The position numbers and the translations under genes were made by a program. Below, one piece after another: positions 1 to 64,000 of a stretch of 64,000 bases of DNA. Each line of letters starts with the position of its first letter. Positions within the stretch are counted from its first letter, which is position 1. Source of the stretch: Nitrososphaeraceae archaeon (GTDB lineage Archaea > Thermoproteota > Nitrososphaeria > Nitrososphaerales > Nitrososphaeraceae). The notes under the pieces are model-generated. The model was not told the origin of the DNA. It did not search any database and saw only the letters and a program-made list of their open reading frames with translations. The DNA lies in the NCBI GenBank assembly GCA_035250975.1, contig DATFEP010000047.1:1-64000 (forward strand). Direction: 5' to 3'.

Positions 1-785
1 TTCTCTAGGATAACGTCGTAATAAGAACCACCATTGCCTTTAAATGCTTGTGTAAACGATTCTAATGCTTCATGATATCTTCCAAGATTAAATAATGTAT
101 TTCCTTTATCATAGTAAACTTTTGTATTGTTGGGATCGAATTTGATGATCTTGTCAAATTCTTGAAGTCCTCTTTCAAATTCGGAAAGTTTTATCAAAAT
201 ATTAGCTTTAGAAAAATATAATGTGGAATTCAGAGTATCATGGGAATTGACGGAAGATGCTACAATAGCTCTTTGATATTCTGTCAAAGCGCCTGTATTA
301 TTCTCCTTTTTCTCATTTAAAGTTCCAAGTAAAAAATAAAGTGAGGGATTGTTTGGCTGTATTTCTATAGCCTTCCTAAAAAACTTTAAAGCCTCATCAT
401 AATCTCCGGTATTTACTAAAGCATGGCCTTTTAAAACATAAAGACGGAAAAGCTTATCATTATTTGTGCCAGGTTCTATTTTCGCAAGAGCAAGATCGTA
501 ATTCTGATTAGCCTCTTTATATTTACCTAACTGAAAAAGAGTATCTCCTTTTAGTTCATATATATCCACTATCAAATTATTGTCTTTTTTGGAATTTTGC
601 AGCGATAAATCGAATGCAGTTAATGCTTCATCAAGTAATTCTTTTGCCAAGAAATCTTTGCCTTTCTGTAGATATAATTGTCCATAATTTGTGTCAACGG
701 TAGTCAAATTCTGACTAAAAATGTACTGTCCAAATAGCAATGAAGTAAAAACAACAAAAAATATTAAAATAATAAACAACTTCAT
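1..785 (-). CDS. Secreted/membrane-anchored tetratricopeptide repeat protein (runs off the window edge)
   Basis: Not in the ORF track. Manual translation from ATG at 785 gives MKLFIILIFFVVFTSLLFGQ (signal-like), then TPR helices such as KGHALVNTGDYDEALKFFRKAIEIQPNN and YYDKGNTLFNLGRYHEALESF. Open to position 1. Confidence 0.85.
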   Translation of the reverse strand, partial: MKLFIILIFFVVFTSLLFGQYIFSQNLTTVDTNYGQLYLQKGKDFLAKELLDEALTAFDLSLQNSKKDNNLIVDIYELKGDTLFQLGKYKEANQNYDLALAKIEPGTNNDKLFRLYVLKGHALVNTGDYDEALKFFRKAIEIQPNNPSLYFLLGTLNEKKENNTGALTEYQRAIVASSVNSHDTLNSTLYFSKANILIKLSEFERGLQEFDKIIKFDPNNTKVYYDKGNTLFNLGRYHEALESFTQAFKGNGGSYYDVILE

Positions 786-1260
786 AAGTTCTATCACTTT
801 TTATTTGCATTCCCTCAAGTTAGAATACTGTATAAATCGTATAACTGATGGGATAAGTATTTTCGACCTGCTCATTGTTTTACAGATACAATGTAATATA
901 CTCATTAGTATTTTTATCTTGTCTTGTGATAATATTTTCGTAACTTGTCATGTCAATATCTAGTATTCTTAGCTTTACCAAAAACGAAACTGACTTGATA
1001 AACGTCTCATATCTTTTGGTGATTTCACTATAATATTTGAGAGCTTTTGTAATTTACTATTCTGTTGCATAAATGTAAGGGTCTTTTTCGATTGTTTATT
1101 CTCATATCCAACAATCAAAAACCCCATCTTGCGCATGATCTCATCTAGTAAGAACTACAAGTTTTTTCGCGGGTGAAGATCCCTGCAACCTACTGCATAC
1201 GAGTTTTATAGAGCTCTGATAAATGCCTGTATCTTTGCAGCTGGTTTGTATCTTTAGTGA

Positions 1261-1620
1261 TGTAATCTGAACCCATTGAAAATGAGAACGTCTTGTAATA
1301 GAGGCTTTTTTACTCCTATTATCATTAATAGAGGAGGTCGTACAGATGAAAGGTGTTAATGGCGGTGGTATTAGCAGTGGCAGTAACAATAGAAAAAGAT
1401 GGACATCAGAAGACAAAACAAGGATTGTAATGGAATAATTGACTACAAACGTTGCCTTAGCAATGGATATGATATTAGGCCAGGAATGGCAACATTGATT
1501 GAAAAAGAGATGCAGAGAACTTGTCTAAAGAGAACTTGTAATTCAAGACGAATAGCTGCAATGCTGCGAAGAATGCTTGGAATACATGCCAAAAGAAAAC
1601 GGGTAGAGAGAATTTTATTC
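1261..1620 (+). mobile_element. IS3-family element remnant (OrfA start plus part of the OrfB HTH)
   Basis: TG-initiated IR-like start at 1261 and GAGGAGGT before ATG 1346. Translation RKRWTSEDKTRIVME*LTTN resembles OrfA; SRRIAAMLRRMLGIHAKRKRVERI resembles the OrfB HTH_21 segment. Confidence 0.6.
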
Positions 1621-1640
1621 GTTAGTTAGTTAGTTAGTTG
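1621..1640. repeat. (GTTA)n microsatellite at the IS3/IS6 junction
   Basis: gttagttagttagttagttg seen directly. Confidence 0.7.
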
Positions 1641-1951
1641 ATAAGTATGGTAAAAATATAGTATACACAGATGATAGAACATATTATCCTCAGGTCTACA
1701 ACTTTTTGAATTTGAGACACAGATTGCATTTTCCTTTAGATAAAAGTTTGATCGAAAGAGTAATGCAGTATTTCAAGCATAGAACAGAATGTTTTGATGA
1801 TTACTGCTATCCTTGTATTAGCAAGAGTAATAATAAGAATTGTGATCTAAAATATGGATATAATTGGATTAAAGTACTTATTTATCTATATAATGCAAAA
1901 ACAAGAAACATAATATTATTCAAAATTGGAGATGAAGTAGTCTTAACTTAG
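1636..1951 (+). pseudogene. IS6-family DDE transposase, C-terminal remnant
   Basis: DKYGKNIVYTDDRTYYPQ...KSLIERVMQYFKHRTECFDDYCYPC; clearly paralogous to 10782-11018; ends in a truncated IR-like taactta. Confidence 0.75.
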
Positions 1952-1953
1952 AT

Positions 1954-2159
1954 CCACGAACTGCATGACATTTTCTGTTATCACATATTTTACCCAAAAT
2001 AGAAGCAAATAATTCTGTTTCCTGTAAAGTATTTTTATATTATGTTTCTTCTAATATAGAACGACCTTTATATGTTATACATACAACACACTTTCTTTTT
2101 CCAATGTCTACTGCAATGTAGTAATCACTACCATTTTTAGAAAGATCAAGACATAGCAT
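1954..2159 (-). pseudogene. IS110-family transposase, N-terminal remnant
   Basis: Manual translation MLCLDLSKNGSDYYIAVDIGKRKCVVCITYKGRSILEET*...KCHAV matches the first motif of the IS110 DEDD domain; internal stop. Confidence 0.65.
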
Positions 2160-2494
2160 CAAACATATCATCGATATTCAGATTCAAAAACATGAGAAGT
2201 TCTTTAATGTTACAACAACAAAAGTGTACTTATGTCATTGAACTACATTACATTAGCACATGAGTATAGACGAGCTGTAAAACATCTGATGGGCTGATAC
2301 AAATACAATTCATAGATTCGGTTATGTTTTTATAACTTTTAAATTCAATACATCACAATACGATCGCGTTTCATATATGATTCATAATTTGCTGTTTAAT
2401 TCTTTTAAACACTTTACAAATATCAAACTGTTGTATAATATGATACTACTAATAATGATACGAAAGATGTTTGTAATATTGGCGAAAATTTCAG

Positions 2495-3373
2495 TTAATT
2501 CAAATTACGCATCTGTAAAATAGATTTAAAACCGTTGATTATTTTCTCATCTACTCGTGTAGCATAGTTTCCGCTATCACGTATGCCAAGATTGTGAATC
2601 CCAATGATCGAACAATTACCCTGATTATCTGTTTGATATATGGGAGAACCGCTGTTCCCTCCAAATGTATCAAGCTTATGTATGATAGACCTTTTATTCG
2701 TTGGATCGATTTTCAAAGCTATATCTTCATTTAATTCAGAAATAATATCTGGTTTGGTTGATGAGTCGGATTCTTTAAATGCAAATGCCTGATCCTGTCC
2801 GGGTGGATCGGGATATACACCGCAACAACAACAGGCAGAATTCAGATTTTGTAGGAACTTTAAAGTAAAATATTTATTGTAATTAAAAGGAGAATCTAAT
2901 AAAAGAAAAGCATAATCATACGCTCTGGATTTACCTGTATATGTCATACCTTTAAAATTTCCTTTTGGGGCTTGATCTACGATTTTCATCCAATTAAGAT
3001 CCAAAAAGACATTAGCATTAGGTCCTTTTTGTATAACCTTTACTGCCTGACTCGAATTACTAAATCCACCCTCTGGAGTTACAGTTACTTCATTAGCTAT
3101 GACTTTTCCTTCAAAGTTTAATTGAGGTTTTTTATGATAACTATAAAAATTGTGTCCACATGTTATTAATACTCTTGGATGAATTAAAGATCCGGTTCCA
3201 TATTCAAATTGTGGCGGTCCCTTATCATAAGTCATTCTTAGACGACATATTATATTATATGGATATGTTTGACGTTTAACACTTACGTCATTGTGATCTA
3301 CGATATGGAACGGTAGTCCAGGTTTGCTAGTGTCGAATTCGTCTTCCAATCCTTCCTCAAAGATTTCGTTCAA
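2495..3373 (-). CDS. Trypsin-like serine protease (V8/glutamyl endopeptidase-like)
   Basis: GTGSLIHPRVLITCGHN (His), YDYAFL (Asp), DTFGGNSGSP (Ser). Confidence 0.9.
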   Translation of the reverse strand: MNEIFEEGLEDEFDTSKPGLPFHIVDHNDVSVKRQTYPYNIICRLRMTYDKGPPQFEYGTGSLIHPRVLITCGHNFYSYHKKPQLNFEGKVIANEVTVTPEGGFSNSSQAVKVIQKGPNANVFLDLNWMKIVDQAPKGNFKGMTYTGKSRAYDYAFLLLDSPFNYNKYFTLKFLQNLNSACCCCGVYPDPPGQDQAFAFKESDSSTKPDIISELNEDIALKIDPTNKRSIIHKLDTFGGNSGSPIYQTDNQGNCSIIGIHNLGIRDSGNYATRVDEKIINGFKSILQMRNLN

Positions 3374-3769
3374 TATTTTTTAAAAGATATTGGTAATATT
3401 TAAGGTATTTTATCATCCTGCCTCAGCATAAAGCACATTATTAACATCGTTTTACACCTAATTATCGATAAACAATAATAAAATACATAAGTTTAGCTGG
3501 TCTGTTATTATTACGTATCTTCAAATACTGCAGGATCACTATACTTTTATAGATATAACAATTACATTTACACTGTATACTGACACCTTTCACTAATTTG
3601 GACTAAATTGCCTTCAATCCTTATGGTTTTGGGAACAGTTTTCTATTAAGTTCTTTATATTATTTGCTTTCATTGCTAAAATTTAATAACTTATTCTTTC
3701 TCATTGAATCTATTATTGCATTCTTTAATTTCAAATGAATCTGCGTCATGTAGCTATCTAGTACATAAT

Positions 3770-4275
3770 AGTCTTTTGATAACAATTTTACCAATGTGTA
3801 TATTAAAACAATAACATTGTAAATATTTTCAGATCATATCACAACACATAATTGAATTGGTTTTCCTTGAATGTTAAAATGTATGGTTTGGGTCCGAATT
3901 TATTTATTCCTATCAGCAGTAGGATTACGTTCATCTGTGATCAGCCCCTATAGAAGATTTTACTGATATATGATCAAGTGATCGCCAGTTCCATCTTATA
4001 GATCCCTCATGTTATCACATATTTTTAGCAGCCTTGTCAATAATTTATCAAAAATACGAGAATGTCTCGATTCTGAAATCTGCTAATCAATATAGAAATA
4101 GAAACATATTATTTGAATAAGATTTATTTTCCACTGGTTTTCAGTTCTCCAGATAAACACGATGTCATCAAATACTTTTCTATACGTAACAACCTAACAA
4201 ATATTTTATTCTCTGGCTTTTCTTTTGGTAAAATATTTTAATTTCATTTTACAGATCATCTGGAATACTTGCAAT
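3770..4275 (-). pseudogene. IS5-family transposase remnant
   Basis: Fragmentary translation PDDL*NEIK..LPKEKP..YRKVFDDIVFIWRTENQWK..IFDKLLTRLLK..IRWNWRSLDHISVKS..NPT; similar to the remnant near 15259. Confidence 0.7.
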
Positions 4276-4565
4276 TATAGTAATATATTTTTACTTTCAG
4301 TCAAATGTCACACTGATACGACTACAAAAAAAATAGCTATATCTCTACCTAGTTTTTGATCTTAATCTATAAATGATATAGAAGTTAATGTTCACTTTCT
4401 ATATTGGTCCCCATAATGAACTTCTAGTATCTCAAATTTAGATTACTATTTCATAAGAAATACAAAGCATTGTTAAAAGAGCACTAGAGTAGATCTGAAT
4501 AGATGAAACAATTTTACTTGTTTGAGTGGCATTACCAAAAACCAAATAAGTTTGGAAATATTTAC

Positions 4566-4595
4566 AATAATAAATAATAAATAATAAATAATAAA
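4566..4595. repeat. 7-bp tandem repeat (AATAATA) x4
   Basis: seen directly. Confidence 0.7.
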
Positions 4596-4784
4596 GAATG
4601 GCACAGAAGAACTTATTATTCCACTAGTTTATGTTCTGAGTTCTATCATATCGAAAGGAGTTAATTACATTCTAAAATGAAAGAAATGAGATAAAGAATA
4701 TCTAAAATGTTGAATAAGGTAAATATCGTTATTATAATATAATAACTTGCTCAGAAATCTCCTAAATATAATTAATATCATAAA

Positions 4785-4836
4785 ATAATGACATATTTAC
4801 ATAGTTATAGATAATGACATATTTACATAGTTATAG
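4785..4836. repeat. Perfect 26-bp tandem duplication
   Basis: ataatgacatatttacatagttatag x2. Confidence 0.9.
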
Positions 4837-4940
4837 AGAAAATTTTCATATCATCACCAAGGGTTTTATATTTTTTTAGATAGAAGATACATTATCTAGA
4901 TGATAGATGGTAAAAAGAAGTAATCAAGATTGTTTTCAGG

Positions 4941-6638
4941 TTAGAAATCCATTACTATATCATCGGAGAACGCAACTGACAAACAATCTGTCGAAATGGT
5001 TATAAGGCCAAGTTCAATCACATCTACTTTGTCTTTTTCTTCGCCAGGATTTATTACCAAGTTCATTTTAATCAACTCATTATTATTCTCCGTTATGAGT
5101 GCTTGATCTGTTGGTATCAAATCTACCGTGACTCTTAAAGATACATCCTTGGTTCCATGTATACCCTTCAAATCATCTCTATCTATTCCTGCTACCAGTT
5201 TATAGTCAGACAAAACATTTGGCTGATTTCCAGACGCAAAAGTGTTAGTACATTGAACAAATGGTGGATTAAGAATATTCGTTTCAGTGCCCCCGCCTCC
5301 TAAGCTGCCCAATAGGCCTGAGGTAGCCTCATTTGTCGCAGATATCAATCCCCTATCTTGGCTCCCTAACTTCATCGAAGGATCTCTGTCAAGTCTAGAG
5401 GGTACATCTGTTTTAGAAGATGGAGGTGCTTCATCAAGTTGTCCCAATGCGAAAATTTTTGTACCATCAGCTGAACTCTGTTTGGAGCCCTCATAAGTCG
5501 TCTGTGCACTTGCGATAGAAATCCATTTGCATTCAGTATATATTTTATCTATAGTAAATGGAGCTTTTTCATGATTGTATGGTTCCTGATCTCCGTAGAC
5601 TCTAGCCTGAAAGATAGAATTTGCTGGCGTTAACTTTATTGAGTCAGCAGTAACTGTAGTAGCGGGAACGGCAAGGTTGGGATTATGATTGTCAAAAAGT
5701 ATCTCGAATATCAATTGTTGTAAAACCTTAGATGGATAAGATGGTTCTACAAATGAATCGGAATCGTCAGCTATTTCCTTAACTTTTGAGATATCGATAA
5801 CTCCATCAAAATAATATGTAGCACCTATTGGTCTAAAAGCTTGCTGCAAGGGGTTGGTGCCTGCTGGTGCGGTCGGTCCTAATCGACACACGTCCACCGG
5901 CAATTGTCCCGATGAAATGGATGTGCTTATAACACCACCGCTAGCTGATTCTAATTGTTCCTCAGTATCTGCTCCAGTTCCTCCAATTCCTCCTATTCCA
6001 TTAATATCAAAATTAACAAAGTCCTCTATTACATCCAGATATTCGTCAAAAAAAGTGATAAACACATTACAAGAGTCTGTTACTGCTGTTCGAGATTGAC
6101 CTTTACATTCATCTGTAACCTGACCATTTAATTGTAGAAGTAATAGTGGTAACTGGCCGTCATCAAGACCTTGATCTTTAATTATATCATTTATTTTTCC
6201 AAGGTCAACCAACTGGGTTAATGTTTCATCGGCGGAAGTAACTTTTAAAAATATTGTTGTTCCATAAATACCGCCGGGTTGAAGTTTCACTGTCTGAGGT
6301 TGTGTTGTTGCAGGAAATATTTGAGGATTTGCAGCTACTCCTGTTATCTCAATAACGATATCGTCGACTGTAAATTTGTCGTCTATGTCTCTGGTCGTTT
6401 GGTCGTTAACACCAGTTGTTACAATTAGGAAACCATTATCTTTAACAACTATTTCATTAGGTCCTACCTGGGTAATACTAGACTCTCCTATAGACTCTCC
6501 TGCAATGGTACCTATTTGGCCGAACGTAGGAACAACAAAAGAAGTAGATATTCCTAGTGAATAAAAAGATAACAAAAATATAACAATTAAACTATAAAGA
6601 CCAGAATATAACGTTATTATTTTTTTTATATTCATCAC
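4941..6638 (-). CDS. Secreted/surface acidic hypothetical protein
   Basis: 565-aa ORF with an N-terminal hydrophobic segment, beta-rich acidic domains, Gly-rich linkers and paired Cys; no family recognised. Confidence 0.8.
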   Translation of the reverse strand: MMNIKKIITLYSGLYSLIVIFLLSFYSLGISTSFVVPTFGQIGTIAGESIGESSITQVGPNEIVVKDNGFLIVTTGVNDQTTRDIDDKFTVDDIVIEITGVAANPQIFPATTQPQTVKLQPGGIYGTTIFLKVTSADETLTQLVDLGKINDIIKDQGLDDGQLPLLLLQLNGQVTDECKGQSRTAVTDSCNVFITFFDEYLDVIEDFVNFDINGIGGIGGTGADTEEQLESASGGVISTSISSGQLPVDVCRLGPTAPAGTNPLQQAFRPIGATYYFDGVIDISKVKEIADDSDSFVEPSYPSKVLQQLIFEILFDNHNPNLAVPATTVTADSIKLTPANSIFQARVYGDQEPYNHEKAPFTIDKIYTECKWISIASAQTTYEGSKQSSADGTKIFALGQLDEAPPSSKTDVPSRLDRDPSMKLGSQDRGLISATNEATSGLLGSLGGGGTETNILNPPFVQCTNTFASGNQPNVLSDYKLVAGIDRDDLKGIHGTKDVSLRVTVDLIPTDQALITENNNELIKMNLVINPGEEKDKVDVIELGLITISTDCLSVAFSDDIVMDF

Positions 6639-7115
6639 ATTATATAAATGAACGATATTTTTATACCTTTGTGAAATATTGTTTGGAAAAGAAATAAGAA
6701 AAAAATTCTAGAAACTTAATAAGGTAAATCATTATTTTGTTATCAACAAAATTTAGTATTAGATAATTCTGCATTATATCTGTATATGCATTACTTTTCC
6801 AGGTTGTATATTGTTCGGTAGTTTTCTATTTCTATCCCTAGACCATCTATTCATACTTTTGGTACCTGTTCTTACATTTGTAGTACGACTTTCTGAATAT
6901 TTGATATATATTTCAGATATCTATTACAGTTCTCCAGTCCTTTCTTTTTCCTAATTAGATTAAATTTTGTTTGCAATTCTATTTTTATTTTTTATACTTC
7001 CTAAATTGCTAGGAATTGTTACCTATGTTGGTAAGTGAATCTGTTACCTATCTGTGCAAGTAGAACAATTAAATATGCAATTTTTTATAAAAATGGGATT
7101 AAAATACAATATTAG

Positions 7116-10100
7116 TTAGACCTGATCTACATTTACAACTCTAACAGCAATACGTTTTTCACTCCTTACTAGTTCTTGTAGGGAATAACATTCTTTACTC
7201 GATTGAGAGATTGGGTCCTTAGCAGAATCTATAATAACTAACAACCAGATCATTGATCCAATATCAGGAGGAGCGTTCCAATCCCATTCTACTACTGTAG
7301 GTTCTGTATTGGACATAGTTTTGGGAAGATCAGGAAGAAATTTTACTTCACCGATAGATTTCCAATAGCTAGTATCTAAAGGATCATCTGGAAATTTGGA
7401 CCAAAAATCAGGTGGCAAATCACGATATTGTCTTTTGTCAATATCTTTACTAACAACATCAGAATACAACAATTTTATTTTTATCTTATCTTTTGTGCCA
7501 AGATCTACGCATCGAAATCCTCTATTGTGTATTTGTACATAAATATGGTTAATTCTAGCTCTTTTTATATTACGATGGTACAGTTTGCTCTCAAATTTTA
7601 CATAATCAACATCATCAACTTCAAATTGGAACATAGAATCATTTCCTATGGGGGAATCTACTTTAATATCAGGCGATTTATACCAAGGCAATTTGGATCC
7701 TAACTTTATGCTTTTGGAAATATCTTCATGTTGCAATGGATCTTCGAATGCCGCTCGTGTTTCCACCGAGGGCGTATACCTTCCAGTATCCATTAGATGA
7801 TCACGCACAAATATATCTAATTCTCTAGGATGTAACTCATCTAAGCTTATTTCCCATGTTCCTCTACCATGTGTTACAGCACGTAATATTTTTTTGGGTT
7901 CATATAAAATTCGCATATCAAAAACAGCAGAATTCGGAAGACCTTCGTTGAAGCATTCCCATGTTTTACAATTATCCGTGGTTCTAAATACACCTGCATC
8001 AGTTCCTATGTAAATTGTATTTGGTTCTTTCCTATCGATGACAACAGAATAGACTGGAATATCGATTATTTCATCCTTATCATTTTTTGGACTGACATTT
8101 TTCCATATTACTTTACCTGATTTATCGATAGTACCTCGCCAAACATGTGGGCCTTTAACAAAATCAAAAGTTAAGCCTGCCATCACCACTAGAAAGGTCT
8201 TATCGTCATCCGGATATGGAGCAACATCCCATATCCATCCTTCTGGTAAAGGAGGCGATTGATGTATTGCTTCAGGTTTGTTCCATCCATCCACTGTTTT
8301 GGTTAACCTAAAAACCTTACCACGGTTAGTACCAACGTAGATCAAATTGGAATTAACATAGTTGAGAGATGTGATCCAATCAACCCCTAATATCATGCCA
8401 TCTAAAGTAACAAAGTCGTCATCTTTATCAGATTTCTTCCACCCATCCAATCCTTGATTCTTGTCAAAATAAATTCTATCAGCAGCTCCGAAAGCTATGT
8501 TTTTGGGATTTAATTGATCTAAAGCAAACGGTGAATAAAAATAAGATGGATATCTAGGGACATTTATACTTATCCAGCTATCTTTTTTACCAGCCTGTTT
8601 AGAGTGAAATAGGTTTCCTTCTATATATTGATGTATTATGTTATTTGGCTCGTCTGGATCTATAGACACAAACCCTCCATCTCCAGAATCTGAATAAACA
8701 AATAATGAACTATTTCTGAATTGTAAGGTGCCATTATCTTGTGTTCCTACAAAGAAAACACTATCTGATCTTGGATGTTCTCCCATGAAAGCACATTGTG
8801 TTATACATAATCCTTCATTAATGGTATCATCCCATGTCTCACCTGTATCTCTAGATCTGTAAATTCCACCATCATTCCCAACATATAAAATAAAATTATT
8901 GTTTGGATCAAATTCAATTACATGGTTATCTGAATGAATTGATTTACCAATATCTCGAAAAATCCATGTATTAGATGTCTTATTATAGATAACTTTCCAA
9001 ATAGAAATTCCAGCCAAGTATATAATGTCTGGATTTTTTGGATCAACCTTAATATCTAAATTATAAGAACCTTCTCCTCCGATAGTCCCATCTTCCCAAG
9101 GGGATGAATCTTTACTTACAGGGATATCAATTTTTTCCCATCGAGTTTCTTCATTTATAGAATCAGCATTTAATGTACGATAAAATTGATTAATGAGATC
9201 ACTATTTTTGTCCGATGCGATAACATATATAATGTTTGGAAATAATTTTGACATCGATAACGATATTCTAGATGCATTAAAAGAAGGCATTTGTTGTTTA
9301 ACCCACGTTGGTTGATCAGAATCTAGATCTATAGTTTTATAGATATGATCCTTATGAAAAGATACATAGGCAATTTTTGGATTTTTTGGATCAATTACAA
9401 TATCTGTTGCCCCATAACCTCTTATATCTGGAAGATTTTTATCTAGCCTTGACCAGGTTATACCTTCGTCAGTACTTTTATAAATTCCAGAAGCAGAATT
9501 TGAAGTATCATTAGATCTAATCGCTGCGAATAAGGTACTGTGATTTTGAGGATGAAAAACGATACGAGAAAATCGTGAATTAAGAAAGAGTTCTTTTTGT
9601 TTTTGTCCACAGGAAGACCAGATTTTACCTCCATCAATGGTTTTTAAAAGTCCTACACCATAGTAACTATCACTTGAAAAGTTACTTTCTCCTGTACCTG
9701 CATATAATATGTTAGGATCAGTAGGAGATATAGCAATAGTTCCGATAGAAAGAGATTCCGCTTTATCTGATGTTGCAAACCAATTTCTTCCACCATCTAT
9801 TGTCTTCCATATTCCACCTAAGGCAGTACCTAAATAGATAGTTTTAGAATCGGGATTAGAAGGGTCTACAACTATTGAAGTAACTCGTCCTGTTGCATTA
9901 GCTTTTTTGACGTCTTTCAGAGGAATGAAACCAGCAGAATAGTATAAATTTGATGTTGTATCCACATCAGGTATACATGTTGGTCCAAGCTGAATCCAAT
10001 GATTTAAATCAGATGTTCTACTTTTAAATTCTTTACACAAATCAAAAGCAGAAACACGAATCCTTGCAAATGATTCGTTTCTATTATCTATTATTCTATC

Positions 10101-10265
10101 CATTTTAGTTAGTTTTTCACGTTGGAAGGGCACGTCTTTTAGAACAGTTTCAAATATTTCGTAGTCAGATTTAAATTTAATAGTTTCTTTGTGTTTTTTT
10201 CCTCTGCTCTTTGAATGTTTTTCATTTCTACCTTGAATATTATGTGTTACATTTTTTTTTACCAT
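7116..10265 (-). CDS. BNR/Asp-box (VPS10/GH74-like) beta-propeller protein with a C-terminal accessory domain
   Basis: Repeated KTIDGGRNW, KSTDEGITW and RSRDTGETW Asp-boxes; GRVTSIVVDP; HSDNH; GTQDNG; THGRGTW; C-terminal FVRDH..D..SPDIKV..YVQIHNRG domain. Confidence 0.85.
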   Translation of the reverse strand: MVKKNVTHNIQGRNEKHSKSRGKKHKETIKFKSDYEIFETVLKDVPFQREKLTKMDRIIDNRNESFARIRVSAFDLCKEFKSRTSDLNHWIQLGPTCIPDVDTTSNLYYSAGFIPLKDVKKANATGRVTSIVVDPSNPDSKTIYLGTALGGIWKTIDGGRNWFATSDKAESLSIGTIAISPTDPNILYAGTGESNFSSDSYYGVGLLKTIDGGKIWSSCGQKQKELFLNSRFSRIVFHPQNHSTLFAAIRSNDTSNSASGIYKSTDEGITWSRLDKNLPDIRGYGATDIVIDPKNPKIAYVSFHKDHIYKTIDLDSDQPTWVKQQMPSFNASRISLSMSKLFPNIIYVIASDKNSDLINQFYRTLNADSINEETRWEKIDIPVSKDSSPWEDGTIGGEGSYNLDIKVDPKNPDIIYLAGISIWKVIYNKTSNTWIFRDIGKSIHSDNHVIEFDPNNNFILYVGNDGGIYRSRDTGETWDDTINEGLCITQCAFMGEHPRSDSVFFVGTQDNGTLQFRNSSLFVYSDSGDGGFVSIDPDEPNNIIHQYIEGNLFHSKQAGKKDSWISINVPRYPSYFYSPFALDQLNPKNIAFGAADRIYFDKNQGLDGWKKSDKDDDFVTLDGMILGVDWITSLNYVNSNLIYVGTNRGKVFRLTKTVDGWNKPEAIHQSPPLPEGWIWDVAPYPDDDKTFLVVMAGLTFDFVKGPHVWRGTIDKSGKVIWKNVSPKNDKDEIIDIPVYSVVIDRKEPNTIYIGTDAGVFRTTDNCKTWECFNEGLPNSAVFDMRILYEPKKILRAVTHGRGTWEISLDELHPRELDIFVRDHLMDTGRYTPSVETRAAFEDPLQHEDISKSIKLGSKLPWYKSPDIKVDSPIGNDSMFQFEVDDVDYVKFESKLYHRNIKRARINHIYVQIHNRGFRCVDLGTKDKIKIKLLYSDVVSKDIDKRQYRDLPPDFWSKFPDDPLDTSYWKSIGEVKFLPDLPKTMSNTEPTVVEWDWNAPPDIGSMIWLLVIIDSAKDPISQSSKECYSLQELVRSEKRIAVRVVNVDQV

Positions 10266-10315
10266 TTTGGAGATAAAAAAAAATAATAAAAATATGATTT
10301 TTAAACATTTCCTTA

Positions 10316-11025
10316 GACTGGGTTAACTTAACGAGTAAAAGCTGTACCTAAGAACTTGCTATTTTATAGTATGTAAATAGCATTTGAAAGAAATAAACAT
10401 TTACCTAGATTGTGATTTACTCTCTTTATCATACTTTCTTGGTTTAAGTTTACGTAATACGTCTAATGCATCACTACTCTTTAAATATAAACAAAGAACT
10501 TACGTGTCTGTGTGGAACTAGATTCAAAGATTTGGGTCATGTCAGATATATAAAAGGAAAAGAGTATCTACTTTATTATAAATGAAACTATCATTGAAAT
10601 CGATAATCATGATTTTTGGTTATGATCCTGTATTGAACCAATTCGCAAATTTGTACTTGCAATATACATTTGAGAAGGAGGAAACATATTTGTTGCAGAA
10701 AATAGATCTCTTGTATCGCAATACGGAAAATATATAGGGTATACAGATGACTAAAAATGATATTCTCAAGCATGTAGCTTTTTGAATCTGAAACATATGT
10801 TATATTTTCCTTTAGAGAAAAGTCTAATTGAAAGGATGATGCAGTATTTCAAAGATAGGACAGAGTATTTTGATGATTACTATCCATGTACCAAGATTAG
10901 TATAAAATGTGATCTACAGCATGTATACAATTGGATCAAATTATTCATTTATCTGTATAATGCCAAAATTAGAAAGCAATTTCTATTCAATATTGGAGGT
11001 GAAATAGTATTAACTTAACAGAACC
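10316..11025 (+). mobile_element. Decayed, near full-length IS6-family element
   Basis: Right IR taacttaacagaacc (11011-11025) and a degenerate left IR near 10316. Interrupted transposase: VSVWN*IQRFGSCQIYKRKRVS...KSLIERMMQYFKDRTEYFDDYYPC. Confidence 0.75.
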
Positions 11026-11146
11026 GATTTTAGAAATAAAATATGCATAGATGTATTAATTATTCTATGTAAATTTTTGAAAATTTACTTGAAATATATT
11101 ATTTTAACCAGAAGATCGTCCCTACTTTGGAATGAACAAGTACCAC

Positions 11147-11168
11147 ATTTTTTCGGCGCCGAAAAAAT
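11147..11168. repeat. 22-bp perfect palindrome of the CGGCGCCG family
   Basis: attttttcggcgccgaaaaaat. Confidence 0.85.
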
Positions 11169-11774
11169 TTACATAATCTACTCCAAATCCTAAACTTTAT
11201 AAATTTATAGAAGAGACCATGTAAATTTTTGTATTGTTACGATCAATTATAATATTTATCTATGTATTACTTTGTTACTATAGCAATATTCAATTATAAT
11301 CACCTACGCTTTGAAACGGATATAGACGATGTTTAGAAGCGGAATAAAAGTAACATATTCTTGAAATATATCCATAAGAACATAAGGACCTATGTCATCT
11401 TTGAATCATTCTATACCTACTGACAAAAATTTACTTACAAATTTATCCAACAAAAAATGTTAGTATGTGTGAAAATGTATATTTTCAATGTTTATAATAT
11501 GACAAATTATGTTAACATTATAAGATCTTTGTGGATGATACCAATAATGCGAAAAGAAGATTACAGAAGAACTATACGTTGCCTCAATTTCTTAAATTTA
11601 GTCATTTATTTAAATAATATTTCAAGATAGATCTATTCCTTAAACATATATCTCTTTCAAAAATCTGCAAATTGGAAACCTATAAATTTAAAAAAAATTA
11701 GCATTACAAAAAGTTGAGGTATTTACTATATGATGAGCAGGTATTTAACATACCAAGAAGATCAAATATATAAA

Positions 11775-12108
11775 TTAAAGATAACTAAAAGGTTGTTTTT
11801 CTGTCTTAACGTCGATCTGCGGATTGGTGGTATCTGAATTAATTATAGATACACCCAAGTATGTATCGGAGTTAATTTTCAATGTTTTGAGAAAATTTCA
11901 AATTTTTTGATGGAACAAGTATATCTATTTTATTTTGTCCATTTGATATTCTAGTATTAAAAGAATTATCTGCCAATGCAATCCTCAGATCAGTAGAAAT
12001 ATTATTTTTTGTAAATACTTCATTTTCGTTTATTCTAATAATTATTGAATCATTTACAAAACCATCTTGGAAGTCTACAGAAAGTAATGATTCTTTATTT
12101 GTGTCCAT
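11775..12108 (-). CDS. Small hypothetical protein, apparently frameshifted near 11876
   Basis: The 78-aa track ORF continues as INSDTYLGVSIINSDTTNPQIDVKTEKQPFSYL* if one base is removed from the A4 run. Confidence 0.55.
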
Positions 12109-12205
12109 ACTATTGAATTTGATACAGATCCGGATTATATGAATCTAACGTTAAAAATACTAGAAAAAAAGTTAGAATTGATCCTTTTCCCGTTATCAAG
12201 ATTTT

Positions 12206-12805
12206 TTAATTTTTTTCTTTTGGTGACACTTTTTTAGATTGTAATGTCTCTTTCGCTTGTTTTTTAATAGTACTTATAACGTTCGTGTTTAGATCCATGC
12301 CAGAAAAGAATTTTACCATATCATCCATAGTTTCTTTAGCTTTTTTAGCATTTTCTTTTATTAGATATTGTCTTGATATTTGGCGCATAGCATAATTAGT
12401 GGATATATTATCCAAACCTTCTCCTTGCTTCGATTTTACTGCTACTTGGTCAAGTAGGTCTATACTTTTATCAGGCTCACGTTCTCTTAGTACCTTTACC
12501 TCATCTTTTTCGATTATCTTAAACTTTCTCCCAGCGTCAACACCTTTTACAAATTGCACGTATACAGCTAGCTCATGGTCTGGGAACTCATTCAATATAG
12601 TATCAAATGCGTTATTACCATCTTTTAATACTGATGATGGAGAACCCAAGAGATAAAACAATTTTCCTTGTTGATCTCCCATTAACAAATTGGCTACTCC
12701 AGAAAATCCTGCCTTGGTTAGTGCTTTGCTATATTTATGCTTAATTATCAAACTCTTATATTTCCAAGTGCAGTCAGTAATGTTTTTTGTGTTTTGCACT
12801 TCCAT
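12206..12805 (-). CDS. Hypothetical protein, possibly a C-terminal fragment of a larger gene
   Basis: 199-aa helical ORF co-oriented with the small downstream gene; family not firmly recognised. Confidence 0.55.
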   Translation of the reverse strand: MEVQNTKNITDCTWKYKSLIIKHKYSKALTKAGFSGVANLLMGDQQGKLFYLLGSPSSVLKDGNNAFDTILNEFPDHELAVYVQFVKGVDAGRKFKIIEKDEVKVLREREPDKSIDLLDQVAVKSKQGEGLDNISTNYAMRQISRQYLIKENAKKAKETMDDMVKFFSGMDLNTNVISTIKKQAKETLQSKKVSPKEKN

Positions 12806-13199
12806 ATTTAAAAATGAAATCGCGGAAGCATATTACATACAAACTTACATACATGAACATAACTCCTTAATCTCGAATCATTCTAATATCTAAAAGGTTT
12901 TGTGGCCTTATACCAGTTCGGAGCATCATTATCCTACATTTTCATCACTCATCTATTTTTGAAGAAAAACTAGTATGCATATAATGAACCACTTATGGAA
13001 TATGATCATATCTGATGGACATTAGGTTTATAAATATCAAAGTGCAAGCGAGCAAATATTAACATAGAGAATGTTGGTAGACCATTTTTATATCCAGTCA
13101 GCTATTTACATATTTACAACAATAATAGGAAGGATAAATTAATAACCTAATAATTGATGTATATGGTCTATCCCTATCATATAAATATAAGTAATTATG

Positions 13200-13325
13200 T
13201 TTAAGCGGAAGGAAGAATGTAGAGAGTACCTCAAAATAGAAATTATGGTTCATGTAAAATCAAATCAGATAATGTCGCATTCAGAGTAATAAAAGATACA
13301 GTTCACATTTTAGCTCATTCTGCAA
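13200..13325 (+). pseudogene. Short IS5-family (IS903-like) transposase fragment
   Basis: REYLKIEIMVHVKSNQIMS..VIKDTVH resembles the GYLKIHVAVDVKTKEILS..VTDE.VHD motif. Confidence 0.4.
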
Positions 13326-13434
13326 ATGGAATTTTCACGATTTAGAAATGGCAAATTTACTGTAAGCAGCTAGTTAACTTTAAAGTATAATTTAGTTTCA
13401 AAAATAAAGATAAAGAAGACATTTAGAATTAATT

Positions 13435-14355
13435 TTACAATCCAAATTCTCCGCTATCTATCCATTTTATTCCCAATAATGACCAGAAATCTAGTGCTAG
13501 TTTGTCAAGAAGATATTGATAAGGAATCCATCCATAACCTTTTTCTCCCCATTGGGTTCCCCATGAATTACGAATTAGAAGAGCACCGACGGTTTCTTTA
13601 TTACATTGTGTATTTTTTATCTTTTTGTCATCGTCATAACCTATTGCAACTACTGCATGTCCCCAGATTGCTTTTTCCCCAGGACAAGGATATGGAACAC
13701 CACCTGGAATATTTGATTTGTCAAATGATGGAAATCCCCAGAAACCAAACATAGAAGGGATTCCGGCTGCCAAGTATTTTTTTACACTCTTAAGTGTATT
13801 GATAGAAGGAACATTTTGACCATAAGGATCATGCGAAAAATATTTCAACGCCTCGAAATTATCAGCTACCGAATAAATAAATGAAGATGGTTCTTCATCA
13901 AAATCTGGTGTTTTATCTGTATATTTCCAATACTTTTCAGGTGGAGCTCCACAATGCACTAATGCAGCCATAGCAGTTCTTAACCATGCACCTGTATCTC
14001 CTTTAACCCCCATAAAGTTTCGAGTAGTCTTGTATATAAATAATCTTGAACAATCTGTGTGCTTGTTAAATGCACGTCTTTCATAATATTCTACAATTCC
14101 TGCTGATGCATTAGCCGTACAAGAACCTAGTTTCCCTTGATTTTCTACGGGTGAACAATAGGTTCTCAAATCTACCGATGTAGGCACGCTATCTTTATTT
14201 GACATTTTTAATTTTTGTTTGACTTTTTTTATCTCTGATTCGTTTTCGTCATAATCTGCTAAATTTGGAAATCTAGGCAACCATCCTGTTCCAACTATTT
14301 CATTTGTTTCAGGAAGTTCAACCATTTCATATTCTCTATAAAAATTTTGCTCCAT
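13435..14355 (-). CDS. Papain-family (C1A) cysteine protease
   Basis: VENQGKLGSCTANA (Gln/Cys), WGHAVVAIGY (His), IRNSWGTQWGEKGYGW (Asn). Confidence 0.95.
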   Translation of the reverse strand: MEQNFYREYEMVELPETNEIVGTGWLPRFPNLADYDENESEIKKVKQKLKMSNKDSVPTSVDLRTYCSPVENQGKLGSCTANASAGIVEYYERRAFNKHTDCSRLFIYKTTRNFMGVKGDTGAWLRTAMAALVHCGAPPEKYWKYTDKTPDFDEEPSSFIYSVADNFEALKYFSHDPYGQNVPSINTLKSVKKYLAAGIPSMFGFWGFPSFDKSNIPGGVPYPCPGEKAIWGHAVVAIGYDDDKKIKNTQCNKETVGALLIRNSWGTQWGEKGYGWIPYQYLLDKLALDFWSLLGIKWIDSGEFGL

Positions 14356-14769
14356 GTTAGTTGGAACTACATGAATTATTTAAATTTTTTTATAATACAC
14401 TCTAGAAATCATCAAAATAATAACCAAATTTATGAAATTATTAAAATTGTACCCTACAATAATACAAAATTTAAGTAGATAAAGAGCGGCCGTGATACTT
14501 TCGATCCTATGCCAAATAGATAAAGATCACTAACTTGTACTAGAGTATTATTGTATCAGACATACAAAGACACTTTGGATAACATATTGCATTTCTATTG
14601 ATAAGAATGTAGAAGAGGATGACTTTCAGATGTAATTTACAATCTTCTTGACAAAATGATAAAATTGGGTTATTATTATATGGGTTTCACAAAGCTAAAA
14701 TATTACAATTTAGAATAACATATTTAGAATAACACAATATTTATTTAATATTGGTTTGGATTAGAATAG

Positions 14770-15066
14770 ATGAAAAAAGACGAGCAGAAAACTATCTCAG
14801 TAAAACTTGGTAGTAATTTTGAAATAAAACGTGAATCGAACCCATCCACGGGATATAATTGGTCAATACAATACGATAAATCTTTCCTTGAACTTTTATC
14901 CCAAACATATGAACCTGAACCATCTGACATCATATTAGGTAGTGGGGGTTATGAAAAATTTTGTTTTAAAACACTTAAAAGTGGTAATACGAATATTAAA
15001 ATGGCCTATAAAAGAAAATTGGAAGACTCATCGGATTTTGTAACTTTTCTAATTCAAATTAATTAA
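14770..15066 (+). CDS. Chagasin/I42-family cysteine protease inhibitor
   Basis: ESNPSTGYNW and LGSGG motifs; 98 aa. Confidence 0.9.
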   Translation: MKKDEQKTISVKLGSNFEIKRESNPSTGYNWSIQYDKSFLELLSQTYEPEPSDIILGSGGYEKFCFKTLKSGNTNIKMAYKRKLEDSSDFVTFLIQIN

Positions 15067-15258
15067 ATTGAGAGTTATATATGTTAGTTAAAAATAGATA
15101 TGTTCATCACCATATTTCAAAGCAATCTTGAGATCATGTTTTGTTTTGCATCTACGAATATGTAAAGAAAGAAGACTGAGTCTATCCCAAAAATAGATAG
15201 GAGTATAGCTCGCTGCTTTCTTATCATATTGGATAATGTTTGTTTAAGAATAAAAAGT

Positions 15259-15610
15259 ATGTTAGAACAAAGATACACATTCTAGATGATCTGTGGAATG
15301 AAATTAAAAATATTTGACCAGATCCGTAGCTCGTTTAATTCTTTCCTACAGCAAAGTATTTGATGTAATCATGTTTATTCCGAGGACAAGATGTCAATGG
15401 AAAATAGATGTTACTCAAAGAACATGCTTCAGATTCCGTATGCCATAGAAGATTTCAGGAATTGAGACAATCAGGTATTTTTGATAAACTATGGACAAGA
15501 TAGCTAAAATAAATTACATGATATAAAGAAAGGAATTAAGTAGAACTGGCAATCAATTGATAGTGTATCAGTAAAATCACCTGAAGTGGGGCTATGACCG
15601 GATAAATTCC
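15259..15610 (+). pseudogene. IS5-family transposase remnant
   Basis: DDLWNEIKN..KVFDVIMFIPRTRCQWK..SVCHRRFQE..SGIFDKLWTR..NWQSIDSVSVKSP, with stops and frameshifts. Confidence 0.75.
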
Positions 15611-15717
15611 ACATCGTTCATTTTAAACTTGATGCTAGGCATTTGAAGTATTTTATCAAGTGTGACCATATAGTATATCCTTAAAATATGACTTAAATGT
15701 TTCGCTATTTATTGTTT

Positions 15718-16851
15718 TTACAATTCTGATGACCAGTTTTTCACAACAATGCTCATTGCTCCAGGATATTGTAACTGGTCATTCTCATCTCTAAAGCCAA
15801 GATATCCAAAATGGTTATCTCCTTTTTTATAGATTGTACAGCTATATAAATCTCCAAACGAATATCCAAACTGTTTAAGATTTATTAACAGGTCGCATCC
15901 ATTTCTTTGATCGGAATCTTTCTGGTCAAGTATCTTATTTAAGACGTTATATTCTTGATAATTACTTGGTGTATTTATTTTATTTTTTATTGCATATGCC
16001 CCAAGAGGAGTATCATTTTCTGTGTTCATATAAGGACTAGGATATGATACAACAAAAAGAGAAAAAAATTGGTCAAACAAATTTAAAGGTGTGACATCAA
16101 TAAATATTTTTTCAGGCGCTAACATATTATCTTCAGGATCATATAAATTGTAAAACTTTTTTACCATATCTTTAATAGCCTTTCCAGAACATGGTAGTGG
16201 AGGATTGTTCTCGCTACACTCATTTTCTATTAATGAAACTTGTTCATCATCAACAGCTGGTCCTAATAAATGGACCGATGTAATTTTTTTAGAATTATCA
16301 GCAACAGTACTATTTTCATATAATGATTGGATAGCAGATAATGTGACCCTAGCACCGAGAGAATGTGCAATTATTCGCAACTTATCATTAGGACAATCGT
16401 TACTAAATTGTGAAATAAATTTACCTAGTAAAGGTCCGTTTGAGTTAGCTATACTTTTTGCTAAATTCCATCCCTGTTCAGATAAAGATATATCATCAGG
16501 AGAAAATCCAGTATTTGAATCCCAGCTATATCCGATAAGGGGAATATTATAACCAGCTTTTTTGATAGATAAGAATACTCTTTCAGTTTGCTCTTCTGCA
16601 TTTTCTTCAGTTGCCCATACTCCATGAACATAAATTGCGAGTTCTCCAGGACAATGGCCAATATTTAAAATAGATAACGCAGAAGGTATTTCAATTTTTT
16701 GAACTAGATTTCCTGAATTCAGGTCAAAAGAATTACGAGATGATGCAACATAGAAATCAGTCTCACCAAATACATTATGTGCAAATAAACTAGAAATTAT
16801 TAAAACTACCAAAAATATAGAGGAAAATACTATTATTGAAAAACCACTCAT
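15718..16851 (-). CDS. Secreted alpha/beta hydrolase (DUF726/DUF900-like)
   Basis: Signal-like N-terminus; YVHG; IAHSLGAR nucleophile elbow; VHLLGPAV; DNHFGY. Confidence 0.85.
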   Translation of the reverse strand: MSGFSIIVFSSIFLVVLIISSLFAHNVFGETDFYVASSRNSFDLNSGNLVQKIEIPSALSILNIGHCPGELAIYVHGVWATEENAEEQTERVFLSIKKAGYNIPLIGYSWDSNTGFSPDDISLSEQGWNLAKSIANSNGPLLGKFISQFSNDCPNDKLRIIAHSLGARVTLSAIQSLYENSTVADNSKKITSVHLLGPAVDDEQVSLIENECSENNPPLPCSGKAIKDMVKKFYNLYDPEDNMLAPEKIFIDVTPLNLFDQFFSLFVVSYPSPYMNTENDTPLGAYAIKNKINTPSNYQEYNVLNKILDQKDSDQRNGCDLLINLKQFGYSFGDLYSCTIYKKGDNHFGYLGFRDENDQLQYPGAMSIVVKNWSSEL

Positions 16852-17220
16852 ATCAAAAGTCTATTATCGGTAGTATAAATAAATGATCCTCTAAAAAATT
16901 CAATCTTTTAACTAAAGAGAATTAAAGAATGAATAATATTTTGCTCGCTAAGAGGATAATTTCACAGTTTTGTTAGATTTTTCGGCGCCTAAAAAATTGT
17001 TACAATATCTTTATGTATCAATACAAGGTACATAAGAATACAGAACGTATGAGAATTGATGAGAATTGATGGAAACTCCGATAGGTCAAGCAATTTATAT
17101 GGACGTTCCGGAGATACACCATGCTTAAACAATATAATTATTTATCGCAATAAGCAAAACATAGAACAAGTTTCAGCTGTACATTAGTGTTATTTCTACA
17201 TAAAATCTGCTTAAGTCGTA

Positions 17221-17540
17221 TTATCGTTTTTTCTATTTTTCGTTATTTTCGTATTGTTATTTAACAACTGCTCAGATTCTTTCTCTGTTCCTTGTAATAT
17301 TACTACCAATAATCCTGAAAATGAAGTATTACAAAGGTTGTCAAAGAAGGAATTGATTTAGTTTTTGATGGAAAATACAATAATTCTCTGATAATTCTTA
17401 ATAAGGTGTTAGAGATAGATCTAAATAATTTAATTGCACTTGCATACAAAGGTGCCTCAACGAACGGTCTAGGTAACCACAATGAGGCAATAACTGGTAG
17501 GATAAGAATTAGAAACATATTATAAGATAAAACTCAAGTT
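17221..17540 (+). pseudogene. TPR protein remnant
   Basis: Plus-strand VKEGIDLVFDGKYNNSLIILNKVLEIDLNNLIALAYKGASTNGLGNHNEAI, with frame disruptions; the track ORF 17303-17518(-) is its antisense shadow. Confidence 0.55.
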
Positions 17541-17966
17541 TTATTCTCAATATAAAGTAAAAGATTTTGATTTTATTAAGAGGCGGGAAAATCTAGTAAA
17601 TAATAAGTAAAAATTGGAGTTAAAAGAATTTATATAAATATACTAAATTCGATCAATATATCTGACTAAGACAGTGATCATTCGAAGGACTTCAATTATG
17701 ATGTGTAATTGAGATCGGGTAAACTTGTATTTTTTAATTTGGTAACTTATTTGAATATTAATCAAACAATTTCTAATAGATTATAAAAAACGAAAAAGTG
17801 AATACATGCGATTTGAATCTTCTATTGAATAAGATTAGCTATGATAATCTAATTATAATAACAGAAAGTAGCTAAAACATCATAAATAAAGAAATTTTAA
17901 CCAGAGTGCTAAAAGAATATTGAATTTTTTATTCTTATTATTAATGTCTCTTGTCAAACATAATTG

Positions 17967-18662
17967 TTATCCTTTAGCTACATTCGCACAGTCACCGCTT
18001 GGAACTTGCATATCTGCTCCTGGTTTAACAGAACATGAATTAAATGCTATAACTTTTCCGTGTACAGCTTGACCACCAAAATGGTTGTTAGTCTCCTCAT
18101 CCACTAATGAAACTGTAATAATTTTGCCCTTTTGAATATTAATCTCAGCAGGTACCTTCTGCCATGCTACAACACCATTTGTTCCAACATCCATCTCTCC
18201 TTCTATCATTACACTACCTTCATTGTCAACTGATATATCCTCATCATCACCATTCATCCCAAAATTTTGAAACTCATGTGTATGAGCAGCTGTTCCATTA
18301 TTCCATGCCATATCTGTATCAAAAGAAGTTAACTGACCTTCGGACACTATTAGCTTCCAATTGCCTATAGCCTCCCAGTCACCATTAATTGTATAAATGA
18401 CAGAATCAATTATACCGCTGGCAACAAAGTCTTCAGAGCCTTTCAATTCTTCTAATGATATTTTATGTGGCTGAACTACTGTAGGCTGCTGCGAAAGTTG
18501 CAAAGTAGATTCATTTAACTGGCTAGTAGTTTGATTTGGCTGAACTACTGTAGGCTGCTGCGGTAAAAATGCTGATGTTGTATTAAATGATAATATCAAT
18601 ACGGATATTACCAATAATAATGTGAATACTGATGATGTCATTAACACACGTATTCTTCGCAT
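17967..18662 (-). CDS. Secreted hypothetical protein with a duplicated QQPTVVQP linker
   Basis: Signal-like N-terminus; about 25-bp direct repeat near 18468 and 18538; AHTHEF and NNHFGGQ motifs. Confidence 0.8.
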   Translation of the reverse strand: MRRIRVLMTSSVFTLLLVISVLILSFNTTSAFLPQQPTVVQPNQTTSQLNESTLQLSQQPTVVQPHKISLEELKGSEDFVASGIIDSVIYTINGDWEAIGNWKLIVSEGQLTSFDTDMAWNNGTAAHTHEFQNFGMNGDDEDISVDNEGSVMIEGEMDVGTNGVVAWQKVPAEINIQKGKIITVSLVDEETNNHFGGQAVHGKVIAFNSCSVKPGADMQVPSGDCANVAKG

Positions 18663-18836
18663 GTTAATCTATAGCATATAGAATTACTTAAAATTTTTCA
18701 TAATTCTGATAAATAATTATACTACTGTTACCAACCTTAAGACTAAGCTTTATGATGATCGATTCCAAAGAAATACTGCAATCATTCTTTGTTATCTAAC
18801 TATTAGGTTTTTAGAGATCGTCTGTAGTGTTTCATC

Positions 18837-19412
18837 TTAGACAATAACTACTGTTCCAACCATGGTTGGATGTAATATACAGAAATAAGGAAATGTCCCT
18901 ACTTTGGAGAAAGTATGAATATAGGTATTTCCGGAGAATATTATTGGTGAGTCAAATTCCTTGCCCTTGTTATTGTCTTTCAATCCAAAACCTGACGTCA
19001 CTGTATGTAGTGTATGATCTACGTTATGCCAGCTTACTGTGGTGTTAGGCCCAATAATTAAAGGATTAGGATTATATGCCTTATCACCTAGTAATGTAGC
19101 GTCAAAAACAATTTGAACACTTATGTTAGATGTTCTTTTTTGTAAACCTTCCATAACCCTATAATTCCATGTCATATTTACATTTGATGAGTTTTCAGGA
19201 GAAGCATTTAAAGATGATTTTATTTCTTTTTGTTCTTGTCCTAACTGGTTTATAGGTTTAAATGCAAATGTGTATTGACTAAAAAAATAAAAGGATAATA
19301 ACCAATTGACTGAAAGGACAAAAGAACTTAGCAAAACTATCGACAACATTATTTTTATCGTACCATCATACCTTAGAAAAAAGACAGGAGAAAATCGCCT
19401 AAATACTGCCAT
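18837..19412 (-). CDS. Membrane-anchored plastocyanin-like blue copper (cupredoxin) protein
   Basis: VSWHNVDHTLHTVTSG and YFCILHPTMVG type-1 Cu ligands (H, C, H, M). Confidence 0.9.
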   Translation of the reverse strand: MAVFRRFSPVFFLRYDGTIKIMLSIVLLSSFVLSVNWLLSFYFFSQYTFAFKPINQLGQEQKEIKSSLNASPENSSNVNMTWNYRVMEGLQKRTSNISVQIVFDATLLGDKAYNPNPLIIGPNTTVSWHNVDHTLHTVTSGFGLKDNNKGKEFDSPIIFSGNTYIHTFSKVGTFPYFCILHPTMVGTVVIV

Positions 19413-20308
19413 CTTAATATTATACTTATGGATATGCTAACAGATGTATTTATCATTCTTTCGCTCTTTGAAGGTTATCCTATGGTTATACAGAGGTAAT
19501 GATTTAATATTAATTTACCAAATTTTAGTTGTGATATTCTAACCCTAATCTTACATTTTAGTCATCTAGATATACATGACATAAATATAAAATGTCATAA
19601 TTATATGTCTACTACCCATTTATAGCGTATATCTAACAAATTAGTATATCATGGAATGGTAGTTTTATTATTATTCTCAATAGTTTAAAGATTCTATAAT
19701 AAGTTGAATGTATTGAAAAAATTCATCATAATAATATCAGTAAATAAAAAAAGTCAGAATCGTTATGTTGTAAGCATTACATGATTTCTGTTTTTCTTTT
19801 CTTCTTTTTTTAAGAATAAGTATAACGAATTAAATTCATAACGAACATTTTTACTTGTGTACGGTCTTTTTATTTGGTATCCACTATACCTAAATTCCTA
19901 TTCTGTGATGATAACCTATTATTATTTCAGTTGTCTTTTTTAAGCAGTGTATAGATACATTCACTAATACAACAAATATTATTTTAATTATAGAATCGTA
20001 CCTGGAGTCAAATAATTATTGAAAAAGAGAGAAATTGGAAATAAGTGAATATATTTTCGGAGCCTTGTCGGAAATCTAGTTCAATTTATAACCGCTAATG
20101 CTTGGCTGGCAGACAATTAGTAATATATTTATCATTTCTTCATAGTTAATTGGATCTTGCTTTTATCCTTTCCTTTGGGAACAGATTTGACCTAATAAGA
20201 AGAAGATTTGAATATTGACATCTAGATCTTTCGTTATCTTGTTTCTGATGATATTAAGATAGTAAATAAAAAATGATAAATACTTCAGATACCATAATGT
20301 GAAACAGA

Positions 20309-21427
20309 TTGCGTCTGGCAACATTTAATGTTGAGAATATGTTTGAGCGTCCATCTGTAATGAATCTCCCGTCGTGGAAGGATGGTGAAAAGGTTCTGAA
20401 TGACTTTTCTCGTATTTCAAATTTGATACAAAAAGAAGATTATTTGGATTCAGATAAACAAGAAATGTTAAACATAATGAATAGAAATACTGGATTAGCC
20501 ACAAAAGGTGAAAGCAAATACATACTCTTAAACGAAATAAGAGGCAAGTTTCTAAAAAAAAAGCAACGAAACAGGCCTGCAGAAATACTAGCTAATGGAC
20601 GTAAGGAATGGATAGGTTGGTTCGAACTGAAACATGAAACTGTTAAAGAAACTGCAATAGAAAATACTGCTCGAGTCATTAAAGAAATTAATGCAGATGT
20701 TTTTTGTATTATAGAAGCGGAAAATCGCATTACAGCAAATAGATTCAGCAAATTAGTTATTCCAAAGATAGGAGGTCAAGAATATAATCATATTATGGTT
20801 ATTGATGGCAATGATAACCGTGGAATAGATGTAGGTATTATGACTAGACAATCATTTGATATACAATCGATAGTAACTCATGTAGATGATGTCGATACAC
20901 AAGGAAAAATATTTAGCCGTGATTGTATCGAGTTCAATATCAAAACTGCATTAGGAAATACATTGCTAATACTAGTAAATCATTTCAAAAGTAAGGGATT
21001 TGGTTTACAAACGGATAATAATAATAAACGTAGACGTCAAGCGAAACGGGTTAGAGAGATTTATGATCAGCGTTTAAATCAAGCCTTCGAATTTATTGCC
21101 GTAGTTGGTGATCTAAACGATACACCAGAAAGCGAACCATTACAACCATTATTAGGGAATGGTTCAGATCTTACTGATATAATGAAGCATGATAAATTTA
21201 CCGGAGATGGACGCCCAGGAACTCATCTTAATGGAACGAAAGGTACTAAACTTGATTATATATTAATGTCTCCAAAACTAACAAATAAAGTGATACAAGG
21301 AGGTATTGAACGTCGTGGTGTTTGGGGTGGAATCCATGGAAAACTGTTCCCGCACTTTCCAGAAATCAAAACTGCAAAAGATGCAGCATCAGACCATGCA
21401 GCTTTGTGGGCTGACATTAATTTGTAA
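20309..21427 (+). CDS. Endonuclease/exonuclease/phosphatase (EEP) family protein
   Basis: ATFNVENMF, IEAE, NHFKS, GDLND, LDYI and ASDH motifs. Confidence 0.92.
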   Translation: MRLATFNVENMFERPSVMNLPSWKDGEKVLNDFSRISNLIQKEDYLDSDKQEMLNIMNRNTGLATKGESKYILLNEIRGKFLKKKQRNRPAEILANGRKEWIGWFELKHETVKETAIENTARVIKEINADVFCIIEAENRITANRFSKLVIPKIGGQEYNHIMVIDGNDNRGIDVGIMTRQSFDIQSIVTHVDDVDTQGKIFSRDCIEFNIKTALGNTLLILVNHFKSKGFGLQTDNNNKRRRQAKRVREIYDQRLNQAFEFIAVVGDLNDTPESEPLQPLLGNGSDLTDIMKHDKFTGDGRPGTHLNGTKGTKLDYILMSPKLTNKVIQGGIERRGVWGGIHGKLFPHFPEIKTAKDAASDHAALWADINL

Positions 21428-22029
21428 TACGCCATTTTTTATTAATTAATAATACATAAGATTAGCGTAATTATCTTCTAAAAAATATAATACTATTGAT
21501 CATTGTTCTTATCGCAATGGATGAGATTATTTTTGTTTTATACAGAAACAATATAGAGAAAAGATTAAAATAGTTTTTAAAAAAAATATGATCAAATTCA
21601 GATGTAATTTAATAAAGTAATTTTTCCAAAATTTTTTGGCGGCGAAAAATTTAATATAGTTAATTTTGGCATTAAATCGAGTTTAACAACAATAAAAATT
21701 ATATAACATCTTTTCAAAAATAAACGAAACAAAATTACATTAGTGTAAAGAAAAATACGAAAAAAAAGTAAAATCATATTTAGTCGTTAATTCCGTGATT
21801 ATATATCTATGATGATATATGTGCCTTAATATAGTAGACAATTCATTTAAAACATCTTTTTTTTATAAACATAATTTAAAAATTTCTAATCAATAGACAT
21901 ATTAAGTCTGATACTATCCAGTGATTATAATTATATTTTTAATTTGAGAAATCTTAATTTCTTACAAACAATAATTAATTATAAGATAATAACAAGAAAG
22001 TATATTAACTAATAGCTACAATTGATCCC

Positions 22030-23139
22030 ATGACGTTAACTAAAAGATTAAGAAAGAATATTTCAAAGATTTCGTCTGATGAGCTAAAAGATTTCATAAA
22101 TGCTATTATTTCTTTAAATATTAATCCATCTTTTCGTTATCCTGGAAATAGGGATGATAAACCATTTGTGGGTGGAGTTAGTTTTTGGTTTAAACAAGAT
22201 GAAATTCATCAAGCTACACATGTTCATGGTGGTCCAGCCTTCCTTACTTGGCACAGAGAGTTATGTAATAGATTTGAACGACTCTTAAGATTGCATAACG
22301 AAAATATTTCTTTACATTATTGGGATTGGAATGAGGATCTTGAAGAAACAATTAATTCTGAATCTAAAGTAATTAATCTTTTTACAGGTCAACTTTTAGG
22401 TAATTCAAAAGGCGAAGTTGGAGATCCTTGGCGTAGTAACAACTTCTATAATCCATATCCTATAAACGATAACTATCGTGGAATTGAATCCTTTGATATT
22501 GAACATAGCAATCCAGCAGATCCCCCGTTAATAATAACTAGAGATAAACAAGATGGAACATTGCACGAATTTATGAAAAGAAATAATATTCGAATCTTTA
22601 CCGACGAGGAGATCATTACATCACAGACTTATAGGGAAATGAGATTTAAATTAGAACATATACATAATTGGGCTCATAATTATATTGGTGGTACAATAGG
22701 AGATCCTCATACTTCATTTTGTGATCCATTTGTGTTTCTTATTCATTCAAACGTAGATAGACTTTTTGCTGCCTGGCAATCATGTAAAAATTCTGAATGG
22801 AGACTGGACCCAGAGAAAGTGTATGGTGAAGATATAGAGAGTGTTGCCTTAGGTTCTACTTCCCCACGTGTAGTTGTAGGCATACAAACTTTGCTATCGC
22901 CCTGGTGCGGGATAGGGTATCCCTTTGAATATATTAATGATAAAACAAAGTTGAAAGAAGAACCAGGTGTTAAAGACGTAAGACCTTGGTCATATCCTGA
23001 AAATTCACATAGGGATCCTGAAATTCCTCATTATGAAAAACCAAAGAATTCATTAGATCGATCAATAATTAGACCAACATTGTATGATAAATACCCTGCA
23101 ATTGAGAATTTAGAATATAATACTTTTTTGGAGATATAA
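22030..23139 (+). CDS. Tyrosinase (type-3 copper) family protein
   Basis: CuA: EIHQATHVHGGPAFLTWHR; HYWDW; CuB: EHIHNWAHNYIGG...DPFVFLIHSNVDRL. Confidence 0.92.
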   Translation: MTLTKRLRKNISKISSDELKDFINAIISLNINPSFRYPGNRDDKPFVGGVSFWFKQDEIHQATHVHGGPAFLTWHRELCNRFERLLRLHNENISLHYWDWNEDLEETINSESKVINLFTGQLLGNSKGEVGDPWRSNNFYNPYPINDNYRGIESFDIEHSNPADPPLIITRDKQDGTLHEFMKRNNIRIFTDEEIITSQTYREMRFKLEHIHNWAHNYIGGTIGDPHTSFCDPFVFLIHSNVDRLFAAWQSCKNSEWRLDPEKVYGEDIESVALGSTSPRVVVGIQTLLSPWCGIGYPFEYINDKTKLKEEPGVKDVRPWSYPENSHRDPEIPHYEKPKNSLDRSIIRPTLYDKYPAIENLEYNTFLEI

Positions 23140-23140
23140 A

Positions 23141-25255
23141 TTGTCTATTCTACATTTTTCTGGAAAATTTAAATTCTATCCTCCTATCTATAATAACGAA
23201 CCAAGAAATCCTGAAAGATATTTTAATCCCACACTTGAGCCTGAAACTGTACTTACCAAAATAACTGATGGAGTAGACCCATTAAAATATTTTGAATTTG
23301 AATTTTTAAATGTTTATGTAACAAAGGTAACTTATGATGATGGTTCTTTTTCATTAAAAAAGGAGAAAGATCCTATTATTGGAAAAAAAGTCATTTTGAA
23401 AGGGCTTTTAGTAGATGTTTCTCCTCATTTAGAGAGAGGTAGATTGTTTGCTGGAGAAATTAGGATAATTGACTTTATAATGGGAAAATTAGAATTAGCT
23501 GTTCAATCAGATTTATTTAAAACTATTCGTAATGATACTGATAAAGGTGTTAAAATTCTCTCTGCAGATTTCGATTCCAAAATTTATAACCATAATTACT
23601 TGGAAAATACATTTCTTACAACTTCTAATTCCCGTTATTTACGCGAATTACAAATCAATTATTTTGGGATATATTTTAATGTAAGAAAATTTAGTTTTGA
23701 GTCACTTGAAGGAGAAATTAATGGTTACTTTGGACCTTATATACCAAAAGAAAATAGTGAAAGAATTAGACTTAGTGGAAGAAGGTTATTATTTAATCCA
23801 GAAATTGAATCTCAGTTAATCAAAGATTTTCATTTAAAGGATCCCGATAATATGTCTTCAGATATATTTCAGTATGATTCTGAAGATGTATTTAGGTATG
23901 ATTTAGAACTTGTTTATGACATAATAGAGGAAAAAAGAATGATAGTACTAAAGTATCTACATGCTATCCCATTTATTGATCAGAATGATAAAATTCCTAC
24001 AGATTACCGTTTTTTTATTGTTCTCTTATACAAAGGAAAAAGGATAAAAAATCATCACGAATCAGAGTTAGAATTAAAGCTTAAACCAAAAGATATTTTT
24101 GTATCAGGAGGAATACATACTGTGAAAATTCCTTTAAATATACAAGAATTTGATAAATTAAAAATCGAAATTGTGGTTACAAAAGATAATAATAATAATT
24201 TCTTTACCTATCTTAAAGAACCGCAATACGATTTATCATTAATCAACTATGAAAAGTTCTTGATATTCAAATCTAATGAGAAAAGAGAAATTAAGATCAA
24301 AATCTTTGAGGAAAATCGAAATTCCAACAAGGAAATTAATTTAGAAGTAGGCCAATATGATAATGATCGTTCTCCTACTGTTGCCCATTGGACCGATAAA
24401 ATAAATACAAAAAATGGAATAGCTACAGGTTATATCCAAGCACGAAATTTAGAGAATTCTGAAGAAATAGAAGATCCTACTCCAGGAATTGATCCAGATA
24501 CAAATAATATAAGAGTAAAATTAAATGGAGATCTTCCGTGGGATCGATATTATGGAAACTATGTTTATATAAGAATAAACAACCAAAAGGATAAAAAGCC
24601 ATTAATAAAATACAATATTCCGGTTCGTGTACTTCATGGTATTAACTTAGAAGAGGCACAAAGGGAAATAGACAGTTTAAACAAAGAAAGAATACAAGAA
24701 GTTGTTACAAAGATGCTTAGATATTATACTAGATATTATCCATGGCTTCACGTTGAATATAGGTATAGACCAACAAGTTCTAATATTCCTAAATTGGTCT
24801 ACAACCAATTTTTAAAAGTTACAGAATATTTGAATTTTATCGAAGAAGAAGATATAAGTCATTGGCATATTATTGAAAACACTATAACAAAAATTAATCA
24901 TTTTCTGGACAGATTGGAAAAGGATGATCATGACTGGAGTAAAATGCCGCGTTCTAGAGATTTTCCATTTAATGGAGTAGAATATTTGAAAATGTGGAAG
25001 ACAAGTATTATCGATAAAATGATAAAAGAAATTGAAGAACAAAGAAATAACATGAAGGATGAAAATTTAGATAAGATTAATTTTGGCAATTGGGAAGGTA
25101 TACAAGAACTTATTAATAAAATTGACAATCTAAATATGCGTATATCTGAACAAGATAAAAAATTAATTCTTACATGGAAAGTACAACTTTTAGAAGAAAT
25201 GGTAAAAATACTCACATATGCAAAAACTTCTACAAGGCATTTTCATTCTCATTAA
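23141..25255 (+). CDS. VioB/RebD/StaD-like protein (N-terminal region only; no ferritin-like domain seen)
   Basis: N-terminal LHFSGKF..PIYNNEP resembles VioB IHFRGW..PTANRD; LRYYTRYYPWL...KMPRSRDF...YLKMW resembles YYELVYPFM...YMPSTREL; starts 1 nt after the tyrosinase stop. Confidence 0.55.
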   Translation: MSILHFSGKFKFYPPIYNNEPRNPERYFNPTLEPETVLTKITDGVDPLKYFEFEFLNVYVTKVTYDDGSFSLKKEKDPIIGKKVILKGLLVDVSPHLERGRLFAGEIRIIDFIMGKLELAVQSDLFKTIRNDTDKGVKILSADFDSKIYNHNYLENTFLTTSNSRYLRELQINYFGIYFNVRKFSFESLEGEINGYFGPYIPKENSERIRLSGRRLLFNPEIESQLIKDFHLKDPDNMSSDIFQYDSEDVFRYDLELVYDIIEEKRMIVLKYLHAIPFIDQNDKIPTDYRFFIVLLYKGKRIKNHHESELELKLKPKDIFVSGGIHTVKIPLNIQEFDKLKIEIVVTKDNNNNFFTYLKEPQYDLSLINYEKFLIFKSNEKREIKIKIFEENRNSNKEINLEVGQYDNDRSPTVAHWTDKINTKNGIATGYIQARNLENSEEIEDPTPGIDPDTNNIRVKLNGDLPWDRYYGNYVYIRINNQKDKKPLIKYNIPVRVLHGINLEEAQREIDSLNKERIQEVVTKMLRYYTRYYPWLHVEYRYRPTSSNIPKLVYNQFLKVTEYLNFIEEEDISHWHIIENTITKINHFLDRLEKDDHDWSKMPRSRDFPFNGVEYLKMWKTSIIDKMIKEIEEQRNNMKDENLDKINFGNWEGIQELINKIDNLNMRISEQDKKLILTWKVQLLEEMVKILTYAKTSTRHFHSH

Positions 25256-25768
25256 TCATAATTGCAAAAATTTTTTGTATATATTCATCATAAGATATAA
25301 TAAGCGAAATTTCAATTTCTGACCATGTAGTAGGTATCAAATTCATAGAATTTATAATCTGATATTGATTATTTAAGAATATTTATCAAATAATTAAAAA
25401 CCTTTTCGATGGTTCAAAATTTTACCAATATATTTATCTATGAAGACAAATTATATAAAATTACAATATAGAATAAGATTGATGCGTACACCTATAACTC
25501 AAGCAGGGTATGTGGACGTTATGGAGGTATTCCACCTTTTATTCGATTTCTATTAAAAAATAGTAGTATTCAATCTAATATATTAAGATTTTTGCTATTT
25601 ATTGACCAAAAAATCTAATCTGCTTAATTTGAACAAGATTCAACATCTTAACTTTTGAAAATTTATTAATAATCTACATAATTATTATCACATATAAATG
25701 AAATCTTCCTATAACTTGTTGATTAAAAAAAATTTGGAATTTTATATGTATTTTGATTGTACTAACAT

Positions 25769-26005
25769 TTAGAATGTTAATTTATTGATCTCCTTGTCTC
25801 CACCATGTTCTATAGTTACATTAATACCTACTACTACTCTTGCAAGAGCCAAAATAGAGACCATCGCTTCATATGAACTATCGTCGTCATTTGCAACTTT
25901 GAACGTATCGGGAAGTGTGACCGAAGGAGTATCAATTTCCACACGTGCAGTTTTAGAAGTATCTAGTACTTCTATCTTTCTAACTTGACCTGTAAATGTT
26001 GTCAT
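25769..26005 (-). CDS. Small hypothetical protein
   Basis: 78-aa ORF with ATG start and protein-like composition. Confidence 0.6.
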   Translation of the reverse strand: MTTFTGQVRKIEVLDTSKTARVEIDTPSVTLPDTFKVANDDDSSYEAMVSILALARVVVGINVTIEHGGDKEINKLTF

Positions 26006-26215
26006 CCTTTTGTTCGGAGGATTTTAATCTCAGTTATAACATGGTTACCATAAAAGAATATAGTTGATCGTTCAAAACGTTTTGTTGACATCCCGTTGAT
26101 TTGAAACTCCTTTTAATACATTACAAATGGCTGTGTCATAAGAAAAATTAAAAATATAGTATCAAAGTTTGATTAGAAAGTAATATTAATACTAAAAAAG
26201 TCTCTTTTACTTTAA

Positions 26216-27893
26216 ATGGAAAAATGAAATTAATATACCTTCTAGACAAAGGGCTTTAGTATTTCAAGGTGGAGGCTCTCTAGGAGCTTATGAAGCTGGT
26301 GTTTTTCACGTTTTATGTCATTGGATTAAAAAAGATTTATCGGACAATGAAAATGTTTTTGATATAATTGCTGGGACTTCAATAGGAGCGGTTAATGCTT
26401 CCATAATTATTAACGATATTTTAGAAAAGAAGAACCAAGAAAAGTCATCAACAGAAGAAGCAGAAAAATATAAGAAAACTTTAAAATATTGGGAGGGCAC
26501 ACCTGAAAAGCTTATCCAATTTTGGAAGAATGTATCATCTAATACAAATACTCCCTGGGATCCTTGGAATCTGTATGATTTTTATACATCATTCATAGAA
26601 AGTTATGTGAAATTCAATTATCAAAATTATCTAAATTTATTTCCTTATTTACGAGAATTGTTACCATCATCAGAATCTTTTCGAAGATACTATCATACAC
26701 AAATGTCCTTAGTACGAGGAGAGTCACATATATTTAGTCCCTTATTTATCTATCCTTTTGCAACTCCAGTCCCAAACAAATTTTTTGATTATTTTTCACC
26801 GACCGCAAAATGGTATCAATACAGTAATCTTCCACTTAGACAGAGTATAGCAGGCTCAGCAAGTATGTTGAGAGATAACAACACAAAGAGAAGCGGAATA
26901 AGAACAGTTTACGACGAAAAAGAACCAAGACTTCTTCTTGTTGCTGTGGATATAAGTGAGGCAAAGAGTACCACATTTGACAGCTATAAAGAAGATATTA
27001 CAATAAATCATGTATTGGCTAGTGCAGCAGTACCAAAAAATTATCCATATGTAGATATAAATGGAAACAAATACTGGGATGGTGGAATTTTAAGCAATAC
27101 ACCAATAAGAGAGGTTTTAAGTGAGCATAGTAAATTGTGGGTAAAGAGATTGGGAATAGATGATTATGATTCGAGTTCACATTCGAAAAAGGATTTAAGC
27201 TATGAAAAGGAAAAAGAATGGTTTAAAGAGGAAGATGAACAAGATAAACGTAAAAATAAAGATAAAAATGAAAAAAGAATTCCTAACCTGGACTTGTGTA
27301 TAGTAAATCTATATCCATCAAAAGAAAAAGGGGAACAAATTCCGTCCCTATACGATTATGACTTTACAAAAGATAGAGAAAATGATATTAGATTTCATGA
27401 TAAGACAGAATATGATGTAAAACTGGCTAATGTAGTAACTGATTATAAAGATTTTGTAGAACGTATGGCAAAATTAGCAATTAAATCAATAGAAGAAATT
27501 AAAGATAAAGTTAAACTTGTTGCCGAACTAAAGGAAGAATTCATAGGTATCTTGGGTAAAAACCAAACAACACTTACTAGGGATGAAAAACCTAGGTATT
27601 ATTATGATCTTTTGCAAAAGAGGTTTGAGATTAAAAAAACAATTGAAATACAAAGAGAGGACGACATACATACAATTGCAAGCAAAGCCTTAGATTTCTC
27701 TTCAGCAACTATAAACCATTTAATTAAACAGGGAATTACCGATACACTTGATAAAATTTACCAAGACCAAAAAGAAAACGATAAAGAATCATTCAAACGA
27801 TGGCTATCTGGTTATATAAAAGATATAGAGAACCAAAGTACAAAAGATCTTTTAAATCCAGTTTTGGAATTTAAAGATAAAGAGAGGTTATAA
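26216..27893 (+). CDS. Patatin-like phospholipase (start disrupted by a +1 homopolymer shift)
   Basis: The frame is open upstream of track start 26607 and contains RALVFQGGGSLGAYEAG and IAGTSIGA; WDGGILSNTP lies downstream. ATG 26216 is out of frame by one A. Confidence 0.85.
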
Positions 27894-27996
27894 AATATTT
27901 CTTCATGAATATATCAAGTGAAACTTCTAATTTATTTTATTTTTTAAATTAATTTCTCTATTTGATGTCGTAAAAAATATTTCCCATGAATCCAAA

Positions 27997-28020
27997 CTAA
28001 TTGTTACGTATAACAATTAG
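27997..28020. repeat. Inverted repeat with 10-bp arms downstream of patatin
   Basis: ctaattgtta-cgta-taacaattag. Confidence 0.6.
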
Positions 28021-28082
28021 AGTCACACTAAATTATCTTTTGAAACTAACGATGATAGTGAGGTAATTTCATACCAATTAGG

Positions 28083-28195
28083 GGTTCTCTTCAGTTAAGG
28101 TAATTAAAAGACATGTTGTTCTTTTCTATTTTATTCTTAGCTCAAATTTAGAACATTTTTCACTACAAATCCTGAAATTTTAACTTAACAGAGCC
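28083..28195. mobile_element. IS6-derived MITE (113 bp)
   Basis: Left end ggttctcttcagttaa and right end ttaacttaacagagcc match the IS6 IR at 11011-11025; no coding capacity. Confidence 0.6.
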
Positions 28196-28256
28196 ATATT
28201 GTATGTATTATTTTAATATCAAACATTGTAAGATTATTCATACCATGTGGTCTCGG

Positions 28257-28304
28257 AGGGCTTCGAATTTCCATTATCACAGGGTTCGGTAACATAATAT
28301 ATTA
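28257..28304 (+). repeat. 48-bp direct repeat, copy 1 (left of the PIN gene)
   Basis: 41/48 ungapped identity to 29215-29262. Confidence 0.85.
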
Positions 28305-28662
28305 ACATTATGTCAAAAATAATTACTTCTATAAATGAGATTTTTGAAAATTTAATAATAAGTATCTCATTTTTTCAGTATGTTAAAGATAATTTTCCAT
28401 TTTGAACGTTAGGATTGAATCTGTGAAAACCGTGTTATTGTAGAATTGTTTAAAACCATTAATTATTGAATATCTGATTTCTATTTTTCATAATTACGTA
28501 TACTATACCGTAATGTTTATCGGCTACTTTTTACAAGTAACTATTCCAATCTCTTTTATACCGTTTCCATCGTCATTAAAAAAGAAGATGAAGTTCATTA
28601 TCCAATACTTCTATTAAAACAAGGACTGAAGAAAGAAAGAAGTAGCATTTGAAATATAAAAA

Positions 28663-29127
28663 CTGAAACTACAAAAGATAAATCTTGATACGAACGTTTT
28701 TTTAAAATTGTTTTTAGATGAAAGCAAAAGTGATATTGCCCAAAAATTAGAGGACCTTGCTAATAACGATAAAGTACTTTTGGTAATATCAGATTGGCTA
28801 ATAAATGAATGTATGGCAGTTATTGAAAGAAAAATTATTGAAAAAAGAATGACGAACAATGAGGCATTTCATATTTTAAATGCGATTACAAATTTGCAGG
28901 AAGAAAAACTGAAACAAGATCAAATGGAATTATATTCTATTGAAGGTAAACATATTATCGCCTCTCGAGTTATCATCCAAGATATAAATTTGATAAATGC
29001 ATCTGATGCTCTGCACATATTTATAGCACTTCTTTCAGAGTGTAATGCTATTCTTTCAGCAGATGTTTTTCTGACAAATGCATTAAAGAAAAAAATAAAG
29101 GTTTTGCATTTTACACCTATAATATAA
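28663..29127 (+). CDS. PIN-domain (VapC-like) ribonuclease
   Basis: In-frame upstream extension gives KINLDTNVF (probable CTG start at 28663), then INEC, DALHI and LSAD acidic motifs. The C-terminus may extend to 29183 via an A7 frameshift. Confidence 0.8.
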   Translation: MKLQKINLDTNVFLKLFLDESKSDIAQKLEDLANNDKVLLVISDWLINECMAVIERKIIEKRMTNNEAFHILNAITNLQEEKLKQDQMELYSIEGKHIIASRVIIQDINLINASDALHIFIALLSECNAILSADVFLTNALKKKIKVLHFTPII

Positions 29128-29214
29128 ATTTCAATAATGAAAGAGAAGTGAAAAAATTATTCAAACTGTTAGAGAAGAATTAATTTATAGACTTATTCAT
29201 GAGTGCTGAAAAGA

Positions 29215-29262
29215 AGGGCTTCGAATTTACATTATGACAAGATTTGGTGACATAAGATATTA
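29215..29262 (+). repeat. 48-bp direct repeat, copy 2 (right of the PIN gene)
   Basis: 41/48 identity to 28257-28304. Confidence 0.85.
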
Positions 29263-29367
29263 GATTTTTTATTGAAATACACGAAAGTTCAAATTCCACA
29301 CTTTTAGCTAAAAGCTATACAGAATCCGCTGCTTTTTAATAATAGCCTAAATTCAAAAAACTTATCT

Positions 29368-30024
29368 ATGTTGTTGGTACTAATTTATCAAATGTCCGAT
29401 CTTGAAAATGAAATTGAAAATGAAATTGAAAATGAAATGCAGAAATATGTTGAAGATTATAATCGAACTGGTAAAATATTATATTCTCAAGCTCGATTTG
29501 CTGAACAAATATATAAATTATCTCAAGACAATTTTAAATCATCTAATGAACTTAATTTTAGAATGTATCAAATAATGAACGAGATAGAGAGACAATACTT
29601 TTTTGGAAAACTTATTAAAAAGTTCAAAAAGACGGCTTTAAAAAAATTAATTAAATTAAGTAAAAAATTTATTAGAGGGTTGCCAGTCTATCGAGGAATA
29701 GATACCATTACACAACTTTCACGGGGAAACCTAAAAGGAGCATTAACTTCCGTAGTCAGGGCAAGATTATCTAGTCTAGTACCTGGAGGACCTGTTAGTA
29801 TTCCAGTATTGAATGGTCTTAATACTAACTCTGAATTACCTAATAGTGTGCAAAATAATCTAAAGGTATGGAAGAATTTTGTGAATATGTCAGAATATGC
29901 ATACGAAAATCTAATCGATAATTTTAAAGATAACGCTATTATAGACCCAATTTCTTCATACAAAATAGCTAACAAATCATTTCAAAATAGTATTATGCGA
30001 ACAAAATATTACTTTTTACCATGA
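29368..30024 (+). CDS. Hypothetical protein with an acidic ENEI-repeat N-terminus (start possibly 29392)
   Basis: 218-aa ORF; tandem gaaaatgaaatt repeats; basic amphipathic segment FFGKLIKKFKK. Confidence 0.7.
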   Translation: MLLVLIYQMSDLENEIENEIENEMQKYVEDYNRTGKILYSQARFAEQIYKLSQDNFKSSNELNFRMYQIMNEIERQYFFGKLIKKFKKTALKKLIKLSKKFIRGLPVYRGIDTITQLSRGNLKGALTSVVRARLSSLVPGGPVSIPVLNGLNTNSELPNSVQNNLKVWKNFVNMSEYAYENLIDNFKDNAIIDPISSYKIANKSFQNSIMRTKYYFLP

Positions 30025-30401
30025 TATTAATTGCATTTCATAAGTAAGCAACTTTAAAAGAAAAGTTGTAAATTCGGGGACAGAATTACATTCAATAATA
30101 AAGATAGTTCATTTTTTATAAAATGTCAAAATACGTAGTAGGATTTTTTACAAGTATGTAGCTAGTACATTAACTAAAATATGAACGAAATGTGACACAA
30201 TAATAAATATTTGGTTTAATAATTACCGTAGTTTCAGAAAATTCGATATTAAGAATTAATGACAAAATTCTTATACTTTTCATTAATTTTTATCCAGATA
30301 GAAAGAAACAAATTTGATAATTATAATTAACAGTAATTTAAATATATTGAAAACCACAGATATAGGATTAATTTGAATCTATGGAATTAAAACAAATAAA
30401 A

Positions 30402-33194
30402 TTACAGGAAACGTCCGTATACACCTCTGCCCATGGTACTTGCAACTAAGATATTACTATTTCTCATAAGACCCAAACCTGTGACTATAATACGAGGCAT
30501 TCCATCTTCAAATGGTTCCCATGAATCACCACCATCACGTGTTCTAAAGACTCCGATACTTGTTGACGCGTACAAAATTTCTGGATTATATTGGTCAAAT
30601 ACGATTGAGGTAACTGGTACATCTGGAAGTGCATCAGTAGGTAATATTCCACTTGCATTTGTCCAATGTATTCCACCATCCACCGAACGGAAAATATGTG
30701 GCCTACCATACCCACCATAAGAAATGTATAAAAGACTCATAGTATACCACCATGGAGCAATACATGTGATATATCCAGAAGGGGGTTTATCATTGAGAGT
30801 ATAAGGTTCAGTCCAGCTTCCAGGATCTCCATTGGTTATACTTCGATAAATTCTACCTTGATCTGTTGCCACAAAGCACACTGACTTATGAGATGGATGG
30901 AAAACAACATATTTAGCATCACCAATTGTGGTTAGAACTGATGTCCAGTCGTTTCCTTGATTAGTACTACGAAATACTTGATTTGCTTGTGTACATAAAA
31001 GGAGATTAGAATCACCATGTTTGACAGCGAGATGAGATACATCTATTTTAGGATCTTTTATACCATTGAGAATAGTTGTCCAAGTTATTCCTGTATCAGT
31101 GCTTCTACGCAAATTATGAGACCAAGGTGTTACGTAAATATTAGAGTTAGTATTAGGATCTATGACGAAGATACCTCCTTCATTGCCTGCATTCGTATCC
31201 ACCCATGTTTGAAATGTTGTGGGCTTTTTCATTAGAATTCCTTCATCTTGAGTACTTCCTCCAAAAAAAATAGGATAGCTCTGTCCTACTCCAATGGTAT
31301 AAAATTGTGTAGCTACTAAATTATCGCTTTGAAGTGTCCAACTCGATCCATTATTCCCAGATTTATAAACCCCTCCATCCGTAGCAAGATAACAAATATT
31401 TGAGTCAGCTGGGTCAAATACGATTATATGCTTATCTGCATGAGTTCCTCCTCCAGCATTAGAAAATGAATTACCGCCATCGTTACTGCGCTCGAGACCA
31501 ATGCCACCTGCAAAAATTATATCCTCGTTATTTGGATCAACAGCAACCATATTAGTCCATTCATTATAGGTGGCCTTCTGATGTTCTCCTGGAATTCGTA
31601 TCCAAGTTAAACCAGCGTCTGACGATTTATATAGCTCTCCCGAATCTAAACCCATTTTACTTACTACGAAAGAAGTTCCATGTTTACCGTTTAATCCCAT
31701 AGCTAGCTTTATCCATTCAGCTGAGTATCCAGTAGGAATTCCATTGGTCAGTAAACTCCATGTACTTCCACCGTCTAAACTTTTAAAGATGCCAGTATTC
31801 CAGACGCCAACATATAATATGTTTGGAGATAATGGATCCATAAGTGCATCAGAAATGTGGTCTGTTCTGACATTGATCCATGTTGATCCTCCATCTATAG
31901 ATTTATGTAATCCACGGTTTCCAGCAACATATACAATGTTTCTGTCATTGGGATGCACTAGAACTTTTGTACATCTGTCACTATTAATCGGTGATAAAAG
32001 ATCCCAGTCTACGCCGCCATCTACTGTTTTGTAAACCCCTACCCCAGGATATGAAGGCGCCCAACCAGGAGTATCTTCTCCAGTAGCTGCATAAACCGTC
32101 CGAGGAGAACTTTTGGCTATTCCGATCGCACCAATGGCCATTGAGAGTTCCAAATGCATTGTACTATACCAACTCAAACCACCGTTATCCGTTTTCCAAA
32201 CTCCACCATCAGCCGCTCCAGCGTACAAAGTACTTCCGTGAATCGGATGAGGATGAATGGCAAGGGATTTTATTCTTCCACTAAATCCCTTTTTTGGCCC
32301 AGCTAACCTCCATTGTTGACAAGAAGAGCTTTTATCAAAAAGAAGTTCTAGGGGAATGTTACTTAATATATCAGAATCAAAAAGCTGTGTCTCTGGTAAT
32401 CCACCATCTGCTAAGTCAAGTCTCTGACATCTTTCGCACATGTATTTCAATTTTGACTCTTCGACTGGCGGTAATCCATATTTTGCTGCCAATTGAGGAT
32501 CCCTGCCAATACTTTCAAATGTATCATTACAAAGAATTAATCTACAAATTTGGTTAATCAATTTATCTAGAGATTGTGACTGACGCGCAGCTCTTAGCCA
32601 TGGCATCGAGCTATTAATTATCATTATTGTTTGCAATAACCAAGGATCTGATGGTAAACCAATAGACACATATTTACCAGGTTCTTTGATTATAGCCCAT
32701 GCATATTCACCATTTAAGGATAATGAGGATCTATTAACTAAAACCCACTCTTTAGTAGATTCTTCAAATCTAAATATGCGTATGGTGGATGGCTCTATAT
32801 TAGTAAGTTTATCCTTATCTAAGATAATTTTAAGCATGAATTCTTTAGATGATTGCGATTCGATTTTTGCTTCCATTGTTTCAGAAACAAATCCAAAACT
32901 AGAATTTGCACGCGGATTATCAACTTTATATATTTCTGGTTTATATCCTTCTTCTTTACCAACTATAGTAATATCGAACCCTTTGAGTGGACTTTCTCCA
33001 GTATCTAAATCTCTAAATCGGATTTTAGAAAGATTTTTAACATTTTCTATAGCATGTAAACGATCTTTATGGGAAATAAATCCATCTTGATCGCTAAAAA
33101 GATCCTTAAACCATTGAGCACGTCTTTTGAACACATCCTCTTCATTTTCTATTTCTTCTTCTTTTTCATTTTTTTCATCGTTAGTAGCACTCAA
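30402..33194 (-). CDS. Second BNR/Asp-box beta-propeller protein with a Cys-containing N-terminal extension
   Basis: SGRIKSLA; many S/T-x-D-G-G-x-x-W boxes; HADKH; GSTQDEG; STMGRGVY. Confidence 0.85.
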   Translation of the reverse strand: MSATNDEKNEKEEEIENEEDVFKRRAQWFKDLFSDQDGFISHKDRLHAIENVKNLSKIRFRDLDTGESPLKGFDITIVGKEEGYKPEIYKVDNPRANSSFGFVSETMEAKIESQSSKEFMLKIILDKDKLTNIEPSTIRIFRFEESTKEWVLVNRSSLSLNGEYAWAIIKEPGKYVSIGLPSDPWLLQTIMIINSSMPWLRAARQSQSLDKLINQICRLILCNDTFESIGRDPQLAAKYGLPPVEESKLKYMCERCQRLDLADGGLPETQLFDSDILSNIPLELLFDKSSSCQQWRLAGPKKGFSGRIKSLAIHPHPIHGSTLYAGAADGGVWKTDNGGLSWYSTMHLELSMAIGAIGIAKSSPRTVYAATGEDTPGWAPSYPGVGVYKTVDGGVDWDLLSPINSDRCTKVLVHPNDRNIVYVAGNRGLHKSIDGGSTWINVRTDHISDALMDPLSPNILYVGVWNTGIFKSLDGGSTWSLLTNGIPTGYSAEWIKLAMGLNGKHGTSFVVSKMGLDSGELYKSSDAGLTWIRIPGEHQKATYNEWTNMVAVDPNNEDIIFAGGIGLERSNDGGNSFSNAGGGTHADKHIIVFDPADSNICYLATDGGVYKSGNNGSSWTLQSDNLVATQFYTIGVGQSYPIFFGGSTQDEGILMKKPTTFQTWVDTNAGNEGGIFVIDPNTNSNIYVTPWSHNLRRSTDTGITWTTILNGIKDPKIDVSHLAVKHGDSNLLLCTQANQVFRSTNQGNDWTSVLTTIGDAKYVVFHPSHKSVCFVATDQGRIYRSITNGDPGSWTEPYTLNDKPPSGYITCIAPWWYTMSLLYISYGGYGRPHIFRSVDGGIHWTNASGILPTDALPDVPVTSIVFDQYNPEILYASTSIGVFRTRDGGDSWEPFEDGMPRIIVTGLGLMRNSNILVASTMGRGVYGRFL

Positions 33195-33302
33195 TTTGAT
33201 ATTACTCCCATTTTTGTAATTGCATAATGACCCGAATTATGGTAAAAATTCAAATTAATAATTTGATCGTTTCCATCCGTATCATCATTAATCGACATAT
33301 AA

Positions 33303-33491
33303 TTATTTCCTCCTTGCTAATGGAATTAAAAAAAATATAGTCCATCCTATAATTAATGAAAGAGTTGGAATAACAATCATTTTAGCTTTAACTTCTGGTA
33401 ACAATTCAGCAACCAAGGCAAAAGTGGCAAGGATAGCAATTCCAACCAAAAAATAAATTGATACAGTATGAACGACTATTCTAGTTTGCAT
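33303..33491 (-). CDS. Small two-TM membrane protein
   Basis: 62 aa with two hydrophobic helices and a basic C-terminus. Confidence 0.6.
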   Translation of the reverse strand: MQTRIVVHTVSIYFLVGIAILATFALVAELLPEVKAKMIVIPTLSLIIGWTIFFLIPLARRK

Positions 33492-33928
33492 TATTAGACT
33501 TTGAGTCGATAATATTTAAGTTTTCTTATCAATTTTTCGAAGCCGAAAGATTTGTTGAAAAAGGATTCATATTTGCTTGGACCAATTAACGAACTTAGTT
33601 CAATACCTAAAATTCAAAGCTTAGATGGCTTCGACTATGGCATATAGTTGGGATCGGTAAACTGGTATTTATTAGTTTGGTAACTTAATAATTGATAACA
33701 ATTTCCAAGACTGGAAAAAATGAAAAAAGGAAATTAGTGGGATTTGAACCCCTTCTATAAAGATGGACCAGCAAAATATATTAGGTTCAGATTTAACTTA
33801 GCATTAAATCTGAATGTTAGGGCTTTATAAGTACTAAACTTTATTATTTTCCTTATTTTTAGTTGAATAATGATATTGATTTCTCTATCTATCGTCATAA
33901 ATTAGCTCAGAAATTAGTATAAGATAGG

Positions 33929-35500
33929 TCAAATCAATTGTATAAATTTGGCTTTTGATGGTGTTTCGTCTTTATTTAAAATAAATAACATATAATATCC
34001 AGGTGGTGCAACATTTGAATTATTTTCCATCTTCACAGTAAGTTCATTCTTTTTTGTATCTATTATTTCAAGCTCTATACATCTCTGATCTGTATTAAGT
34101 GAATGAGTAACCGAACTAGGTCGTATTATAGTAACTAAAGTAATTTCTTCTGCCTGATCTGATTCTATTAACATATCTTTGCCATAATTTACTTGCTTTG
34201 TGACATTTTTTATAATTGGACGAGATAATCCTGAAATATTATCCTCCATCAAATAAGGTGGTGTGAATACTTCAATCCTGTATTCATCATGTTCTCTATC
34301 TTCATTCCATTCTTTGTCCGTACCGCTTGTCATAATGGTACCATCAGCAAGAAGTAATGCATTTGCATGATACAACCTAGGTACTTTCATTTCATTTAAT
34401 TGTGTCCATGACTCATTTTCAGGATCATAAAGGTCGGCAGTTAAAACTGGATCTTTTCCTGCATCCGATTTTCCTTTCTCAGTCCCATTTACAACTAAAA
34501 CTTTCTTATTCGGGAGTAACACTGCATCAGGCATTACCCTTGTAAAATTCATTTTTGCTGTATATTGCCACTGAGGAGTTTCTGATTTTAAATCTTGGTT
34601 AGCATGTATTTTTATTATTTCACAAGTATCTGTTGCACGAGTATCGATATCTGGATCATCTGACTTTCCACCTCCACCGATTAACATTATTTTAGCTTCC
34701 AAAGAATTAAGATTGAAAGGAAGAATAACGCTTGTTCCTTGTACTGGATTGGTTCTGGAATATTCATAGTTTGTATGTATTTCCAGTATTTTATTTGTAG
34801 ATTTAGATTTTACCCACAAATTATTTTTAACATCATAAAATCTGGTTGTTCGCTCTGAATGAACAAAAATATGTCCGTTTGGCAACAAATATAAAAATGG
34901 ATATAATCCTAACCTAAATGGAATCTTTTGTATCTTTTTTAGTCCTGTTTTTTTATTGTAAATTTCTAATCTGTTATTTACAAAATTAAATGGTCCGACT
35001 TTTTTAACTCCATATATTCCATAACTACCAGAAACAATTACAATACTTCCATCAAAAACAGAAACGCATGATGGATACCATCTGGCTAAAAAAGAACGTT
35101 TCGTTAATTTCCATTCATCGTTATCAACTGAAAATGTATGTGTACATATACTTGGTGGATCAACTAATAAAATAGGATTATGAATTGTTTGATATTGACC
35201 TCCAGAAACAAATAAGTCTCCATCATCTAAAAAACAATGACCACCACAAAATACGTTCTTTTTAATTCTTTTTGGCTCTTCTCCTGTCCAATTTTCTACA
35301 TCTATAATTTCATATACACCATAGTGTGACGCACTTCCAAAGAGACTATGGGGGTGCTCTTTACCATTATGATCATGCTCTTCCTTACTTGGATACGAAA
35401 AAAGAATGATTTTGCCATTGTTTAATAAAGCAGCATGTATTCCTACAATTCGAGAATGATACTTTACATTCCACTCTCCATTACTTTTCGATACAGACAA
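33929..35500 (-). CDS. Copper radical oxidase (galactose/glyoxal oxidase-like, AA5/GlxA type) with C-terminal Ig-like (DUF1929-type) domain
   Basis: FCGGH (Cys), RWYPS and LYPF (Tyr), PRLYHANALLLADG (Tyr-His), SVTHS (His), APPGYYMLF. Confidence 0.92.
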   Translation of the reverse strand: MSVSKSNGEWNVKYHSRIVGIHAALLNNGKIILFSYPSKEEHDHNGKEHPHSLFGSASHYGVYEIIDVENWTGEEPKRIKKNVFCGGHCFLDDGDLFVSGGQYQTIHNPILLVDPPSICTHTFSVDNDEWKLTKRSFLARWYPSCVSVFDGSIVIVSGSYGIYGVKKVGPFNFVNNRLEIYNKKTGLKKIQKIPFRLGLYPFLYLLPNGHIFVHSERTTRFYDVKNNLWVKSKSTNKILEIHTNYEYSRTNPVQGTSVILPFNLNSLEAKIMLIGGGGKSDDPDIDTRATDTCEIIKIHANQDLKSETPQWQYTAKMNFTRVMPDAVLLPNKKVLVVNGTEKGKSDAGKDPVLTADLYDPENESWTQLNEMKVPRLYHANALLLADGTIMTSGTDKEWNEDREHDEYRIEVFTPPYLMEDNISGLSRPIIKNVTKQVNYGKDMLIESDQAEEITLVTIIRPSSVTHSLNTDQRCIELEIIDTKKNELTVKMENNSNVAPPGYYMLFILNKDETPSKAKFIQLI

Positions 35501-35550
35501 CTATAAAATAATTCATTTATAGTATTTCAATTTATTTCTCTATTTCTGTA

Positions 35551-35568
35551 TTTTTCGGCGCCGAAATA
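35551..35568. repeat. CGGCGCCG-family palindrome in a divergent promoter region
   Basis: tttttcggcgccgaaata, between the copper radical oxidase and GMC genes. Confidence 0.8.
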
Positions 35569-35660
35569 AAGTAAAGTATATACTTTATAATTCAAATAAA
35601 ATTCATATTATCTTATATTTTGACCAAATTATTTTTATATTATTACAAATCAAATTATTC

Positions 35661-38189
35661 ATGTCCTTTGAACTTAAAGGAACTCTAACTGATTCTACTG
35701 GAAACGCTATACCAAATCATACAATAAAAGCATTTGATAAGGATCCGCTAATCGATCTTTTAGGCGATGACCCTTTAGGAAGTTCTGTTACTCTTGATGA
35801 TGGCTCGTTTAAAATAACTTTTTCAAAGGAAGATTTTAAAAAACCTGCTGAATTTTGGGAATCAGTAACCAATGAACCTGAGTTATATCTAAAAATTTTT
35901 GATATAGATGGAAAGATAATACATCAAACAGGAATAATGAGCGATCCATTTTCACCATATGTTGATCCTGCTGATATTAATCAATGTGAGGCTGTGGTTG
36001 TAGGCTCTGGATTTGGAGGTACCATTGTCTCTTTATCATTGGTAAATAAATTCGTAAGTGATGCTACAGCTCCCGGTTCAGAAAAAAAGAAAGTTGTTAT
36101 ATTAGAACGTGGACAATGGTGGGTTAGTCACGAATTACCATTAAGCCCAGGTTCACATGAATTTGAAAAAAAAGGTAAACTAGGAAAGGGAATAAGAGAA
36201 TTCTTGGAGACAAATGATATGCCTTATAGAACATGGCCTTATCCAGATAATCTAAATGGATTATCACAATTTCTTAAAACTGTTCGTGTAATAGATAGAA
36301 GAGGATTATATGACTATAGAATATCTAATAAAATTCATACACTTGCTGCAAGTGGCGTTGGCGGTGGTTCCTTAGTTTATACAAATGTTACCGAGAAACC
36401 TCACGATAGCGTCCTCGATTCCTGGGATAGTGATCTAGATCTTGGAATAAATGCATCCAACTTGTCACAATATTTTGATATGGCACGAGGTTTTATTGGC
36501 GTAAATAAGATTGCAACTACAACATCGATTGGTGATATTAAACTTCCAAAGTCAAAGGTATTTCAGGAGGCTGCAGAAAAAATAAGACAACAATCTCCAG
36601 GTATTGTTACCAATAAATCTTCTTTTGACACTTCTGATCCTGGCCAAAATCCTTCTGATTATGAAGAAGATATTTATGCAGTAGATCTTTCTATTACAGA
36701 CATTCCCTATAGAAAAGATGAAGATACTTTATTTAAAAAATCGCCTTTACTTTTAGACACATCCGGAAAATATTCATTTTCAACCATATTAGATGCAATT
36801 GATGGAGATCCACCAAATCCAGATCCAGCAATGACGAAACTCTTAAGGGAAAAATTAGCAAATTTATTAAGAAAACATTTTCCAGAAACAAATGCATGTC
36901 AACGTCAGGGAAGATGTGCATTGGGATGTATTCCAGGTGCAAGACATACAAATAATAAAAAGCTATTTGATTATCTGAAAGATGATAAAAAGAAAGAGCA
37001 TCTTCTAGTACGTGCCTTATGTGAAGTTTATGATATAGAACCATTAGCACCAGGTGCTTTCAAATATAGAGTTTATTACAATGATTATGGTGCTAGAGAT
37101 AAAAAAGAAGAAAATTTTGACTGGAATGATGGTCCGAACTCGTACAAACTTTCAATACGGTTATTTAGATTAGTTGATGGTGGAAGGAAAAAAACAATTG
37201 AGTGTAAAAAATTGATTCTTGCTGCTGGATCTATAGGAAGTACAGAAATTTTGTTAAAGTCAATAAATACCACTAGACAGAATGGTCAGAAACTCGAATT
37301 AAGTGATAGACTTGGTAAGGGTTATTCAACGAATGGAGATTTATTGGGAGTAATAAATCCTACCAAGACAGACATTTATGCTACACGAGGTCCAATAGTC
37401 ACATCGGCAATAAAATTTAACGAAGGGTCAGGATTTGTTTATACTATAGAGGACAGTAATATTCCTAAGATGTTTGCAGGTGTATCAAAATTATTATCAA
37501 AGTCAAGTTCATTCAGAAAACTTCTTGGCTATGTAGGCAAAGGAGGAGTACAAGATATAATATCCATGATTACTCAAAATCCAGCTGGAATTCCTCTACC
37601 AAACATTGATTTTTCATTACAAATTTCTGAACAAGATCTTTCAAAGACTTTACTCCTTGCTGGAATGGGTACAGATACATCGGATGGTACAATAAAACTT
37701 CAAGAGTCATGGAAGAACAATCCAAACAGAGACATGAATGCATTGAATGTTTTAGACGTCAATTTTGACATGAATAAACTGGTACCATTGTTTAACAAAA
37801 TGAGAAATTCAATGGAGAAAATAGCAAGAGAAATAGGTGAAAAGGGTTTAGCAAGTTTTTCAACTCCATTATGGAATCCTTCTAACACAAATGAAAACTT
37901 GACTGTTGTTTTGCATAATTTAGGGGGTTGCTCAATGGGCAAGGATAGGAATAACGGAGTTGTTAATACTTTCGGCCAGGTCTATAAAGGAAATGGTTTA
38001 ACAATAACAGAAACGTATGATGATTTTCATGTTGTTGATGGTGGTATAGTTCCGTCATCTATTGGAGTCAATTCTTCTTTAACAATTTCCGCGTTGGCAT
38101 TTAGAATAGCAGAAAATCTTGTTGGTCATTCACATCTTCCTATAGAAGAGGTACCATTAGGAACAAAAACATTATACTTTCCTAAATAA
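35661..38189 (+). CDS. GMC oxidoreductase (cholesterol oxidase-like) with an N-terminal transthyretin-like domain
   Basis: VVVGSGFGG FAD site, ILERG, GVGGGSLVY, CQRQGRCALGC, LAAGSIGS, HNLGGC, VVDGG..P..GVNSSLTI. Confidence 0.9.
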   Translation: MSFELKGTLTDSTGNAIPNHTIKAFDKDPLIDLLGDDPLGSSVTLDDGSFKITFSKEDFKKPAEFWESVTNEPELYLKIFDIDGKIIHQTGIMSDPFSPYVDPADINQCEAVVVGSGFGGTIVSLSLVNKFVSDATAPGSEKKKVVILERGQWWVSHELPLSPGSHEFEKKGKLGKGIREFLETNDMPYRTWPYPDNLNGLSQFLKTVRVIDRRGLYDYRISNKIHTLAASGVGGGSLVYTNVTEKPHDSVLDSWDSDLDLGINASNLSQYFDMARGFIGVNKIATTTSIGDIKLPKSKVFQEAAEKIRQQSPGIVTNKSSFDTSDPGQNPSDYEEDIYAVDLSITDIPYRKDEDTLFKKSPLLLDTSGKYSFSTILDAIDGDPPNPDPAMTKLLREKLANLLRKHFPETNACQRQGRCALGCIPGARHTNNKKLFDYLKDDKKKEHLLVRALCEVYDIEPLAPGAFKYRVYYNDYGARDKKEENFDWNDGPNSYKLSIRLFRLVDGGRKKTIECKKLILAAGSIGSTEILLKSINTTRQNGQKLELSDRLGKGYSTNGDLLGVINPTKTDIYATRGPIVTSAIKFNEGSGFVYTIEDSNIPKMFAGVSKLLSKSSSFRKLLGYVGKGGVQDIISMITQNPAGIPLPNIDFSLQISEQDLSKTLLLAGMGTDTSDGTIKLQESWKNNPNRDMNALNVLDVNFDMNKLVPLFNKMRNSMEKIAREIGEKGLASFSTPLWNPSNTNENLTVVLHNLGGCSMGKDRNNGVVNTFGQVYKGNGLTITETYDDFHVVDGGIVPSSIGVNSSLTISALAFRIAENLVGHSHLPIEEVPLGTKTLYFPK

Positions 38190-38340
38190 ATTGTTTCCGT
38201 ACTAAATTCTTGAACAACACTAAAATTTTACAAGTTTTTCAAAATGACAAAAATACTTTTCTATCATCTGTACAGTTCTCAATCTTGTAAAATTATATAA
38301 TTTTCAGGCTGTGGAATACAACTTTACGATGTTTTATATC

Positions 38341-38431
38341 ATACATCCCTATGTACATTGTTTTGAATTAGGTCAAACAGAAAACCCGAAAGCGTACGCG
38401 TTGGGTGTAATCTGTTGTACACAGGATGTAT
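38341..38431. other. Candidate structured element (nested stem-loop)
   Basis: atacatccctatgtaca pairs with tgtacacaggatgtat; internal arms tttga/tcaaa, aacaga/tctgtt and accc/gggt. Confidence 0.45.
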
Positions 38432-38723
38432 TAGGAAATCAGCCAGCGAAGATCTGAAGTCTAGCTTGTACACTGACTCCTTCTCCGGTTCTTTTGGATA
38501 GACGTTTTACTTGATATTCTTATATTATAATTCTATTTTTGTGAATTGAATGAAATTAGTAGCTTCATACTAGTAATGAACCAGAGAGTTGTGTTTTTCT
38601 AGATAATGTATGGTAATTTATCTAATGAATCGATAAAATATTATGCTTGAAAAATGATATCTTAACTTTCTAATACATATCTAATATTATATTGTATGTA
38701 TATATGATTTATGTTTGGATTTT

Positions 38724-38759
38724 TTTGACCTATTTGACCTATTATTTGACCTATTTGAC
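38724..38759 (+). repeat. TTTGACCTA tandem array (3 full copies and 1 partial)
   Basis: tttgaccta tttgaccta tta tttgaccta tttgac, immediately upstream of an HTH gene. Confidence 0.85.
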
Positions 38760-38794
38760 GCAAGCCATATATAGTTCATACCCACAAATACACC

Positions 38795-40360
38795 ATACCA
38801 GCTACAATACCCAACAAAATTCGAATAAGCGTTATTCGTGAATGGCTAAAAGGAAGGTTCAGAAATGAAATAGCAATTGAACACAACATCAGTACTGGTG
38901 CAGTTTCAAATATTGTTGCAGAATGGCGCAATGATCTAGGAAGTTATGAGGCTGATAGTCTTCGCGAATTAGCATTAGCTTTAAAAAATCTGAAACTCTC
39001 TCCAGACCAGTGTGCAGTGGGTTTTAGAACCGCTAGGATGATGTTAAAATCCGGAGTACATGAGGATGACTTTAACCAGTTTATGAACGAGGTTTATGCA
39101 AAATGTGAATTACTAGAAATTTCACCTGATGAAATTACCCTTTATTTAAATGAATTAGTAAAAATGTCAAAAATTGTGTTTCCCTCGCAGATTCCTGACT
39201 ACCTTGAAAAGAAAAGAGAAGAAATACAAAAAATAGAACAACAATTAAAGGAAAAAAATCAAAATTTAATTTCTCTTAACGATGAAACAACGGCAGCTGA
39301 GAACCGTCTAAATAAGACGCTAGAAAATGAAAATATCTCATCAGAAACAATTGAATGGAACTATAGAACAAAAAAAGAACTTGAAAATAATGGAATACCA
39401 GTCAACGAGTTGGATTTATTTATACAGTGCGTCAAGGGTATAAAAAACCTTAATTATGATGTTAGAAAAGTTTTAGCTAAATATTCCGAATACGAATATT
39501 TTGTTGATTTAATTGAATCACAAAAGCACATACACGAAAAAATGAAAAAGGATATTGCAGCTGCAGAATTTCAATTAGCACAGTTGAATCCACGTATAAA
39601 TGACAAAAGATTAAAGCTCTCCAAAATCTTCCAACTAGAAAAGATGGGATTTGGTCTTGAACAATTAAGATATTTACATAATACAATAAAAGAAATTGCA
39701 AAAGAAAATGACATAGGGACTGATACTGCAGTAGAAAAGTTTTTCAATGACCTTGATGACTACGAAGAAATTGCTGGTTTTCAGAATAAATTGAAACAGC
39801 AAAGAGAAGAGAGTAACAAGTTGAATATACAAATAGCTACAGCAAGATCTATTTTATTAGCTCATCAGTATATTGGACCAGTTTTACAAAATCTATTAGC
39901 AAAAGGAATTACAGAAAACGACATAATCAATATTAACGCAATCTTGTCATTAATAGAACCTGATTATTTTAATAGAAATCTGCACAAACAGCAGTTAATT
40001 GAGGATCTTGAAAATTATAAAAACTTGAAAAAATTAATACAATCTCTAGAACAACATAAAATAAATTTAGAAAAGAATAATTTTATTCTAGAAAACCACA
40101 AACAGCAATTGGAAAATTTTATAAACTTATACCTTCTTTTTTTGTTATCATTTTTAGGGGACATCAAGTCTTCGTTGAACAGAAAGTTACATTTTGAAAA
40201 TCTGCACCAGATATTTTTAGTATGTATACTGAATCTTGCAAAAGATGCCAAATTTTCGTCTAGTGATGAAAAAAAAGAAGATCGAGAAGATCGAGAAAAT
40301 GAAAACGATCACTCAGAAAATGATAATCATCGTAAAAGAAATGAAGGAAAATCGAAATAA
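38795..40360 (+). CDS. N-terminal HTH plus long coiled-coil protein (ATA at the expected start)
   Basis: The frame is open upstream of track start 39017: (I)PATIPNKIRISVIREWLKGRFRNEIAIEHNISTGAVSNIVAEW (HTH-like); the remainder is coiled-coil. Confidence 0.7.
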   Translation: MPATIPNKIRISVIREWLKGRFRNEIAIEHNISTGAVSNIVAEWRNDLGSYEADSLRELALALKNLKLSPDQCAVGFRTARMMLKSGVHEDDFNQFMNEVYAKCELLEISPDEITLYLNELVKMSKIVFPSQIPDYLEKKREEIQKIEQQLKEKNQNLISLNDETTAAENRLNKTLENENISSETIEWNYRTKKELENNGIPVNELDLFIQCVKGIKNLNYDVRKVLAKYSEYEYFVDLIESQKHIHEKMKKDIAAAEFQLAQLNPRINDKRLKLSKIFQLEKMGFGLEQLRYLHNTIKEIAKENDIGTDTAVEKFFNDLDDYEEIAGFQNKLKQQREESNKLNIQIATARSILLAHQYIGPVLQNLLAKGITENDIININAILSLIEPDYFNRNLHKQQLIEDLENYKNLKKLIQSLEQHKINLEKNNFILENHKQQLENFINLYLLFLLSFLGDIKSSLNRKLHFENLHQIFLVCILNLAKDAKFSSSDEKKEDREDRENENDHSENDNHRKRNEGKSK

Positions 40361-40627
40361 AATTTTCACTGCCAAAAACGTTTGATCTTGAATTTGGTAT
40401 AGAAATAAATATAAATATGTTGATTCTGTTATATGGATCTAAAACTATTCAGATTTTACTTGAAATCAACTATAATCTAATTTATGCTTTATTTACTTAA
40501 AGAAAAGAAAACGATGTTGTTTTATTTCCATATATATAAATTTATATATATTAAATGAAATGGATTGTTGGTAACAAACGATTTTTAATGCAATTTCTAG
40601 TTGCCTTAATTCTTTGTTATTATATTA

Positions 40628-41938
40628 CTATTTGAATATACACGATCCTGGAAATGGTTTTTCTATTCGAGGAATGTAAAATATACCACAAGCTTGAACA
40701 TGTAACAATTTATCAATTCCTTTGAATTGGGAGTTTCCACCAAAAGATGTATTTCCCATCCAATTAGGATCGGTTAGTATAAAGAGCAGTCGGGCTGGGT
40801 CATTCTGAAAGCTTATGAAATTTAGTCCTACCTTAAGAAATTTTTTACATGAATAGTTTGATTCAATGAAATCAAACCCCTGCCTATAAATACGTCTAGA
40901 AGGTACTAATTTACTGTTAATTTTATCAAAATGTCGTGTTCTTCCTATGTGACTTTCATTAAGAACTTTAAAAGATTTATTTATATCTATTTTATTCATA
41001 ATCTCCTTTGATAATAATTGAGGAGCTTTGAAAAAATCTGGATGATCATGGTATCCCGTATTATATACTGTAACTTTTTGAGCAGTAGGAAATTTTTTTG
41101 AGATTATAGGATTATTATTTTTATCAACGCCAATTAGTGGACGACCATCTAATTTTTCTCTTCCAATAATTAATTCTTGTTTAGATCTATTAATGGAATC
41201 CCAAAGATCCAAATCGATCTCAATTCTAAGAAAAGCCATATAAGTTCCATTTTCTGTCCAAAAATCTCTAGGCAATAATTCATTGTTTTCTTTATGAATC
41301 GCTATCACATTTCTTCGTTCTTTTCCACGTCTCATATTTGAAACTTCATCATGAAACCCTAACCAACTGCGACCATCGTCTCTCTGAAAACCCGTAAAAA
41401 ATTTTGAAAAAATTAATGGGTTTTTTGGTAACGCATTGTGTCTTAGGTTCTTACACGTTTCCACTAGGGCACGATATACAGCCAATTGTTTGTTTGCAAC
41501 AAATTGAACAAATATATCTTCATCCAGCCCTAAATTTTCGTGAATATCTTTAGAATAAGATAGATGTGAACCTTCAAGTATATATCCACCACCATTTTTT
41601 TTTGGAGGACAAAATTGACTGTTATTAAAATCCCTTGGAATCGATTTTTTTATGTCATTTAATTTGAAAATGTTCTGACCAAAGCCTAATGTCACTGAAA
41701 GAGAACCGTGTGGAACTCTTTGGTCTGGTAAATCTTTAATAATCCCCTTTTTCAAATTTTGATACATTAACCATAGATTTTCTAATGATTGAAAAACTTG
41801 ATCTATAGTTGATTTTTTTCTTATTTTGAAAAATAAAATAGCAAAAGTGTGATTATAAGTATCTTTATTATTTCTAAATGACTTGGAATTAAATATATTA
41901 TTATTATAAAATATACCATCTTGAAGTTTTCTACCCAT
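40628..41938 (-). CDS. DyP-type heme peroxidase
   Basis: LSVTLGFG, WLGFHDEVSN (distal Asp), NGTYMAF, QELIIGR, SHIGR (proximal His), IYRQG (distal Arg), GLNFISFQ. Confidence 0.85.
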   Translation of the reverse strand: MGRKLQDGIFYNNNIFNSKSFRNNKDTYNHTFAILFFKIRKKSTIDQVFQSLENLWLMYQNLKKGIIKDLPDQRVPHGSLSVTLGFGQNIFKLNDIKKSIPRDFNNSQFCPPKKNGGGYILEGSHLSYSKDIHENLGLDEDIFVQFVANKQLAVYRALVETCKNLRHNALPKNPLIFSKFFTGFQRDDGRSWLGFHDEVSNMRRGKERRNVIAIHKENNELLPRDFWTENGTYMAFLRIEIDLDLWDSINRSKQELIIGREKLDGRPLIGVDKNNNPIISKKFPTAQKVTVYNTGYHDHPDFFKAPQLLSKEIMNKIDINKSFKVLNESHIGRTRHFDKINSKLVPSRRIYRQGFDFIESNYSCKKFLKVGLNFISFQNDPARLLFILTDPNWMGNTSFGGNSQFKGIDKLLHVQACGIFYIPRIEKPFPGSCIFK

Positions 41939-42122
41939 AAGTTACTGATTTATCTGGAAATTATTATTCTTAATAAATTTTTACTCTATTTATGTGAATA
42001 TAGAAGCTAACTATGATACCATATTTTTTCTTCTACAACGTAATAATGATTATATAAAAATAGTTTTAAATGTAAATATTTAGCAGAAAACCTTTAAGCT
42101 TTCAACTAGTTTATTAAAGATC

Positions 42123-42818
42123 ATGAAATTGGACATTGTTCATCCCACAGAAAATTTTAGAGGTATGTCTTATGGTGATTGGATAGCAGCTTGGCATCAA
42201 TGGTTATTATCTGATAATCCTAGCTATAATGGTGAGAATATTCTATTCCTTAGAGGAAATGTTGATTATAGACCGTTTGGTGGTAAGGAAGATGGTCCAA
42301 GGTATTTAGATCCCAAAGCTGTATATGATAGAACACAAGACAAGGGAGAGACGATTGATGAATCTACTGCAGTACTTGTTGCAATTCTTACATCGCAATA
42401 TCACATAGGAGATTTTTATAATGGAAGAAAAATAACTAGTATCCCTTATCTTCGATACGTTGCAAATAAAGACACGGATGGTAGTTCAATATGGGCTACG
42501 ATCACGAAAAAAGGCAATAATACTACTAAGATAGTTTCGGATCTTAAAGAATATAGATTTGAATCCCCTCTTTATTCACTTTCAGTCCCTAAAAATAGTA
42601 AATTAAGAACAAAAATAGATTATCCACCGAAACCAGGAAATTATCTTGCAATAACTGTGGGCTATTTTGTATTAATAAAATCTCTCAGTATGGGAACATA
42701 TAGAATTAAATTTGGAGGGAGTAATGTTAATGCCTACCACACAAATTCAGTATATGATATATACGTTGAAAAAAAAAGAAAGGATAATGTTATTGATAAA
42801 TCAGGCAATCTAAAATAA
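42123..42818 (+). CDS. Uncharacterised family paralog 1 (SYGxW..W / GYxVxxKPL.PG.H family)
   Basis: GMSYGDWIAAWHQWLLS...VGYFVLIKSLSMGTYRIKFGG...SVYDIYV. Confidence 0.8.
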   Translation: MKLDIVHPTENFRGMSYGDWIAAWHQWLLSDNPSYNGENILFLRGNVDYRPFGGKEDGPRYLDPKAVYDRTQDKGETIDESTAVLVAILTSQYHIGDFYNGRKITSIPYLRYVANKDTDGSSIWATITKKGNNTTKIVSDLKEYRFESPLYSLSVPKNSKLRTKIDYPPKPGNYLAITVGYFVLIKSLSMGTYRIKFGGSNVNAYHTNSVYDIYVEKKRKDNVIDKSGNLK

Positions 42819-42859
42819 CTATAATATTAAAAGATTTAATGAGTATAAGTAGCTAGTTA

Positions 42860-43015
42860 TAATTGTTATAGGTACTTATTGATCCATCAAAATGAGCATC
42901 TTGAGGAAATTTGAGCTCAAACGCATTGGTAACAAAATTTGTATATACATATGTAGACAACTTTATCACCAGCTAATTTTACAGATAAATGAATAACACT
43001 TTCCTGATCCTCGGT
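42860..43015 (-). pseudogene. Fragment of a further paralog of the same family
   Basis: EDQESVIHLSVKLAGDKV..(frameshift)..FVTNAFELKFPQDAHFDG resembles KDQAGIV..LSLELDG..FTVNFPPQDAIFN in paralog 2. Confidence 0.5.
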
Positions 43016-43116
43016 TGATAATTCTTTAATTTACGAATTGATTGATTTTATGTTTTCTATTCTACATAATACAATGGATTTATTATTCTAACTCACAACC
43101 ATAAAAAAAAGTAAGG

Positions 43117-43755
43117 TTATCGAACATTGATATTATATGTTATATCTTCACTAAAATCATTTTCAACTGCAGGTCCCTCAACATCTAGCTTTCCACGATG
43201 TTTTACAGTATGTTTTCCTGGGGAAAGTGGTTCTGTCCATACATATCTACCTGCTGCAACAGCATTACATGGACCTGACCTATTATTAGTATTGAAAATA
43301 GCATCTTGTGGAGGGAAGTTAACTGTGAATTGACCTATGTCATTAGGATTAATGTTATATCTATTAAGTTCATTAATGTCGATCGAGGAACCATCTAGCT
43401 CAAGACTTAAAGAGGAGGGAACTATACCGGCTTGATCTTTATTAGCTTCTCCAACTAAGGGACTAGACGTTTCAAATTCTGAAACTTCTACTGGGACTAC
43501 AGGTATAAACAGCCCTTTACCGCTGGGAACTTCAATATCTCTTGTTACTGCTGTTTGGGGATCCACAGAAGAACTTAACATATACAAATCTGCATTAACG
43601 CTCTTATTAAAAGAGTCATCTTTGCTTCCGGTATTCTGCCAAGCAGGATTTTGACTCTTAGGTGTCTGACATAGAGCTTGCCAATATATTTTGGCAAATT
43701 CTTTTAATGTTTTACCATTTACAGTTCCATCTGATGGAATAATTTTTATAGCCAT
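43117..43755 (-). CDS. Uncharacterised family paralog 2
   Basis: GKTLKEFAKIYWQALCQTPKSQNP...VPSGKGLFIPV...AAGRYVWTEPLSPGKHTV...DITYNINV. Confidence 0.8.
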   Translation of the reverse strand: MAIKIIPSDGTVNGKTLKEFAKIYWQALCQTPKSQNPAWQNTGSKDDSFNKSVNADLYMLSSSVDPQTAVTRDIEVPSGKGLFIPVVPVEVSEFETSSPLVGEANKDQAGIVPSSLSLELDGSSIDINELNRYNINPNDIGQFTVNFPPQDAIFNTNNRSGPCNAVAAGRYVWTEPLSPGKHTVKHRGKLDVEGPAVENDFSEDITYNINVR

Positions 43756-44602
43756 GTCTATTATTTTATAAAGATATTAATAAATATTGTTGTAAAATTT
43801 ATAAAATGAACAAAAATACGGTTATTTTACCAAAAATTTCCTTCAGCTGGTAAATGTGTACTATTATAGATGCTTTCGCAATAGACAAGTTTAAAGCTTT
43901 ATTCCTCTTTTTACATAATAATTTCTGAAAATTACTAAATTATATAGTTTATCCAAAAAACAAATTATTGTTTAGATTCTTTACTGAATTAGAATTATCT
44001 GAATTTAATAATTTGTAATGGAATATAATAAAATTATCCAAAATATGAGATAAAATACCAATCAGAAAGAAAGGAGGGAACAAGAAATGTAGAAGCTAGT
44101 CGACATTATAGACATACAATAAGAGACATATTTCTCTATTTTACACTCTTACAAGTACCTATGTGGTATATTGTCCAATCAGTATGTTATTACAGATACT
44201 ATAGTCTTATCATTATTTTGTTTATTGTAGAACACGATTAAATATCTCTTTTCTATATTTACCGCCAGTTTTCCAAATAAGTACATCCTCATATCCTGAT
44301 GGTATAAAACTAAACCAACGCAGGTTCTTTATAACAAGAATGTAATTTATTCACAGTTCTATTTACTAACTGCAACATATATCGATATTTTTGTTAAATT
44401 GGTTTGAAATCAATGCTATCGTATGTACTGGTTTTCTAAACTTTAGAAAATGGACTATTTAATTAGAACATATGCTCAATGATTTTACAAATCTTTTTAC
44501 CCGTTTTGTTATTTTAGATTATATCATTATAATTTCATCCCTAAATTATAAATGTCTATCAATGTTTGAATATTTTTGTAATAAATGGGTTGTTGATTAG
44601 TA

Positions 44603-45310
44603 ATGATATTCAATGTCATAAGCAACAAATTTCAGTTGAAATTTAAAGATAGAGAATCTTCTGGCAATATCCTAGGTGAAGCATTAAAGGATATAATCAA
44701 AAAAGATGAAAGAAAAAATACGCTTGTGTTGGGTATTCCTCGAGGTGGAGTAATAACTGCAGACATTATCGCAAGGAAGTTACATTGCGAATTTGATATA
44801 ATTATACCTAGGAAGCTTCGTGCACCATCTAACGAAGAGCTTGCAATAGGTGCGATATTGGGAGATGGTACTACCTACCTCAATGAAATCATAGTTAAAA
44901 ATCTAGAAATATCTCCAAAATATATTCAGGATGAAAAATTACATCAATTAGAAGAAATAAAACGTAGAGCTTCTCTATACTGCTTTGGCAATAGAGAATT
45001 TACAAAGTCCGGTAACCTAAATTTTGACAACAAAACTGTTATTTTAGTAGATGATGGAGCTGCCACAGGAGCTACTGTTATTGTAGCAGTTAGATGGATA
45101 AGAGCAAATACAAATCCACATCGTTTTATACTTGCTATTCCTATAGCGCCAAAATATACTGTAAATTTATTAAAAGGTGAGAACATTGACCACATTGAAG
45201 TTATTACATGTCCTGATTTGAATTTTAAATCATTAGAACAATATTATAATAATTTTAGCCAAGTTACAGATAGACAAGTTATTGATATCATTACCAGTTA
45301 TAAGAAATAA
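44603..45310 (+). CDS. Type I phosphoribosyltransferase-like protein
   Basis: FKDR, LGIPRGGV, PRKLRAP..ELAIGA, VILVDDGAATGAT (PRPP loop), F.QVTD. Confidence 0.9.
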   Translation: MIFNVISNKFQLKFKDRESSGNILGEALKDIIKKDERKNTLVLGIPRGGVITADIIARKLHCEFDIIIPRKLRAPSNEELAIGAILGDGTTYLNEIIVKNLEISPKYIQDEKLHQLEEIKRRASLYCFGNREFTKSGNLNFDNKTVILVDDGAATGATVIVAVRWIRANTNPHRFILAIPIAPKYTVNLLKGENIDHIEVITCPDLNFKSLEQYYNNFSQVTDRQVIDIITSYKK

Positions 45311-46000
45311 GCTGATCAAGTAGATTATGTCTATTTATATTTAGTCTCAAATGGACATTATTATTCAATGGATATTATTATTTACATCTATTAATGTATA
45401 CGGTTCAGACAAGTTCAAAATCTCTCTTTTAGTAATTCTCAATGTATTATGCTGACAATCCTTATGTTGTATATAGACTGAATCCTACATTATATTTTTT
45501 TATAACCAGTTCCTTTTAACTATGTCACCACAACTGTTACGAAAAAGAAGCGAGATCTCTGCTCTGCTCTCGGACCCTCCGAAGATATTTTTTGTCGTTC
45601 CATTCTTCTTTAATTGTGTTGGTTAACTCGTAGTAAAAATCCTTTCACGCTTAGACTGTTAATCATTACAAATACTGATTCAAGAATAGATTCGGTCATA
45701 AGCCTAATAAGAAATCTTTATTAATTTGAATATTATTAAAACTACAATGAGAAAATTATTAGCAACAATTAAGGCATTTTGTAGCGGTAGAGTGTCTGTA
45801 GATTTAGTGGATAAAACTCATATTTCAAGAACACCTGGCGATGTAACAAATGTTGGTCATAACTGATTTATATAGGTAGAACATACCTATGCAACATAAT
45901 TTTTCATTAGAACTAAAAGCTTTTAATTATAATTTTTGACTTGCATACGAGATGACGACTAAAATTTCAATTAATCTAATCTCGATAAAAATGATTTTCT

Positions 46001-47422
46001 CTACCTATTCTGAATTTTCTGATAATGTTTTTTTGCTCTTCTTCCCATAAATAAGTCTGTACTGGTAAATAATTTTGCAATTTCAAAAGTTTCAAGACCC
46101 GGTACTATTGCTCTTACAACTGGTATTCCAATATCACTGTTAGTCAAATCAACAATTATAGCCCTCTTCAATCCTGCCTTCTTTAACCGATTTAAAACAA
46201 GTTTGATATCATCTCGGATATCTTTTTTTACATATGTTTCAATTTCCGAAAACCTAATAGTTTTGTTGTTATTTTTGTAAGTGTTTGATGATGATGTGGA
46301 CATGAATTCCCATTTTCTTTTGTATATCTCGTCCTTATCTCTATACTGTATTTTTTTAAAATCATCTCTTGCACCTTGAATATTAGCTGCTCTTGTTTGT
46401 GAAAGTTCTGTTATCGCGCGTATCAGCGCAATTCTAGAATCAAGATGTGTTCCATAACCTTTAGCGAAATATCCATAATCGCTAGTTATCCATTCAACAC
46501 TACTTGCAACGAATGTAGGAATACCAATATCTTTTTGTGTGATATCTTTTATCAATAAAGAAATATTAGCATCAATAAATCTTTTGACTAAAAATTTAAT
46601 AGGTTTAAACTCGTCTGCAATTTCAGAAATATTGACATTAGGGTAAATGCTTGAATCGTCCACAAACTTATCTTCAGGAATTTGTTCAATTAGACATACA
46701 TTATATTCTTTTCTTAATGATTTTAGTATATTTTCTAATATGCTATATGGTATGGAAGATGAACACAAATCAGCTATACTTACGGCGTCTCTCTCAATAA
46801 CTTCAAATAATGCGTGACATATAGCTTCTTCCAGTACATTACCCGATGCAAGCCCGTTAGTATGAGAATATAAAAATGCGTTAGTAGACGGAGGTTTTGC
46901 AGAAAATTTTGATAATACAAGTTGGGCTGGAACCAAAATCTCTTCATTGTTTAGCAGATCAAACCCTGGCAGATAATCGATAATTGATTCTTTGTCATTA
47001 TAGGTTGGTACAATAGCTTCTATTACCTCATTAGGATGCAATACCTTTTTATATATTTTTGATAAGTCTAAATAAGTTCCCTGAATAAAATTTTTGGAAA
47101 GGGTACTGGGCAGAGAAAAATATCTTTCTATTGATTCCATTAAAGCACTAACTATTGCATGCATTTTTGTTGGTCCTTTGCCGCTGTATACCCATATTGA
47201 GTCTTCTGTATCAGGCAATATTGCACTATAGTTAGGTATGTACAACTTGTCCAGAAAAGTAATATCTGAAATTCTTGTAATACCAATCTTTCTACAGATT
47301 GGAATAATTTGAGTTAGAGTATCCTCCAGTGACTTGACTCTTGTTGATGCATTACCATCGTCTGGAGTATATTTTTTTACACTCCTAAGATGTATTGACG
47401 ATGATAAGGATGACTTCAACAT
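46001..47422 (-). CDS. ycaO: YcaO-family ATP-dependent backbone-modifying enzyme
   Basis: GITRISDITFLD, SGKG, ALMESIER, TNGLASGN, ALFEVIERDA, RAITELSQTR, GARDD, VVRAIVPGLE; no C-terminal PxP. Confidence 0.92.
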   Translation of the reverse strand: MLKSSLSSSIHLRSVKKYTPDDGNASTRVKSLEDTLTQIIPICRKIGITRISDITFLDKLYIPNYSAILPDTEDSIWVYSGKGPTKMHAIVSALMESIERYFSLPSTLSKNFIQGTYLDLSKIYKKVLHPNEVIEAIVPTYNDKESIIDYLPGFDLLNNEEILVPAQLVLSKFSAKPPSTNAFLYSHTNGLASGNVLEEAICHALFEVIERDAVSIADLCSSSIPYSILENILKSLRKEYNVCLIEQIPEDKFVDDSSIYPNVNISEIADEFKPIKFLVKRFIDANISLLIKDITQKDIGIPTFVASSVEWITSDYGYFAKGYGTHLDSRIALIRAITELSQTRAANIQGARDDFKKIQYRDKDEIYKRKWEFMSTSSSNTYKNNNKTIRFSEIETYVKKDIRDDIKLVLNRLKKAGLKRAIIVDLTNSDIGIPVVRAIVPGLETFEIAKLFTSTDLFMGRRAKKHYQKIQNR

Positions 47423-47856
47423 CGTTAATGTTAGAATAATTCGGTTCTTATCAATTTTGCTGTTCTAGATTTGTTTTAATTAGAAATATTATTATGGAAA
47501 TAATATCTCTCAAATTATAGTCAAAAAAAGATTGAGATCATATCAAATACTAGAACAAAAGATTTTACAAATCTACATAACCTGTATTAAGAATTAATGT
47601 TATATAGAATATCATACAATTCTGGAAATAACTCAAGTGCTTTTTATCTCAGAATCGTTGTATATCCAAATTATATCTTAAGAAATCACATTCCAAGCAT
47701 GCCTAAAATTTTTAATTCTTAACCAATATCAATCATATGAGGACCATACAACAAGGGAATAGTTCAAGATGGCATAATGCATTCTAAACTAGTGATATTT
47801 TGGGCACAATGGTAAAAGACGATTTTTGTGAATTAGATTGACTTACTTTATGATTT

Positions 47857-49224
47857 CTATTTCTTTTCGTTACCCTTCTTTGAATAGTAAAGTTCATTCA
47901 ATACATCATGTAATATTTTCTTTACAGTCTCTTCTTCCAACTGTGGTTCCTCAATTCTTTTTGACAAGCTAGAACGTTGTTGCAAAAATTTTATTTTGTC
48001 TTCAAATTGTTTTTCCATCTGTGACACTCCGATATTCTTTAAAAGACTGAGCTGGCTTTCGGCGCTCTTGTAAAATTCTTTCCTCAGTTTGGCATCCTGC
48101 GATATATGTTGGGCTGAGGTAAAAATTCCAAAAAGAAGAAGATACGCACCTAGCGGTAAAAATGCTTCTGTTATAAGTCCATATGGTGGATAGATGTGAC
48201 TTCGCAATGGTGCTATTTCAATGGAAGAAAAAAGTATCAACATACCGATGGAACATATAAGAAGAGATTTGTAAACTCGATCATGGTGAATTAATGAAGA
48301 AGCAGTCCAAAAAGATAGACTGAATAATAATGCCCCAACTTGTTTTGTAGCGCTAAAGATTAGAACATATATTATGCTAAAAACCACGGGAGAGGATAGT
48401 AACAAGACGAAAAATACGTCTCCAAAATAATTCTGAAAAGGAAACATATAATATATCAATGGTATGCTCATCAGTGAGAAAAATCTTATTCGACCCATCT
48501 TATGTCGATACTGACCCAGAAGTATCGCTGTAGCTACCCACATAAGTAAGAATGAAGAAAGAGACAGAATATCATATACTACGGATAATGATTCAGTAAT
48601 TGGTGACCCCGGAAGGTTTACTATATATGAAGTGATAGGATACGGTTTTACATCGGGTAATGTTGAAAATGAAAAATACGATTCAATATATATGAGAGAG
48701 ACCACAAGGTTGACAGAAGCGAGTGAGAAGGCTATGGTATACAACATGATTATATAATTTCTTTTGGAAGTTAACCAACCTACAAACATAAAAACTAGGA
48801 ACGAGAGAAATATCAATGCGGAAAGATAACTAAGATACGTTTGGACCTCTAACAAAATGAGACTGTATTTATTTAGAAATAACATTTGGACAATAATAAT
48901 TAATATGATGGAGCCAGTCAAGATCATAGTAACACTAACCATCATTTGAAGATACCTAAGACTTAGCGGCATTGCCTGGTATGAGTCTCTTGAGGTAATC
49001 TTTCTCACATAATTCAGCAGGATGGGACTACTTATTAGAAACAGTATGGAAAAGATGAGAAAAATCCCAACATTTAGCCACATCGGGATCCTGACTCCAC
49101 TGTACGAAGAAAAGTCTACAATCGTTGATTCAAATACCATAACAGTTGTGAAAATTAAAATGAAGAAAAGTGAGCTTCTTTTAGTTAGCTCTACAGTGGC
49201 TAAACTAATAATTTTTTCCTTCAT
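47857..49224 (-). CDS. Polytopic membrane protein with a cytoplasmic C-terminal tail
   Basis: About 10 hydrophobic segments and a charged tail (LLKNIGVSQME); no known family assigned. Confidence 0.8.
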   Translation of the reverse strand: MKEKIISLATVELTKRSSLFFILIFTTVMVFESTIVDFSSYSGVRIPMWLNVGIFLIFSILFLISSPILLNYVRKITSRDSYQAMPLSLRYLQMMVSVTMILTGSIILIIIVQMLFLNKYSLILLEVQTYLSYLSALIFLSFLVFMFVGWLTSKRNYIIMLYTIAFSLASVNLVVSLIYIESYFSFSTLPDVKPYPITSYIVNLPGSPITESLSVVYDILSLSSFLLMWVATAILLGQYRHKMGRIRFFSLMSIPLIYYMFPFQNYFGDVFFVLLLSSPVVFSIIYVLIFSATKQVGALLFSLSFWTASSLIHHDRVYKSLLICSIGMLILFSSIEIAPLRSHIYPPYGLITEAFLPLGAYLLLFGIFTSAQHISQDAKLRKEFYKSAESQLSLLKNIGVSQMEKQFEDKIKFLQQRSSLSKRIEEPQLEEETVKKILHDVLNELYYSKKGNEKK

Positions 49225-49337
49225 TTTACGAAATAGAATATCTTAGCAAGCTGCTATATAAATAAGAATCGTATTCCACTAGTTTAGGTTATCGAAAATA
49301 ATAATAATAACAGGAACATTAATGATTTAATAAATCC

Positions 49338-50150
49338 ATGAATAGCAATAGCATCTTTTGTACGGTTAAGAAACTTGGGGGATCAAATTTTATCTTCAGC
49401 ACATTCTTGCTTTTCTCAATTTTTTTTGCAATTTTTGGACTCAATAGTGTATATGCGACAATTGAACTGTTTTCAAAAGACGAGAAACCATTTGCCGTAC
49501 CTTATGATGATTGGGTTTCCAGATATTTTAATTGGGACTTTTCTATGAATATAGATGAATTTACTCCAAAACTGGACGGATGCATTATCGATAAATCAGC
49601 TGAAATGGTTATGCTACTGAACACGATAGCTGATGGATCTATTCATCAGGTATGTGAGATCTCGCCTAAACAGGGGATCATGATACCCATGTGGATCGCA
49701 TGGTGCGACATGGGAACTGATCGACCACATATTCAAAATCCGAATTTTAATCTAGATGAACAATTAACGAAATGTGCGAGAGAAGTATACAACTTAGGAA
49801 ACATAAGATCAGAAGTCAAGGTGGATGGAGTTCGAGTTGCCAATCTTGACGTAAAACTGTCTTCCGCATCCGGATCATTGGATTATAAGATAAATTCTCT
49901 AACTAACGTTACCGAATTATATACAGGGGGATTTAACGTTACCCTGCCATCTGATACCCATCAAGCAGGTGTTGAACCAGGTACATGGCGAGCAGGAAGT
50001 CATGGATGGTGGGTCTTTCTAAAGCCACTTCCTCCCGGAGAGCATACAATATCTTACAACGTTCGTATAACTCCAACAGGTGCCCTCACTTCAGCTGGTA
50101 CTAGTCCACATTTCGCAGATATTACATACTCTCTTCAAGTAGTGAAGTAA
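49338..50150 (+). CDS. Uncharacterised family paralog 3 (secreted)
   Basis: Signal/TM N-terminus; [16 protein letters not shown]...[17 protein letters not shown]...DITYSLQV. Confidence 0.8.
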
Positions 50151-50367
50151 GCGTCCTCGTAACACTTTTAATTATCATTTAAATAAAACTACTATGATGT
50201 ATCTGTTACATATATGATTCCTTATTACTGGATAATAAGCTATATCTATGATCTAAGCTAATAAGATCAATTATTAGTTCTTAAATGTAATAAAAGTAGC
50301 AGATTATGAATTTTAAACAGAATTAAAACATTTTAGAATATTAAAAATATCACGTCATTACAACAGA

Positions 50368-50997
50368 CTAATTACTTTGGATTTTCAGTCTGTAGTCCGC
50401 ACCAGAAGATAGTCTTCCATTTTCACATGAACCACGAAAAGATAACAAATACTCTCCAGGAGGCAGAGGTTTCAAAAATATCCAATAGCCGTCAGCACAT
50501 GCAATGGTATCTCCTCCATTCACGTTATAAACATTATCGCCATTTAGATTAACCTTAAATATAAGTGGGTCTGATTTGACACGCTGAGACGGTATGTATC
50601 TATCATTTAGAAGACATGTTTTTTGTACGATAGTATTTTCATCTCTCGTTACATGATCTATGAGATTCTGTTCAGTCTTTAAATCTGGGTATTCAATAGG
50701 ATTGGCTTCACAGTTAATTACTGGAAATAGAATTGATCTCCCAAATGGTATCATGCAATTTCTCAAAGGAAAACTTTTATTTTCACTACCAAGTTTTCCA
50801 GCTAAAAACCATACATGTTCAGCAGGCTGGTTTACATTAGAATTTGCTCCAGACTCGTCTACTAATGGATTACATGACTTCGGAGTTGATAAAACCCATT
50901 GCCACCATTTTACTGTCCATTGACCATAAGAAATACCATACGGATAAGATTCGCTACTGAACCAAGATATATCTAGCTGAGAATTTTTATCTGTCAT
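50368..50997 (-). CDS. Uncharacterised family paralog 4
   Basis: [60 protein letters not shown]. Confidence 0.85.
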   Translation of the reverse strand: MTDKNSQLDISWFSSESYPYGISYGQWTVKWWQWVLSTPKSCNPLVDESGANSNVNQPAEHVWFLAGKLGSENKSFPLRNCMIPFGRSILFPVINCEANPIEYPDLKTEQNLIDHVTRDENTIVQKTCLLNDRYIPSQRVKSDPLIFKVNLNGDNVYNVNGGDTIACADGYWIFLKPLPPGEYLLSFRGSCENGRLSSGADYRLKIQSN

Positions 50998-51428
50998 TAT
51001 AATAAAGTAAATCTAATAATAATAAATATCTATTTACCGCAAATCACAATAAGCAAAAATGTGAAACAAAATCAAATATTTAATATAACATATGGATACG
51101 AACATCCAAAAAATATTACGATTCTATAATCGGCTTCAATAACAAAGGGTTTCTGTTGGTTACATATTAAAAAGCTGTTTACTTAAACTATATTATAAAT
51201 AAATTCAAATGGCAATAAATACATAATTAGGTACTTTCAATAAAATATATATTAAATCATTTGATTATCAAAAATAATTTTATCGAGCAATGAATATTTC
51301 TGGTCGCTAGAAAGGTTTAAAATAGCTAGATCCATTAATCTCAAAAAGTTGTATAAAGTGTCAATCTTAAAATTCAAATATCTTATTATTTGAAAGATAG
51401 GGAAGATGAACTTGAATTAGAAATATAT

Positions 51429-51644
51429 TTATTTTGATTCAATTTTCCAACAGATCCAATTTATGACCTCAATCCTGATGTTATATACTTCGTTGTAAAT
51501 AATACTTTGTTTTTCTAAAGCCATTATTGGCATTTCAAGAATTGCTAATTTCCGATGTATACTATTACTGCATAAAAATGCAGAACGTTGATCCTTCAAG
51601 TTAGACATTATATAATCCATTACAGAATAATAGGTCTGATTCAA
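51429..51644 (-). CDS. Small helical hypothetical protein
   Basis: 71-aa ORF with a TTG start; protein-like but unassigned. Confidence 0.45.
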   Translation of the reverse strand: MNQTYYSVMDYIMSNLKDQRSAFLCSNSIHRKLAILEMPIMALEKQSIIYNEVYNIRIEVINWICWKIESK

Positions 51645-51693
51645 TATCTATCTTCTTTGCACTGAATAATAAAGAAATAAATTAAAAAATAAA

Positions 51694-52752
51694 ATGAATT
51701 TAGACGATGTTCCTTCATATACATATTTTCTTCATATTTGTTTAAATTTACATTTAGTTCACAATACCCAATATCTATATTTAATAGAGCAAACCATCTT
51801 AGATAGTGTAATGATTTTTCAAAATAAAAAAATTATTTCATTTTTACCTAGCGCAACAGAAATACTTTATGAAATAGGATGCAGTTCTCAAATAGTGGGT
51901 GTTACACATGAGTGCAAATATCCAGAAGATGCAAAAACAAAACCTAAAGTGATAAATTCTTCCTTTGATGCTTCAGCTATGACAAGCAAGGAAATAGATA
52001 AGAAAATTGTTGAATTATTTAGCAAAGGAATGGACATATATGTCGTAAATGACAAGGTGTTAACAAATCTAAAACCTGACCTAATAGTAGCACAGGGAAT
52101 ATGTGAAGTATGTTCCCCATTTACAAAAGAGATCAAACGGGCTATTTCAGTGTTAGGATATAATCCAGATGTTCTTATCCTCGATCCTCGCAATCTAAAA
52201 GATATTTTGACTAATATAGAAGAAATAGCCAAAAAAGTAGATAAAGTGAAAGAAGGTCAAAAATTGATAGAATCTCTTACAAAAAAGATTAGTTTGATAC
52301 AGAAAATAATTGAAACGAAAAACAAAGTAAATTTACAGAGAGTACTATGTTTAGAGTGGATTGATCCATTTTTTACTGCAGGACACTGGATTCCAGAGAT
52401 GGTAGAAATAGCTGGCGGGATAAATGGTTTAAGTAAAACTGGAGAACAATCAAGACGTACTACAATGCAGGAGATAAAAGATTTTGATCCCGATAAAATT
52501 ATTCTCATGCCATGTGGATTTGATACAGAGAGAACTTTAATAGAATACAATAGAACAATAAAGAAAGATATCGGATGGAATTCTTTGACGGCGGTAAAAA
52601 ATGGTAAGATATATGTTGTAGATGCAGGTTCATATTTCAGTAAACCAGGACCAAGAACATTTTCTGGAGTTGAGATCTTGGCAAAGATAATTCATCCACA
52701 ATACTTTAATCACATTACGGTTCCTTCGAATTCTTTTCTGAGGCTTGATTGA
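51694..52752 (+). CDS. Cobalamin/iron-siderophore binding protein (BtuF-like); real start probably 51811
   Basis: KIISFLPSATEILY, VGVTHEC, PDLIVAQGICEVC, EWIDPFFTAGHW.PEM, YFSKPGPR. Confidence 0.88.
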   Translation: MNLDDVPSYTYFLHICLNLHLVHNTQYLYLIEQTILDSVMIFQNKKIISFLPSATEILYEIGCSSQIVGVTHECKYPEDAKTKPKVINSSFDASAMTSKEIDKKIVELFSKGMDIYVVNDKVLTNLKPDLIVAQGICEVCSPFTKEIKRAISVLGYNPDVLILDPRNLKDILTNIEEIAKKVDKVKEGQKLIESLTKKISLIQKIIETKNKVNLQRVLCLEWIDPFFTAGHWIPEMVEIAGGINGLSKTGEQSRRTTMQEIKDFDPDKIILMPCGFDTERTLIEYNRTIKKDIGWNSLTAVKNGKIYVVDAGSYFSKPGPRTFSGVEILAKIIHPQYFNHITVPSNSFLRLD

Positions 52753-52868
52753 TCATACAAGATATTTCTATTAACATGGCATCATTGTGTATCCAAATAA
52801 CAGTAATATATATACATTGTGACCTCCAATAGGTATTATTGAGATTTTCCCAGCCATCAAATTTGAAT

Positions 52869-53618
52869 TTATAATCTATTATCGTCTGAGTGGATTGAAT
52901 ATTTTTTCTTTATCTTTATGTACTTATCTAGATCATCATAAGTATTGATATACCTTGATGCACTTATTACATCCCGTACATTCCTAGATCCCAATTCATC
53001 CCAAACTGCGCTAATTATTTTCTGTTTCAAATCTTGATTTTTTACTTTTACTACTTTATTACAAATACTGTTAAAATCCTCAAATGTATATTGTGGCAAG
53101 TCATATCTATCAAACCTATCTCGCAATGGCTCTATCAATTTTGAAAGCTCGTTACAGGTAGCAAATACTTTTAGAAAACTAAATTTTATCTCCCTGTGAT
53201 TTCCTGACCTCGTATCAATTATCCTACCATCCTGCAGCAGGTTTAACAATATCTCCTGATCAATCTTTTTTAACCTGGATATTTCATCTAACAATAATAT
53301 CTTTAGTCGATTTCTATTTTCAAACAAAAGATCTCGCAATCCTGCCTTTGTCATCAAACTACAATCCAAATAAATACAATGTTTATGATAGCTATTCTCT
53401 ATACATTTAAGAAATAACGATTTTCCCATTCCTGGTTTTCCAGATAATAATATCGATGTAGAATATTCCGATAATAACGCAAGTTCTAACAGATCTTTAA
53501 TATCAGTATAACCCACAATCTGACTAAATATATCGTCATTATTTTCATTCTTATTTTGTAAACCAACTGTAACTGAATGTATTTTATCTACAAAAAATAA
53601 TCTACGCAATTGAAACAT
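52869..53618 (-). CDS. AAA+ ATPase
   Basis: Walker A GKPGMGKS, Walker B LLLDEI, sensor ATCN, arginine finger PLRDRF. Confidence 0.88.
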   Translation of the reverse strand: MFQLRRLFFVDKIHSVTVGLQNKNENNDDIFSQIVGYTDIKDLLELALLSEYSTSILLSGKPGMGKSLFLKCIENSYHKHCIYLDCSLMTKAGLRDLLFENRNRLKILLLDEISRLKKIDQEILLNLLQDGRIIDTRSGNHREIKFSFLKVFATCNELSKLIEPLRDRFDRYDLPQYTFEDFNSICNKVVKVKNQDLKQKIISAVWDELGSRNVRDVISASRYINTYDDLDKYIKIKKKYSIHSDDNRL

Positions 53619-53747
53619 TATATTATATGTTTTGTAGATTATAATAAAAATATTTTCAAAAAAATTTTTCTGAAAATTTTTCTTTTCCTTTATTAGAAAT
53701 CCTTAAATCAAAATTATTTTCAAGCTTCAAATCTGGTTAAAATTAAA

Positions 53748-54395
53748 TTATAAAAAAGCACTTACCAACAAATTTACCCCAAATATTCCTATAATGGTAC
53801 TAAAAGATAAGAGAAGGATTCTATAAAATTTTTGTTTAATTATTGATCTTCCCTTAGAGGACATAAAGGATGTTATCCATAACCAAAAGTAATCCATCCA
53901 GATATGTGAAAAGAAAAGAAGGATTATACCACTTAGATAACCAAAATTATTTACTGAATCAGAGACAAGTTTCAACCCGATAGTAGACCACCAAACAAGG
54001 AAAAATGGATTGAGACCTGTGAAAATCATTCCAACCAATATAGCGTTTTTGATTGTATATCTGGAATTTTGATTATTTGTTTCCAAAGATTTATTTTTTA
54101 TTACAGGATAAACCTGTATAAACGAGAAAAATATCATGAATACACCCCCAACTATTCCTATTATTTTCAAAATATCAGAATCGGATATAGACATAGAGGA
54201 AAATTTGCTTATTCCGTAGAATAACAATACTAGTAATGGAAATTCTACCAATGTATGTCCTACAGCAATTTTTAGCCCCATTATGGAACCATATTTACTA
54301 CCATAAAATAGATTCACAAAAAATAAAGGTCCAGGAGAGAAGACTCCAGACGTTGAAACAAGAATAACATAAAAGAAAAATTCTAATGGAGACAT
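53748..54395 (-). CDS. LysE-family translocator
   Basis: SPGPLF, GHTLVEFP and LNPFFLVWW motifs; multiple TMs. Confidence 0.9.
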   Translation of the reverse strand: MSPLEFFFYVILVSTSGVFSPGPLFFVNLFYGSKYGSIMGLKIAVGHTLVEFPLLVLLFYGISKFSSMSISDSDILKIIGIVGGVFMIFFSFIQVYPVIKNKSLETNNQNSRYTIKNAILVGMIFTGLNPFFLVWWSTIGLKLVSDSVNNFGYLSGIILLFFSHIWMDYFWLWITSFMSSKGRSIIKQKFYRILLLSFSTIIGIFGVNLLVSAFL

Positions 54396-54496
54396 TCGAT
54401 TTATCTTATGAAGAATAATGAATAACTATATAACTTGTCTTTTTTGTCACACAAAATTTAAATTCTAATACCCATGTTATTTTTTAATTATTTACT

Positions 54497-55054
54497 TTAC
54501 CATCTACTCTTTAATTTTGAAAACGTATTTTTAAAGTAACCTAATGTTTCATTATCAAGAATGCAAAACTCTACAGTATGAAGAGAAGTTTTATTATTTA
54601 ACAAAAATTTTCCAGTTTCCTTTAAAAGAATTTCTGCACATCTAAGTTTGGGAAAACCAAAGATACCAGAACTGATGGCAGGAATGGAAATAGTTTTGAA
54701 TTCTTTCTTCGTTGCAAGCTGCAACGTATTGTAGATAGATTGAGACAATTTATTATCTTCATTACCTTCTCCCATTCTAGGTCCTACAGTATGAATTATT
54801 GCAGAACATGGCAGGTTCCCAGAGGTTGTAATAACTGAATTTCCTACTGGAACAAATCCTATCTTGTCACTTTCTATCTGGATTATTTTTCCACCTTTCC
54901 TTACTATTGAGCCGGCTACACCACTGCCATGTTTTAAAAAGGAATTTGCAGCATTGACAATTACGTCTACTTTTCTGTCTGTTATATCTCCCTGTACTAT
55001 TATGATTTTTTTATTGTTTGAAAAGCTAAATTCATCTACTAAATGACCAGTCAT
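54497..55054 (-). CDS. Macrodomain ADP-ribose-binding/hydrolase protein
   Basis: QGDIT..VDVIVNAAN..HGSGVAGSI, IIHTVGP, PAISSGIFG. Confidence 0.93.
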   Translation of the reverse strand: MTGHLVDEFSFSNNKKIIIVQGDITDRKVDVIVNAANSFLKHGSGVAGSIVRKGGKIIQIESDKIGFVPVGNSVITTSGNLPCSAIIHTVGPRMGEGNEDNKLSQSIYNTLQLATKKEFKTISIPAISSGIFGFPKLRCAEILLKETGKFLLNNKTSLHTVEFCILDNETLGYFKNTFSKLKSRW

Positions 55055-55166
55055 GAATTAAAATAAAGATTGTTTAATAAATAAATAAACATTCAATTCA
55101 AAGCATATGACCAAATCCCAAAAAATAATAAATTTTGCTTAATACATATGGCAGACCGATATGCAA

Positions 55167-55907
55167 TCAGACATTTTTTATCATTGACAATATCTTAGGC
55201 AGTGTTTCAGTTGCCTTTCCCCGCAAGGAAAAATCCATTAAATTATTAAAAATAGTAGGTTCAGGATTCATTTCTATCAGAGTTGCACCATTTCTTTTAG
55301 CATTCAGAGGTAATGTATTCACAGGACCAACGTTCAATGAAGTTCCCACGATAAACATTACACTACAATTCCCTGAAGATTCCTCCGCTATTTTCCACGT
55401 TTGTTGATCTAATGGTTCTCCAAAGAAGACAATTTCTGGTCTTAGAATATTTCTACATGATTTACATATTGGGGGCAAATCTTGAATATTTTTTATATCT
55501 TGCTGTTGAAATTCACCCTTAAAATTGCAGCCAGTACATTTTATTCGCATTATATTTCCATGAAGTTCAACAATATTTTTGCTGCCAGCTCTTCTATGCA
55601 ATCCATCTATATTTTGTGTCAAAATGGTGGTATTTTTCAACCTTTCAATTTCTGCTATTGTTAAATGTCCAAGATTGGGTTTGCAACCTAAAACCAGTTT
55701 TTGTCTATCCTGATAAAATTCCCACACCAATTTAGGATCCTCATAAAATCCAGATATAGATGCAAGTTTCATGGGATCATATTTTTTCCACAGACCCCCA
55801 GGACCTCTAAAGGTTGGTATACCACTTTCTTCTGATATCCCGGCTCCAGTCAGAAAAACAAAATTATCTGAATTTTTGAGAATGGATTTTAGAGACTCTT
55901 GTGTCAT
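55167..55907 (-). CDS. cobB: Sir2-family NAD-dependent protein deacylase
   Basis: TGAGISEESGIPTFRG, TQNIDGLH, ELHG, CxxC...CxxC, RPEIVFFGE, VGTS. Confidence 0.93.
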   Translation of the reverse strand: MTQESLKSILKNSDNFVFLTGAGISEESGIPTFRGPGGLWKKYDPMKLASISGFYEDPKLVWEFYQDRQKLVLGCKPNLGHLTIAEIERLKNTTILTQNIDGLHRRAGSKNIVELHGNIMRIKCTGCNFKGEFQQQDIKNIQDLPPICKSCRNILRPEIVFFGEPLDQQTWKIAEESSGNCSVMFIVGTSLNVGPVNTLPLNAKRNGATLIEMNPEPTIFNNLMDFSLRGKATETLPKILSMIKNV

Positions 55908-56107
55908 TTATTTAATATTTCAGCAACAAATATTTATTTTAGCCTCTTCTAGGATATTATATTGTTTTCTTCAGATAAGATTCAAATCGAATCTATCTCG
56001 ACTTACTTTTTTTATGAAAAATTTATGTATCATAATATCCAAATTTCTTTTATTTGGTAATCAGATTGATGAATTTATTTACGAAAAAAAGTACTTGAAG
56101 ATATGCA

Positions 56108-56575
56108 TTATTTCATGTTTTCTTTTATCTTATTAACAATTTGTCTCATCGTATTACTATCTAGATGTGGTCTATTTTTTTTAAACAATGAATGAATAGG
56201 ACCACCGCCATCCCCATATGTTCTTGGGATGACATGAATATGAACATGAGGTATCTCTTGTCCTGCTTCTCTTCCATTATGAATTGCTATGGTAGAACTA
56301 TTTACGTTCAAGGATCTTTCTAAGGGTTCTATTATTTTCCACAATACATCAAATAACCCTACAGAACATGCTTTGTTCATCTCATTAATTTTTGAATAGT
56401 GAGTTTTTGGGATAATAAGAGTATGACCTATTGCTAGTGGATATGCATCAAGAAATGCTAAAGCTTGGTCATTTTCAGTGATAAAATTAGTTGAGATTTC
56501 TTTTCTGACAATTTTACAAAAAATACATGATTGTTCATACATACCAAATTTATCAAAATTAAATAATAAAATCAT
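56108..56575 (-). CDS. HIT-family nucleotide hydrolase
   Basis: CIFCKI, GHTLIIPK, AGQEIPHVHIHVIPR. Confidence 0.93.
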   Translation of the reverse strand: MILLFNFDKFGMYEQSCIFCKIVRKEISTNFITENDQALAFLDAYPLAIGHTLIIPKTHYSKINEMNKACSVGLFDVLWKIIEPLERSLNVNSSTIAIHNGREAGQEIPHVHIHVIPRTYGDGGGPIHSLFKKNRPHLDSNTMRQIVNKIKENMK

Positions 56576-56870
56576 TTATTTTTTAAAAACGTCAAGATAG
56601 GCTACGACTCTCCTGAAGTCTAGATCTCTCTGAACTTTGTCTTAAATTCCTTATTTGACTTCAATTAATTAATTATTTCTCTATAACTGATTTGATATAT
56701 CTTAAATGTTTAGAGATTTTATTGATATAAAACTAATTCTTTTTTTTAAAAACTAATATCCATTAATCTACATTGATTTAATAATTTTTTACTAGATACG
56801 AATAGTTAATCATTATAAATAAACCTTCGTTAATATAACCTATTTCTAATATGAAATATATATTAAAAAT

Positions 56871-57164
56871 ATGGGAAGATCCAAGAACTACTCTACTTCA
56901 CCGAATAATGGTCTACTGATGCGACTACTAGGGTACGCTTTAACTAAATTTATTATTCCTTTTATCATTCTACTAATGCGAGTACTAGCATATGCCATAA
57001 TTACATTTATTATTCCATTTATCATTAATATCATAAAAACAAAACTAGGTGCCCAACAACGTCTTTTATGTACTAAATGTCACGGAAAATTAGAAGTAAT
57101 TGATAAAGGCAATCTTTATTGCAGAAATTGCAAAATAATTAAGTTTGATCCCGATCCCTATTAA
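56871..57164 (+). CDS. Small membrane protein with an internal 19-aa duplication and a C-terminal zinc ribbon
   Basis: LLMRLLGYALTKFIIPFII / LLMRVLAYAIITFIIPFII; CTKC...CRNC. Confidence 0.7.
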   Translation: MGRSKNYSTSPNNGLLMRLLGYALTKFIIPFIILLMRVLAYAIITFIIPFIINIIKTKLGAQQRLLCTKCHGKLEVIDKGNLYCRNCKIIKFDPDPY

Positions 57165-57647
57165 TTAGCAGAAACCTTAATTTCATTAATTTTATTAACC
57201 GGAAACATTTAATTTTTCTACAGAAATGTTGACATCTAATTACTAGAAATAATAACGGTAATCTTAATCATGATTAAGTAAAATTAACTAAAAATACTTT
57301 TACTGATTTTGAATTGTATAATTTATTATGTTCTCAAATCAAAGTTGTGATTGAAAATTTGTCTTGGAAAAATGAACACAATAAAAAACTTTTAATTAGT
57401 GTTGTAAATATAAAAAAATTTGTAGAATTAAAAATCTAACCGATGTAAAGAAATTTAACAAATATTTTTGATATAGTAATAAAAGGCATCATATCATCAA
57501 TGATAAAATGCATTAGAAGAAACAGGCTTTCAAAGATTTCATATACTCATTTTCGTTAGATCGCAATTTTTGCCATTTAATTTTTTTATTTACAACATTT
57601 TTTACTTCATTTTCTTTTTTTGTTCTTTTTATACAATAAAATAACTA

Positions 57648-57848
57648 TCACAACTGTATCATCTTATTAAAATTATTTCCATAAAAATGATTGAATCTCT
57701 TGAAAATAACAAGACATTGTTTATTATCAAAATAATAATTTGATCCTGAAATATATTCGATAATAATATCTTTATCGTCAGTACATGATAGTGGTTTGCC
57801 ACATAAGGAACAGACTGATTCAGAAAGATTTGTAATATTCATATCCAT
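57648..57848 (-). CDS. TRASH/YHS-like small metal-binding protein
   Basis: CSLCGK...YYFDNKQC. Confidence 0.65.
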   Translation of the reverse strand: MDMNITNLSESVCSLCGKPLSCTDDKDIIIEYISGSNYYFDNKQCLVIFKRFNHFYGNNFNKMIQL

Positions 57849-58030
57849 GTTTTACTCTTATATAAAAAAACGAGAGAATCATCACAATCGCCATCATCAT
57901 GATATTTGTGAATATATAGTGGAAGGATATCGCTATCTTGTTCCTTTCCTTTCATGACTTCAAAATCTAAAGTTTTCCATCTCCTTCCAAGAAATTCTGC
58001 TGAGATAATTGCATATACTATAGTTGACAT
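57839..58030 (-). CDS. Small hypothetical protein overlapping the start of the TRASH-like gene
   Basis: 63-aa ORF; the overlap suggests translational coupling. Confidence 0.45.
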   Translation of the reverse strand: MSTIVYAIISAEFLGRRWKTLDFEVMKGKEQDSDILPLYIHKYHDDGDCDDSLVFLYKSKTWI

Positions 58031-58174
58031 ACTAAAATATAAAGCATATTATATTTTTGGTTAACATATGAAAAATAAATGACCTGATCAGTTAACGTAC
58101 ATTAAGTCAACTATATGATATTGCCATAAAAAAAAGGTTAATTTGTATTTAGACATATTATTCAAGACAAAGCT

Positions 58175-58340
58175 TACTACGGTATCTTTACAATTTCCAA
58201 AAACATAAACGTCAGCTCCTGATTTATCTATCAAGACATTATCACCATTTTCTCTAACCTAATACCATCTCCTTTCTCGCCAATAAGGATTTCATTATCA
58301 CCTCTATCGTACAATACATCGTTTCGTTCAAATTCAAAGG
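58175..58340 (-). pseudogene. Degenerate hemolysin-type Ca-binding (GGxGxD) repeat remnant
   Basis: RNDVLYDRGDNEILIGEKGDG..ENGDNVLIDKSGADVYVFG, with a frameshift. Confidence 0.45.
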
Positions 58341-58455
58341 ATCTTGCCAGTTGATGGAGAACTTTTTTGTGAACACATTGGTAATGATACCTATTTATTA
58401 TTAAGATTTTTTATCAAAAATGACCTGGACTATTCTTACGACGTTATTTGAATAA

Positions 58456-59562
58456 TTAGCCACCCATTACAGGTGGTTGTCGTAATAACCATAGCTTCTT
58501 CTGATCATAAAATGACATTTGTTGTTCATCTGACTGTTCAAAATTGAGATCGTAGTCTGCATGTATAGATAAAATTACAGGCGATCGAGACAAACCTGAT
58601 TCTCCTGGAGTAGCATAGAGTACAGAGTCTCCGTCGTCTCCACAAATAAACTGGCCTAAATTTGACGTCCAGAATATCCTAGGACTAATAACTATATCAT
58701 ATAATGGATGTTTTTTGTATTTAGAACCTGTTATTGTAGTAGGTGAACAATTATTAGTTTCTCTTAACGCAGTAAATTTTATAATTTCCGACGTAATTAG
58801 ATAACTCTTTGAAATATTTATTCGCACAAGGTTGTTAAAAGCTCTAAAAAGTATTCTTAAATTGCAGATATTACAGCTTTTTTGTGTTTTTATTGACACA
58901 AGATTATCATATTTTTCAGCAATTAATAATTGATTATTTTCGTTCTCAAAATTGTCATCGGTTGTATACGATAAACATAAATCATTTTTTTTAGAAGGGT
59001 CAGAATCATCCTTTTCTAATGAGATCCTAGCTTTGCATTTACTTTTTAGAAATTTTTTGAAAATTGTTATTTCTATATTTATTAGAAACTTGTCCTGTCT
59101 TTGTCCCCTGAAAGATTTTAACCCAATTTGAGTGGCAGTTAAAAAAATTTTGATATTTTTCGTGGCCTGATTATTTCTGATCTCATTCAACTGAGGATAG
59201 AAAAGTACGCAGTTTCCAGTATCCCTTGTCATATACTCTGCATTCGTACCATATCCAATTTTGAAAGCGCCGTTTTCCTTATCTTCCTGTTCTATCTTCC
59301 AATTTATTTTAGAGTCCGCTGGCAACTTAAAAATATGACTTTGTTGATGTCTGCATAATGCTTTTATGATAACATGACTTTTTACATCCAATTTAATTGG
59401 AATAGCATCTCTGATTCCGAAACTGATTTCATTAATTGGAAATGCAATATCAATATCACAATAACGATGTATTTCATAATCAACAGAGTAAAGATAATTT
59501 GATTCACTAACATGATCATCCCCATCATTACCATCATCATAATGTGATATATTATTAAACAC
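58456..59562 (-). CDS. Hypothetical protein
   Basis: 368-aa ORF; no motif recognised. Confidence 0.7.
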   Translation of the reverse strand: MFNNISHYDDGNDGDDHVSESNYLYSVDYEIHRYCDIDIAFPINEISFGIRDAIPIKLDVKSHVIIKALCRHQQSHIFKLPADSKINWKIEQEDKENGAFKIGYGTNAEYMTRDTGNCVLFYPQLNEIRNNQATKNIKIFLTATQIGLKSFRGQRQDKFLINIEITIFKKFLKSKCKARISLEKDDSDPSKKNDLCLSYTTDDNFENENNQLLIAEKYDNLVSIKTQKSCNICNLRILFRAFNNLVRINISKSYLITSEIIKFTALRETNNCSPTTITGSKYKKHPLYDIVISPRIFWTSNLGQFICGDDGDSVLYATPGESGLSRSPVILSIHADYDLNFEQSDEQQMSFYDQKKLWLLRQPPVMGG

Positions 59563-59835
59563 TAGATTATTGAATACAGATTATTATTAATTAAGTATAG
59601 CTATGTTATTTATCTCAGTAACCAAATTCACAGTTGGTAATTTAATAAAATTCTTTTTTTTATTATTCAAGATTGATGAAATTTTATAACGTTTGGAGAA
59701 ATTTAGATCTATTAAAAATCAGTGACAGAGGATAATCACGACATTCAACTTGAATGTGAAAGATATCATAATACTGAATTCATGTTTGAAAGATAAATTA
59801 AATTAAAGCAATCATCTGATAAAAACAACATTTCT

Positions 59836-61233
59836 CTATTCTATAGCACATGTTACGACTTTCTCTAATAACCAAATTTTCTCAAAAGAGCTAATATATG
59901 TAAATATAGATTCTTCTTTATTAGTATAAATTGCAAAATATTTCTCTGTATCTTGTTTAGAATCTTTTTTTGTATCCAATACCATAACTTTTTCTAAATC
60001 TACTAACATTATCATGGCATCTGTTTTCAAAGGTTTTTCAAAGTATCTCAAACTGATATTTGGATTTTTAAATATTAACCTCTGTAAATTATTGTCTTTA
60101 ACAAAAGCAGACACATGCAACAAAATTCTAATGAATAGTCCTTCATCCGCTCTTTTATTAACAAGATATAACAGATCTTTTATTTCTGTCGCTTCCAACC
60201 ACTTAGGTGCACAAATCAGGATACTTATCTCGCTTTTTGAATAATTTACCAATTCAAAAAGAAGAGTGTGAATTCTTTCTTTATCTTCTATATTTTCTAT
60301 AAATGGTTTATTTTCTCCTAAAAATTCTTTAAAATTTCCTCTAGAAGAAATTACCTGTCTATTGGATTCATCTGCATTAAACGTATCATCAAGGTCTTTA
60401 TTTAGTAATTGACTGAGTTTGTAGTACCAAATTAAAGCTGCGCTTAGAAACAAATATGCAAATGCATATATCAAATTCCATAGCCACTCAGTAACCAAAA
60501 TAAGATCATCACTAATAGTGGATGTATATGTATATCCAAAGTCTGCAATTGTTACCAATGTCATTGAAACACAGAATAACATCCAATGATAAATGAAAGG
60601 ATCTTTTTTCGGTAACTTGTAAATAATAAGAAGAGCAGAAACTAGTAATATTGTATCCAATACATAGTACAAGATATTCATAGCAATTTCTAAAAATTGA
60701 GAATTGAAATCAATTCCACTGATTATCATATGGACGGTTGTTATTACAGGAATTAAAGAAACCACAAAAGATACAAAAATAATAGTGTTACGAGAAATCG
60801 ATTTATTCTTATTAACAACATTAAAGGATTTGTAAATATGATAAATGAGGAAACCGTATCCGATAAAATAAAACAATTCTGCAATAGAAGGATAAGGAAC
60901 AGGAATATTTAGTACCGATTGATAGAACATGTATGTAGCTTCGCCCAAAAACCAAAAAACAATTCCGATTAAAACAGCTTTGAACTTTCTAATCTCCATT
61001 TTTTTAATATGAGTAGTTATCAAAAGCAGCGATATCCCCGTACATATACCTAAAAATATTAATGTGACCATACTATTGTATTTATTAGTTTTTTCTATAT
61101 CAATCAAATAGATTATTAAATAGATAAAAAATGTGCTTACGGCAGCAGTTAGTAAAAAACCAGAGAACAGATATTTTAATTCATATTTTACTCTGAATAG
61201 GACATCTGTTTTTGAACTTTCGACATTATACAA
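59836..61233 (-). CDS. Multi-TM sensor-like protein with a cytoplasmic TrmB/PLD-like C-terminal domain
   Basis: WFLGE..Y, PYPSIAELFYFIGY, YYVLD and IADFGY membrane motifs; C-terminal IRILL..MLVD..YISSFEKIW; no kinase domain. Confidence 0.75.
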   Translation of the reverse strand: MYNVESSKTDVLFRVKYELKYLFSGFLLTAAVSTFFIYLIIYLIDIEKTNKYNSMVTLIFLGICTGISLLLITTHIKKMEIRKFKAVLIGIVFWFLGEATYMFYQSVLNIPVPYPSIAELFYFIGYGFLIYHIYKSFNVVNKNKSISRNTIIFVSFVVSLIPVITTVHMIISGIDFNSQFLEIAMNILYYVLDTILLVSALLIIYKLPKKDPFIYHWMLFCVSMTLVTIADFGYTYTSTISDDLILVTEWLWNLIYAFAYLFLSAALIWYYKLSQLLNKDLDDTFNADESNRQVISSRGNFKEFLGENKPFIENIEDKERIHTLLFELVNYSKSEISILICAPKWLEATEIKDLLYLVNKRADEGLFIRILLHVSAFVKDNNLQRLIFKNPNISLRYFEKPLKTDAMIMLVDLEKVMVLDTKKDSKQDTEKYFAIYTNKEESIFTYISSFEKIWLLEKVVTCAIE

Positions 61234-61435
61234 CTACTTGTTATATATTACTGATCTAATGATAATTATTTATTCTTTTTTCCAGTATGATTTTCGTGTT
61301 TCTAATGTGCTATTATTCTTTTCAACCAAAAATATTGAATTAAAAAATTTCAAATATCATATTTGATGTTTACCTAGAAAACATGATTATTATCAGACTT
61401 TTTGTAATTTGTACCGACAATAATATTATAGTCAA

Positions 61436-61461
61436 AAAATTTTTCGGCGCCGAAAAATTTT
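61436..61461. promoter_or_regulatory. 26-bp perfect palindrome AAAATTTTTCGGCGCCGAAAAATTTT (candidate protein-binding site)
   Basis: Perfect palindrome seen 90 bp after the parB stop; related copies at 11147, 16977, 21632, 33533 and 35551. The function is inference. Confidence 0.5.
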
Positions 61462-61551
61462 ACCTTTGAAAAAACATCCAGAAGCAAAATGATAGTAAAA
61501 ATATATAAAAAATGAAAATGAAAATAAAAATAACGAAAATAAAGAAAATGT

Positions 61552-62454
61552 CTAGATTTTCTTTTTCTCTTTTATCAGTATGTCTATCTGGCTATGAAGC
61601 ATGTTTTTGTGCTGCATCAATATTTCATAGACTGTCCAGTTATCCTCAACATCTTCAATTATGGAGGCCAGTTTATTCATGGCTACTCTCACTGCAATGA
61701 TAGCCTTGTCGAAAGATTTCTGAGTCCTTGCATCGATATCAACTATCTTGGTTTGAAAATCAAATATTTCTTCAGGATGCTCGGAGTTTTTCATCTCATC
61801 TTTTAACATGCGTACCTGTCTTGAAGAAAGCTTTCTCTTTTTAATCAATTCAGCCAATTTGGATTGATGTTCTTTCTCTTTTATAGGAAGCAATTCCTCT
61901 GCAAGACTTGGTTTTATCTCGTTGTTTGATATTGATTCGATTATAGATTCCGGAAAAGTCAACATCCTTATACGTTTATCAATATAACTTGCACTTTTAC
62001 CCAGTTTTGTAGCAAGTTCGGATATTCCACCCCAACCATAGGTAGATACATAATCTTTGAATGCACGTGCTTCATCTATTGGATTTAGATTTTTAGAGTG
62101 AATATTTTCCATCAGGGATACTTCGAATGCATCCTTGTCATCAAGCTCTACCACATGACAGAGAATTTTACGCCATCCAAGCATTTTACAAGCATTGTAT
62201 CTTCTTGTACCTGCAACAATTTCGTATTTTGAATCATCAGTCATCCTTACAATTATAGGCTGAAGAAGACCTTTTTCCTTTATAGAATAACATAATTCAT
62301 GCATATCCTCATGCAGATTATTTCTGTAATAGTACTTGAATGGTTTAATCTTTGAGATATCTACATTCTCTAGGACTCCAATTACACTGTTTGAAGTGGA
62401 ATGGATTTTTTGCATGTGAAATATTCGGTTACAGACTATATAACCTTGTTGCAC
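61552..62454 (-). CDS. parB: ParB/Spo0J-family protein
   Basis: SIKEKGLLQPIIVR, EIVAGTRR (CTP-binding box), MENI, LNPIDEA, HTH ELATKLGKSASYI. Confidence 0.9.
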   Translation of the reverse strand: MQQGYIVCNRIFHMQKIHSTSNSVIGVLENVDISKIKPFKYYYRNNLHEDMHELCYSIKEKGLLQPIIVRMTDDSKYEIVAGTRRYNACKMLGWRKILCHVVELDDKDAFEVSLMENIHSKNLNPIDEARAFKDYVSTYGWGGISELATKLGKSASYIDKRIRMLTFPESIIESISNNEIKPSLAEELLPIKEKEHQSKLAELIKKRKLSSRQVRMLKDEMKNSEHPEEIFDFQTKIVDIDARTQKSFDKAIIAVRVAMNKLASIIEDVEDNWTVYEILMQHKNMLHSQIDILIKEKKKI

Positions 62455-62491
62455 CTGTATAAGAACTATAAAAAGAATTACTTTTTATTTT

Positions 62492-63352
62492 CTAGTTATT
62501 TGTTTCTAATTTTTCTATGAGTCCATAAATCTTGCTTGCGAATGGATGTTCAGGATATAGTAAACTGGTAAGAAATTCTTTTTGACTAAACTGGATATCA
62601 CAATAACATGGTATTTCTGAAATAATATCCAGATCTATCTCGCGGGATAATTTTTGCAATGTACTTTGTGGAGTTGGCTGAGAAGAAGACCCATCTTTTC
62701 CTCTATTATCTAATGTTATCAATGGATGATGCTGCTCTGGAGGAATGGTACAGTAACCCGAACCTCTGTTTAGTAAAAGATAACACATTGTTCCAAACTT
62801 AGTAAATGAGCCATAAATCTCACTGGCCATTCTTTTGGTACCATCAACATCAAGGTCACCCATTTTCAATGTCAAAAGAACGACATCGGAAACAGCAAGA
62901 GCGTTGATTGACCAATATCTCACTCCTGGACTTGTGTCGATGATGATAAAATCAGCATTTTTTTTCATTATTAGTTCTTCCCTTAATAGTATAAAGTTTC
63001 TAAGGAATTGCATTTGAGAACCTTGTTTAGATATGTTTCCATCCAGTTTGTAAATTTCTTCCTTATTGGAGTTTGCCATACTTACAAATAACTTGCCTTT
63101 TATATCAGATGAAATTGTTTTAGTAATATCAACGCAAATGTCATCAACTGAGGCATTACCGAAAAGAAAATCATTTATCCATTTTTTCGGATCTTTTAAG
63201 TCAAAATAGGAACCCAAACTTGGAGCATAAACATCTAGATCTAAAAGAAATACCCTATATCCTTTCTTTGCCAATAGTACACTGAGATTGCTTGCTATTG
63301 TTGTCTTGCCTGTTCCGCCTTTGTAAGAGTGAAAAGCAATGCATCTAGTCAT
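62492..63352 (-). CDS. MinD/ParA-family ATPase
   Basis: Deviant Walker A YKGGTGKTT, LLDLD, IIIDTSPG, LLLNR. Confidence 0.9.
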   Translation of the reverse strand: MTRCIAFHSYKGGTGKTTIASNLSVLLAKKGYRVFLLDLDVYAPSLGSYFDLKDPKKWINDFLFGNASVDDICVDITKTISSDIKGKLFVSMANSNKEEIYKLDGNISKQGSQMQFLRNFILLREELIMKKNADFIIIDTSPGVRYWSINALAVSDVVLLTLKMGDLDVDGTKRMASEIYGSFTKFGTMCYLLLNRGSGYCTIPPEQHHPLITLDNRGKDGSSSQPTPQSTLQKLSREIDLDIISEIPCYCDIQFSQKEFLTSLLYPEHPFASKIYGLIEKLETNN

Positions 63353-63427
63353 ATCTTTACAAAAAAGGACGCCATAAACCCAATAATAAACTTGTGATAG
63401 GTATATTCAGTTCATATCTTTGTTTTT

Positions 63428-63829
63428 TCATACTAATACTTTTTCGATATGTTTCAAGAGCTCATCTATTGAAATAGGTTTTTGTATAAAGCACTTGTGA
63501 TCCATATTTGGGTATTCCTCTAATAGCCCTTCATAATATGCCTTAAATGAAGTTATGAAACAGACTCTCAGATTGGTATCTATTTTTTTTAATTCCTGAA
63601 CTAGTTCGAATCCATTCATTCCTTGCATTCTTATATCTATAAGAGATAAATCGTAAATTCCAGGTTTAAAATTATTTAAAGCAATTTCAGGATCATTAAA
63701 GGTATCTACGCTATAACCAGTGTTTTCTAATCCTAACTTGAAGGATAAAGTAGTACCTTGATCATCGTCAACAATAAGGATCTTCTTTTTTTCCATAATA
63801 AAATCTCGTTTGAAAAAGTTAACAGTCAT
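63428..63829 (-). CDS. Stand-alone response regulator receiver protein (start possibly 63796)
   Basis: ILIVDDD, LIDIRMQGMNG (phospho-Asp), FITS, FIQKP. Confidence 0.92.
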   Translation of the reverse strand: MTVNFFKRDFIMEKKKILIVDDDQGTTLSFKLGLENTGYSVDTFNDPEIALNNFKPGIYDLSLIDIRMQGMNGFELVQELKKIDTNLRVCFITSFKAYYEGLLEEYPNMDHKCFIQKPISIDELLKHIEKVLV

Positions 63830-64000
63830 TGTATATAAAAATATTTTCTACAAAAAATATAGAATTGTAACTAGGAAGTTCCAAACCAAACAAATTGGAT
63901 ACTGGCTGACAGATGATGATGATGAAAAAAAGAAACTGGAAATTGCAGGAAATGTAGAAAGATGATTAAAGAAAACTATTCTTCTGTTTTTATAGGTACA

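Follow-up and report, generated by a model that had tools for sequence, protein, structure and literature searches.

A two-gene tyrosinase unit of soil Nitrososphaeraceae encodes a putative remote homologue of the N-terminal part of VioB-type enzymes

What might a tyrosinase do when its gene is followed, one base after the stop codon, by the gene of a large protein labelled only as hypothetical? The question is raised by a locus that a first-pass annotation had read as an archaeal tyrosinase coupled to a VioB/RebD-like protein. The stretch of DNA analysed (the window) comprises 64,000 nucleotides of contig DATFEP010000047.1 from a Nitrososphaeraceae archaeon, and the two genes, their parts and the region upstream of them lie on its forward (+) strand. 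The host is an ammonia-oxidising archaeon, with archaeal AmoA encoded in its genome (PF12942, E 1.1e-118), and the closest named homologues come from Nitrososphaeraceae MAGs. The first open reading frame (22030..23139) starts with ATG and encodes 369 residues; the second (23141..25255) starts with TTG and encodes 704. Their junction (23137..23143) consists of the TAA stop at 23137–23139, a single base and the TTG start at 23141 (...gag ata TAA a TTG tct att cta cat ttt tct...), exactly the one-nucleotide spacing that had been reported. The pair is preceded by 602 bp of AT-rich DNA (21428..22029) with no open reading frame of 80 residues or more, presumed to be the promoter region of the two-gene unit. 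A sigma-70 promoter scan returned 29 promoter-like sites where 31.1 were expected, and the terminator scan of the same analysis returned 0 terminators, both being uninformative for an archaeon. An EEP nuclease gene lies upstream of the pair and a patatin-like gene downstream; a reading of the locus as a defence island was dropped because these flanks vary among related loci.

The product of the first gene (22030..23139) was matched by Pfam PF00264 with 94.6 bits (E 1.4e-26; cut-off 22.6), thereby passing the gathering score, over profile positions 6–213 of 214. The MelC2-type model NF047834 gave a weak match of 66 bits, with the similarity located N-terminally, which does not reach the equivalog score of 450. 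An alignment of 21 paired tyrosinases (A4) shows no variation at seven histidines (H60, H64, H66, H75, H212, H216 and H239) or in the motifs LSPW and DVRPW. These histidines supply the six copper-binding positions of CuA and CuB, the first four presumably belonging to CuA and the last three to CuB, as judged by position and motif. The C-terminal extension (approximately residues 252–369) is likewise conserved and holds an N325/H327 motif that is invariant in the same 21 proteins. As judged from its sequence, the first gene encodes a complete type-3 copper tyrosinase. No signal peptide was evident at the N-terminus of either this protein or its partner, and no Tat or other signal sequence was found in the pair.

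The 704-residue partner begins with MSILHFSGKFKFYPPIYNNEPRN, contains RYYTRYYPWLH and KMPRSRDFP, and ends in HFHSH. Sequence searches of Pfam, NCBIfam and the PDB yielded no match, the PDB search returning chance hits only (pleckstrin, E 0.56), and its 96 homologues are without exception labelled 'hypothetical'; a profile search at E<=1e-3 gave 222 representatives. In the family alignment (A1, 22 rows), G8, F10, N18/N19, Y528, Y529, R531, Y532, P534, W535, H537 and M602–P609 are invariant or near-invariant, and invariant tyrosines cluster at Y470, Y471, Y528, Y529 and Y532. By this conservation, the motifs originally singled out by eye, namely the LHFSG start, the late YY..YP and MPRSRD and the HFHSH end, are genuine family motifs. 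An AF2 model (pLDDT 80.8, pTM 0.82) depicts a multidomain protein with a beta-barrel, beta-sandwiches and a helical motif region. Domain 1 (residues 1–235; 23141..23845), which holds the LHFSG.F...YNN.P start, is predicted to be an eight-stranded up-and-down beta-barrel. A modelled Ig-like beta-sandwich (residues 361–501; 24221..24643) ends in the invariant LPWDRYYGN and RVLH, and is followed by a region that is helical in the AF2 secondary structure (residues 503–640; 24647..25060) and carries the A1-invariant YY.RYYPWLH and KMPRSRDFP. The helical C-terminal extension with the HFHSH tail (residues 641–704; 25061..25252) is confined to the ~700-residue subclade, a single clade of 14 rows with support 99 in a quick tree. 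Accordingly distributed is the H-x-H-x-H terminus, which is found in 11/11 ~700-residue rows of A1, as HHHDHTH in one row of 623 residues (P0067), and in none of the 10 rows of 578–619 residues. Foldseek searches of the PDB with the full model retrieved only Ig or beta-sandwich domain arrays (TM <=0.18), with neither a solved relative nor a VioB-type structure among them, and the ESM Atlas returned nothing usable (feature matches of 0.77 to phage 'hypothetical' clusters, structure TM <0.3). A complex prediction of the tyrosinase with partner residues 1–625 scored 0.01, which speaks neither for nor against binding.

The relationship to VioB was addressed with its model, TIGR04492. None of the 22 family members matched it at E<=10, the window protein had no match at E<=0.1 and did not reach the cut-off of 1250 bits, and the whole genome contained no match at E<=10. 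An indirect connection was provided by a large, unnamed bacterial family, hereafter the bridge family, which was found at E 1e-8 to 1e-12 when the A1 profile was compared with 1.84 billion proteins. Its members stand alone, adjoin a PF12902 ferritin-like domain or are fused to one (P0238, P0241 and others). The alignment of A1 with the bridge family (A2) by hhalign gave a probability of 99.8% and E 7.7e-29 over 512 columns, or about 600 residues, with domain 1 as the best conserved region. Stand-alone bridge members in turn match only TIGR04492, with the order kept: residues 243–600 of P0363 correspond to model positions 262–613 (E 1.5e-9), residues 412–561 of P0263 to 455–590 (E 2e-9) and residues 509–584 of P0222 to 507–583, the positions matched across members lacking PF12902 being 1–24, 82–118, 262–613 and 455–590, in the same order. 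The two motif regions noticed at the outset coincide with TIGR04492 positions 1–24 and ~455–613, where the bridge family matches. The helical region aligns to QYA.LYP.M and YMPVTRDLS of that family and corresponds to VioB-model positions ~500–590, its bridge-family counterparts matching positions 507–584.

Homology of the N-terminal ~600 residues to VioB is thus reached transitively only, through the bridge family, and because that family matches the first ~600 model positions, the partner (23141..25255) would be a remote homologue of the non-ferritin part of VioB only. The PF12902 domain was found neither in the partner (E<=0.1) nor in the 94.6%-complete genome (E<=1). No histidine or cysteine is conserved superfamily-wide, and we know of no heme motif for the family. 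Profile comparison places the partner in a large superfamily, as yet unnamed, of which the N-terminal ~600 residues of VioB-type enzymes are also part. The label VioB/RebD-like therefore survives as remote homology of this segment, carried by the hhalign match to a family that itself matches TIGR04492, with Foldseek contributing no VioB-type structure and no solved family member; classification as a VioB/RebD/StaD-type enzyme does not, given the lack of matches to TIGR04492 and of the ferritin-like domain. Nor is N-terminal homology proof of catalytic coupling, because heme and catalysis could reside in either half of VioB.

The expectation that the pair would recur in other genomes was confirmed. 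Among 37 assessable low-GC loci, with the window counted in and no de-replication, the tyrosinase gene lies immediately upstream on the same strand in 32, is divergent in three and is absent from two (L072 and L073). The intergenic gap in the 32 same-strand loci spans -35 to +35 nt and in most cases lies between -4 and +12, and the pairing persists down to ~31–34% partner identity; in G086, a complete genome from another genus, the two genes are likewise paired, with 4 nt between them. The two proteins also vary together: a 12–13-residue insert of the tyrosinase is missing in 7/7 sequences with partners of ~590–625 residues and present in 14/14 with partners of ~700 residues, which indicates, at the sequence level, that tyrosinase and partner subtypes co-vary. 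No third conserved gene surrounds the pair, the next-commonest cluster occurring in five loci, and no substrate-supplying gene is conserved nearby. A flavin-dependent amino-acid oxidase of the VioA/RebO/StaO kind is not conserved in the flanks of related loci either, and the gene upstream is the tyrosinase instead. Taken together, the genomic evidence describes the two genes as an operon that is conserved and self-contained in soil Nitrososphaeraceae.

The operon is patchily distributed, being present in 3/301 genomes of the order (one of the three copies broken) and in 0/8 other searched genomes of the same genus. Tyrosinase domains alone are commoner, with 26/301 genomes of the order, a count that takes in the unpublished genomes G260 and G271. 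DNA of the unit occurs in rhizosphere and soil metagenomes, and soil metatranscriptome contigs from four runs of two studies match both genes at 98–100%, with partial cover, uninformative uncovered parts, no contig bridging the junction and DNA carry-over as a possible source. Archaeal tyrosinases as such were already known. The pairing itself was not found in print: no paper on a tyrosinase–VioB-like pair or on Nitrososphaeraceae tyrosinases came up in the largely open-access literature searched.

The neighbour of the partner gene changes across the superfamily. Among the closest bacterial relatives the gene follows one for a ferritin-like protein, with PF12902 encoded directly upstream in 6/10 assessable high-GC loci; in the archaeal clade it follows a tyrosinase gene, and no ferritin-like domain was found. 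One of these loci (L051) additionally encodes a divergent 506-residue tyrosinase of 27–31% identity, and represents a second association with a distantly related tyrosinase. In the quick tree, the sole source of the tree results given here, rooting on the bridge family placed bacterial members basally and a low-GC clade (support 99) above them, within which the order runs from no tyrosinase through a divergent one to the same-strand tyrosinase (20 rows, support 99). Plasmid searches with tblastn recovered ferritin-like genes, either alone or split from an adjoining 'hypothetical' gene, and in no case a VioB annotation; word-indexed searches yielded nothing but unnamed or 'ferritin-like' proteins.

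How, then, would such a pair function? The unit probably oxidises and joins aromatic compounds by an undescribed route, and we would give roughly even chances to the two proteins forming a system for oxidative aromatic coupling. The tyrosinase would use O2 to convert a phenolic, catecholic or o-aminophenolic substrate, such as free tyrosine or a DOPA-like compound, into a reactive o-quinone, which the VioB-N-like protein would bind and steer towards a defined coupling or cyclisation in place of uncontrolled melanin. A pigment, or some other aromatic secondary metabolite, would thus arise in the cytoplasm. In the ~700-residue subclade, the HxHxH tail may bind copper. A parallel is offered by VioB, RebD and StaD, which couple two oxidised tryptophans from a separate oxidase. 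Two publications describe these enzymes as containing heme and as joining a pair of imines that a separate oxidase supplies (PMC10851217, PMC10847564). The predicted fold class of domain 1 may be that of small-molecule barrels that template C–C bond formation, at middling Z scores (<=9.4) in a range called common. Counting against the coupling model are the lack of direct TIGR04492 matches, of a histidine or cysteine shared by the whole superfamily and of a conserved substrate-supplying gene, as well as the rarity of the unit. A more speculative extension, which we hold only tentatively, is that VioB-type enzymes consist of two modules, a substrate-templating N-terminal one and an O2-activating four-helix metal one, and that the copper-centred ammonia-oxidising archaea swapped the ferritin-like module, with its iron or heme, for a dicopper tyrosinase, giving a copper-driven, dirigent-like route to a defined dimeric aromatic metabolite or pigment.

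An unlikely alternative, though the likeliest of four, is protection or detoxification, in which the tyrosinase oxidises soil or root phenolics or makes melanin and the partner only binds and sequesters quinones. The environmental origin of the unit's DNA and a patchy accessory distribution befitting a niche trait agree with this, and the modelled barrel would suit a binding protein. However, the action would be cytoplasmic because neither protein shows a signal peptide, and strict coupling and co-variation with a conserved partner of ~600 residues suggest more than sequestration.

We regard it as improbable that the partner is instead a tyrosinase helper, a MelC1-like caddie or copper chaperone that loads copper or gates the enzyme with no chemistry of its own. 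The shared operon, the plausible copper site of the H-x-H-x-H tail in all 11 ~700-residue rows and a conserved C-terminal extension of the tyrosinase that could require displacement are compatible with such a role. However, the tail is missing in equally coupled forms of 587–624 residues (L005, L040, L045, L046, L049, L056), four domains and ~600 conserved residues far exceed known helpers, and the nearest relatives pair not with a tyrosinase but with a ferritin-like protein. The partner also has no MelC1 family match, because it has no Pfam match at all, and its gene lies downstream of the tyrosinase gene, whereas melC1 lies upstream of its own.

Somewhat more doubtful still is a scheme in which the tyrosinase modifies invariant tyrosines of the partner (in DRYYGN and YY.RYYPW) to a DOPA/quinone cofactor or cross-link, the ferritin-like protein playing the same role in bacteria. 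The tyrosine clusters would provide targets, bacterial relatives lie near genes of LodA/GoxA-type quinoproteins (L004, L051, Mycetohabitans), and L003 and L005 encode QhpG/LodB-like maturase-type flavoproteins close to the pair. Yet only single tyrosines are conserved superfamily-wide, the host's own genome has no LodA_N domain, to our knowledge no quinone cofactor has been reported for VioB-type enzymes, and the scheme is wholly inferential. That the adjacency is meaningless and the genes independent is scarcely credible: many relatives do have tyrosinase domains but no partner (26 versus 3 of 301 genomes) and L072 and L073 hold the partner without a tyrosinase, but against this stand the same-strand arrangement at 32/37 loci with few-base gaps, its persistence to partner identities of ~31–34%, and subtypes that co-vary while flanks differ between loci.

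Should the exchange of modules prove right, few if any pathways dedicated to aromatic secondary metabolites would have been proposed earlier for Nitrososphaeraceae; should the partner merely mature the tyrosinase, the finding would reduce to an accessory protein of a new type. Ammonia-oxidising archaea have hardly been explored for secondary metabolism, and a conserved, expressed-looking tyrosinase operon constitutes a concrete two-gene target. The analysis also exposes a large superfamily without a Pfam model, comprising hundreds of 'hypothetical proteins' from bacteria and archaea that occur alone, fused to or adjoining a ferritin-like domain and appear homologous to the first two-thirds of VioB/RebD/StaD, a segment itself uncharacterised. 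VioB is thereby split into two evolutionary modules, which may aid in locating its catalytic and heme sites, and the switch from a ferritin-like partner in bacteria to a tyrosinase in archaea amounts to a natural experiment on the assembly of oxidative coupling enzymes.

Among known systems, dirigent proteins and pericyclases of the beta-barrel type (AtDIR6, PloI4, AbnU, Cyc15, PyrI4) may be fold analogues of domain 1, modelled as an eight-stranded barrel, with Z again in the commonly reached range (<=9.4). The Streptomyces melC1–melC2 system likewise combines the genes of a MelC2-type tyrosinase and a dedicated partner in one operon, and its tyrosinase model NF047834 shows the N-terminal similarity mentioned; in contrast, the archaeal partner has 704 residues, is encoded downstream and, with no Pfam match, appears unrelated to MelC1, and the archaeal pair lacks a Tat or signal sequence and scores 66 versus 450 bits against the MelC2 equivalog. 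Bacterial VioB-N-like proteins, such as those of Azospirillum sp. B510, Mycetohabitans endofungorum and Gloeothece verrucosa PCC 7822 (annotated 'hypothetical protein' + 'ferritin-like protein'), share the domain order over ~600 residues (hhalign 99.8%) and a two-gene or fused arrangement with an oxidase-type partner; they differ in having ~20% identity and a ferritin-like partner, and all are uncharacterised. Some of their genes adjoin ebo-cluster genes. Compared with VioB/RebD/StaD (iminophenyl-pyruvate dimer synthase, chromopyrrolic acid synthase; TIGR04492), the archaeal partner has no direct model match and no C-terminal PF12902, its neighbour is a copper tyrosinase rather than a flavin tryptophan oxidase, no vioC/D/E-type or P450 genes lie near the pair, and the host is an archaeon. 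Shared with these enzymes are, remotely and in the same order, the N-terminal ~600 residues, together with the LHFSG.F..NN start and the late Y..YP...MP.(S/T)RD motifs as traced through the bridge family, and a separate oxidase encoded just upstream, after which the archaeal partner would likewise act.

A tyrosinase followed one base after its stop codon by a 704-aa ORF had been described in the first-pass annotation, and this arrangement was confirmed by the ORF coordinates, the junction and a Pfam search. The tyrosinase (22030–23139, + strand, 369 aa) matched PF00264 with an E-value of 1.4e-26, and its N-terminus was weakly similar to the MelC2 and BagH/FevF models of NCBIfam, with scores far under the cut-offs. 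The downstream partner (23141–25255, + strand) starts with TTG at a TAA-a-TTG junction, and this start is credible because its N-terminus (MSILHFSG...) aligns with those of homologues. The source genome (2.49 Mb, 94.6% complete, GC about 30%) encodes archaeal AmoA and the nearest named homologues derive from Nitrososphaeraceae MAGs, which together identify the host as a soil-type ammonia-oxidising archaeon.

The partner matched no Pfam or NCBIfam family, and a PDB sequence search returned no relative. A word-indexed search yielded 96 homologues, every one annotated as hypothetical, in two length classes of about 700 aa and 590–620 aa. Alignment of 22 of these revealed an invariant N-terminal motif, ILHFSG.F..P.YNN.P, together with DP.KYFEF.F, LPWDRYYGN, RV(L/I)H, YY.RYYPWLH and KMPRSRDFP, and a helical extension ending in H-x-H-x-H in all 11 of the ~700-aa rows. 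Searched against 1.84 billion representative proteins, the partner profile gave 222 matches at E ≤ 1e-3, 75 of them at E ≤ 1e-30. The AF2 model was confident (pLDDT 80.8, pTM 0.82), with residues 1 to 500 beta-rich, residues 503 to 640 helical, and two long C-terminal helices (652–696) preceding the His tail. A Foldseek search of the PDB with this model found no solved relative, with TM no higher than 0.18.

Conservation of the pair was assessed on 14 genome and 70 metagenome loci, with ORFs clustered from the low-GC loci and the window. The tyrosinase and partner genes form a conserved operon: a same-strand tyrosinase lies directly upstream of the partner in 32 of 37 assessable low-GC loci, which retain the partner N-terminus and at least 300 nt upstream and were not de-replicated. 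Intergenic distances in these 32 span −35 to +35 nt, with most between −4 and +12. Three loci carry a divergent tyrosinase, and two (L072 and L073) have none beside the partner, which is solitary in L072. Among 33 further loci excluded by this heuristic, tblastn located a tyrosinase on the same strand in L077, L081, L026 and L032 and on the opposite strand in L065 and L006. The pair is also present, with a 4-nt gap, in a complete genome of a different genus (G086). No conserved third gene was found near the pair, the next ORF cluster occurring in five loci only. The dicopper site is intact; aligned paired tyrosinases keep every copper histidine, along with a conserved C-terminal extension. A 12–13-residue insert is present in 14/14 tyrosinases with ~700-aa partners and in 0/7 with partners of ~590–625 aa. 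Two tyrosinases with short tail-less partners (L046, 473–1645; L049, 355–1554) bear His-rich tails of their own (…HHHND, …HHD), which would fit a tail that can be carried by either member of the pair.

Other genes of the window include a plastocyanin-like cupredoxin (18837–19412, −), a galactose/glyoxal-oxidase-like protein (33929–35500, −), a GMC oxidoreductase (35661–38189, +), two Sortilin/BNR-repeat proteins and a papain-like protease, none of which is conserved beside the pair at other loci. A patatin-like phospholipase frame (26196–27893, +; 565 aa stop to stop) contains GGGSLG and GTSIG motifs; as ATG, GTG and TTG are all absent ahead of 26607, the listed 428-aa ORF lacks the catalytic N-terminus, and the gene either uses an unusual start codon or is decaying. 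Two Nitrososphaeraceae loci (L003, 215–3313; L005, 8659–12085) carry, no more than a few kb from the tyrosinase pair, overlapping genes for a 680–789-aa protein without family and a 350–361-aa flavoprotein similar to the quinone-cofactor maturases QhpG, LodB and GoxB (E 1e-18 to 1e-27, sub-cut-off), an arrangement resembling lodA-lodB.

Weaker partner-profile matches (E 1e-8 to 1e-12), covering mainly the first ~220 profile positions, were bacterial proteins of about 570–610 aa, plus P0238 of 1200 aa. The latter fuses a VioB-N-like region to the ferritin-like domain PF12902 (599–815), by which Pfam represents the C-terminal portion of VioB/RebD, and to a C-terminal OTU cysteine protease domain. 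Thirteen of these bridge proteins were aligned, and they keep the motifs of the partner family in unchanged order, as PRLHFSG.F..DPST.NN, V.Y.DG, GK.VDLDP, S.FL.EL, LSIKF.VD, GR..GTIGP, QYA.LYP.M and YMPVTRDLS. The two alignments matched in hhalign with 99.8% probability (E 7.7e-29) over 512 columns, spanning partner columns 9–610. The sole NCBIfam model matched by bridge proteins was TIGR04492 (VioB), in 6/9, 3/4 and 12/14 members of three sets tested, all far under the 1250-bit cut-off. In bridge proteins without PF12902, the matches follow the order of the model's N-terminal 600 positions (P0221, residues 1–24 to model 1–24; P0197, 51–87 to 82–118; P0363, 243–600 to 262–613, E 1.5e-9; P0263, 412–561 to 455–590, E 2e-9; P0222, 509–584 to 507–583), and the PF12902 protein of L004 matches positions 610–737. 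This superfamily is large (121 matches in one search, none functionally named) and comprises PF12902 fusions of 888–1079 aa and stand-alone forms of about 520–710 aa. The resemblance to VioB noted in the first-pass annotation therefore stands through the bridge family, whose TIGR04492 matches coincide with both motif regions, and not as a direct match, since 0/22 partner-family members matched the model at E ≤ 10; nor did anything in the source genome. We conclude from these sequence comparisons that the partner is distantly homologous to the N-terminal, non-ferritin portion of VioB-type enzymes and is not itself a VioB.

In bacterial relatives, a PF12902 ferritin-like gene is found upstream in 6/10 assessable high-GC loci (L004, L050, L051, L052, L053 and L061, several being near-copies), and a cyclase-AAA-TPR regulator in L008 and L012. 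L004 and L051 additionally encode a LodA/GoxA-like oxidase, and L051 a divergently oriented 506-aa tyrosinase (PF00264, E 3.5e-30) that shares only 27–31% identity with its archaeal counterparts. A quick tree covered 28 full-length locus or window genes, 10 representatives and five bridge-family outgroups, with remaining rows excluded. Rooted on the outgroup, it places bacterial members basally and recovers a low-GC clade (support 99), within which the branching order runs from no tyrosinase through divergent to same-strand tyrosinase (20 rows, support 99); nested inside are the ~700-aa forms, a clade of 14 rows (support 99). The gene beside the partner has changed between bacterial and archaeal members, and the source genome contains no PF12902 or LodA_N domain.

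A split pair of VioB-N-like "hypothetical protein" and "ferritin-like protein" adjoins ebo-cluster-type genes on a Mycetohabitans endofungorum megaplasmid (L086; 3-dehydroquinate synthase, EboE, UbiA prenyltransferase, EboA, TatD hydrolase) and on a Gloeothece verrucosa PCC 7822 plasmid (L087), where the set is limited to the 3-dehydroquinate synthase and the TatD hydrolase. The Mycetohabitans locus also encodes, about 4 kb upstream, a LodA/GoxA oxidase and a "tryptophan 7-halogenase". Stand-alone PF12902 genes are frequent on Rhizobium and Sinorhizobium plasmids (hits H13, H60, H84; 114 and 17 of 174 plasmid records matched), and three hits among those listed (two Rhizobium, one Pseudoalteromonas) have a GMC-family oxidoreductase annotated beside the ferritin-like gene.

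Among 301 sampled genomes of the order, the partner profile was positive in three, namely the source genome, G086 and G278, and it was absent from the eight other same-genus genomes searched, which marks the pair as a rare accessory unit. Tyrosinase domains occurred in 26/301, a count that takes in the unpublished G260 and G271. The G278 copy is broken by TGA and TAA stops, retains profile positions 324–583 only, and lies among five tyrosinase-domain matches within about 29 kb (contig C35, about 29100–57700, partly L089). Metagenome runs from 12 studies, sampling soil, rhizosphere, sediment and wastewater, contained near-identical DNA. Contigs from four soil metatranscriptome runs (two studies) matched the tyrosinase (22056–23107) and a 5′ segment of the partner gene (23168–23602) at 98–100%; none spans the junction, and DNA carry-over is possible.

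By analogy with VioB/RebD/StaD, we infer that the pair performs oxidative coupling. The tyrosinase would convert a phenolic substrate to a reactive o-quinone, which the VioB-N-like protein would capture and steer into a defined coupling or cyclisation. The barrel predicted for domain 1 and the mode of action of plant dirigent proteins are consistent with this proposal. Ammonia-oxidising archaea have a copper-centred physiology, which would be the reason for a dicopper enzyme at the position of the bacterial ferritin-like protein. Less probably, the partner is a copper-loading helper, as the HxHxH tail would suggest. Other, likewise less likely readings are that the tyrosinase makes a quinone cofactor or cross-link within the partner, or that the pair detoxifies phenolics or forms melanin.

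Archaeal tyrosinases have already been characterised. No literature on a tyrosinase paired with a VioB-like protein was found in a search whose coverage mostly left out subscription journals. We regard the system as a new and conserved pairing of enzyme classes that are themselves known, plus an unrecognised superfamily. Two papers describe VioB, RebD and StaD, the known systems to which the proposed oxidative coupling is likened, as heme enzymes joining two oxidised tryptophans that a separate oxidase supplies (PMC10851217, PMC10847564).
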